From Eledone cirrhosa (Eukaryota), in the NCBI GenBank assembly GCA_964016885.1, contig OZ024752.1, positions 1,550,001 to 1,614,000 of the forward strand: a stretch of DNA of 64,000 nt, read 5' to 3'. The notes beneath the pieces were generated by a model. It searched no databases and had not been told where the DNA came from. It saw nothing but the letters and a program-made list of their open reading frames with translations. Below are positions 1 to 64,000 of this stretch, piece after piece. Each line of letters starts with the position of its first letter. Within the stretch, counting starts at the first letter, position 1. The translations under genes and the position numbers were made by a program.

Positions 1-2
1 CC

Positions 3-73
<71 letters not shown>

Positions 74-76
<3 letters not shown>

Positions 77-490
77 GGAGGTGAGTTTTATTGTAGTACA
101 ATAAAGCAATGCAGATATCGGATAAGAAGCACTCTACAGTTTGTAGGACTGGAGTATGCATAATATAAGATCAAAAGATGGTTAAAGGAGTTCCATGTAT
201 TTTATTATGCGCATTTCAAAAACAAACATCATCATGCAATAATATTTGTGTTTTCATCAGATAAAACAGGAGAACATGATATGAAGGCTAAAAAACACTT
301 GTGGATAGTGCAGTTTTAAATCAACATAATATGTTGATTTAAAGCTGCACTATCCACGAGTGTTTTTTAGCCTTCATATCATGTTCTCCTGTTTTATCTG
401 ATGAAAACACAAATATTATTGCATGATGATGTTTGTTTTTGAAATGCGCATAATAAAATACATGGAACTCCTTTAACCATCTTTTGATCT

Positions 491-497
<7 letters not shown>
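74..497 (-). mobile_element. Non-coding palindromic hammerhead-containing element (PLE pLTR/retrozyme-like) between (TA)n tracts
   Basis: Near-perfect inverted repeat 161-497 centred at ~329 (tcaacata/atgttga); a hammerhead motif in each arm; flanked by (TA)n at 1-73 and ~495-527. Confidence 0.75.
392..458 (+). ncRNA. Minimal type I hammerhead ribozyme motif (mirror copy on - strand at 200-266)
   Basis: ttttat-CTGATGA-aaaca...tgttttt-GAAA-tgcgca(palindrome)-TA-ataaaa: stem I, core, stem II, palindromic stem III and a UH site. Confidence 0.8.
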
Positions 498-530
<33 letters not shown>

Positions 531-797
531 GTTTGCTTGGAGCATTGTTGAATAAGAAATATGAATTTAAATAATTTTTAAAACCATACACTGTATTAGA
601 AAATTAAAATTGTCAAGATAACAATAGTATCGTACCTTAGCAAATTTAATAATACCAATATATTTATATATATATATATATAACAATAATGGGAGTAAAA
701 TCGAAGATGCATCATCGGCTCGCATCCCAAGAAAGAACAGACCGAGCTGAGGATCCGCACTCTTTCTCGGTATATTTAACTAACTGTTGTGGAACTA

Positions 798-855
<58 letters not shown>

Positions 856-1147
856 GTGTATGTGTTACTTTAATTAACAAAAGGGATGATCAAATTATAT
901 ACACCGAGAAAATATTGCGAAAAGACCTTTTAATTATATAGTCCGATCCTTAATCGAAACGATATACCAAATTTTTAATAATATCCATTCGTCGGTTACA
1001 TAAGTAATTCTATAATAAATAGTTATGTGTAGCGCATCGTATGTTGAATAGACAGTATTTTTATTTTACTGTGGTCAAAATGTATGACAGAATATTCTCC
1101 GCATTTATTTAGGCCGTTGCATTAATCTTTATACAACTTTATACAAA

Positions 1148-1333
1148 GGGCGGTGGATTGGCAGTATCGGTAGAGAGTCGGACGCCATGTTTTCCAGCAT
1201 AGTTACGTCGCTTTACGGTCTGAGTTCAAATCCCGCCGAGGTTAACTTTGCCTTTCATCCTTACGGGGTCGATAAAATAAAGTACCAGTAATGTACTGGG
1301 TAATTGCTGGCCTTGTGCCAAAAAGTAGAAACA
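1148..1333 (+). mobile_element. tRNA-derived SINE
   Basis: A-box-like TGGCAGTATCGG, B-box GAGTTCAAATCCC, central gcctttcatccttacggggtcgataaaataaagtacc block; 18-bp TSD attaatctttatacaact (1121-1138 / 1334-1351); multiple copies in the window. Confidence 0.9.
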
Positions 1334-2793
1334 ATTAATCTTTATACAACTCTTGCTATGGCAGCATCCTTTTCGTCTTAGAGTTTCTAAGATACGCTGT
1401 GCTATACATACATGTTCAATAATAACTTTTAAATATATATGTATATTATGTAAATAAGGTTATTTCCCTTGCTGCTGTTGTGTTGTTTTCAAGCTTCACT
1501 TGTTAGCATCCATTACATGAAAATCCAAAATCGAATTTACATAAACGATATCCACATGGAATTCGTTCTTAGAGCATCATCTCAAATTAAATATATATGC
1601 TTCACAGATTAATAATTAATTCCATGAGATCCCCCTTTTAGATCTGAAAAATAAATTCTTTTACAAAGCGAGGACCCGGTGGCTCTTCTTTTAGTCCATG
1701 CATATTTATTAATGGTTTAATGTGTCTAGTTATGTGTGTGTGAAGTGCTTTTATCTCTGTTTCCATAAATAGAATTCCTCTATATACATACAACACAGTG
1801 CAACCTGTCAATGATTCGACGATCGGCGACGAAACTAACACCTTGCAAAGGACGATGAATAGGTGGATATATGAATATGTTTCCTTCATTTTCATAACGG
1901 CATATGCGCTATGTCGTTTATAAAATTGAAAGTTGATATTCTAAATCCTCATCACAAAGTATTTGTACGGAAATGCTATTTACGATCATGTACATAAATA
2001 TAATTTTTTATGAAGTAGTTAATGTGTAGTTGTCTCCCTGTTTCTAATGATTTAAGTATACTTGGTTCTAATCTTTGAAAAGAGGTAATTTTAATTTCCA
2101 TATATCGTTCCACTACGGTCAATTCCTTTTGTGAAATATATGAAATAACAATTACAATATATACATTCAGGTAAATATAGTATAATAAGTGGCTCCTATA
2201 TGATTACGAATATTGTAAATTTTGTTACATTTATTGTTTAAAATGTATTTACTCATTTGTAGCTTATCAAATAACAAATGAATTCAAACGGCATAATGTG
2301 TTCCAATATCTTTGGTTATTAATCTAAATGGCATATAATGCAATAATTCGTATATATATATTAATGTACGACAAACGATTTCTTAATGGGACAATCATTT
2401 AATGAATGACGTGGACTAGAGCATTATCTAATATTGGGGTGTGTCACTCGTGCTATTTAATATATTAAGTTGAATTTCACATTCTAGCATGTTGAAAGGC
2501 GATGGCAAAAGAAAACTAAGTACACAGAATAAGTAAGTACACAGAATATTGCACACAATCAAGCCCACCAAATCACACACGAATGCACACATGATGGCTG
2601 ACCGCCAGAAACATACAAATCAAATAAACATACGCTCCAAAAAGCAGGAAAAATGCAAAAGAAATGTAAATAAATACGTATAAATACATTTATGTACAAA
2701 CTAGATTCGAGCATTAAAACGAATATGATTTACTGAGTGAACAATACATTCTATAGTTGTTTCTATTTCGGAAAGAGTGTGGTGTGTAATAAT

Positions 2794-2853
2794 TGTTTCT
2801 ACTTTTGGCACAAGGCCAGCAAGTATTCTAGTGCATTACTGGTACTTTATTTT
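2794..2853 (-). mobile_element. 3' fragment of the same SINE
   Basis: Matches the SINE tail in reverse; flanked by near-identical gtgt(g/t)gtgtgtaataat direct repeats (~2777-2793 / ~2857-2873). Confidence 0.75.
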
Positions 2854-2883
2854 AACGTGTTGTGTGTAATAATATCACTTCAA

Positions 2884-5800
2884 ATGCCTAGAAAACGTTC
2901 CATATCATTATATGGAAGGTCATCTTCAGAGGCTAAGAGAAAGAAAACACAGCGATCTGAAGAAAGTGAAGAAGTTCGGCATGCCCGTCTAGCTGCTAAC
3001 AGAGCCCAAATCAGTTTTAGCACGAGCACACCATTTGGATGAAAGGGAACAAAGGACTGCTGCTACACGAGAACAACAAATTAAGGAACAGCAGCAAATT
3101 AGACGAAATGCTAATCAAGCACATCGTTCTATTGCCTGGACAGAAGAACAAGCGACAAGTAAAATGAACTGACTGATGGGTGCTTTTTCTTATGACCCCC
3201 AAAAGGACTACAGCAGTAATCCGCAAATAAACATTGGAAAAATGAAGAAATGCTGCCAATATTGTGGTGCCAAGAGGTGGGCAGCAGAAACACCAAGTCT
3301 ATGCTGCTCAAAAGATAAAGTGAATCTTAAAACAATACAAAAACCTCCTGAATTTCTGAAGAATCTTCTCCTTCAGCATACACCAGAAGCACGACACTTC
3401 AATAAATACATCATAACATATAATTCTGCCTTTCAAATAACATCTTTTGGAGCTGACAGGAATGTGACTGACTTTAGATTCTGTACAACTTATAAAATTC
3501 AGGGACAGTGTTACCACTTAATGGGTGCCCTTCTGCCACTTTCACAGGAGCCTCACAAATTTGTGCAGGTTTACTTCATTGGTGAAAATGAAACACAGGC
3601 GCAACAAAGATGTACCAATGGCCATGGTGGATTGCAGTTTTACATAGTCATAAAGTTACGAGAAATGCTTCACTAAGATCACATGTACGTCAGTGTGTTT
3701 AAATATGCACTGGAGCATATGAACAACACCAGATCGTAAAATCATCATTAGGGCAGACAAACGCCCAGCTTCAGTACATGAACGCAGATTCAATGCACCT
3801 GTCACTGATGAAGTTGCAATCATTATGTTTGATGAACAGCATGAACGACGTGACATTGTTTTGCAAAAACGAAGTTGACATTAGGAGCGAATTTGTGAAA
3901 CACATAGAGCCTATGATTCCCTCCAATATCCGCTCTTCTTTTGGAATTGTCAAGATGGATATCATTTTCAGCTACGGCAGATCAGCCCAGGAACAGGACA
4001 AGAGACTGGCTGATCAATCAGCTGCAAAGAATTCTATGTTTATCATTTCATGGTACGAGATCACTTTAATTAAGTTCTGCGATTCAAAGAAGTAACCAAC
4101 CAGTTCATGGTGGACATGTATGCCAAAATTGAAACAGAAATATTGGGTTTTCTGCGAAGGAATCAAACTAGGTTGAGGGCACATAACTACATCCACCTTA
4201 GAGATGCTGTCAGTTCTAATGTTGACCCAAGAAATATTGACCAGCCAGTCATACTACCATCAAACTTCACGGGAGGACCACGTTACATGCATGTACATAT
4301 ATGAACGTACGCAAGATGCAATGGCCTATGTCAGAAAATTTGGTCGGCCAGATCTCTTCATTATATTTAGGGCGGTGAATTGGCAGTATCGGTAGAGGGT
4401 TGGACGCCATGCTTTCTAGCATAGTTACGTCCCTTTACAGTCTGAGTTCAAATCCCGCCGAGGTTAACTTTGGCTTTCATTCTTACGGGGTCTATAAAAT
4501 AAAGTACCAGTAATGTACTGGTTAATTGCTGACCTTGTGCCGTAAGTAGAAACAATTATATTTACATGCAATTCAAACTGGTCAGAAATATCAAATGAAT
4601 TATTTCAAAATCAAAACCAAAGGATCAACATGACCTCATTGCTCGGGTTTTCCATGAGAAGCAAAAAAAAAAAAACTCACCTGACTCCTAAAAGAAGGAA
4701 GTATCTTTGGTGAGCTTAGTGCTTGGATGACCACTATTGAGTGGCAGAAGAGAGGTCTTCCTGACTCTCACACACTAATCTGGTGCAAGGAGAAGATAAG
4801 ACCAGATGATGTTGATAAGATCAGTTTCAGCAGAGTTTTCTAATAAATGTGGTGATCCAGAGCTCTTTGAACCCATCAAGTCCAAACTCATTCATGGTAC
4901 ATGTGGAGTCATCTATCCAGCCTCTCCCTGCACGTACTATCAAAAATGCAGCAAACATTATCCTAGAGCTTTTATTTGGGAAGCTCGGACCGACAATAAT
5001 GGATACTCCATTTATCGTAGGCGTAGATCAGAACATGGAGGTAATACTGCAAGCCTAACAGTTCGAGGAGAGTCGCTGACCATAAACAATCAGTGGGCCG
5101 TCCCACACAACAAACTGTTGTGTAAACTTTTAAAAGCTCATATCAATGTACAGTATTGCAGCTCCGTCAAGGCAATCCTATATGTCACAAAATATATCAA
5201 CAAGGGCAGTGACATGGCTACCTTTATTACTGACAAAGAACTCAATGATGGTGGGCTGGACGAGGTCAAACAGTATCAAACAGGTCGATACATGTCCAGC
5301 AATGAAGCTATCTGTCGAGTCTTTGGATTTGATATCCACCAAGGCCAACCAACAGTGATCAACCTCGCAGTCCATCTGGAAAATGGACAGAGAGTGTACT
5401 TCACTAAGATAACTGCTCATCAGTTGGCACAAGCATCACATGACTCTACACTAACTGCTTTCTTTAAACTCTGCCAGAATGATGAATTTGCTCGATCCCT
5501 CCTATATGCTTAAGTCCCAACATACTACACGTGGACCAATTGCAAGACCTGGAATCGAAGAAAGCAGGGTCATTTAGTGGAAGGTCATGAAGTCAAGTCA
5601 AGTGATGCTATTGGACGTGTTTACAATGTCCATCCCAACAACAGAGAATGTTATAATTTACGGCTACTTCTGCATACTGTTCGAGGACCATCGTCATTTA
5701 AGCATCTTAGGTACTTCCGAGGAAGGGAGTCTGCAACATACCAAAAAGCATGTAAACAGCATGGACACCTGCATAACAATGGACAATGGAAGAAGTGCCT

Positions 5801-7430
5801 AGAAGAAGCAACAATCACTCAAGTAGCCAGTCAAATTAGACAATTATTTGCTATTATGCTCACAGCATGTGGAATTGATGAAGCTCATCTACTCTGGCAG
5901 GAGTACAAAAAAATATATATATCGGACGACTATCTACACCTAGCCCGAAGATATCATGGCAATATGTATATGGAATATACCACCAGGATTTACAATCAAG
6001 CTCTCTGCGATCTGTCCCATCGAGTTCAGGCAATGAATAGCACATTAGCTAACTGCAGGATGCCAGAGCCAGATGAAGAAATGGAGGTAGCACAATACAT
6101 TTTCAGGAGACAAACTCCGATATTCAAGCATTGCGTAAGTTTGTGGATGAAAATGAACCTCAATTGATGGATGACCAGAAATACGCCTACCACAACATCA
6201 TCAAAAACATTCAAAATGACAGGGGAGGACTTTTCTTCATCGATGCTCCTGTTGGCACTGGCAAGACATTCCTCATAAACCTCCTGCTTGCAAAAGTTCG
6301 CCAAAAGCCACATATGGCCCTTGCTGTGGCTTCAAGTGGAATTACAGCAACACTTCGGGATGGAGGAAGAACTGCACACTCCATGTTAAGCTGCCCATAT
6401 ATCTTACACGGCATGAACAATCTTTTTGCAACATCAAGAAGAACCCACCCAAGAGCAAGCTTCTGCAAACATGCAAGATGATAATTTGGGTTGAAGCTAC
6501 TATGAGCCATAAAGGAGCAATTGAAGCTTTGAACCGGATGATAAGGGATCTGAGAGAAAATAGTTGCATAACGGGAGGCGTAACAATGGTTCTTGCTGGT
6601 GATTTCAGACAAACTCTGCCTGTAATTCTTCGAGGGACTCGAGCTGATCAGGTCAATGCTGTCTGAAAACATCCTATCTCTGGCCCCACTTTCAGCTGCT
6701 GAAGCTTACAACCAACATGCGTGTGCACTTAATTGGTGACGAAGGTGTCAGTGAGTTTGCCATCCAACCACTTAAATTGGGAAATGGACTTCTTGAAAAG
6801 GACTCCAATGACCATATTCAGTTGTCATTTGGCCATATCATTGACACAGAACAAGAACTGACTGCCAGAGTGTTTCCAAACATTCAGACCAGGCAATGTG
6901 ATCCAAAATGGCCCTATGAACGAGTAATCTTAGCACCTAAAAATGTTTCTGTGAAAGAAATCAACAGAAGGCTGCTGGAGTTGTTACCGGGAGAGAAAAT
7001 ATGCTACAAATCAGTTGACACAATCACTTCTCAAGACCAGGTTGTAAACTATCAAACTGAATTTTTGAACAGTCTTGAACGAGCGAGAATTCCTCCGCAC
7101 AACCTGATACTGAAGCTTGGAGCATCGGTTATGCTACTTCGAAATCTGGATCCTCCAAAACTTTGTAATGGCACAAGACTCATCATCAAAAATATGATGT
7201 CCAATGTTCTAGAAGTTGCAATCATGTCAGGAAAATTTGCTGGTGACAATTGTTTCATTCCCAGAATACCTCTGAAGCCAAATGATTTACCATTTGAATT
7301 TCAAAGACTTCAATTTCCGATCAGGCTAAGTTTTGCCATAACCATTAATAAATCACAAGGGCAATCATTGAAAGTCGTTGGGTTGAATCTGGCAGATCCT
7401 GTCTTTTCACATGGTAAACCCTATGTTGGC
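2884..7430 (+). pseudogene. Helitron RepHel (HUH Rep + PIF1-like helicase), disrupted by frameshifts, stops and a SINE
   Basis: N-terminal MPRKRS...; CQYCGAKRW..E...CC zinc motif; YNSAFQITSFG; GGPRYM; GRPDLFIIFTCN; EWQKRGLPDSH; YVTKY; Walker A DAPVGTGKT; GDFRQTLPV; ILAPKN; CNGTRL; QFPIRLSFAITINKSQGQS; VFSHG. Confidence 0.95.
4370..4554 (+). mobile_element. tRNA-derived SINE inserted in the Helitron Rep region
   Basis: Same family as 1148-1333; 10-bp TSD attatattta (4360-4369 / 4555-4564); removal restores PDLFIIFTCNSNW. Confidence 0.92.
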
Positions 7431-8003
7431 ACAAGAGAGAGTGAGGGGAGAGAGAGAGAACGTTTGTTTTTGAGTGTGGAACGGTCAAATATATATTTAC
7501 TTTAATGAGAAAGAGAACTTATTACATTTCATACGAAACAACAATTATTCAAAAGCAACAGATAAATTTATTCAACAACAAAAAAAAATAGCGATAAATG
7601 CTTTTTAAAACATCTATCAACGAACGTGGAAGAAAGAAGTATCAGTTCATTTACTATACACAATAATATCCTCTATGAGGTCACTAAACCTGCTAGAAAC
7701 AGCAGCTAACTCTCCCCCATATCACACCACTCCCTACTGTCTTAAATTTAGAAAACATACATTAGACAACCATGCAGAACAACTCCATCGCAACTCTGTT
7801 GTTCGGCTGGCATCGTCTACGCCCGTGTTGCGGAAGTACTGTGAAACAATAAATTCCAACACTTCTTTGCACAGAGATAATATCCATAGGCGAAACTACA
7901 ATTGCCACCGCTGGCGCAGCTCTGCTTCAGCAGTCCAGGTCTGCACAGACAAAAAAGTGCTGCCAAAAAATGGGTGGTGCAACCTAACTTTGGTAACTTA
8001 CTA

Positions 8004-8033
8004 ACCCCGAGCAACGCCGGGCCTTAATGCTAG
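8004..8033 (+). terminator. Helitron 3' end: subterminal GC hairpin plus CTAG
   Basis: cccgagcaacgccggg hairpin, 8 nt spacer, then CTAG followed by T. Confidence 0.85.
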
Positions 8034-8035
8034 TT

Positions 8036-8361
8036 ATCTATAAAAGGCAGATTGTTGTGTGTGTGTATGTGCCTGTTCCATGTTTATATTCGATAAAACT
8101 ACATACATGCTGCAACTTTCTGTGATGAAGGGGAGTAGAGAGAGGTAATCTGATTGTATTAGAGAAGTAAAGCGTCATGTATTTAGTTTTATTGATTATT
8201 TCCATAATTGAGTTTGAGATAAATAGTCGTTGACCTAAGGTCAACCATTTACAACATTCGTACAGACATTGAGTCGAATCGGTTTGAAATTGTGCAAATG
8301 TATAAACATGGAACATGCACACACACACAACAACAGCAACAGCAATCTGCCTTTTATAGAT
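8036..8361. mobile_element. Two inverted Helitron-like 5' head sequences
   Basis: atctataaaaggcagattgttg...ttccatgtttata at 8036 (+) and the same head in reverse ending at ~8361; resembles non-autonomous Helitron 5' ends. Confidence 0.5.
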
Positions 8362-8364
8362 AAT

Positions 8365-8538
8365 TGTTTCTACGTTAGGCACAAGGCCAGCAATAAGCCA
8401 GTGCATTACTGGTACTTTATTTTATCGACCCCGTAAGGATGAACGGCAAAGTCAACCTCGGCGGGATTTGAACTCAGACTGTAAAGGGACGTAACTCTGC
8501 TGGAAAGCATGGCGTCCGACCCTCTACCGATACTGCCA
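8365..8538 (-). mobile_element. tRNA-derived SINE
   Basis: Reverse complement of the 1148 family; 9-bp TSD atagataat (8356-8364 / 8539-8547). Confidence 0.88.
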
Positions 8539-8552
8539 ATAGATAATGATAT

Positions 8553-8677
8553 ATATATTGTTATGCTTTGGGAGGGTCATGTTGCCAATTGGCAACATGA
8601 CCCCACCAGAGCATAATAATATCGGTTTCAACACACGTTTTCAGATAAAGAATCTTGCTAATCAAATTCAGAAACGA

Positions 8678-8678
<1 letters not shown>
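8553..8678. repeat. Short snap-back repeat element, same family as 26053-26270
   Basis: Hairpin ...gggtcatgttgccaattggcaacatgaccc... followed by a tail (atcggtttcaacac...ttcagaaacg) shared with 26215-26270; TA-flanked. Confidence 0.65.
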
Positions 8679-8730
<52 letters not shown>

Positions 8731-8778
8731 TGGACTGAGTGCTCTACCACTACGGATATCACTTTCCATTATATCTAC

Positions 8779-8844
<66 letters not shown>

Positions 8845-8848
<4 letters not shown>

Positions 8849-9425
8849 AGTATGTATACATACATACATATATGTATACAGACGTACAGTAGTATGTATA
8901 TATATACATACATGCACAAATATAGATATATGTACGTATGGATTTACGGAACATTTATTATAATGATCGGATTGTTTGTAAACAAACAGCCCGAATTATT
9001 AGCCGTACAGTCTTCGGCAACCATCGCTGCCCTTTTGTTCAACACTGACAAAGGAACGATGAACTACCTTCTAGCTTATTAGTTGTCATCAGCACCGTAT
9101 ATATTCCTGTCAGTCGATTGAACGTTTGAAAGTATATACTTTCAAACGTTCAATCGACTGACAGGAAGGTATACGGTGCTGATGACAGCTAATAAACTAG
9201 AAACTAGTTTATCGTTCCTTTGTCAGTGTTGAACAAAAGGACAGCGATGGTTGCCGAACACTGTACGGTTAAAAAATCGGGCTGTTTGTTTACAAATAAA
9301 CCGAGCATTATAATAAATGTTCCGTAAATCCATACGTACATATATATATGTGTGCATGTATGTATGTATATACATTCTACTGTACGTCTGTATACATATA
9401 TGTATGTACATATACATACTTATAT
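8845..9425 (+). mobile_element. ~580-bp palindromic hammerhead-containing element next to (TA)n
   Basis: Inverted arms centred at 9135/9136 (aagtatatactt); arms moderately diverged. Confidence 0.8.
9173..9215 (+). ncRNA. Type I hammerhead ribozyme motif
   Basis: acggtg-CTGATGA-cagctaataaacta-GAAA-ctag-TT-tatcgt; the mirror arm has catcgt, which pairs better in stem I. Stem II is weak. Confidence 0.65.
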
Positions 9426-9940
9426 TTAAGTATCAGCCGATTGGTCGATTAGGAGCTGTTGATAATGGTAGATTTGTTGGTGGAGTTTATTTCTCCGGTG
9501 ACACAAATTTTTGCTTTATTAGGCAATGATGACGGAATTTCTAATGTTATTGCTGAAATATTGTGTTTTTGTCACTATCTGTTTTATTGTTTCTGGCAAA
9601 TTCTGACTCGTATTTTCAATTGCATGCAAACGAGTTGCAGGCAACATGTCACCACCGTGTTCACTGTAGTTGTAATTCTAGGAGTTGATGTTATCTTAGT
9701 TAATTGTTGTTGTTATTAATTGTTGTTTATATTATATTTGCTGTTGTGGTCCTAGTGTTTGTTGTGAGAAAGAAAATGTCCTCGACGAAGGCGCTAACAG
9801 CATATGATTTGGGGATATTTGATTCCTATAATATGAAGCCGTCTCCTGAGATTTCTGCCACAAAGCAAATAATTCTGTGCATAACTGTGGTGAATTATAA
9901 GCTAGCAAAACACACGTTCAAAAATATATGAATATTCGTT

Positions 9941-10018
<78 letters not shown>

Positions 10019-10029
10019 CATATATATAT

Positions 10030-10640
10030 TACAAAAGAGAAGTAAGGTTGTATACAAAACAGTGGATATAGAGAAAAGGTGAAGTTGGAAATAGCACGGA
10101 AAATATATTTAAGAGTCTGTTTTTTCTTTTTTTATCCTTTCTTTGATTCGTCGAAGTGACATTATTGAAAAAAATGAGAGGAACAATTCTTTTAAAATAG
10201 AGTTTTATAATGTATATAAAGTATATAAAGTGTTACCGGTTTCGATGTATTATTAAAATTTATCTTATGAAATGTTGAGTATTGAAATATAAAATTAAAA
10301 GGAGTTAAAAACAAAAAATTAAAGATTTAAAATTAAAATCAAATGTTGGAGTAAGTTCTTTTCCCATCTTTCTTGCACAACATGTGGCTAGAGAATGAGT
10401 TCTTGTTAATAGAGAGGTGGTAGTGAAGACGGCAGCAGCTATGTTTCTTCACAAAAGAAAGTTGTCTTTTGAGGGCCAAATGAAAAATCCTGTAAATATG
10501 TGTGTGTAAATCTGGTTGTGTTAATTGACTGGTCAAGAGTTCAAAAGGGGATGGGGAATTGTAAGTAAGAAGTAAATCCCTATTTTTAAATTCTTATAAT
10601 TTATCTTTTAACCATAATGAATATGAAAGAAATGCGTAAA
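10030..10640 (-). mobile_element. Penelope-like element 3' end / pLTR, same family as 39140-39470
   Basis: 10030-10280 aligns in reverse with ~39230-39470 (tatacaaaacag..atagagaaaaggtg..gcacggaaaat..gacattattgaaaaaa..accggttt). Confidence 0.6.
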
Positions 10641-10654
10641 TGATGGGACATTAT

Positions 10655-11049
10655 TTAAAATTTGATATGGGTGCAATCATTCGTCAACAGCTTCTCAAGC
10701 TGCCCTGGAACCACATCAACTGATTTCACCAGTGGGATGGAAGACGTAACTTCTCGTATTCTTTCTTCAGGTTCTTCCAAAGTCGTTGCTTTTGTAGAGT
10801 AGACTTGCTCCTTTAACCCACCCCAAAGAAAAAGGTCGCAGCGTGTTAAGTCAGAGCTTCTGGATGGCCACTCATGTGGACCACGACCACCCATCCATCT
10901 CCTAGGGAAGTGGGCATTCAGCCGTTCACGAACAATAATATCAAAATCAAATCTTCAATATTCTCCCAAGTACTGGTCGCATTTCATCTTGCACCAAGGT
11001 GAGGTATCTTTCGGCATTCAATAGGGAGTTAATTTCCAATCACCCTGTA
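10655..11049 (-). mobile_element. Tc1/mariner transposase C-terminal fragment with one TIR end
   Basis: WPSRSSDLTRCDLFLWGGLKEQVY matches the WPPRSPDLTPCDFFLWG motif; TA-CAGGGTG terminus at ~11041-11049 on the - strand. Confidence 0.8.
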
Positions 11050-12633
11050 TATATATTATAATGAGCGGGGCACAATGGTTGAGCCCTTGCCGTTCCAACA
11101 ACTAGTTCCAGCATCTGAAACAAAAATCAGTTTGAAATTCAGTCAACAAAATACAATCAGGTATTTCTATATTGTGCACGACATTTACTAGATCTACAAA
11201 CTTTTATATAATAACTTGAGTCTTTACGTGAGCCATATTAAGTCATGACGTGCAAAACATTTAATCACATCATATCATGAATTTCTTTCAACTTGGTAAG
11301 AACTACTAAATAAAGAATCATTCCTATGAAGGATCCATATAGATTAACGATCTCTCTTTTTCTTTCAAATAATTTGTTATTATAATCTGCCTCACTATAA
11401 GATGTACCATTTATCAACCAAATAATAAATAATTTATTTTAACTAATATAAACATTAAACTTTAAAATGACTCCATTTGTTATTAAAAAAAAGTCACAAA
11501 ACCCTCTGGTAAAAACTTTTAGATTTTTTTTTTACGATTTAAGTATAGATACCGGAAAATATATTGAGCAATTATAATAATTTTATGGTGAAATTTCTTC
11601 ATCAGAGCATTCTACTTTTACTTTAATTGACATTCTCATGCAACTAAATTCAATGTGCAGATGAGAGAGTTGTACAGTTTTAACATGAAATATATTATAC
11701 GTACACAAAATTGCATGTAGAAATAAATGAAACAAAAACTAAATTCACTTTTTAATATTTCTCTAAGACAGATTAAATCATGAATTTTATAGTCAAAATC
11801 GATGTACTTGAAGTATTAGTCAGTGCATTTTGCTTTGAGTGAGGCTATGAATATCATTATAGTATAAATATAATATATTAGATTTGGAAATAAATATCGT
11901 TTCTAATAAAAGCAACAGCTCTAGTCACGCAAATAATTAATGTTCCATAATGTGCTGACAGCAAAAAGTATGTATACATTTCTCAATATATATTTCTTCT
12001 AATGCGTATATCAACCCCATTTACAAAACCTTGATTATCATTACTTGATCTTGGAAGTTTAAACGGGCATATGTCAGATTATTTCGGACAGGTCGATTTC
12101 TTATACCGAGTTGGTACATGTTCATACGTCGCGCATTTACAAAAAAAAAACAGTTACATAAAACGTGATTATAACGGAGGAAATATTATAGTAGAAGGCG
12201 GCTGATGTAGTTACAGTATGCAAGTAGACAATATGAATTCTACTGAATTTCACAATTGCGTTCATAGTTATGAATAATATTATTGTAAACGTATAGAATA
12301 ACTGCTGTTCTTCTACAACGTGGTTCTCATTAAATGTTATATGTATTCATAAATTGGCCATGCGTGTTGATAGCCCCTATAGTTCATGCATACAAATACA
12401 GTGCAAACGAAACCAGGAAAACGAAACTCATGATCAAAGGAACACATACATTCGATTGTATGAGATAGGGATTTTCCGGATCATATTTGTTTTTGCTTAA
12501 ATTGAGTAAATACATACATGTATACTAAACCATTGTTTAAACCAATGTTATATTACTGTTTCTGCAATCACTATTCTAATAATGTACTATTGTACCCTTA
12601 TATCAAGCATGTGGATGCAATGTTCGGAAGCGT

Positions 12634-12731
<98 letters not shown>

Positions 12732-12734
12732 CTG

Positions 12735-12788
<54 letters not shown>

Positions 12789-12790
12789 TG

Positions 12791-12911
<121 letters not shown>

Positions 12912-13405
12912 GGAGAGATAGATAGAGAGGGGAGGGAGAGAGAGAGAAAGAGAGTGAGAGAGGGAGAAAGACAGAGATTACTTTACGGAACTTGTGGTCG
13001 AAATCCGTTCAACTCCGGCCTTCCCTTATTCACTCAATGATATTACAAGATTTGCATGTTAATAAACACAACTTAGTTATTAGTAAATACACGACCACAA
13101 GTGGGTAATGATTTTTGTGCAACAATCTGTTCATAATAGTTACAAATGCAATTGTTATTCACAGTATTTAAATAGTATCTGCTCCTCCTCAAACGGAAAG
13201 GTTTATCTAAACGACTCAAACAAGTCCAAACCTGTCTATCATTAACTTGCAGAAACGCAGTTATACATTACTTCTCTTAAAGTTGAGGTCGGTCAAAAAC
13301 TGACTGTTTTGAAAAGACAAGGGGTTAAAAATTCAAAAGCTCAATATAAGCCACATTTCTCAACTACCCTCAACTACCCTATATATATATATATATATAT
13401 ATCTA

Positions 13406-13672
13406 AGGCGGGTAAAATTCCCGAGATCCATGGACGAGTTCTCTCCAGCGGTCTCTGCCCCTCATTATCACTGCCATGTCCTGCGTCTACAACAGACCAG
13501 TGTCTGTCCTTAGGGCATCAACATACGTTTACCTTCGTCTTCCTCTCTAGTGTGTCCATGTAGGGGCTCCCACAGGAGCACTGAGTGCAATGTCAACTCT
13601 GGATGTCGGTGAGCATGTCCAGCTAACCTCAGTCTCCTCTGTGTCACTTTTGAGCTGATTTTGGGATGTCCC
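13406..13672 (-). mobile_element. RTE-like LINE 3' fragment
   Basis: KVTQRRLRLAGHAHRHPEL...VLLWEP.HG is typical of RTE C-termini; second copy at 34990-35411. Confidence 0.75.
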
Positions 13673-13681
13673 CATATATAT

Positions 13682-13820
13682 AAAAGAAGGAAAAGTTGTA
13701 AGGAACCAGATGGACCATAACGCACCAAAGTACTCATTACTTAGGGTAGTAGAGTGGGTAATAGGAACGAGTAGGACCCCGACGGCTGAGCTCAAGCCGT
13801 TTCTACGACTAATTCTGGAC
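13682..13820 (-). repeat. Short TA-targeted repeat family carrying the 3' half of a hammerhead (copy 1 of 8)
   Basis: Other copies at ~24355-24545, 26299-26497, 26856-26949, 30909-31047, 35486-35691, 49449-49613 and 51288-51448; the - strand reads GAAA-cggct-tgagctc-agccg-TC-ggggtc. Confidence 0.8.
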
Positions 13821-13887
13821 AGATATAGACGCTTAAACCGTTTTAATATTTGGTTATATATATATATATATAAAACAGTATATATAT

Positions 13888-13921
<34 letters not shown>

Positions 13922-14276
13922 TAAGAACATATTAAATTTTAAGCAAAGAATCCTTGCTTTTCCCCTTACTATATAATTGTGTGTGCTAGTGTCTTTGTGT
14001 TTGTGAATGAAGCATTTATTGTATTCAACCATGTAGAGCGATAACTATTTGTTAGTTATTTGGATATGGCAAAGCCGGCCATTAATCATTCGTATATATG
14101 AAACTGACTGGCCTATCTGCTGATATGCAAATCTAGCTGATCAGAGAGATCTACTAATATGCAGATCTGTCTGATCAGCCATTCTGCTAATATGTAACTC
14201 AGGCTGATGAGTCTCTGTATATTTCAGAAAATATCATATACTTTTACTAGCTCTGACAGTTGCAGATGAGCAGTAC

Positions 14277-14323
14277 ACTGCACTGATGAAGGGTAGTCAC
14301 TCAGAAAGGGTAGTGTCTGCAGT
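14277..14323 (+). ncRNA. Degenerate type I hammerhead motif
   Basis: actgca-CTGATGA-a-gggt(agtc)actc-a-GAAA-gggtagtg-TC-tgcagt; perfect 6-bp stem I, decayed stem III. Confidence 0.6.
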
Positions 14324-14489
14324 TCTGTTTACATGCCAACAAAATAGCAAGAATGACGGGCTTATTCTACTGACATGGCTTAAAAGAGGGTTGTTTGCAT
14401 AATTGCAACCGAACCGAATATTATTGTTAATATTCGAAGCACTCAGATTAAATTTATTGTATTCAGGCATGTAGAGAGATAACTATTTG

Positions 14490-14564
<75 letters not shown>

Positions 14565-14649
14565 TATATACATATACACATATATACGTATATATATATA
14601 TATATATGTATAGATAGATAGATAGATAGATATATAGATATATATACAC

Positions 14650-14732
<83 letters not shown>

Positions 14733-14767
14733 TATATATATACATATACATATATATACCTATATAT

Positions 14768-14806
<39 letters not shown>

Positions 14807-14823
14807 TATAGATATATATACAC

Positions 14824-14868
<45 letters not shown>

Positions 14869-14880
<12 letters not shown>

Positions 14881-15006
14881 AAGAATCAAAGAACTGTTCA
14901 AAACATTATTGTGCTTACAGCTGTTTCCTCCAAACCGAGGTTTGGAGGAAACAGCTGTAAGCACAATAATGTTTTGAACAGTTCTTTGATTCTTATATTT
15001 CATATA
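14869..15006. repeat. Perfect ~68-bp-arm hairpin abutting (TA)n
   Basis: Inverted arms centred on ccaaacc-ga-ggtttgg (~14938). Confidence 0.9.
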
Positions 15007-15202
15007 ACTGCTCTGTAAATCATCTGATGTTTTTACATTGAGCTACTTAACTTACTGGTAATAAGGTAGTAATACATTACTGCCTACCACTATTTAGGGT
15101 GTGTGTATAATACTTATAACTGCATAAGGTTTTGTATTTACATAACCATAAATAGTATAACTAATACTATATATATACATATATATATATATACACACAC
15201 AC

Positions 15203-15237
<35 letters not shown>

Positions 15238-16164
15238 CACACATATATATATATACATATATATATAGATACACACACACACATATATATATACATATTC
15301 TAGGTTGTTTAACACAATGGATATTTTCTAAGTATTATAAATTTAAATATGTTCCGAATATTATGTACATGATGTGGGTTTTTGGGGCTAGTAAATTTAA
15401 GCTAAATTTCTGAATCACGTTCTCAAAAACGTAGTAAATTGAGGCATAAATGCTACCGCTTTCGACATGTTTTTAATGGTATACGATACTGAACATTTCG
15501 CAGCAGTAACTAATTAGATTACAAAGTGTTATAAATCAACAGTTGAGCATAAATGTGTAAAACATAACTTTCAATTCCAGCTTGTGTGAACATATATTTG
15601 TTGGAATCTGCGGTCTGAAATTCATATTAAAGGAAAGATTTGTATGTTATATGAAATTTCAAATACGTTATTATCTCATTCATCTCATATAATAACAAGA
15701 AATAATTCTAGTCAGGACAGCATACTAGACAAAGGAATGATTATGTGTAATAAAATTACTACTGGAATATCATGGATAATTACAGACGCTCATTAGTCAC
15801 AATCTAGTAGTAATGAAAAATCATTGAATAGAATCTTCTATAACAATTGCAATTCTATAGGATAGGAATCATCTAAATAAAACCCTATGCTTGCTTGTCA
15901 ATGAACGCTGCTTACACCCGAGTGAACAGTTTATTCAAGCACGATTGCAAGTAGTTATTGCTTTCTCTGTTAAAATGATAGCTTATTATCTCCGTGACTG
16001 AACTGCATATTGAAGATAATTTGTATTTTGAATATTCCGAACATTATGTACATGATGTGGTTTTTTTTGGCATAATATATACATTCATACACACATGCAT
16101 ATGTATATATATATATATATATAAACGCGTATATTTGTACAGTGTAACCATGTATATATACAAA

Positions 16165-16283
<119 letters not shown>

Positions 16284-16382
16284 CGTGTGTGTGTATGCGC
16301 GTGTGTGTTTGTATACGTATATATATATATATATAGATATATACGTATACACACACACACGCGCGCGCACACACACACACAC

Positions 16383-16423
<41 letters not shown>

Positions 16424-18084
16424 CATATACATATATGTTTGTGTGTGTGTGTGTGTGTCTCTACGTGAATATTTATATATTTATGACATAAATATTACGT
16501 TCTTTCAATATTCAAAACAATATATGTTGTTTTGTTCCAGTTACTCGTCGATTGAGAAGATATGACGAAAGATGATTATAGACAGGAAGACAATAATTAT
16601 TTTCTCCTCTCTGAAATGTGTATTTCGGACGAAATATGTCGTTTTGTATATTCAAATGAATTCTGTCCTTCATTTAACGGTGGGATTAACATATCCCATA
16701 ATTTTTATTTTTAAGCGGTGAAACAGAACATTTCGGATCGGTTTTAGCATATTGCAACAAACAACTGAATTATGTAGGGATAAGTTTTAATGTAAGTAGG
16801 AGGAACAGTAATTTGTAATGCGTATTTTTTTAATTTTATTGAATTGTACTTCGTTCTTTTAACTGGGAAATCCATAATTATATATTCGCGATGATCAGTC
16901 ATATTTTAATCCTCATATATGCTGCTTACATTCTTTTATTTAGTCGATGAATTTAAATCTAGGAAAAACATTCCGAATTATTTATTATTTGGAGGATAAT
17001 ATATGAAATATTTAATAAAGAACTGAAAACAATTATAGTTACTTACATTCATTTACAATACTGAGTACGATCTAGAAAATTATTGTAAACATATTTTATC
17101 GTTAAATGTTACAGTTGTTATTAATCGTTAAAAATATTAAGATACATGTAGGCATACACACATTACCTCACGCACACACAATCAGAAACACAAAGACATA
17201 TTCATATAAATATAGATTTACTCGAAAATAAATATTTGGTAATTAATAATAATATCATTCCAGAAATTATAATTAAATACACGTCATAGTGAACAGACTC
17301 ATAGTCATTTGATTAGTATACATATTTTATGAGAATTGGATATATAAATATATATCATATGTCGTATATCATATATACGACATATCATTTGACGATTGTT
17401 TTTGTGTAATATGGAAGTATATATAATATATTGTCAGTAATATTTCAATCCAATACATTTTTTGTGAAATAATTTCTACTAATACAACGAGAAAGTAATT
17501 GCAAATTAATGCATTATTATAAGATTGCTGCTGTTGAAATATTCAATACATTAAAATTGATTCATTCGTCTAATTTACCTAATGAATACGATCGCGAATA
17601 CAAGCAGTGGAAAGGCGGTTCCTCCGGGGGTTTTAGAGTAAAGATTATTTTAGGGATCGTATCTCAAAGAACAGTGATGCGCCCTGAGTAGAACCGTTAC
17701 TTTTCCGAATTAAATTTCACAGTTGAGTTCATAGATTTAAACAGGAGACATACAGAAATTGGCTTATATATATTCATTTATTCTTACATTCACGGTACAT
17801 TTAGCCAAGATACAGTGCAAGAGAAACACTATTGGCGTGCCAGGTTCGAACATAGGAGGACTTTGGGGTTAGGCTGGAATCCGACTTTAGATCAGCAAAT
17901 AAAACAATTTTGCAGACAATCCACTGACTCTATCATAAGAAGTCATCCTATATGCTTGCTTTCCGGAAATCGTCTATGGGTTTTCACTCTTCAGAGAGTT
18001 GCATCCCAACTAGCTATAAAGAATTGTTTACTGATTTCCTAAATCCGGTCCCGTGAACAATTGATGCACATTAATACATCTTGA

Positions 18085-18930
18085 AGATTAACATCCCAGA
18101 GGCTGAAGTTACCAGAGCAATTAAAGTGTTCAAACGTGGCAAGGTATCTGGAGAGGAGGAAATTCGGTTTGAGATGTCAAACAAATTAAATAGAGAAGTT
18201 ATTTTATAGCTGACTGGTGTGTGCCGAGTTGCCTGAATATCTGCAAAGGCGCCCCAAAGCAAAAGCAATCGGGGGAAATAATCCAACCTTTCAAAAAGGG
18301 AATCACCCTTGTTAAGGATCGGTGGAAAAATATATGCTAAATGTCTTGAATAGATATGTTGAATTGTCGAAAGCTTGAAACCTGGCGAACAGTTCCACAT
18401 TTCTTCCATACACAGAAAAGATGACTAAATATTCATTCAGTGGGAATTGGTCGGGAAATCATGGGAATATTGTCATAAGGTATATCTTTGTTTTGTGGAC
18501 CCCGATAAAGCCTTCAGCTGAGTTTGATGGGACCTGTTCATGAATGTTCTGTATGTGTATGGCTTCTTGTTAACTTGATGTCTCTTTACCAGTATCCTAG
18601 TATTTGTTTTCGGATAAATGATGCTAAATCGAAATCATACATTGTATTGTCGGACTGCACCTGTGATGCCTCCTGTTAGCTCTCCTCTTCGTAATCTTCA
18701 TGAACAGGATAAGCAGACGGTTTGGAACATGCAATCGACATGACATAGCTTAACGGAAGTTGCTTTAAGACATGAACTAGATAGGTATGCTGCCTAGTGC
18801 TACATGGCAGGAATGAAAATCAGTTTTGCGAAGACTGACACTTCTGGGCTCCACTAATAGTAGCTTGCAATATGCACTCTACATGTGTTTATTTCCCACT
18901 GAAGCAGCTGGAGATGTTCAAGTATTTCAG
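18085..18930 (+). pseudogene. Highly decayed RTE-like reverse transcriptase
   Basis: EVTRAIKVFKRGKVSGEEEIRFEM, CFVDPDKAF-like, GMKISFAKT and LEMFKYF remnants across frames. Confidence 0.6.
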
Positions 18931-19619
18931 TAGATAATCATAATTTACCATGATGCTATGTATGAAATGTGTAAAGATAATATTAATAATTGATAATTAC
19001 TACACGCATGTATTATATAATATACAAATAATAATCGTCAGTGAAACTTACAATCGAAAAACCATCGATGAAACTCAACACGATATAATTATTGCTTTGG
19101 GCACATTTCCATAAATATTCGGCATGTGAAGAATAATTTGACTTCCAGGAATATTACGTAAACTTACATGAACAATATGCTAGACATTCCAAATTATTGG
19201 CAAATACTTTATTTCTACATTAAATGCGTTTCATATTTATCATCAAAGGTAGAAATGTGTATGTTAGCTCTAATACAAATGAAACGATATGTGTTGATTG
19301 TAATTAGTATTGACGGTCATGAGTGGGTGTATACAGATTATACAAAAGCTACTCAGTTGATAATAGAAATAATTGTTAAATCCTTGTACTAATCAAAGAT
19401 GCATAACTGCAGATGACATCGGTTTGAATGGCTAACATAAAACAGTCTGTAGCACTTGCTGTCCATATATCATTGGAATTGATTGATCATTTTGTTTCCC
19501 AGCTACGTAGAAAGTGTACTTAAAATAATACGCGGGTGAGCGATGATTTATATGAATTGTTCGTAATTTACTGCTTTCCGAGAATTGTATAAGTATTTGA
19601 AGGAATATGATGTAATATG

Positions 19620-20100
19620 CTAAAAACTAGGTTTGGCAGCTTTCAACAAGAACAAGGAAGTACTAACATCAAAACGAGTTTCCTGTCATTGGAAGGCCAA
19701 GACGTTTGATACTTTCAGCCTATCAGTTGTGTTATGAGGTCTTGACTGTGTTATTTGGACAACAAGGTCACTTCAGAAGCTCTCTACATTCCAGAACCAC
19801 ATCAGCGAGCATATTTGTATCAGTAATCTGAGCTGCTCACCGTTAACAAACTTACACCAATTACATCAATTGTCAAGTCAAGTGTACACAACCTATACCG
19901 CCATATAAAAAAAATCAACTGTGGTGTGAGTAGGTTATGCCTGGAAGGAAGGTTGGCTGGTAGGAGAAGCAGAGGCCGGCAGCCAAAACGATGGCTTGAC
20001 AATGTCAACTTCTGGATTGGACTTTTTCTTTGCTCTTTGACCTCTGCAACTGGTGATCGAACTATTGATGCTCAGTCTGCAACTGGCGGAGTTTAGCGTC
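19620..20100 (+). mobile_element. RTE-like LINE 3' fragment
   Basis: LEGRLAGRRSRGRQPKRWLDNV; its 3' end is repeated at 58843-58990. Confidence 0.7.
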
Positions 20101-20274
20101 ACAAGAATTATGCTAAAAAAAGAATGCCATTTTATATTCTCTACTAGTTTTATAACCGCTACATAAAACTAAGATCAATGAGTGTTACTGCCGTAACGAG
20201 TTGAATTTATAGGTATAGTTGAATATTATAAAGCACTTCTAACACATATATGTATATATGTATATTGTGTCAAG

Positions 20275-20790
20275 TTGCTCTCGAGTGCTACTGGTAACAT
20301 GTAACCCAGTAAAACTTGTCTCATGATCGGTCGTCGGTGACTAAACCGGAAACCCCACCAAGCCTGCTTGGTGAGGAGGGTGATATTTGAACACCGTGCG
20401 GGATGAAACAAAAGACCCCACAAAGGGAGGAGGCACTCAGCAGAGTCAACGGCCATCCAAATAGTACTTTCTTTTTTACCTGGGAGTGAAAGGTCTCTAG
20501 TTGTTGTCACAACATCTTTCTAAGAGAGGGAATATCTGAAAGAAAAACCTGCGGCTTTGGAAGCAGCCGATGATGCTGACCAGTTCTCTTTTCCGGGTAG
20601 TGTTTTCGATGTTCATAGAGTGGGATTGGTCGAGTGCAAGGCCTTTCACCACCTAAAAATCCTTCAAAGCACAGGTATTACTTGTTCAGGATATGTTACA
20701 GGTTCCTGTGGCTGGCCGTAGCCTAAAAGTGCACCCTTTTCTGTAATCCGACAAACAATTGCAATACTCTTAGCAGAGTTTGCAGCCGTC
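20275..20790. repeat. Interspersed repeat, possibly a LINE 5' UTR-like region
   Basis: Aligns with 55650-56160 (gtgctactggtaacatgta...gtgactaaac.gg.aacccc...ggtgaggagggtga...ggccatccaaa). Confidence 0.6.
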
Positions 20791-20805
20791 ATATATATAT
20801 ATATA

Positions 20806-22213
20806 CTAGCATAGGCACCCGGCGTTGCCCGGGAATAAAAATGTTCCTTACATATTAGAAGAAAAGAGCAAAACATGTATAGAAATGTGTTATTCTAAAT
20901 TCAATTTATTCTTCAATTGGGACACACGATGAAATCAATTCTGACTTCATAAAAAAAGTTATTGTTGTGAGCAAAATAAATTTCCAATTTCATGGAGGAG
21001 GGGGGGGGGGCTAAGAAAGGGCCGTGTGTGTGTTTACCTTTAACCAAAGGAAGCAAATGTTGTTAGGATAAATAAGTAAAGGTAAACAGGGCTTGTTGAG
21101 AAGAGCGGTAACGTACATGTATGTTCACTGTAGCGCTTATAACACTGTTTTAGCGGATGCTAGATATTTGAATTTACCATTGCGGTAGCCGTCAAACAAT
21201 TTCATGTAGGGCCCCTTAAATAGGGTTGTGTGTGCGTTCACTGACAGCCCTAAAAATGAGGGTCACCATCAACAATTTTGGCCCTAAAACGGACCGTTTG
21301 ATCGTTGACTTGCAGCCCTTCAAAGGACTTTGACTGCGTTCTCCAACGGCCGCAAAAAAGCACTTCAGTTGCGTTCATTGGCAGCCATTAGAATGACTGT
21401 GTATGCGTTCACGATTTGTTCATGTGGGTTCCTCTCTGAAGGCGATCACCTTAAACCAAGGGAAACATATGTTTTACTTAAGAGACTGTTTAAATGCTCA
21501 TCAGACTGGCTAAATAAATGGTGATTACGGATCCATCTCCTCGCTGTTGCATTTACAACACCTCGTTGTAGGAAGTACGTTTGACCCTGTACGGATTGTT
21601 CGGGGGAGACCATATGAGGGCAAACGCACGGACGCACACACACTCACGCACGCAAACGCACAACGCACGCAAACACGCACGCACGTGTGCACGTATACAC
21701 ATGCACATGTTAATATATTTAACTCTTAGTGAAAGGCTGCACGAACACACACACCCACATGCACACGCACAAATGTTAATTAGTAATAGCTTTCCTTCCC
21801 CTCTTCCACTGTCATGTATCAAACACAGCGTCTGTCGCTCTCTCTCTCTCTCTCTCTCCCGCTATCCCCCTCTTTTAGTCTGTCTGTTTCTTTCACTCTC
21901 ATCTTTCTCTTTATAACTCACTCACATTTCTCCCCTCTATCGAAAAATGCTGTGACGAATGGGGAGATGTAGGAGAAGGAGGAGTAGAGAGCCACTTCGT
22001 TACTTCGCCCTCCGTTTCTTTCTCTCCTCGCTCACTCCCTCATTATGTACAGACATTGGCCACTTCACTAATTTGATCCCTAGGATTAAATAATTTGAAA
22101 TTTTTTTTTGCTCAAAACACTCACAGGGCCATACGTATTACATATGTAAAGTTTGAAAAAAAAACGGTTGTGTACTTCTCGAGTTTTAGGGAAACAGATA
22201 CACAGATATTCCT

Positions 22214-22225
<12 letters not shown>
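20806..22225 (-). mobile_element. Non-autonomous Helitron (~1.4 kb) inserted in (TA)n
   Basis: - strand 3' end cccgggcaacgccggg...CTAG-T at 20806-20833 (hairpin nearly identical to 8004-8021); - strand 5' head tatataaaacaagg...ctaaaactcgagaag...accgttttt; internal microsatellites; no coding capacity. Confidence 0.8.
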
Positions 22226-22264
<39 letters not shown>

Positions 22265-22337
22265 TTCTTGGGGAGGGTCAAATTTTTGTAATATTGCCAG
22301 ATATAATAACAGAACCACACTCACTGTTTGGTTGAAA

Positions 22338-22377
<40 letters not shown>

Positions 22378-22383
<6 letters not shown>

Positions 22384-22800
22384 CAGAATAATAATAAATG
22401 AAGACATTCACATAATCAAAATATGTTTTATTATATATGTTTCGAAGGTACTGTGCTGTTTTTTCAGTACGTCCTCATTAGATAAAATACATGAATTGAG
22501 GTATGACATACCTCAACTGTCTTGATAGTTCAATTCCAGTACTACCAATACTGAAATTGAATCATCAAGACAGTTGAGGTATGTCATATATCAATTCATG
22601 TATTTTATCTGACGAGGACGTACTGAAAAAACATCACAGTACCTTCGAAATATATATAATACAACATATATTTTGATTATGTGAATGTCTTCCTTTATTA
22701 TTATTCTGAATAATATTAACTCCAGAAAACTTTCATTGTAGAGTGCTTTTAATCTATTGTAACAATATATTCATTGAGTAATCAATGAATTATATTAATC
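22378..22800 (+). mobile_element. Palindromic hammerhead-containing element
   Basis: Inverted arms ~22378-22715 centred at ~22546; starts at the edge of a (TA)n tract. Confidence 0.78.
22603..22664 (+). ncRNA. Type I hammerhead ribozyme motif
   Basis: ttttat-CTGACGA-gga-c-gtactg...cagtac-c-ttc-GAAA-tatata-TA-atacaa (mirror arm ataaaa). Confidence 0.75.
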
Positions 22801-22854
22801 TTTGGTTATATATATATATATATTGAAAAGATATCTCTACCATCCCAAATCCAC

Positions 22855-23330
22855 AACCTTGTTCCCCCAGGTTCCCTCTGTCATTTGTTAACCTACAATC
22901 CTTCGTAAAATTCGATCCTGTAAATATACTGTCGCACACACCACCATCGCCACCACTAGATACATCTCCATACTTCAACAATCATTAACATCATTAACAT
23001 CACTAACATATATCATACCTCCCTCCCAGTACCACTGTGTTATATCTGCCCACCCTGTAAGCTTTACCTTGATAACCACCGTCACATCAGATCATGTATA
23101 TATATAGTTGAACATATCACCCCATCTCCACCACACTACCACACACATCGCTATACGTTCACAGCTTTGTTTTCCCCGTGTTCCCTATGTCACTTTTTAA
23201 CCTGTAACTCATTCAATAAATTCAATCCTGTACATTTTTTGTCGCGCACAACACCTCCACCGCCACCACAAGGCACATCCCCATACTTCAACAATCATTA
23301 ACATTATTAACATCACCAACACATATCCCC
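22855..23330. repeat. Diverged tandem duplication of a C/A-rich unit (~310-bp period)
   Basis: gttccct.tgtca...tcctgta...tgtcgc...ccatacttcaacaatcattaaca occurs at ~22870-23010 and ~23180-23325. Confidence 0.65.
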
Positions 23331-23495
23331 CCCCCCCACCCCACATCAACAACGCAAGCGTGAGTGTCTGTGTGTAAGTATATTTATATGTACAACGTCA
23401 GCTCCATTGGATCTCCCCCTCCCTCTATCTATCTATGTACTACGCCATCTCCACTGACTCTCCCCCTCTCTAGACACACACATATATATATATAT

Positions 23496-24307
23496 ATTAG
23501 AATTGGAGCTCTGAAATAGCAATATATATATGGATGTATATATAATGTATTTTGCAATACACTTTATACTTAATTAAAAGCATTTTGAAGACCGTAAGCT
23601 ATTGTTTTAAAGTAGTGACAAATTCACTCACTTTGATCTCAGCAAACAGGGGAGATAAGCCGACAAGACTTGTTTCGCTTTGGTTGAAGCTTATCAAGGC
23701 CAACTACCCCACCTGTTTGCTGAGATCATTGATGTTATATTCTTATAGAAATCTAGTAAATAATCAGGAGCTGATTATGCAGAGCGGTTGTTGGTCCGGC
23801 AGAAATTAAAAATTAGAATTGGAGCTCTGAAATAGCAATATATATATGGATGTATATATAATGTATTTTTCAATACACTTTATGCTTAATTAAAAGCATT
23901 TTGAAGACCGTAAGCTATTGTTTTAAAGTAGTGACAAATTCACTCACTTTGATCTCAGCAAACAGGGGAGATAAGCCGACAAGACTTGTTTCGCTTTGGT
24001 TGAAGCTTATGAAGGCCAACTACCCCACCTGTTTGCTGAGATCATTGATGTTATATTCTTATAGAAATCTAGTAAATAATCAGGTCCTGATTATTTACTA
24101 GATTTCTATAAGAATATAACATCAATGATCTCAGCAAACAGGTGGGGTAGTTGGCCTTGATAAGCTTCAACCAAAGCGAAACAAGTCTTGTCGGCTTATC
24201 TCCCCTGTTTGCTGAGATCAAAGTGAGTGAATTTGTCACTACTTTAAAACAATAGCTTACGGTCTTCAAAATGCTTTTAATTAAGCATAAAGTGTATTGC
24301 AAAATAC

Positions 24308-24310
<3 letters not shown>
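23496..24310 (-). mobile_element. Tandem 316-bp hammerhead monomers plus a 5' inverted arm (retrozyme-like)
   Basis: Direct repeat 23496 to 23812 (period 316); snap-back at ~24086 (aatcaggtcctgatt); TA flanks on both sides. Confidence 0.85.
24153..24196 (+). ncRNA. Type I hammerhead with U3-A8 variant core (also on - strand at 23658-23701 and, mutated, 23974-24017)
   Basis: ggcc-TTGATAA-gctt(caacca)aagc-GAAA-caag(t)cttg-TC-ggct, inside a long extended stem gatctcagcaaacagg...cctgtttgctgagatc. Confidence 0.75.
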
Positions 24311-24356
<46 letters not shown>

Positions 24357-25184
24357 CGAAGGAAATGTGGTACGGAACCAGATGGACCGTAACGCACCAA
24401 AGTACTCAATACTTAGGGTAGTAGAGTGGGTAATAGGAACAAGTAGGATCCCGACGGCTGAGCTCATGCCGTTTCGACGGCTAATTCAGTCCAGAATTAG
24501 CCGACGAAACGGCTTGAGCTCAGCCGTCAGGGTCGTACTTTTTCCTATATATAAATATATACACATGTGTATGTATACAAGGTTTTTATCAGACTAAGTG
24601 TGTCTATGTATGTATCTCCTCGTTGTATTTGACACCACCTACACATCCATCACACCATCATAAACACCATTACCAAAAACAACAACACCACACCCACACC
24701 ACACACAATTATTAGTCACAAATATATTCCAATCTGTCTACCGGCAATCCCCCCCCCCCCACACACAACAGCCCATCTCAGCCTCCGACTGTCACCACCA
24801 TCTTATCATCACATCCACCCCCACATTCACTACACGTGAAAACATCCTTATGATCGATTCCACCAATCAAAACAATTCATATTGACCGACATATGAACTT
24901 CTGACTTTATCATATAGCATGTATTCATTTTCTACTAGCATTTTAAGGGGTCCGTCGAGCTGCAGATTACAGAGTCGATACGGTAAGATCGATACAGATC
25001 GAACCATGAGCTGATCAGTGGCGAAACGCGCGTCACCAACATATAAATGTAATGAAGGAATAACCAATCGTCCTTGTTATCTTTTCAATATTATACACTC
25101 TGTATAGCTCTACACCTCACACAGAAGTGAATCTAAACATCGAGTGCTCACCCGGGTGAACCTACAGTAACTCCAAGTTCCCCT

Positions 25185-25263
<79 letters not shown>

Positions 25264-25492
25264 TGTATGTATCTATATTTATATATATATATACCTTGAG
25301 GGTGGAACTAGCTGTTAACGGCAAGTGACTAGTCGTCGTAGCTTTGACTTATTCATATAACTATATTCTATAACCCCAAGTATCGAGTAACCCGGTGAGT
25401 AATTTCCTACAAGTTTCTTACTGACTCGATCTTGGATTCATCTCTCTCTCTCTCCATCTCTCTTTATATATATCTCTCCCCCCTCCCTATCT

Positions 25493-25595
<103 letters not shown>

Positions 25596-25836
25596 CGGCG
25601 ATGATTTTGTTTTGCGAGGTTTTTGATATGTAATCGTGTGTCGAAACAAATATTGTTATACTTGAGGACGTTCATATTGTTGTAATAATATTGCCATAAA
25701 TAATAACAGAACACACTCACCGTTTGGTTGGTTTTCGCTTCTGCATCTTTTATATCTCCACAGTTAATTCATTTGTTCCCCAATGTGTATCATTGACTGA
25801 CCAACGGTCAAAAATACAGATATAAGTACATATATA

Positions 25837-25888
25837 TAGTCTAGCAAAGTTCTTTCGTTGCAAATCTGCAACTTCATCAGTGGTACTA
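25837..25888 (-). ncRNA. Degenerate hammerhead motif
   Basis: - strand CTGATGA-a-gttgca(gatt)tgcaac-GAAA; perfect stem II, but stems I and III decayed; adjacent hairpin ~25910-25992. Confidence 0.5.
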
Positions 25889-26052
25889 TTATCATTTCCC
25901 CCCCTACTGTATTGTATTGTATTGTATTGTAATGTCTACACCATTTTTATTTTATAAATAAAAATGGCTAGACATTGCAATACAATACAATATGGTGCAG
26001 CGATTCTTTGCTTAAATTTAATCTGTTATTTTAATAAATATATATATATATA

Positions 26053-26270
26053 TATATTGTTATACTTTGGGAGGGTCATGTTGCCAATAAGAAACACACG
26101 CACTAGTTTCTTTCACTCCAATTTATTATAAATTAAATTTATAATAAATTGGAGTAAACGCGACTGGTGCGTGTGTTTCTTATTGGCAACATGACCCGCC
26201 CAAAGTATAACAATATCGGTTTCAACACAAGTTTTCAGATAAAGAATCTTGCTAAACAAATTCAGAAACG
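26053..26270. repeat. Snap-back repeat element in (TA)n
   Basis: Inverted arms ~26053-26215 centred at ~26135; same family as 8553-8678 but with a different fold-back point. Confidence 0.75.
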
Positions 26271-26947
26271 AAATATATATATATATATATATATATATAA
26301 CGAAGGAGTTGTGGTAAGGAACCATAACGCACCAGAGTACTCAATACTTAGGGTAGTAGATTGGATAATAGGAAAAAGTATGACCCCAACGGCAGAGCTC
26401 AAGCCGTTTCGACGGCTATTTCTGGGTCCAATATTTCTAGGTCCAGAAATAGCCGTCGAAACGGCTTGAGCTCTGCCGTCGGGGTCATACTTTTTCCTAT
26501 ATATAGTGAGAATTCAAAAGGTGTATTCAAATTCGATATAGAACTCAGTGCAAAGGGCGAGTTAAATTAATGAGACATTTTCACGTAGATTGGATTTTCC
26601 ACTCGTGTAGGTGCTGACATTTGGAAGCGGTTAATAGCACTGAAATATTATGTGAAAATATACTGTATAAAGACACTGCTTTGTTCTGTTTTGCTTGTCA
26701 CACTTTGCCATTTATATATTTCTACTGCATTGGACTGGCTTTCTGTAATCTTATCAGACATATAGTACACACACAAACACACATATAAAAATACACACAC
26801 ACACACATAAAAACACGTACAAACACCCCCTCCCCCCACATATATATATATATAGAGGAACGAGTAGGACCCCGACGGCTGAGCTCAAGCCGTTTCGAGT
26901 ACTTTGGTGCGTTATGATCCATCTGGTTCTGTACCACATTTCCTTCG

Positions 26948-27012
<65 letters not shown>

Positions 27013-27439
27013 AACATGAGGGATTTAAAAAAAAAAAAAAAATACAAGATGTCCTAAACGAGTGAAAGTATAAGGAAAAGAAATCGAAAATTCAACTGGA
27101 GTCTTTTAAATAATATTTATTTTTTTCCTTTACCGGTTTCATAGTTCTTATGCTTTTTAAAAGTAGAAATGAGAATAAGGATTTGTGGTTTTTCTCAATG
27201 GATTGTATATTAGTTGAGACTCAATGTTTATGTGGAGAATATTTAAATCACTATCTGACACAATTTATTAAGATGCAATCCATCGAAATCAAATTTACAA
27301 GTTTATTTACATTCAATTCCTAATTTGAATTATCATGCCTAATTTACTTCACTATTTATTTCCATGTATATTTGTACGCTCACTTAATTGCCATCATTTA
27401 TAGACACTCATAATGAAATTATCGAAGAAAATTTTCCGA

Positions 27440-27832
27440 ATCGAGCCGGTTGGGTGGAGCGAGGAGACGACAAAAGTCCAGACGACATAACCATCTTCCC
27501 GTCCCGCGCTGGTAAACCCCTCATCTGGGATGCCACACGTTGTGACATATTATCCAGCGGCAACCTGGTGCTGTCTGCGATTAAGACAGGCTCTGCTGCA
27601 CTTGTGGCAGAGTAGAGTAAACTCTACAACTATCGGTCGCTCTTCGACTGGTTTGAAGTCGAGCCCGTAGCAGTGGGAACTTATGGCTTCCTCGGCACTT
27701 GGACCACCTTCCTACTCAGCACTATCGGCACAGAATTGGCTACCAACCGGTGTGAGCCATGCGAACTAGAATGGATCTTCCAGTCTGTCTTCTTCAAAAC
27801 CCTCCGTGGAAATGGCTTCTCTATACTTATTC
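27440..27832 (+). pseudogene. Restriction-like endonuclease C-terminus of a CRE/R2-group LINE
   Basis: DDKSPDDITIFPSRAGKPLIWDAT..D...GSAALVAE*SKLYNY..L...EPVAVGTYG...LRGNGFSIL matches the RPDG..PW..G..L.WD.T / AE..K..KY / QRGNA pattern. Confidence 0.8.
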
Positions 27833-28493
27833 GAATTGTTATAGGAACAATCGAAGTTAATATATGATAAATATGCATTGGTAGACCTACAATGGTTATG
27901 CGGCTCAACTTAAAAATGCAAGGACTCTGCGGTATTCATTCTGATGTACTACAGAAGGATATATCATGTCACTCTGGTTCAGTTGTTACTAACAAAATAG
28001 GTGAGTTTAGGAAATACACATTCTCTGCGGAAATCATAATTTAATGTTACGTCTTTCTTAAATAATGTAGACTTTACGAAAAAGAAACTGAGAATATACC
28101 ACGGAGGGGTGCTTGTAAGTGATAACTTGGTTATGTTGTTCATGGATATCGTTTATTTAGTGACTGCGCCTAGAAAATATTGGAGGATAGCAAACATAAG
28201 ACAGGATGATAAATATGATTATTAGCAAACGATGGTGATAAAATTGCTCATAAAATTATTAGGATGTTGCTGTTAGTGTTGTTAGTGTTGCTTATGATGA
28301 AGACGATAATGATGAGGACGATGCGGATAGCGTTACTTAAAAGAATTATAGTTATAAGAATAATATTTGTCATGATGATGATGATAAATATATTACTGAT
28401 AATAGTGACGACGCGTCTTAGCATGAGTTTATTAGGAATTTTACGGTGGGTTTACAAAGATAACGCCGACAAGGACGACGACGAAAATGGTGT

Positions 28494-28535
<42 letters not shown>

Positions 28536-29294
28536 GTTGGTGGATCAAGATAATGATGATGGTTATCAATTGAAGGAAATTGAGAAATAAGTGTCTCGAG
28601 TAGGCTACTTGCTATCCGTGTAGCAATCGTTATAGCTGTCAAGAAGATAGCTAGAGAAAGAAAGTAGGATATTATGCATCAAGGCCTAGAAGTAATTCCA
28701 TTGATAGTCACCTGTAACAATGGAAGTTGAGATAGATAATTACAAACAGAATAATCTAAACTACCAGTAAAAATAATTTATGAATAGGAAACCAATCAAA
28801 TTACACCGAATCAGAGATTTTCTTCTTATCATTCCGGAACCAAACTAATCCTAGTCGATTTTACATTTAGCGCACGGACTACAAAAGATCTTCTGATTTT
28901 GGTACAGGCGGATAAAAGATGGGTGTTTGAAAGATATATTGTGTTAGGGAAATGAGTTTATGTCGGAGATAAAATAAAGATTGGCAGAAAATCTGTATGG
29001 TAATATAATAACTCAACTAGCTTAAATTAACTGGCTTATCAATTTCACCCTCATAGAATGAGACGCAGGTGAGTGGGTCAGTGAAAGAAGGCGATTGATT
29101 TTAGCCTACAACTGTTGCCTTAATTATAAAGGTTTTCGTAGTTCAAAGCAATACGTATACATTAGGCGATAGCAACATTTCAAAACAAACTTTCTTTTCC
29201 AGGCGAATGTCTACGTAAAAGATTGAGAATTATAAAGGCATACATAATTATATAGATAATCATACATAAATTCATATTGTAATTTGGTGATGCA

Positions 29295-29335
<41 letters not shown>

Positions 29336-29391
29336 AGAACACATATACACAAACATACGTGCGCGCGCATACACACACACACAAATACACA

Positions 29392-29479
<88 letters not shown>

Positions 29480-29751
29480 TCACCACTACAATAACGTGAT
29501 TCAGAATAGATAAATATACATTATGTTTATATATAATAGTAATATATAATCTCACCATGAGTATTGAAATATATATATTTGATCCCGATATATTGATAGG
29601 GACTAACACTGCCACGAATACAACTGTCTGGTTGTGACAATGTCCATTCTACCATTGTCACTTACAGTTAATTTTAACATCTCTTTAATTATTGATACAA
29701 CATTATAATGATTCCCTATTCATGATTTCCCTCAAGTCAATATTCTTAGTA

Positions 29752-30275
29752 TTGGCAAAATCGAGGTTAGCTTTGCCTTCCATTCTTACTGCGTTGATAA
29801 AGTAAAGTACTAGTAATGTAGAGGGGGGTTGATTTAATCGACTCACTCATCCCTTCAAATTGCATGCCTTGTGCTTAAAATAGAAACGATTATTATTAGT
29901 AGTAGATTGGAACTATCGGTGGAGTGTCGGACCCCGTGCTTTGCAACATAGAGTTATGGCCCTTTACGTTATGTGTTCAAATCTCGCCGAGGTTTACTTT
30001 GCATTTCATCCTTAAATTGCTGGCCTTGTGCCTATAGTAGAAATCATTATTATTATTATTATTATTATTATTTGGCAAAATCGGTAGAGCGTCGGACACC
30101 ATGATTCGCTGCATAGTTACATTCCTTTACATTCTGAGACAAAATCCCGCTGAAGTTAGCTTTGCATTTCATCCTTACGGGGTCGATAAAATAAAGTACC
30201 AGTCACGCACTGGGGTCGATTTAATCGATGTTCTCCCCCCAAAAAATTACTGGCCTTGTGCCTAAACCAGAAATC
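29752..30275 (+). mobile_element. Three head-to-tail tRNA-derived SINE copies separated by (ATT)n tails
   Basis: Copies at ~29752-29888, ~29907-30043 and ~30072-30273, each ending gccttgtgc...agaaa + (att)n. Confidence 0.8.
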
Positions 30276-30284
30276 ATTATTATA

Positions 30285-30306
30285 TTGTTGTTGTTGTTGT
30301 TGTTGT

Positions 30307-30344
<38 letters not shown>

Positions 30345-30470
30345 ACAGTAGTAGTAGTAGTAGTAGTAGTAGAAATAGTAGTAGTGGTAGTAGTGGTAGT
30401 AGTAGTGGCAGTAGACGTAGTAGTAGAAGTAGTAGTAGTGGTAGTAGTAGTAGTAATAGTAGCAGCAGCA
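30285..30470. repeat. (TTG)n/(TAG)n microsatellite
   Basis: Seen directly. Confidence 0.95.
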
Positions 30471-31118
30471 ACAGAGGAATATATCCATGAGGATCTTCAT
30501 GCAGGTTCTTCCTTTTTTCATTAGACTCTGCTCCAATGCCTCTTCTGTTGCACACATCAAATTCACTATTTTCCTGACTATTGTACTATGCTGCTTGTCC
30601 ACTACCCTTATTGTAGTAATATCCTTTTTTCTTGCTAGATATTTTAATCATTCTAGAGACGACGTCCAGATTCTCTCATTATCCGCTGATCCATAGCATA
30701 TGACTCGATCATTATTTAAGGAACATTCCCTGTATACATAGTCAGGTATCTCAGAAATGGGAGCGAGACTAAAACCTTTCATATATAAATATATATAAAT
30801 ATATATACATTCGTGTGTAGGTTTATTTTTTTAACATACACATTCATCTATACACACACACACAGACCAGAGACACATGAGCATATATATCTCTCTCTAT
30901 ATATATATAACGAAGGAAATGTGGTAAGGAACCAGATGGACCATAACGCACCAAAGTACTCAATACTTAGGGTAGTAGAGTGGGTAGTAGGAACGAGTAG
31001 GACCCCGACGGCTGAGCTCAAGCCGTTTCGACGGCTAATTCTGGACTAAATATCAGCGAATTCCGACCGGTAAGGTTGATTTCCATGGTTATGTCATTAT
31101 TTATAAAACAAATTTTTA

Positions 31119-31179
31119 TTTTATCTGATGAAAGCGCACCAAGAATGGCTTGGTCGCCCTTGAAATATATATAATAAAA
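31119..31179 (+). ncRNA. Type I hammerhead ribozyme motif
   Basis: ttttat-CTGATGA-aagcgc-accaag(aatgg)cttggt-cgccctt-GAAA-tatata-TA-ataaaa; stem I extends (atttataaaac.../...gttttataaat). Confidence 0.8.
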
Positions 31180-31222
31180 TAAATATGGTTTTATAAATAT
31201 AGTTTCCATTTATTAATATCTT

Positions 31223-31255
<33 letters not shown>

Positions 31256-31259
<4 letters not shown>

Positions 31260-31974
31260 CGTAAAATAAGAAAATTATAAAATTAACTTACTAAATTTTC
31301 ACTCCAACTAATTAGTTTCTGAAAGGGAATAAACATACTTTCCGAAGAAGCGTACGGAGAAGCCTTTCGTCATCAGGGAAGTCTATTCTCAGCTAAGTTT
31401 CCAGGCAATACGTGGACACAGGGAACTTATACAAAAATAATTCAGTGGATGGAGATAGGCAAAGCGTGGACTAAATTCCAAGCCATTGAGAAAATCACTG
31501 CCTACTGCGTCGGTGGCAAATTCAAAAGAATCAATCATGTGACATCGAGGTCAATCAATGGAGAGTGGTTTTTTAAGAAGACAGCAGCCGGACTGTTACT
31601 ACAGTAGCAGTTTTGGCCAATTTTTGCTCGAGAAATAATTTGGAGATAATTATAAAGAATTAATATATCTAGTAACATACATATACACAGATGCATACTT
31701 ATGCTAGCAAACATATAGGTTTTGTCTTAGTAACTATGTGGTTCAATGCATGGGGATGCAGAACAATAATATGAGTGACGTAACATAAGAAAATTATAAA
31801 ATTAACTTACTTACTAAAATTTCACTCCATTTTAGTAAGTAAGTTAATTTTATAATTTTCTTATCTTACGTCACTCATATTATTGTTCTGCATCCCCATG
31901 CATTGAACCACAAAGTTACTAAGACAAAACCTATATGTTTGCTAGCATAAGTATGCATCTGTGTATATATATGT

Positions 31975-31979
<5 letters not shown>
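31256..31979 (-). mobile_element. ~520-bp terminally redundant element plus inverted arm, in (TA)n
   Basis: 31256-31306 is repeated at ~31775-31829; hairpin ~31670-31979; CTGATGA on - strand at 31370-31376; same family as 57572-58258. Confidence 0.82.
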
Positions 31980-32042
<63 letters not shown>

Positions 32043-32526
32043 GAATAAACAAGAGAGATGAACAGTAATATAAACATACATGTGTTCGAATCGTAAGGAC
32101 TAGGTTAGCTAGGGTAAAAAAATACTAACTACAGCAATATGGTTTGTCAGACTTAATTTTAAGTTAAATTAAGAAAAATAACAGACCTATATCGGGAAAA
32201 CGCCTGGTAACAACTAGTCAGTTTTGAAAACTGTTTCGCAACATCTTATTAAGTGAAGTCAACATGTTTCTCTGCTCCTCACTAGTTGTTGAGAAATTAG
32301 CGATCCTTCCACTTCTAAAAATATTAGAGGACTGAATTGTGTGCGATATGAAATAGCGCACCCGCTTGTCTCGAAATCTCGTGCCACAAAAAATAGCAGC
32401 CTGGTTAACGAGTCATTAAAATTAGATCCACATGATGGAGCCGATAAATATATAGTGAGTTAGAAACTCAGAGTTGTCTCTTACAATTTAATTGTAAGAG
32501 ACTATATATATACATATATAACTATA

Positions 32527-32608
<82 letters not shown>

Positions 32609-32629
32609 TATAGTCCCCAAGTATAACTA

Positions 32630-32662
<33 letters not shown>

Positions 32663-32667
<5 letters not shown>

Positions 32668-33534
32668 TAAGTTAAAAAATGTACATCCATATATGTATAC
32701 TGAAATACTAGTATGCATATGAATACACACACGTATACATATGTAGATGTACCAAGTCTTTCACTGGTTACTTTACTGTGAGTATCCAGCTATTCTGTAT
32801 GTAAACACACAGACAAACCGGTTTTTAGAGTCATACTGGTTTTTGAGGAAACACCTTTCCTCTATTCTCCAGAAAGCCAGACAAGGAATATTGAACTAGT
32901 TTCGTTGTTGTTACAACTCATCAGCAATATTTACCTATCTACCGGCCTTTCTGGAGAATCGTAAAAGCACATATCGTTATATGCTTTTTCTATGAAAATT
33001 AGTAGTGGGTTAATTAAGTGAGTTACAAACGAAACGAAATTTAATTTCGTTTCGTTATTTGTTTTTATCGTCTCCGTTGAACCGGTACATACTCACACTC
33101 TATGCAAATTAGTCTGCCCACTACTAATTTTCATAGAAAAAGCATATAACGATATGTGCTTTTACGATTCTCCAGAAAGGCCGGTAGATAGGTAAATATT
33201 GCTGATGAGTTGTAACAACAACGAAACTAGTTCAATATTCTTTGTCTGGCTTTCTGGAGAATAGAGGAAAGGTGTTTCCTCAAAAACCAGTATGACTCTA
33301 AAAACCGGTTTGTCTGTGTGTTTACATACAGAATAGCTGGATACTCACAGTAAAGTAACCAGTGAAAGACTTGGTACATCTACATATGTATACGTGTGTG
33401 TATTCATATGCATACTAGTATTTCAGTATACATATATGGATGTACATTTTTTAACTTAATTGTTTAAGCGTCAGTCATACAAAAGTGAGTTACAAACGAA
33501 ACGAAATTTAATTTCGTTTCGTTATTTGTTTTTA
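32663..33534 (+). mobile_element. 467-bp terminally redundant hammerhead element with a 347-bp 5' inverted arm, in (TA)n
   Basis: Arms 32663-33009 / 33117-33463 almost identical; 33016-33067 repeated at 33483-33534. Confidence 0.88.
33195..33239 (+). ncRNA. Intact minimal type I hammerhead ribozyme motif (mirror on - strand at 32887-32931)
   Basis: aatattg-CTGATGA-gttg(taacaa)caac-GAAA-ctag-TT-caatatt: 7-bp stem I, 4-bp stem II, palindromic stem III. Confidence 0.9.
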
Positions 33535-33579
33535 TATATATATATATATATATATACATATATATATACATGTATATAA

Positions 33580-33692
<113 letters not shown>

Positions 33693-33822
33693 TATAAATA
33701 AATGTGAAGTCTAAAATCCAAAGAAGGCTCGATAAGGATAAATACACATCATATAGTTAAGGGTGAAAGCATTAATTCTTTGTTTAAACTTTAATCTTTT
33801 ATTTTAATATATATATATATAT

Positions 33823-33876
<54 letters not shown>

Positions 33877-34932
33877 GTGTTTTTGAAACTATGCATATAT
33901 ATTCTTATACAAATTTCTGTGTGTCTGTATTTTTCTGTATGTTTGTGTAAATGTACATGCAAATACGCACCCCAACGCATTTAAATTAACATATATATGG
34001 GATGATTGCCTGTGTATGTGTATTTAATAAAGATGCATTTCTGCTTCTCTCCTGAAAACCGAAGATAATGATTATCATAATATAAATACCCAAGGGACAT
34101 ATCCAATTTGATGAATAGAAAATTGTTCCATGGATTCAACTTAACTAATTGTAATGGGGCTCTTGCAAATATTTGCATAACAGAAAAAAGTTAAAGAATA
34201 TGGTATATATGTGTTTATATATATACCATATTATCAATCATAGTATGTGATGTGTCGGGAGTTCCTGAGTCACATTTACAACATACGCATTTGACAAAAG
34301 AAAAAAGAAAATCTTTCTTTTAACAAATATTGGATTAAAAACAGAAATTTTCCATTAATGTTTATTCATATAGCGACTCTATTTGGAGAAGAGTTTTATC
34401 GTATTTCAAGAAATCAATCTTGTTATCAATGACACATCGGGTAAAGCAAACGTAATGACAGAAAATCATTAATAGATGGAAGTATTTAACATGTTAAATC
34501 TAAATATTTACAAACTCCAACTGTTTTCGTATGATCTAATGTTGGCGCATGGCGTAACAACTCAAAATATTCATGCTCTCTGAATGACATTTTGATAAAA
34601 GTCTCGTAAAAATGATGTAAACATATATAAAAGTATTTTCTTTTGTCTATATGAGAATAACTTACAGTCGAATTTATCAATGAGGACATGCAGAAAGTGT
34701 ACATGGTCTTCCAGCACGTAAGAGCCGAGAATTATTCGATCTATCATAATGAAAAAGAAAGTTACATTTGGAGGTTATGTGAATACAAAGATGTGTAAAT
34801 AAATCGAATATTTGAACAGTTTCTCCGTAGGTTAGCTCAGCAATTTACTAGAGGGGAGAATCTAAAAATATTTGGTCAAATACGCATACATTTCTCTCTT
34901 GCATCTATAACACATAAATGCGTAAATGTATG

Positions 34933-34989
<57 letters not shown>

Positions 34990-34993
<4 letters not shown>

Positions 34994-35411
34994 CGGGTAA
35001 AATTCCCGAGATCCATGGGCGAGTTCTCTCTAGCGGTCTCAGTCCCTCATTATCGCTGCCATGTCCTGCGTCTCCAAGAGACCAGTATCTTTCCTTAGGG
35101 CATCAAAATATGTTAACCTCCGTCTTCCTCTTCCAGTATATCCATGCAGGGTCTCCCACAGGATCACTGAGTGCAGTGTCAACTCTGGATGTCGGTGAGC
35201 ACGTAGCTAATCTCAGTCTCCTCTGTGTCACTTTCGAGCTAACTTTTGGGAGGCTCCCGTACAGCTCTGATTTCTCCATCCTCAGTGTATACTGATTAAT
35301 GTTCAGAGCCAACTCTTCGTAGCTGTAGTGGAGTCTATGCTGCTGTACGGGTCTGAAACATGGACACTGACCAAGAAACTCACTCAGATGGTGGATGGGC
35401 GCTACACCAGA
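34990..35411 (-). mobile_element. RTE-like LINE 3' fragment
   Basis: ELYGSLPKVSSKVTQRRLRLA; homologous to 13406-13672. Confidence 0.75.
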
Positions 35412-35428
35412 ATATATATATATAAATA

Positions 35429-35487
<59 letters not shown>

Positions 35488-35689
35488 CGAAGGAAATATG
35501 GTAAGGAACCAGGTGGACCATAACGCACCAAAGTACTCAATACTTAGGGCAGTAGAGTGGGTAGTAGGAACGAGTAGGACCCCGACGGCTGAGCTCAAGC
35601 CGTTTCGACGGCTAATTCTGGACTAACATTTTTAGTCCAGAATTAACCGTCGAAACGGCTTGAGCTCAGCCGTCGGGGTCCTACTCGTT

Positions 35690-35744
<55 letters not shown>

Positions 35745-36517
35745 ATATATATATATATATATTATTTTTGTGATGTTATACCTTGCGGGAAAAAGCATAG
35801 TTCTTATAATGAAATAATATAAAATGTCATTGCAATATATTTGATCCTAACTAATTATGTTACCATTTTCTGAAACTTGAATGTTACCAACTGTTTTCCA
35901 GCATTTGTGTTTAAGAAATTCATATTTGCTACAAATGTGAATGGTACATTGTTTCTGTTTTTATGGTCACACTAAAACGCCTTGTTATTGTGAGAAATTT
36001 AATATCTCGGAAATACAATGTCTGTAATAAAATGAATCTGATATAACATTTAGCATATATAAAAATAATGGATTCTCTTACGAAGCCGAACATAGATTTG
36101 GTCTTGTAGAGATTTGATACAATTTAAAGATACTAAGTGGGTTATTTAGTTTACAATTATATACATTTACTTGTAAACTATCAGCACAAATTAAGTGCAT
36201 TATCATTATTCAATAATTATAAGTGCGACATTATTTATGTAAGCAATTTTATGTCATGTAGAATTACCAGTTACTGTATAGATTACAGCACTGTAGCCAT
36301 TAACAACGTTATTAGGGAGGCATCAATACATAATTCAAGAAGTTGCCACCCTGCACTCACCACTTCCAACCATCTCCTTCTTGCAATAAAATATACGTTT
36401 GTAACTTTAATTGTTCTAGTTATACTGAATTCAAGTGGAATATAAAGCTACATTTAAATATACAATGCTTGCAGAAAATAGCGTTGAATGCATCGCCATC
36501 TAACAGAAAATAAATCA

Positions 36518-36572
<55 letters not shown>

Positions 36573-37404
36573 AGTGTGTGTGTGCGTGTGTGTGCGTGCG
36601 TAAGTGTGTGTAATCAAATTTATAATTAGTTTATAATTAATTTGACAATAATCTAGAAGTGGAGTAGAAAAGCAAAGTTAGTAAAGAAATGGATTAAGAC
36701 ATATTTAAAGCCTGTCTGAAACTTGGAGAATAATCAGGCCGATGGTTACCCTGGCTTTAGTTGACTGCAGGTACATGACTTACAACTGGACAGGAAGCCA
36801 GTTCACTGCAGGGAAAAACCCCAATTATTGCATGTACATCACACAGATAAACCCTTTATACAGATATTAAACAAAACAAGAACCCCCACAGAAATATTCT
36901 TACCACCAACCCCAAAACGTATAAACCACAGACACAATCCCACTCAACACAAACCAAAAAGATACGCAACCACCACAACATAGGCATCCACAAAAATATC
37001 TCCTACAGAAACCAACCCCAAACCAACACAGAACTGACCCGCAGCATAAACACCACATACTTCAGTAATCAACCCAGTAATCAACCCAGACCACATGAAA
37101 TTCCAACAAAACCTACCCACATTAACAACGATAACCCAACACTACAAAAATCAACCCCATAACATCAACACTATGTATCTTAGAAAGAATCCACCCAGAT
37201 CACATGAACCCATAACAAAACTCTTACACAATAACAACAACAACAGTTACCACCCCCCATCACCACATTAACGCTAATAAAATAAACAACTACAGATCCA
37301 TACAAAACAGACAAGCAGTCTACAATTACACCCAAAATAACTTTCCTTTTTTAGAAAAAAGACTGAAATACACCCGATGACCCCGCCCCCACACTCGTGA
37401 GAAA

Positions 37405-38930
37405 CCGAAGGTAATTAACCTTCCAAAGATATCACTAACTAACACGAATTAACATATTAAATAAGGGAGTGAAATTTACACCCACACCATAAAAATCTAA
37501 CTTCCCCTAAATGAAAGATGACATCATCGAATTCTGCCAGAAACTTAGACTAATAGAATAATTCTCCAATGACACCAACACTGAGGACGAATCAATAGTT
37601 AGAAATAAAAGTGATTTCTGCCCACTGAAAAGGAGGAACAGGAAAGGAGGAACACTTGCAAATAAACACACGAAATCTAACTTCTCAAAACAAGAATGGA
37701 AAGAATTATTCGCACTTCAAAATGAAATAACCATCAAAGAAGCCAATAAAGGGAGTACTGTAGTCATCATGAATACTGACTACTATAGGGACCTGCCACT
37801 TAAAAGCTTAGACGACAACAAATACTGAGAGAAACCAGAAAATTACAAACTAAAACAATTGGGAATCTCCTAGCATTACTATAAATATATCACCATAATC
37901 TAATCACAAAAGAATTTGAATACACAAGCCATTTCAAATGCAAAACAAGTACTTTTTGGGGCTTACCGAGGATCCACAAATGTAAACATATAAAAATGCC
38001 TGTGACACTTCGACTAACAAATATCTATAATTAACAACACCAGAAGACTTAAAACTCAGACTAATTATAGCAGGCCCTGCGTGTGAAACCCACAGATTTA
38101 GCAATTTCCTGGACATCCTACTAAAGCCCTTCCTAAAACATTTAGGGAGTTACATACGGAATGAACTTGATATGCTGAACCACCTACCTAAAACAATAAG
38201 TGAAGACTCTATTCTTGTCTCCTTTGACGTAATACACCTTTACACTAACCTACCCCACAACTATGGAATAACGACAATCCAGTATTGGCTAGACACACAC
38301 CAATCTAAAATACAGAGACGCATCAACAAAATCTTTATTATTGACGGAATCCTATTTATATTACAGAATAATTATTTTACTTTCAATGGTTCAGCATACC
38401 GACAAATCTCAAGTACTGCAATGGTCACGAAAGTAGCACCCACATACGCCAACTTAGTCATGGAATTCCACAAACAACACATCTACAACCAATCCCTTCT
38501 ATTATTCGGAAACTCTTTCCTTACTCTTCTCAAAAACAAGTGGAAGAGATACAAAACTTACAAAACTTAACATTCCTTTTAACTTAGCGAAACGTATATG
38601 CAACATATTACCAGGCCCAACTAAACGGGAACAAAGATTAAATGAACTAAAAACACACTTACCTAAAGAGCCTTCCCACTTGACACAATCAATAACGGAA
38701 TAGACAGAGCAAAACACGTAATGTTTCACCAACTGAACGGTCCAAAGCACAGAACCACAAACAATACATGACCCCAGAAACACCGAAATGTTCGACCACC
38801 TACACAAATACCTCCGCATTCTATTTAAATATGAAAAGATGAAAACAATTCCTAGAATCACACAAGATAATTAAAAGTAAAACGCAACCCAAATCACTAA
38901 AACGCGTTCTCACAGGAACAAATATGCACA
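37405..38930 (+). pseudogene. Penelope-like element reverse transcriptase, degenerate and internally deleted
   Basis: KVINL...LNKGVKFTPTP; TIKEANKGSTVVIMN; LVSFDVIHLYTNLPH; YRQISSTAMVTKVAPTYANLVM; KWKRY; preceded by a C/A-rich region ~36850-37400. Confidence 0.85.
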
Positions 38931-39034
38931 AACCAATTTCCAACACACATATATACAGAAAAATTCCCTCTCCCTAAAAATAATTTTGCTCTGTGAATAG
39001 ACACAACTACCATTAACACCTCACCACCACCACA

Positions 39035-39099
<65 letters not shown>

Positions 39100-39139
39100 C
39101 TATCTCTCTATATATAAAGTTCCATTTTCGATCCACTCT

Positions 39140-39464
39140 TCTTCTCTACCAGAAAGATGAACCGACCTTCTTCAACACTAATTTTAAATTTAAAATGTTT
39201 AATTCTCTTTATTTGCAATATTCAACATTTGCTTAAATGGATTACACTGATACATGCAAACCGGTTATATTTCATATATCTTATATACATTATAAAAGAC
39301 CTTCTTTTTAAAAAAATAGTTCGTCTCATTTTTTCAATAATGTCATTTTGACGAATGAAACAAGACAAAAAAGAAAAACAGTCACTTTAAATACATTTTC
39401 CGTGCCTTTTCCAATTCCACCTTTTCTCTATAACCTCTGTTTTGTATAGAACCTTACACCCTTT

Positions 39465-39470
<6 letters not shown>
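39140..39470 (+). mobile_element. Probable 3' pLTR of the Penelope-like element
   Basis: Follows the RT remnant, ends in (TA)n, and is homologous to 10030-10280. Confidence 0.6.
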
Positions 39471-39505
<35 letters not shown>

Positions 39506-39879
39506 ATAGATTAACAGAGAAAGCTTTAAGCAATACCCCGACCGACTTCCTTCTCACTCAATAAACATTAGGATATAGCTTAGTATAATCCCAATTATAC
39601 GTTTGGGGTGCTAACTATACGTATTTTGCGGATAGCCAGTTGTATTATTTTATATGAGACATAATTAAATACATCCCACTTTCCAAACGATAGTTTCATT
39701 ATAAGGTTTCTAGAAGTTGGTAAAATAATGTCTAGGTTATGTAGAAGCCTACACATAGTCTATAGGAATATATGCAGGTGGGGACTTATAAATCATCAGT
39801 GGATGCCCAACAATATCGATATAAAAAAACCCCCTACCGATATTAACATTCAGCGATGGTACCCGTCAGTGTTAGAGTG

Positions 39880-39906
<27 letters not shown>

Positions 39907-39910
<4 letters not shown>

Positions 39911-40672
39911 AAGAATGAAGAGTAATATGGTTGGCTGTACAACAACGGGCTTTATTTCAGGTATTGACAATTGTTTCATTGATCAGGTGAGTCTAGAGGT
40001 CGTTAACCGCTTGAAGTTGCGTCACTCGGTCTCCATTACATTATTTACCATCAGAATACGAAGATATAAAAATAATTCACTCGAGGCAACATATATATAG
40101 AAGAATAACGTATAATCCAAACAATAACATCAATAATAAAATATATAGAGAAGCTACAAATGTAATAAGTAAAAAGTAAAAAGTAAAAAGTAAAAGATAA
40201 GAAAAAAATACATTAAAAATGGAAAATATAAATAAATAAATAAATATAAAGAAATAAATAAGCATGTAAGTACAGAGTATTCTTGTGGTGGTGGTAAGTA
40301 AGTGTTCTTATAAGGATTCTGTGGTGGGTTTAGTGCTAACATGAAAAGTCATATTAGAAACCTACATAGATACGTGTAGAGAGTCTGATGTGTCAGATAA
40401 AAGACAAAAGAAAAAGCAATAAATTAGAGATTAATTGGGGGATACAAGTATGCGATTTAAGGGCTAAGGGAGGTTTGACCAATGTGTGTGGTAAATGTTA
40501 TGCTGATTGTCTTGTCTTAATGGGGTTAAAGCAGGGAAAGAGGGAGAAAGAGATGTGACGCAACTTCAAGCGATTAGCGACCTCTAGACTCACCTGATCA
40601 ATGAAACAATTGTCAATACCTGAAATAAAGTCCCTTGTTGTACAGGCAACATGTTACTCTTCATTCTTTTAC
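39907..40672. repeat. ~118-bp inverted repeats separated by ~530 bp, starting at (TA)n
   Basis: 39907-40025 vs 40555-40672; contains CTGATCA-at-GAAA-caattg-TC. Confidence 0.8.
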
Positions 40673-40858
40673 TATTATTACTCCAAGTATAACCTGCATA
40701 GGAATTACCGCGAACTCGCTGCCTAACTATGGATACATCTTGTTGAGTTAAACAAAACCGTAGGTTAAGACTATCCACGACGCAGAGTACTCACGACCTC
40801 TAGCTGGATTACCTATAACGATAACTTGTTACCCTGCGTTGTGGATAGTCTATCTCTG

Positions 40859-41307
<449 letters not shown>

Positions 41308-42982
41308 ACGGATACACATACACACATTCACACACACGCACCCCCACACACGTTATATAGGGAGATAGAGTGATAGATACATATACATGGGTGTGTCTGT
41401 GTTGCGAATGTATGTATATATGTGGAGATATTATCTACGGCGCATAAGCCCTTGTTGATATTTGAAGTCAGAAAGAACAGATGTACGCTAGTATATACAT
41501 AGTCAGAGTATTTTGTATACATAACGTTGGTCTTGACTTAATTTCGCATATAAGTACACACACACCACACTCTCACTCTCACACGCGCACACAGACACAC
41601 ACATATAAACACACACACAACCACACTCACTCACACACACACACCCACACAAACACGCACAGACACATACACAAACACACACACACACGTATATATATAC
41701 ATGTATGTATGTGTGTGTGTGTGTGTATTTTGTGTGCGTATTCTATTACTTCTTTCACTTTTCCGTTTTCTCTCTCAATATCACTCTCTCTATATATATG
41801 CCTAGGTGTGTGCGTTTACACATGCATATACGCATTCCTCTACATGTGATCATATCAAATTTGGTATATCATTGAAATATTTTATATTAATAAAATCTCT
41901 CAATATTCTCAAGATTTAGTTTGCCTACATGGCAATATCCTAGCAGATTTCTATTCAAGATCCTCAAGTTTCAACCACTTAAAATTACTGTTCAGTATAA
42001 TATAATACGCAATAGAGAGAGTGAGATTTTTTCTTAATTCTCGTATCTATAACCATCAGTTTCAAGAGGCTTCATCGATTTAAAACCAACTAAGCGATAA
42101 TAATATCTCCTGAGACATATATTTCAATCTTGCTCCAACGAATTCGTCTAGATGGATCATTAATTGTGCAAATTTGAGTATTATATTCAGCCCGAAGCAT
42201 CTGTAAGCCCCTTGCTACACTTACACAGCTAGCAAATTTTCAGAAACATATTATGACATATAATCTAGCTTCACTTGTATTACATTTAGGACATTCCATA
42301 GAATCACATTTGCACCCTGACACAGGGTCCCGTTCAAGATTGTTTCAGGTTGTTTTCCATTGTAGAAAATCACATCTTGTAACTAGAAATATATATTGCG
42401 ATACACTTCTTTTGGATTGAGTTTATGTACGGAAAACTCATAAACTTATATTATATTAATCTTATTTATCTATATATATATTATATCATAAAGTCTCGTA
42501 GACACTTAAAATATCAGTATTGTAGGAGGTTTCAGAGTAGGATTCGAAACTGAATATATTACAGATATATCTCAAAAATGTTAAACACCTTGCCTGTGAC
42601 GGTTCAACAAACAAAGTAAAGCGAATTAACGAACATTCTAACGATATAAACAGACACAAATCCATCAAGTCGTGTCTATATGCCTTCGTTGTAAATGGTG
42701 AAACATAAATTTAGTTGTTGGATTATACAGATAACGTATGAGACACCAATGTGCTGTGAATATTGCTGAAGGGAAATAGTTGTATTTTTAAACTACAGAG
42801 TAGTTTGATAGCGGGATCAAAGGATATCTGATGAATAGGGTAGTAACAATATTGACCGAAATGATAGTAGTAGGAATGGAAATGGTATTAGATGAATAAA
42901 ACCTAGCATACAGGTGGTATTCAAGACACCTGGAGGCATCTGTGAGTGGGGAGAGAGAGAATGGGTGATAGAGCGAGAGAGA

Positions 42983-43067
<85 letters not shown>

Positions 43068-45844
43068 GAAAGGAGAGAAATATTCTGTGTATGATGAAAA
43101 TGCAGACATATATCAGGTCTATTAAATTATATATATATTTCAGTATATACAAGCAAAGCAAGGATATGATGAGGCTGTTAACAAGTTTCGACGTACAAAT
43201 TATTTAACTAACAGTCTCATATCATGGCTGAGTTGATTATCCTAGGCTGCAAAGAATGCAAAAGAAATCTATACAAACAGTATCTTAAAATATTAATATA
43301 TTTCATACAACATGTCTTTTCTGTGGACAGTTAGGCACAGAGGGTGTATGTGATTTATTTACATGTTGCGAATATGAATAGACTATTAACGATAACAATC
43401 CATCAGACTGGAGTGTGAAGACACAAACATAATAATATACAACAAGGTGGCAAAATAGGATGGTAACACAACAGTGCAATATATAAATAACAACGAATAA
43501 CTGGTAAGTAGGTTTATACGACTGGACTATACATGTGTACCTGAACAAACTAAGTCTGAACTACTAGTGAACAACCGTGGCCTTTTCTGATGAATTAGAG
43601 ATGTAGCCCTCTCCTTTTTTAGGATAATCTAATGCTCCGTAATGAAATGTGCATCTCCGATCCAAATAAGCTAATTATCAGAATGTCATGTGATTACCAG
43701 TGTTTTATATTCATACAATATGCCAATCTTTACTTGGTTATGTTCTTTATGTAACAGGTCAGTTACTCCAATTTACGTTGCTCTGCATTGAATATATAAC
43801 TTATAAATGACGTTTTAAAAACGGTATTGGCCAACCGTTTTAGGTTTCCCTGAACAGAATCATAGTATTGCTAGGAGTGTAAATGTAATTTGTTACTTTG
43901 AAAAGACGGTCACAACGTCTTATGAAGCATCTTGTTTGATTTTTAATCTGATTGTTCAGTTGCTCTCGTGGATGCAAATTAATGATTTTGTATTCAGTTA
44001 TTTTTTATTTGTGATTCATCTGTTGTTTTTACTGAAAGCTATCCACCACTATCTACCTGGCTTTTGTCGCTACCTTTGCCCACACTTTTCACAACAGAAG
44101 CTGATACATATTCTCATGCTGACAACATATCTTCGACAAGTTTCATGGGGAAGATGGATGAGAATAATTGTTGCATCTGGTCAGAGCGTAGGGAAGATAA
44201 TCGTTACTACGTGATATTTTAAGCATTGTCCCTATACGGAACGTTGGTGGTAAAATACATTTATCCTGGATTTCCTCTTTTAGAAATAGATTTGTATTCA
44301 TGTTAGATGAAGGACTTTCTGAGAACGACGCTGCCTATTGTAACCACCGTTGGAAATCCGATGCCAATCGTAATGCTACTTTAGAGGACATTTGACGTCT
44401 GATATAATTTTAACTCTCCTCTGTTTGTCCAGATTGGTGTACTCAATTCTATATCATGGCAATGATTATCACTATGACTGTTATAGCCACAGATATAAAG
44501 CAAATTTTCGAGTCACTTAGAATATAGTACTTCTTGTACCAGATACTCCCAATTAAGTTGGAACATTTTCCACTAAATCTGATAATCATTGGCGTGATAT
44601 AGAATTGAGTACACCAATCTGGACAAACATGAAGGCACACATTGTGTGCACATACGTAATAATCATCGTTATTTCTTCATGGATATTGTCGAGAGATTTT
44701 ATTATGAAATACTATTTTATAGTGTCACAAGTTATACCGACCTAGCTTAGAAGGGTACTCTGTTTGAATTTAAAGAAACATGCTGACACCCCAGTCAAAA
44801 AAATGAGTGATGGCTACAATATGAAAGAATAACGCCCTCTCCCACTAATCTGTGTAATAACAGACTAAACATGCTACCTTAGATTATGTCTACGTTGTAG
44901 TTGTAAGTACATGTACTAAAAGGAAACAACTTAACAGTAGAAGGTATTTGAAACTGAACTAAATCATCACGCTTCTTATCATCCTGGTCAATATTCCATG
45001 ATTTGGAACTATTATTTCGATCTAAATCATTTTATATAAAGTATAGCTCTGAAGCACGGATGTCTAAAACACGAAGTGTTTTCTATAAGTGTTGTATGGA
45101 ATTGTTAGGAAATCAAAACTATGGAGAATTTGCTACGTGAATAGAAATAATTTTACATTTTTGACAAATTTATTGAATAGTAAATGAAATACAATACAAC
45201 TGTTTCTTCATTTCAGCATGATATTATTGTCATCTGTCGATAGTGCTATGATTAATTTAATTATTGTCGCAAAAATATCAATTTACTAATAAAGATCGAC
45301 CAGAAACTATTATTATCGTTTCTTTTGTAAACAAAGAATTAATATATAAAATAGAAAATATTGTAAAATCTAGGCTACGAATAGATTATTATTTATGTAA
45401 GCGAACAAACTAGTGTTTATGAAATAATAAATGAAAATCGTGTCTATAGAATTCTTGATTCATATAAGGTATAATATGAAAGAGTGAAACGTTGAAAATA
45501 TTGCTGGTGCGGGGTATAATTTGGAAATATTTGATGGTATAAGAAGTATGTTCAATAATATATATTTCAAATGGCACATCTTTGATTCATCACCTACGGT
45601 TTTCATTTTCACTTGCACATGATCCGTTTCTTTATGAATGCGATGGATATTAATCTAATTCATTGAAATACAGATATATATTTGAGAAACATAGAAATGT
45701 AGGAATGCTTCCGCGAAAAAAAATTCCTAGTTTAATAAAGCGAAATACATATTAAATGTTCCTTTTATATATTTCTATACACACATACACATACGTACAT
45801 AAATACATACATGCATACATACATACATGCATACATACATACAT

Positions 45845-45912
<68 letters not shown>

Positions 45913-45919
45913 TTGAAAA

Positions 45920-45990
45920 GTGCATGGCTTAGTGGTTAGAGCGTGGGGATTACAATCGTGAGGTGTGAGTTTGATTTTTGAACCGGGGTT
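45920..45990 (+). mobile_element. tRNA-like head of a second SINE family
   Basis: TGGCTTAGTGGTTAGAGCG (A box) ... GAGTTTGATTT (decayed B box); too degenerate to be a tRNA gene. Confidence 0.6.
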
Positions 45991-46004
45991 TGCGTTGTGT
46001 TTCT

Positions 46005-46342
46005 GTAGAAATGAGTTGCGACGTTATTGGTGCCAAGCTGTATCGGACTTTGCTTTTCTCTATCAAGGAAGAATTCCCTAATGTGGGCGGTGGTTTGTAC
46101 CGTGATGACGGTATTTTGAACATGACAAAGTGCACCCCACGCGCTTGCGACAGGTCAGAAAAGAACTCACAGCCATAAAGGCTTCAACCTCCCCATACAG
46201 GTTGAGGTCAACCTCTCGGTCGTTAATTACCTCGACATTAATCTCAATTTGTCGAATGGCATGTACTACCCGTATAGAAAGCCGAATGATACGCCTAATT
46301 ACATAAGTAAGCATTCTAACCGTCCTGCCAGCATAACATGGC
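46005..46342 (+). pseudogene. Penelope-like RT fragment (catalytic/thumb region)
   Basis: GGGLYRDDGIL; NYLDINLNLSNGMYYPYRKPNDTPNYISKHSNRPASI. Confidence 0.8.
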
Positions 46343-46725
46343 ATATATATATTTCTGATAACTTAATCAATTTGAATAGATATATACATTGGTACTCCCA
46401 CAAGGTTTACATCAGGTATCTAAATACAATTTGACAGTAACATACATCAATGCATTAGAACGAGTACAAATAGTTGTCAATGCCTAATTTGAAGAAAAGA
46501 TTGTAGAGACAATTTGTGAGGCCTTATCTTATAATCACTTGTACTAGAATGTTTTTATTTCTTTTTACTTTTAATCTTCCAACCTTTAGCATTAGGTTTT
46601 AATTGCATCATAAAATACAACTTACACCGAAGGTGAGTCACCCGTCCCAACATAGGAGTATAAATGTCAAACCACAGTATCAGTGTTGTAAATTGTTGCC
46701 TCCGTGCGGCACCTTACATATATAC

Positions 46726-46903
46726 TTGGCAGTATCGGTAGAGGGCCGGACGTCATGCTTTGACGCATAGAGTTACGGCCCTTGCCATTCTGAGTTCAAA
46801 TCCCACCGAGGTTAACTTAGCCTTTCATCCTTACGGGGGTCGATAAAATAAAGTACCAGTAATGCACTGATATTTGCTGGCCTTGTGCCAAAAGTAGAAA
46901 CAA
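46726..46903 (+). mobile_element. tRNA-derived SINE
   Basis: Same family as 1148-1333. Confidence 0.88.
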
Positions 46904-48239
46904 TCATGTATTATCTTATTATTCCTATCCTGTGTAAAGAGGTGTTCGGCTTTTAGGCCTCAATACACTGGTGGGACATTATGAACTGCAAATAGAACAA
47001 ACTTCGATGATCTTATATTCCATATGTACATTTCAAACTATAATACAAAAATTCATAATTTTAAGAATAATTTTCTAGTTATCTATATTTGATGTCTGAG
47101 CATTACAAAGATTGTATCTCATGTTTCGCTCATTTGTTGACACTTCAAATTTCTGACTGTTCAGGTTTATTCTCGGAAAATGTTTCCATTCTGTTTCAAA
47201 CAACGTTTAATATATTAACATTGATATAAATCTAGTTATAGATGTATATATGTGCATCATTGAATAGCAGCTTATTCATAACTACGAGAATGCTGGTTGT
47301 ATCTTAATAGTAGAAAACGTAATTATATATCATGATACTTGCAGATATGACGAAACTATCTGAATAAAAGAAATAAAAAACAAAATATATATTTACGTCA
47401 GCTCACAGGAAAGGAAAAGAGGTATATATACCATGAAACATAAACTGTACGAAAAAAGCAGCAAACATCTTAATGGACTTTTCTCAAAACTTAACTGCAT
47501 TCACTTACTTGTTTTCGTGTATTCTAATATTACAAGTAAACAATTTAATTTATTACAAAATGCATAATTTATTTCCAAATATCCATATCTTCCTGTTGTT
47601 TTTACTTTTTGTAATTTTATTTTTTCTTTAAAATATGTTCCATCATTCTCACGCCTTTGTTTATTCAATTTTAGTTACTCTCATGAAGTTTGCCATTGAG
47701 AAAATGCATTTAGGCTTCCTTCAAACATTAACAAAATTGACATTTTTATTCTGAATATATTTTTTCTGCTTTTATCTGCTAGTTCTCTAAATATTTTTAG
47801 TTTTGATATCTATTTTTCTTCATTTTATGTTCTTAATGGTGTTAACACCATGATGTTTTATATCAGATTTTTTTAGCAGTCTGTGTTTTCAAGATTCTTT
47901 GTGAATCTTTCTATACATTTCACATTAAAAACATTTTTCTGGATTCGTTATTTGTTTGAAAAAAAAAAGACGATATGTTTTATTTTAGTTTCAAGATGCT
48001 AGTTAATGGACCAGGAACATTTAAACATCAGATACTTCTGTAACAATATTCGCTATCATCATGTAATTTTAAACATGCGAGTTTATATTCGTGTAATGGA
48101 TATATGAGGCATACAATGACTTTAATACAATTCCAATGTGATCGTATACATATATTAAGCCCGTCGAGCTTTCTTTCCTCTTTCCAATATAAAGCGTGAA
48201 ACTAATAAGACTTTTTTGCCTCTGTTTGTTGTCTCCTTG

Positions 48240-48311
<72 letters not shown>

Positions 48312-49622
48312 TGTGGGAGGGTGTATTGCGTATCTATTCATACAGGTATAGATTAACGTCATGGGTGTGACAGCTATTTTAAACTACATAACATCGTACG
48401 GTATAATTAATAGTGTTCCTGGTAGATATACACCAATCTGAGTAAATAATGGCAGCTCATGTATTTATTTCATTACTCCAAATAAAAAAAATATATTACT
48501 TTTTTCCCGTTTGCTCTCATAACACATTTCTCATAACAATAGTTACAAGAAAGGAACTGTTTTATGAGGGTAAAGTAAAATACAATAAATTTCCTCAACA
48601 TAAGAGTACAATTTAACAACATTTGAAATGCAAATAAACGTATTAAAAACGTTGATACAAAATTCCTATCTTAATTTTACTTCTTCGCAATATAATAAAT
48701 GATATTAAAATAAGAGAAGATGGATATATTGTATATCCAAATTACAGATTTAAGACATTATTTAATTTGCATGCTCACATATTTCCCCCAAATATATATT
48801 TCCACCGAATATGCGTTTAATTCCATTCAAATTGACCATAGCTTATTCGTCCCAAGTAATGTTATACTTTCTTGTCTATCTCCTGTTAAAATGTCTCGTG
48901 CAATTTAGCGATTACGGCCCGTCTTCTTATTCATCCTTAGGCATGCCTAATCTATTTCGTCTCACTACTCAACGTTTGTCCTGTCTTATTTCCAACAGAG
49001 GCTTTGATATATTTTCCAGTTGTTGGATTGCAATGTACGAACACAGTTCAACCATCCTTAAAATAAGCACCAATCAGATCTCCTTCGATATCTATTATAA
49101 CTTCATCTTTCGAGGTTTCGAACGGATTACTGAAAATCTCAATTATCTTTGTTCAGTTTGTATCGTCTAATGATTACGTTGAATATTTTAATTTTTACTT
49201 AAATGTGATTTTATACGTTTTTCATAAATTAATATTTTTGGCAGACCGACATAAGGTTGACCCAATTGACATATCAATCAAAGGAAAACTACCGGAACAT
49301 CGACATTAAGAAACTCGATTCGACGTAAGCAGACGTATAAAAGACACCCACACAAGCACACACGCGCGCGCGCGTACACACACATACACACTCACACACA
49401 CACACACACATACCCCTCGTCCCCCCATATATATATATATATATATTTAACAAAGAAGGTTTTGGTAAAGTACTAGGTGGACCATAACGCACCAGAGTAC
49501 CCAATACTTAGAGTAGTAGAGTCAGTAATAGGAAAAGAGTCCGGCCGTTTCAACAGCTAGATCCGAGATCAGATTTAGCTGTCGAAACGGCCGGAGCTCA
49601 GCTGTCGGGGTCTTGAATCTTT

Positions 49623-49755
<133 letters not shown>

Positions 49756-51555
49756 TATTTATATATATATATACACACTCATAGTCTTGGATGCATTTAG
49801 TCTAAACAACATTTACTAATATATTATTGTATATATATACATGTATCTATGTATGAATATAATGGATGATGTGTTATGTGTGTGTCTCTGTCTCTCTATG
49901 TACAGTTATGTCTCTGTCCGTATTTACCTTCCGTACGGCAATGTTTCAACAAATAAACATCGATAAAATGTATATTAAATCAGAAGTCATTAGATGTGTT
50001 CTATATTTCTCTAATATAGTTTTGCAAAACAATATAAGGATGTATCGTCACAGACGACAGTAAATGTCATTATTGTTTCTTTTCGGTGTAGTGTAGAAAC
50101 GTTAGAATATTCACTTTCGCTTGGAATTATAGTCATTATTTTCCCCCCTTAACAACATGGCAGGTAAAGAAATGTGAAGAATTTGAAATTTGAAGTTTAC
50201 GATAATAAGTTGTGGCCGAGAGAAAAAATCTCGTCAATTTGCATATAGTTTTTCTTTCCATTCAGAGCATAGAGTAGGAAATGGATTAAGTGTTAGTTTT
50301 ACACTAGATTGTAAAGAAATAAAATCCTCGGAGTGTAGTTAACATCCATATTGTTTTTAATAACTTCGTTTTCCATAACTTGTTTAAGTTTTGCTCTACT
50401 GGAAAACCTTACAATTTAATATAGCAGGGAAGATAGTGAAGGGAAGGAAGAAATATACCCATTGACTGCGACGTAGTGGTCTCTAGTCATTTGCAAGCCC
50501 TCTTCTCTCTTCTATGACTGACAGCTATCTAACTCATCTGTGATTTGGAAAATATATTAAAGAAATACAAAACACACAGAATGTCTTCTGCTTCTCTAAA
50601 TATTTGTCTAAAAGGAATAACGGATAAAACATATATTTTTAATAATTTATTTCCTGACATAGCAGTAAACTAATCTTTGCAAACAGGCTGTGTTAATGGT
50701 CCTTCGAATCAAATTGATGCTTTCTGAAAGATTCGATTCTCAGCTGACTACAATCATAAAGAAAGTGAAATGCATTTTGCACCAAACGTTTTAGATAATA
50801 TCTGAGATACATCGAATACAAAAATTAAGAAGCTTGTGTATAATGCTACCTACCAAATTCAGAATGACATCTGTCGTCAATGCAGAGGAGCCTCTCGACA
50901 TCGAATTTAGCTTAACCGTAGTAGCCATCTAGAGTTAAGTGTATGGGAATCTCCTAAACAGTGTGGGTTCGCTAACAATGCTGGTACATAAAAGATCTGG
51001 GAGCTGCCAAATTGCATTTGCTGCGTCTCCGTACCCACGTTAGTAGACATGTGCTCGTGCACGAGGCTGTATATGTTTATATGATTGTGCGTATGCTGTA
51101 TGTAGAAGCATGATGATGGCGATCAGTAGCACTATATCGGTGTTTGTATCTTGAAAGCGCGCATATATTTAGCGTTGTGTTTTCGTAAGCTTCGGATACG
51201 TTTGCATTAACCCGGACGCTTATGCATTCGTATATATGCGTGAATACGGGGACACTACAATTCTATGTCTATCTGTCTATCTACTTAACGAAGGAGTTGT
51301 GGTAAGGAACCATATGGACCATAACGCACCAGAGTACTCAATACTTAGGGTAGTAGAGTGGGTAATAGAAAAATGTATGACCCCGACGGCAGAGCTCAAT
51401 CCGTCCAAAACATCTCGAGCTCTGCCGTCGGGGTCATACATTTTCCTATCTGTTTCTGTATATACATATCTGGCTATCAATCTATCTATCGCTCCATCTA
51501 TCCGACTGTCTGTCTGCCTGACCATTTCTCTGCCTATTTATATATTTATCTGTCA

Positions 51556-54500
51556 GCCGGGAGGTGGGGGTGTGGTTGCCGTTTTGCTGCGGAAACACCT
51601 GGACCTCGTAACACAGACGGTACATCTGGACCCGGAGGGTCGACTGGTGCTCCTAGACGTTGACGGTAGTGAAGGTGGAGCCTTCAGGATGGTGGCCGCA
51701 TATGCCCCATCCGCGACACCGAGGTCAGACTTCTTCAAACGTCTAGAGACTTTTCTAGGAACGTCCCGCTCCCTACTGTTAGTTAGGCAGTACTTGACGG
51801 GGGCCATTGTCAACAACAGATGGCGGTACTCTCTCATGAGGGAAGTCAGATTATACTCGATAGGATTTAGTTAGAATTAGTGTTAGATAGAAATAAGACC
51901 TAAAAGGAACTGGTAGATAAAGTAAAAGAGGCACTTAGGAGTGACAACGTAGCCAGCGTGCTAGCAACGAGAATGGCCTTGGACCAATTCAGGAGCAAAA
52001 TACGTGCTCTGGGAAACGAGGAAGCCAAAGCTGTTAGCTGGGCCCGGGTGACAGAGGCGAAAAGTGCAACAAGTCCACGATTCGGTCTTTGAAGGACCAA
52101 GACGGACGCGTGATACGTGAGCCGAAGCAGATGTGCGCGGCCTTTCAGCCGCACTTTGCTCAAACTGTTCGGGCAGGGCGGTGCGACGGGAGGGGCTATG
52201 GATTTCGGTCCATACCTCGATGGCCTGCCGCGACTCTCGGACAGCGAGGCGAAGTTCTGCGAAAGGACGATTTCGGCCGCTGAGATAGGGGACGCGCTGA
52301 GCCAATGCGGCAACGCAAATCTCCAGGTCTCGACGGTCTACCCTACGAATTTTACGTAGCAATGCCGCACTTGTTCTCCGGTCTCCTAGAAGCGGTCTAC
52401 TGCAACTGACAGCAGAACGGGAGAATTCTCAATTCTGTGACCAAGAACGTAGTCACGTTAGTCAGGAATGACGAGAATAAGGGGCATGACATAGGAAACT
52501 TCCGGCCCATAACTCTGCTAAACACAGAGTTACAGATTTTGGCTAAGGTGTTGGCAAAAAGGCTGGCGCTTGTCGTCAAAAACCTGGTGGGAGAAGCGTA
52601 GACATGCGCAATCCCGACCAGGTCCATACACGACAACATCAACCTCATGCCATACATCATAGAGAGGGTAGGGTGTAAACCCGGCTTCTGTGGGGCCCTG
52701 ATCAACTTGGATCAGTCTAAGGCTTTCGATAGGGTTGGCCATCGTTACCTGGATGCGGTGCTCGAGGCGGCAGGCTTCGGGCCCGTGTTCAGGGCCAGGA
52801 TTGCTGCAATGCAAGCAGCAACATCTGCTCAAGGGTCAAGGTGAACGGCTACCTCTCGGAGCCGTTCCATATCACGAGATCAATCCGACAGGGATGCCCT
52901 CTCTCCTCCCTTCTGTACGTACTGACTCTCGAGCCACTACTGCGGAAGTTGGGGCTATTGCAGGGCATCTCTTTTGAATAGGGACTACGAAAAGCGGCGT
53001 CGGTCTACGCCGACGACTTTACAGTAATGGTGTCGAGCACCTAGAAAATCGGGGAGGTCGGCACCTTACTGAAGGAATACGAAAGGTTCACAGGAGCGAA
53101 GCTGAACCGGGACAAATCCATCGGTTTGCAACTCGTAACGTGGAGAGGCAAACCGATGCCTTCCGATGGTGTCGTCGGACGCTGGACGGAAGGACCGGTA
53201 AAGCTGCTCGGGGTCTAGTTTGGTCCGGACCTCCAGGTGGAGAAGAACTGGAACGAGGTGACGGCCAAGGTGGTTGCGCTCATCCAGAAGTGGGCCGAGA
53301 GCAAACTATCCTTTAAAGGTCGAGCGGAGGTGGCGAACTCTTTTATAGAGTCCGTCATCTACTACCGCTTGACCGTCGTGCCTTGTCCAGCCAAAACGCT
53401 CACCAAAATGGATCGGGCGCTCTTCCAATTCCTTTGGAAGAAACGGGCTCCTTTGGTGAGAAGTTCCATCTGCTGCCAACACCCTTCAAACCGAGGTCTG
53501 GGGATGCCGTGGTTGACGATGGGCAAACACACGCTCAGGCTGCGGCACCTCCACGTATTCCTCAGCGGACAAACGGTGTGGGCCCCATTCGTGAGGCAAG
53601 CTTTCCCACGACTCGTCTCGCTGCAGTCCTGGGTCAAGCAAAAGCCGAGGAAAATGGGCGACTGGCACATCCAATGTGCTAAGGCACTCACAGTCCTCTG
53701 GCAAACGGACCCGGCGATCAGTGGAGACTCCACTTCGTCATTCTATAGAGGGTCAGTCCGCAGCAGGTGCGACGACGCGCTCGGAGAAATTCTGGGCGTA
53801 GAGGAGGACGAACTGGCCTGTCTGTTCGGTAGGACCTTCCGCCCGTGACCGATGGACAACTTCCAAAAGTTCCTGGCCTGGCAGTGGTACCGAGGAACTC
53901 TACCAGTTCGAGACAAGCTCTACAGACACGGGTGCCCGGGCAGGGACCCTTCGAAAAGGATCTGTCCCAGATGCGTGCGCGACGATGAAACCGTCGCGCA
54001 CACATTTGTACACTGCTCGGGCGTTACCGACCTGTGGGGCTAGCTATGTAGAACGACTATTGTCGTGGGTGGGACCACTCTAGTTGACCACCGAGTCCAT
54101 TGTCACAATCAAACCGCCACCCTCCTTCAAAAACAAAGGATAAGTGGTTTTCCTATGTGTTATGTCTATGGTGAAATAGGTTATATGGTGGACGAGGTTA
54201 AAAGGGCTGAGGTCAGACACCTATACTCTCTGGCGAGCAACTGATTCGTTTTTACAAATATCATTTTGGAAGAAGAATGAGGATGGAGAGAGAGGTGCTG
54301 TACCCCAGTAAATTTTATGTAAGGTGGGTGAATGTGGCAAAGATGGCTCGAGTGGTTGGGCCTTCTCTCTATATAAGGTTGAGGAAAAAGAGGAAGAGAG
54401 GAAGGAAGTACTCGCTCTTCGTGCTCTTGGAGATGAGGGTTGTACATTTTGTTGGAGTGTGTACAACCCCTGTGTAACGCCTCACCCCTATTGGGGATAT

Positions 54501-54606
54501 CAATTGTTATTTGTTATTTTATTAATAGTTCTATTTTCATATACCTATATGTAAACTCCCCATTTGTATTTGGCCCCTTCTTTTGTCCCCTTGTGGCTAA
54601 TAAAGA
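51556..54606 (+). mobile_element. Tx1/L1-clade LINE ORF2 (APE-RT-zinc knuckle) pseudogene with 3' UTR; 5' truncated and internally deleted
   Basis: GC-rich island; GVVAVLL..DPEGR..AYAPS (APE); NFRPITLLN..ILAKVLA; LDQSKAFDRV.H; IRQGCPLS; YADD; CPRC...ETVAHTFVHC; AATAAA at 54599-54604; multiple stops and frameshifts. Confidence 0.92.
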
Positions 54607-55039
54607 AATGTATCTATTTATCAGAGACATCTTGTTGAATTTAGGCATAGATGTGTAGTTGTTAATTGTCAACAACCAGCCCCCACAGCTAGGATCATAT
54701 GTCACCACTCCGTGGTAAACTTGACCATCTGCCTACTTTACCCAATGTAACATTAATTTAGCTTATTTTCAATCTCTACTTTCTACCAATTACAACTTAT
54801 GACCATTCCAAGATTCATCATTTCCACCGTCACCACCATGGGTACCAAAGACCGTCATCATCAACACTATCAGCAGTATCAACACCACTAACACTACAAA
54901 CAGTATAGTGCTGTCCATCCTCAAAATACATCATTCAAACGGAATTGCAACCGACTATTTTCGCCACATTTCCAATTTCATAACAAGTATATCATTTGTT
55001 TCACTCGGTGATCTTCACAACCAGCCTATTCTAATGAAC

Positions 55040-55640
<601 letters not shown>

Positions 55641-55649
55641 TCAGGTCAC

Positions 55650-56160
55650 CAGTTGGTGCTACTGGTAACATGTATTCCAGTACAACCTGTCCCATGGTCG
55701 GGTCGTTGGTGACTAAACTGGCAACCCCACCAAGGTTTCTTGGTGAGGAGGGTGACTTTGGACATCCTGCAGGACTAAAAACAAAACCTGTCAAAGAGCA
55801 AAGAAGCTCTTAAGAGTCAATGGCCATCCAAAATCACCGGGAGAGATGACCCCTTAGCCTTTGTCAAGGCAGAATTCTAGGAGAAGGAAAACTCTGATAT
55901 AACACCTGCAACCCTGATGGTATCCAATGATGTTGACTTGTTATTCTTTTTGGTAAATATCATCTTGGTTAAGAGAGTGGGACTGGCTTTGTGCAGTGCC
56001 TTTGCTCACTATGAAAGCTTCAGGGCACAGGCATTGCTTTATATCTGGAGATCTTTCTGCACTTGTCGTCACATGGTACCATGGGCCCAGCACTATGTGT
56101 CAATAATTGTCACAAGTGTAGTGTTTGTACCAGAGTTTTCAAGTCGCTGGCTGAACTAAA
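55650..56160. repeat. Interspersed repeat homologous to 20275-20790
   Basis: Shared sequence blocks; TA-flanked. Confidence 0.6.
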
Positions 56161-56303
56161 AAGTCACACTCGTTCAGCGCATCGGTAGGGGTTCTCCTAC
56201 ATGGATATAAAGTAGTGGCCGTACTCGAAAACGAGTTGGCAGCCACCATATATATATATATATGTATGTATACATATATATATATATATTTATATATGCA
56301 TGT

Positions 56304-56340
<37 letters not shown>

Positions 56341-57512
56341 AACCTGTGGAATTAGCAACACACATTTACATCATCAATGTTTACACAGCTTCTAGTGAAC
56401 TATTCGTTGTTCGATAAAGGTTTTGCCCAATAAAACTGCACGAATATTGCCTGAGGTAGGACGGCAACGCCTAAATGCTTTTTAAAAACTTATTTCATCT
56501 ACTTTCTGGTATGATTTGAAATCTATTATATAACATAATTTTTATATATAATATATCGCAGTAGTGACATTTGCAATGATCATATTTGTAATTGTATTTA
56601 GTAAACCATGTTGTTAGTTATATTAGAAAATCAATATCCATTTTACACCATTTTAATTAGCAGAGTAAATCTGCATTAACTCCATTCAACAAAAGTGATA
56701 TTAATTAAATTACTTCGAAAGTGAAGTGATTCACTACGTTACAAATAGCTAATCTCCGGTTAGATTGATACTGATGTATCAATTCATATGTCCGTGGGCT
56801 TCGTGCTTAAAGATGGAACCAATTATAAATTAAGCAATTTATTAATGATTGTCTGTTCATTAATTGTTATTTGTCGTAGAATTGGAAGTTAGTGGAATGA
56901 AAAAGTCTTCGCTTAAGTATGTGAACTATCATATTATCTGAACTATAGTAATTCGTTGGTAGCAAAACGACATAAAAAATAAATATCTAAACATATATCA
57001 GCTGTTTCGATGTGGTACCTCCTTAGAAACACATATCTTATTCTTATGGCTACCCATCCATTAAATTACGTATAATGTATTATAATATTGGTGTATAAAA
57101 TATCATATACGATATATCTCTGTGCTAAATAAAACAGTGATTACAGATCACGATTGGTTTATAGGGTGACCTGGATGGTATAGGATTAATTAGTGATCAT
57201 CTCCCTATGCTTTAAGTAACCCCACTACGCAACTGCTACTAACAATTAATCGAAGATGGTCACGTTCACAATATATTCAAATGAACATTTCAAAATTAAG
57301 TTTCATACGCAAAAAACATAAATGATTTACCTTATTCCTGTTAGTATGCAAAAAGTATGAATATCGGGGATGAAGGATGAATGTCAAAAGCGATGAGTTA
57401 AAAATTCTCACTGCTTATAATTATAATTGTGATCAAGATCACACTTTGAAATGTCCCTAGCGTATGTTCATATATCGCCCCTACTATTAACGACGCTATA
57501 TTAGCTATATTG

Positions 57513-57571
<59 letters not shown>

Positions 57572-57578
<7 letters not shown>

Positions 57579-58258
57579 AATTAGTATATCTACTAACATA
57601 TATATACAGATGCATACCTATGCTAGCAAATATATAGGTTTTGTCTTAGTAACTTTGTGGTTCAATGCATGGGGATGCAGAACAATAATATGAAAGACGT
57701 AAAATAAGAACATTATAAAAGTTATAAAAATTAACTTACTTCCTAAATTTTCACTCCAACTAATTAGTTTCTGAAAGGGAATAAACATAGTTTCCGACGA
57801 AACGTACTGAGAAGCCTTTCGTCATCAGGGAAGTCTATTCTCAGCTAAGTTTCCAGGCAATGCGTGGACACAGGGAACTTATACACAAATAATTCAGTGG
57901 ATGGAAAAAAGCAAAGCGTGGACTAAGTTCCAAGCCATTGAAAAAATCACTGCCTACTGCGTCGGTGGCAAATTCAAGGCAAATTCAAAAGAATCAATCA
58001 CGTGACATCGAGGTTAATCAGTGAGGAGTGTTTTGTTAAGAAGACAGCAGCCGAACCGTTACTATGAACTATAGTAGCAGTTTTGGCCAATTTTTGCTCG
58101 ACAAAATAATTTGGAGATAATTATAAAGAATTAGTATATCTACTAACATATATATACAGATGCATACCTATGCCAGCAAATATATAGGTTTTGTCTTAGT
58201 AACTTTGCGGTTCAATGCATGGGGATGCAGAACAATAATATGAAAGACGTAAAATAAG
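57572..58258 (-). mobile_element. 550-bp-period terminally redundant element (family of 31256-31979, different permutation)
   Basis: 57572-57708 is repeated at 58122-58258; CTGATGA on - strand at 57822-57828. Confidence 0.85.
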
Positions 58259-58840
58259 TTTAGGCAATCGCTATTGCGTAATCTCTTTAGAATATTTATC
58301 CGCTTGCCAATACATAGTCCACAAGACGGATTGCCTGTTGCGTTTGGCTTGGACTTAGTGATAGCTTTCCATTGAATGGAATAGTCTATACTTGAGTACT
58401 TGAGGGACCGACCATACGTGGAAACGAGTTTTGTGGATGATCGTTTGTTCGGGTACCTAAAGGTCGACTGATGGTTCAGGAAGCGTTCCTTAAATCGGCC
58501 CTCCGCCATACCCACATAGGACTTGACCTCCTGTGATTGATTTGGTCGGTTGAAAGTGACCAAATCTTCATTAACTACGGCGGGTGAGTTGCATTGCTGT
58601 TGAAGGGGACAAGCTTCAGGCTTTCGGCAAGAGCACCCTGGTGGGGTATTGCTCTTAGGGCTGTTGGTGATGTGGGCCTTCATATTCGTAGCGCAGGAGT
58701 ACCCTAGTTTTACTTCGTGTCTGTTAAAGATGGAGCTGTATTTGTGACCTATGGGTAATTGTCTATCTAAGAGGGCTACAAATGTGTTTCCTACATTAGT
58801 TTTAACGTTGACTGAGAAGGGAGGAGAGAACCAGATTGTT
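58259..58840 (-). pseudogene. Penelope-like element C-terminal linker plus GIY-YIG endonuclease fragment
   Basis: WFSPPFSVNVKTNVG...IFNRHEVKLGYSC..NM...CSCR...CPL...C...YVGMAEGRFKERFLNH...CGLC; truncated at both ends. Confidence 0.85.
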
Positions 58841-58842
58841 TG

Positions 58843-58990
58843 TAAGAGAAGCAGAGGCCGGCAGCCAAAACGATGGCTTGATAATGTCCATTTATAGACT
58901 GGAATTGATCTTTTCTCTTTAAAGTCTGCTGTTAGAGAACGAACTTTGTGGAGAAAGATACAAGTCTGCAACTGGCGGAGTTTAGCGTAA
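58843..58990 (+). mobile_element. RTE-like LINE 3' end
   Basis: Matches 19963-20100 (RSRGRQPKRWLDNV plus tail). Confidence 0.75.
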
Positions 58991-59195
58991 ACGTATCTTG
59001 TTTACTTAAAGCGACATAACCTAATTATGATTTTTAAATCAAAGTCCTGATATTGTCACAGTTAGTGACTAAAATGAACGTTATTTACGTTCATATGAAT
59101 TTTATACACACATATAGCAAATAAAATAGACACTGTGATCAGTAGTGTATTGAAATGGAAATTCATTTCCTTTATTTTATTATCTTACAATAATA

Positions 59196-59282
59196 ATTGT
59201 TTCTACTTTTGGCACAAGGCCAGCAATTACTCAGTGTAGTACTGGTACTTTATTTTATCGACCCTGTAAGGATGAAAGGCAA
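59196..59282 (-). mobile_element. 5'-truncated SINE
   Basis: Reverse SINE tail; caataataat on both sides. Confidence 0.75.
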
Positions 59283-61166
59283 TAATAATATCAGGAAATA
59301 CATATTCATCTTAAACCTATGAAGATTTGAACTTTAAATGTGTAACGCCCTGGTAAACATAATACTTGATGCAGTAGAGTTCTGTCACAGAGATTTCATG
59401 TCATATAAATATTTAGATAATTAAGTTGTTTGATAAACATTATTTGTTACATCGCATTTAGTTCCAACCTACTGCTTTTCTTTTTCTTCGTTTTGCTGAT
59501 CAGGTCAGCCCGAGGCTTGTTCTTTCATGAAAGCAAGATTTCCTTTACGCTAACGTCGTTTCCCCATGTCTCGACTTGTCTCTATTTAGTATAACGATTG
59601 GTTCTTTCAATTTGTTTGAGACAGTTTCCCTCTATATTTATTTTGTATTTAGTTTCAGCTCTCATCTGAAATATATGTTTACCGTTTCACTTTTCTCTCT
59701 CTTGCAAGTTGGCTTATGTAATATAACGATTATATCATGTCGTGTTATTCGTCCGTGAATAGTTACTAATCTATTTTTCTTTGTCACTAGCCCATTGTCA
59801 TGTTGTTCGTTTTACGAACAATTGCTGTGAAAATTCCCGGGCTGTGAAGTAAGTCGAAATACTTTGGAAATTACATCTATATTTTAGAATAATCTTAACT
59901 CTGTAAACCATACGTTGCAATGTTACACTTGTCATTTATCTCATACATGTAAGTGTTAGATAATTGTTGTACAAGTGGTTGTCTCTCAATCATTTTAATT
60001 ATTCTAAAATATATTATCCGCATCCAAAACCCAACATAAGTACTTTTTATTATACTATTAACAATATAATCTATTACGAGACACATGATGACAGGTCTAT
60101 TCAAACGCGGTGGATCATCAAATGTACTGAAATATTTTCTGGCGTAGAATTCGGTTGATTGGGGGTTCAAATGGAGCCGTTTTCCGTATTGAAGGATTAT
60201 ATGTTATTCATTCTTGTTCGTGGGTCGTAACGGTCAACCATTTATTAAATCCAAATGTTAGTCCAGCAATTAAATGTAATACAATTCTTGAGTGTACAAC
60301 GTTTCATCTTATTTATCACAAAATCACAGACCCCAAATTGTAATAAATTATAGGGCACACCACGTTCCTTTTCCTCGTTTTATATATCTTGTTATTTAAG
60401 GTAGACATGGGGTTTAGTACCTTGCCAACTCGAAACACGAATGTATATGACCAAAGTTATTGAACATGCAGTCTTCCAACATATATTCAAATATGACTGC
60501 TATAGATAATATGTGTAATGACAAATAAGGCCTTATCAGTAGTTTGTTTCTATGTCTAAAGTCTCAGATATAGATCGACACCAAAGAAATATATGAGGAA
60601 ATGAGGTAATGCTAGTCATATTAAACTTTGATGATGTATAATAGGTAAATATACCCAATATTAGCAATTAATTAAAGATGCAAATTATATTCATATTATC
60701 TCCCTTTTCGTTCAGAAGCACTAAACTTTTGTTTCGTTATCTTTTCTCCTGTAAAGAGAGAAATTTCAATTAATTAAAACAAAAATCGCTCCATGTTTAG
60801 AATATTACCCATTAAATTATTTCAGTTCATATCATTGATCCAATTGAACTATACTTCTTAGCTAATTAAATATATTTTTATTATGTAATTCACTTATTTC
60901 TCAGCAATACTTTCTGTAGATGAGATTGGTGATAATAATTTTATTAGAGAAACAGGAGAAAATAATAGTTGAATCGTGAGATATTCTGAAATGTGTTGCC
61001 TTTAGCACATTGAATCTTCCAAACATTGGTATCATAGAAACTGTTGCATTCCAATTGCTGGATTAAAACAGTGAAAACAAAAATTACCCTATTAGAAACG
61101 CATATTATATAACTCAAGTATTACCAAGTATTGCCAGAATGAATGACAACTGGTTACACGCAATAT

Positions 61167-61440
<274 letters not shown>

Positions 61441-64000
61441 TTGAAAGCGAGTTAGGCACATATCACATATAGTTACAACATTTACAGTATACATATTTCG
61501 CATGAGAATACATATACCTCAGTGTAAATTCTATACTTAATATTGTGCTGTGAATTTACATTATACTAACCGTGATGAACGCCATGTTATCTTAATAGAA
61601 CTTAATATATCTAAAGTGTGTGAGATGATGTTAATCTAATGATATCTAAGTTTATATTAATCTCTGTAGTTGGATCCATATGCAGTATCTATTTATGTTT
61701 GCTCTTGTCCTAGCCAAGGTCTTCATTGCACGTTGGATTTTTTCTTATATGAACAACCATTACGAATTACAATTATATATCATCGAAGTGATACTTCACA
61801 CAATTTCAAGGCCTCGGGATTACTCATTCCTTTCCGTTTCATTTTCGTATTTCAGATACTTTATTTGCATATTTAAATCTTCAGGATGCGAACTAACGTA
61901 ATTTAGTTAAAGGGGAAATTTCGATAAATATAGGGTGCAATATTCCACGTTTGATGTGTTAAACGATAGTATTTGTAGAGACAAACGAAGGGGAAAGAGA
62001 ATACCAGGAGAATAAAGTTAATGAGGAGACGGATTGAAAGCAGTCTATACAGTGGATTACAAAATAATCAATGGGATGGTTACATTTCTTTTGAAGATAT
62101 ATATATATATATATTTGTAACAATAATAATTCAGGCAATTTGGGAATAAATATCATCCTACGTTGCTAAATATATCGATTGATTTCAGGTACCGATTTCC
62201 TACAAGGAAAATTTCAGATTATTGATAGTTATCTACATTAATATAACAACTCTATCCAGCAATTGCTTTTCTAACATATATTTTCCCACCCTCCGATATC
62301 CAAGGTCGGCAGTGCTCTCGATATTTAAGTGTGTCCATAAAGAATTCAAATTATTGAAGCATTCCTCCTATTTCCTATTACCTATGTAATCCCTTTTGTT
62401 GTAAATTGCAGAGGAAATAGAGGATATCTGCAATATTTTATGGCAGAGTACGTATATTGACAACAACTACGCTAGGACTTCGATAATTTCCTATTCTCTG
62501 GCAATCATTATGGCAGGATCTTAAAACCAAACACAACGACATCAATTCCGGCTCAAAGTAGCTTTATTGCTATTTAAATTCACCGAAAACTTGAAAACCT
62601 TATCAACATAACTCAGTTTAAACTATATGATACAATCTGTCAAGGGCATTAATTACGCCTAATTTCATAGAATGCACTTTGATACAGCCTGTCTTCATCT
62701 CATAGAACCGCTGGCAAATATAATACTGATTCATTAAATAGGAAGCTGTGTTAAATTTGATTGTTATTAATGTCTTCAAAGCAGGAGAAATGACCACTTA
62801 TTCAGTAAGTACTGCTATCTGGTGTGCATTAAATGTAATATATATGTACCATACCCGATATCAACTGAAAACGTTTCGAGCATTGGAACGTGTGACATTT
62901 GTTCTGCATTTGATTGTACCAACCTTTCAGATACAATAATATCAGCGTTATTCTAACACATGACATCATAGAAAATTAGATACATTAAATGAGAATCAAC
63001 GCAGTGGCTTGCATTGCTGCAGCTCTTCCAAATAACACCCTACTCACATAAGTATTAATAGAAGTGTTGAATAATATTGTTCCAGACACATTCACGTTGA
63101 AACAAAATTAGAAATAGTGTCAGCTTCAATCCCACTGACCTGGGGTAAAGCCAGCCAAAACAGAATGATCAATATGAAACATGACAATGAATATATAAAT
63201 TATTTATCTCAATATGGATTTCACTGAGCCTAATGACAACTGAAATATATCTACTAAATTATTAGATTCATTAAATAATTTATAAAAATAAATTAAAGAT
63301 TGCTTCCGATTGGTTTACACATGAAATGAGACACATGTTACGTGGGGCTCCTATTGACAATATATTTCTACACATAACAATACAACTTTAATATCTAAAA
63401 TAGATCTTTCTTAGCTACAGTAATACAAAGACAGAGGGATGAATTCGTAAGAGAAAAATAGAAAAATGAAAATTGATTTTATTGATAAGTAATCATAAGT
63501 AAAATGTTAGAAAAGCGACAAACCTGCCGACAAATTTCAGCATGAAGATTTCAATAGCATAATCCTTATTGATACATGACTTTCGAAATGCACTCATCAA
63601 TAACTATATGTTTGCACAGTTGAGTGTCGATTATCATGGTAAAAATCAATAATGCAATAATTAAATTACTTTGTATTATACAGAAATGTATGAAGAAATG
63701 TAGACTATACCATGTGTACAGTCTGAGAGGATAGACATTTATAAATGTAATAGTATTATTGATAATGTTATAATGTGCAGGAAAATGTATCTACAAAAAT
63801 TAGCTGGTAATATGTGCACACGTCGTATGCAGAAAACGCTATACCAGACAAAAGCGCAACCAATCTCGTGATTGGATTACATCTCCAGCTGAATACCCTA
63901 CTATGATGTCATGTACATGCTGCTTATAAACCCATTTTATGAATGGATTAAATATAATAAGATGTACGGATTTTGCATATGTTATCGGATACTTCGCTGC

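Follow-up and report, generated by a model that had tools for sequence, protein, structure and literature searches.

Metazoan non-LTR retrozymes are described as short, low-GC, non-coding tandem units with a type I hammerhead ribozyme, ranging from monomers to multimers and present in thousands of copies (PMC7229834; bioRxiv 10.64898/2026.07.22.740005). Their dependence on Penelope-like elements (PLEs) was proposed in 2020 (Cervera & de la Pena, PMC7229834) and later gained support from the co-occurrence of the two and from homology to terminal repeats (Li, Clavereau & Pollet 2026, bioRxiv 10.64898/2026.07.22.740005). In the accessible text of both sources, the mobilizing enzyme and the circle as template are posed as questions. 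We found no description of the ends of a retrozyme insertion in the open-access literature, the accessible text of these two sources included. The insertions of PLEs with a C-terminal endonuclease are reported to have an inverted truncated arm, a tail that is frequently confined to one end, and targets of (TA)n, and the origin of the inverted arm and the one-sided tail was called undefined (PMC8557442). A PLE protein was reported to nick and extend both strands at AT-rich DNA, with two internal RNA starts that bound the tail, and was modelled as a dimer; unprocessed RNA was its main substrate in vitro, and ribozyme cleavage was dispensable (PMC11167929).

Here, we describe an insertion in the window, which is the whole 64,000-nt stretch of Eledone cirrhosa DNA analyzed, and the family of 466-nt repeats to which it belongs. 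By every sequence feature examined, the family would belong to the animal non-LTR retrozymes: it has the same short, low-GC, non-coding tandem unit, type I hammerhead, monomer-to-multimer range, and thousands of copies. The unit of 466 nt exceeds the norm of ~300 nt given for metazoan retrozymes and lies inside the range of 51–972 reported by Li et al. Many Xenopus retrozymes are described as homologous to PLE terminal repeats, whereas no such homology was found for the 466-nt family among the PLE families sampled. The family shares with Neptune-type PLEs, as these are described (PMC8557442; PMC11167929), the partial tandems, inverted 5′-truncated arm, one-end tail, two internal starts, (TA)n targets, and a hammerhead upstream of the ends. 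It differs from them in having no ORF and a tail of ~70 nt instead of the 30–40 nt described for PLEs. Its arms can also hold many clonal turns of the short unit, unlike those of Neptune-type PLEs. In L1 twin-priming, cDNA is likewise primed on both target strands, and the two products join head to head through microhomology, but they represent separate stretches, and the position of the second start varies. In the 466-nt family, in contrast, the arms have hundreds of bases in common, and neither start varies. The link between PLEs and retrozymes is thus already in print; what is new is the family, as judged from its sequence a new animal retrozyme family that bears the PLE insertion footprint, and unusually clear genomic evidence on retrozyme insertion. 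Insertion ends, inverted arms, and target sites, for which published accounts of metazoan retrozymes offer no counterpart that we found, were resolved from the genome sequence alone.

The window copy is inserted in a region of 28% GC between (AT)n tracts at 32630–32662 (left) and 33536–33703 (right), with one type of end, termed B, on the left and another, termed A, on the right. The short, tail-less arm (32660–33009, minus strand; ~350 nt) covers unit positions 49–398 and ends at site B; its outermost 3–5 letters are common to the arm and (AT)n. Six inserted letters (33010–33015) form the head-to-head junction between the 5′ ends of the arms. The long arm on the plus strand has 520 nt and consists of unit positions 415–467 of a preceding turn (33016–33068) followed by one full unit (33069–33535; position 1 of our numbering is 33069), which ends at site A. 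The sequence of site B (unit 393–398) recurs in this arm at 33461–33466, within a small predicted hairpin, and is the inferred second start of reverse transcription. The tail of ~70 nt between sites B and A (33467–33535, with a hairpin at 33495–33523) is present in the long arm only. The circular fold of the window unit has a predicted energy of −146.5 kcal/mol, compared with −91.7 ± 5.7 for 40 shuffles. No frame of at least 150 aa was found at the copy, and the RT and GIY-YIG ORF of an autonomous PLE is absent.

An earlier sequence-only reading of this locus had reported inverted arms of 347 bp with about one difference, and the arms at 32663–33009 and 33117–33463 indeed differ at a single position (32885/33241). 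The direct repeat that it gave as 52 bp is exact and spaced by 467, as stated, and has 53 nt (33016–33068 = 33483–33535). Its monomer of 467 nt holds for the window copy; the usual unit has 466 nt (range 465–469), and the extra T, present in both arms here, was found in 2 of 121 regions. The 53-nt repeat simply marks the point at which the long arm stopped; in other copies the stops are at scattered phases and after up to ~19 units.

The type I hammerhead, identified from sequence, Rfam, and covariation, is located at 33195–33239 on the plus strand. As read from the sequence, it comprises CUGAUGA (33202–33208), stem II GUUGU/ACAAC (33209–33222), GAAA (33223–33226), and the palindromic stem III ACUAGU (33226–33231), with the predicted cut after U33232. 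The surrounding extended stem I (33168–33261) was also correctly recognized before: the pairing 33168–33179/33250–33261 folds with z = −4.4 (0 of 200 shuffles). An antisense hammerhead in the left arm (32871–32942, minus strand; predicted cut between 32894 and 32893), which mirrors that of the right arm, refines the earlier description. Rfam Hammerhead_HH9 scored 37.3 bits for one copy and 38.6 bits for the left-arm copy (E values of 8e-6 and 3e-6 over the window), both below the gathering score of 52. Of the two earlier terms for the hammerhead, perfect and canonical, the first is too strong: the cleavage triplet is GUU, and stem III can form no normal monomer hairpin, just a single pair capped by a palindromic loop of four letters. 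GUU is a weaker hammerhead cleavage triplet. The dimer-type stem III proposed earlier is consistent with cofolding, in which two unit copies are predicted to pair via the ACUAGU palindrome. Such a weak palindromic stem III resembles that of the axolotl hammerhead HHR_Amex1, which is reported to cleave poorly alone and well as a dimer (PMC7229834). Among the Xenopus retrozyme dimers reported, only one of nine cleaved in vitro (bioRxiv 10.64898/2026.07.22.740005). This result, the GUU triplet, and the sub-threshold Rfam score count against the mechanism proposed below.

The ribozyme is well preserved in the family. Of 287 full units, 277 have an intact core; the triplet is GUU in 234 and GUC in 53, so that position 17 is U or C in all 287. 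Between the 466-nt family and a 424-nt sister family (64% identical), six stem pairs are changed on both sides. The covariation alignment contains 11 sequences of essentially two lineages, and the core is kept across it, with a change in GAAA in one of the 11 rows. The hammerhead fold has been kept through compensatory changes.

The window copy itself was regarded in the sequence-only reading as an intact example, a description that does not fit its structure. With one hammerhead per strand, it cannot be cleaved twice to free an RNA of unit length, and folding of the full transcript predicts a 347-bp duplex in which both ribozymes are buried. Two consecutive hammerhead units, by which Li et al. 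define an active copy, are absent here; many other loci of this family have them. Rather than a source, the window copy is a product of the family's cycle, and we infer a dead-end product of ~1.1 turns from A and 0.75 turn from B. As a single copy, it is ordinary within its family.

In the 3.0-Gb genome, the 39-nt hammerhead core matches exactly at 4,933 places (control, 0), and there are 1,978 exact junctions of the A end with (AT)n, from which the family is estimated at ~2,000 insertions or more in (AT)n. The B-end junctions number 757 on the forward strand alone. The best other copies are 98–99% identical to the window copy, which indicates a young family and bears out the recent insertion proposed earlier. 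The regions read number 121. Of these, 39 were the best matches, a choice that favors long arms, 26 were further consecutive core-bearing loci on the sequence C1, and 56 came from lists of ends. Some tandem arrays exceed 20 units. In all 121 regions, the unit is followed by itself, (AT)n, or unrelated sequence, and there is no shared ORF. The 424-nt sister family and another of ~440 nt are both older and non-coding. A head-to-head copy of the 424-nt family lies in the window at 8840–9430, with the same fold and end positions and a hammerhead core at 9179. The ~440-nt family (L280–L309) is an old third sister associated with (AT)n.

Read on the ribozyme strand, copies end at unit position 467 (site A) or 393–398 (site B) and pass straight into (AT)n, and their 5′ ends are scattered. 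The ends were classified in 65 insertions: 44 had A and B, one had A and a tiny B arm without (AT)n, two had B and B (both complex), none had A and A, 16 had only A, and two had only B. One apparent A and A pair on C1 (L247) was rejected because it consists of two separate insertions. A test anchored on B, which is less biased by the choice of loci, used every B end among the first 100 matches listed, corresponding to 70 insertions. The opposite end was A in 57 (in L259 the A end is trimmed and abuts another copy, and in two the second arm is only ~10 nt), B in two, none in eight, and unread in three (p = 4e-12 against independent choice). Thus, A is opposite in 57 of the 59 two-ended insertions. 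Copies with other start phases, which the sequence-only reading anticipated, were not among these; all copies end at the two fixed sites. That reading had also named fixed ends next to a PLE ORF as evidence against it: of these, the fixed ends were found, with no PLE ORF joined to the unit. The family has the inverted 5′-truncated arm, the two fixed 3′ ends with a one-sided tail, and the (TA)n target that form the signature of PLEs, and its insertion is very probably of PLE type. Target-site duplications are unreadable inside (AT)n. Stalling of B arms in the tail was considered from the first set of loci (12 of 38) and rejected, as it was not replicated in the second (6 of 39, 6.3 expected).

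The template was analyzed in simple two-armed insertions (38 of 65 regions in the first set and 39 of 56 in the second), with single-ended, tiny-armed, and complex insertions left out. At heritable sites, the two arms of one insertion mismatch at 14 of 639 (first set) and 14 of 1021 (second set), compared with 6742 of 23765 (28%) and 12718 of 37239 (34%) between insertions. The cut site of the ribozyme is crossed by 127 of 154 arms, 71 of 76 in the first set, where the choice of loci with long A-ended arms inflates the count, and 56 of 78 in the second. Only three of 154 arms stop within 4 nt of the cut site (3.0 expected; none in the first set and three in the second, 1.5 expected in each), and a linear cleaved monomer was therefore rejected as the usual template. 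Of the 28 arrays with at least three full units (three regions with two insertions were left out of the comparison), 27 have distinct haplotypes, with a difference of 0.67% within and 2.7% between arrays. Nine, including arrays of 19 and 21 units, differ internally by at most 0.2%. In six of the 28 arrays, every full unit has variants that no other insertion shows, and such private variants are common to both inverted arms in 19 of the 77 insertions. By the shared haplotypes, the crossing of the cut site, and the clonal arrays, each insertion consists largely of clonal copies of a single unit, read from its two ends across an intact ribozyme site. These observations also sustain the earlier suggestion of reverse transcription over more than one unit of a circular or tandem template. 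At the inner junctions, homology of at least 3 nt was found in 22 of 52 gapless junctions (6.7% expected), and letters were inserted in 25 of the 77 insertions, some of them copied from nearby unit sequence.

A few individual cases touch on the form of the RNA. In L003 (1266–1499), one arm has its 3′ end at unit 163, beside the predicted cut, followed by (AT)24, the only such case in 121 regions and possibly the result of priming on a self-cleaved RNA end. The A arm of L252 (416–716) is exactly 165–466, as expected of a linear self-cleaved RNA, a single case within chance. In run X4, labelled as another organism, one self-closing 496-nt contig covers exactly one unit; a tandem array gives the same graph, and the contig was not taken as evidence for a circle.

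Here, we propose a mechanism based on the ends and the arms. A protein-free 466-nt hammerhead repeat is likely inserted by a Penelope-type enzyme supplied in trans, which cuts both strands and copies one RNA, probably a circle, from each cut end. Tandem arrays elsewhere in the genome would be transcribed, and neighboring hammerheads would cut as dimers via the ACUAGU palindrome. Dimer cleavage would free 466-nt monomers, which would then be ligated into circles. A dimeric RT/GIY-YIG protein of the PLE type would bind around the tail and nick both (AT)n strands, one DNA end priming at A and the other at B. Each primed end would copy a variable length, up to many turns, and the two cDNA ends would be joined by microhomology-type repair. 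A broader reading, which may equally well prove right or wrong, is that rolling-circle reverse transcription inserts animal retrozymes: a dimeric PLE-type enzyme would read one 466-nt circle from two fixed starts, one per subunit and cut strand, and write clonal mirror arrays of up to 20 or more units into (AT)n. In such a case, the lineage (three families, at most 64% identical) would have outlived its sequence link to the helper and be known by shape, not by a common terminal repeat.

Given that the two arms share a haplotype and that 127 of 154 arms extend through the ribozyme cut, the template was likely either a circle or an uncut multimer. We lean slightly to the covalent circle; a ligated circle is the simplest account of one-unit clones, and the uncut multimer stays a real rival. 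According to the latter explanation, which we regard as the less probable one, the PLE enzyme uses a linear uncut multimer transcribed from a tandem array, the arrays are later homogenized by unequal exchange and conversion, and the ribozyme only trims transcripts. The use of unprocessed RNA by the PLE protein in vitro (PMC11167929, as reported there) favors an uncut multimer as much as a circle. Mosaic arrays or periods of two, three, or four units occur in L039, L046, and L087, and one variant is present in seven of 12 units of one arm of L090, so that part of the length and uniformity of arrays can arise after insertion. The higher-order periods themselves (three and four units in L046 and L023, two in L087) point to multimeric templates or later unequal exchange. 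In the second set, 6 of the 22 A arms that exceed one unit have their stop shortly downstream of site B (2.2 expected, p = 0.019), which fits two primers on one linear RNA, and the window copy, with its start at 415, has this geometry; the enrichment is weak and confined to one set, being absent from the first (5 of 38, 3.8 expected). Against a linear multimer, nearly every array has its own haplotype, and private variants are fixed in arrays and shared by both arms, which requires that insertion passes through a single unit or that conversion acts with great efficiency across the inversion. It is quite improbable that only one arm was reverse-transcribed and the other is a fold-back copy trimmed at site B. 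The common haplotype of the two arms and a few symmetric junctions in hairpins of the unit (e.g., L031, L080, L233, L258, and L260) would agree with fold-back, but in 32 of 77 insertions the B arm exceeds the length that folding back the A arm could give (the A arm is longer in 39), the two arms generally show no relation in inner phase, and B-only insertions occur (2 of 65 and 8 of 70).

Two further explanations concern the nature of the unit rather than its template. The unit may be the orphan terminal repeat (pseudo-LTR) of a yet-unfound autonomous PLE, with the copies as its 5′-truncated insertions; we consider this improbable. The end rule and the targets are as in PLEs, many Xenopus retrozymes are reported to match PLE terminal repeats (bioRxiv 10.64898/2026.07.22.740005), and the PLE families of this genome were sampled in part. 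Nevertheless, the unit never adjoins a common ORF in the 121 regions, arrays reach at least 20 units, and the older sister families of 424 and ~440 nt are equally non-coding repeats. A DNA-level element (MITE, foldback, or satellite) with an incidental hammerhead might be suspected from the long inverted arms and tandem arrays, but its probability is close to negligible. The equal terminal inverted repeats of MITE and foldback elements were not found, because the two ends, A and B, differ by the tail and no A and A pair exists among 65 insertions. The inner ends vary like 5′ truncations, and each fixed end is the 3′ terminus of the strand that carries the ribozyme, a polarity by which a DNA-level origin is already largely refuted. 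The covariation of the hammerhead and the invariable U or C at position 17 also argue against an incidental ribozyme. Insertion by a PLE-type enzyme acting in trans remains the preferred reading.

A 777-aa ORF with RT and GIY-YIG domains and a Cys linker of the Neptune type is present in the genome in many intact copies. Both ends were detected in seven of the 20 loci read for this Neptune-type family, and all seven have A and B. A second Neptune family has a tail of 63 nt, and the two arms of its locus L209 end in B and A, respectively. Two Neptune families of this genome have hammerheads with a U3-A8 core, in contrast to the canonical C3-G8 core and long stem I of the 466-nt family. In Neptune-type terminal repeats (L127, 6600–6810; 3′ regions of L204, L209, and L213), the U3-A8 hammerheads have a palindromic ACCGGU stem III, and the tails are ~40 and 63 nt. 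No terminal repeat homologous to the unit was found in an autonomous PLE among the families sampled: a two-family profile over 130 PLE-anchored loci and the window matched only separate retrozyme insertions. A search for a partner starting from the RT and endonuclease remnants of the window, Pfam GIY-YIG, and the older sister family retrieved several PLE families and no common terminal repeat. Fragments of PLE protein, from several families, are present in 12 of the 121 insertion regions. The only fragment that abuts an insertion, in L049, had suggested a retrozyme–PLE chimera; this was rejected, as the fragment is a decayed host remnant in the flank.

The PLE remnants of the window were not recognized by Pfam. 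The segment 36837–38937 is a decayed copy (75–78% nucleotide identity) of the young Neptune-type PLE (L117), which retains an intact 777-aa ORF at many loci. At 57575–59001 (minus strand) and in a sister piece at 31250–31990, a PLE endonuclease remnant is followed by a repeated unit of ~550 nt with a hammerhead (57828 and 31376, respectively). The 3′ end of the ORF recurs at the end of the ~550-nt unit, which looks like a retrozyme derived from a PLE by internal deletion.

The 466-nt family offers a short RNA, two mapped starts, a strict rule of A with B, clonal arms, and a genome with many intact 777-aa PLE ORFs. The in vitro assay published for PLEs can thus address both the enzyme and template of retrozymes and how the inverted arm and one-sided tail of PLEs originate. 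Should a PLE protein insert this non-coding RNA in trans, the RNA would also define the minimal recognition elements.

Other elements of the window have related shapes. An inverted hammerhead-bearing element lies in (AT)n at 23522–24332, with a weak match to Rfam HH9 on both arms (24.6 bits). Palindromic insertions at 160–498, 22376–22716, 24433–24548, 26054–26216, 26368–26500, and 40859–41307 are mostly beside (AT)n and are probably short head-to-head insertions of other families; the first two contain hammerhead-like cores. A GC-rich remnant at 51173–53848, without a match in Pfam, presumably resembles the ORF of a non-LTR retrotransposon. The broken ORFs at 3173–7505, which we take to be Helitron-like, include a last one with a Pif1 helicase 2B domain.
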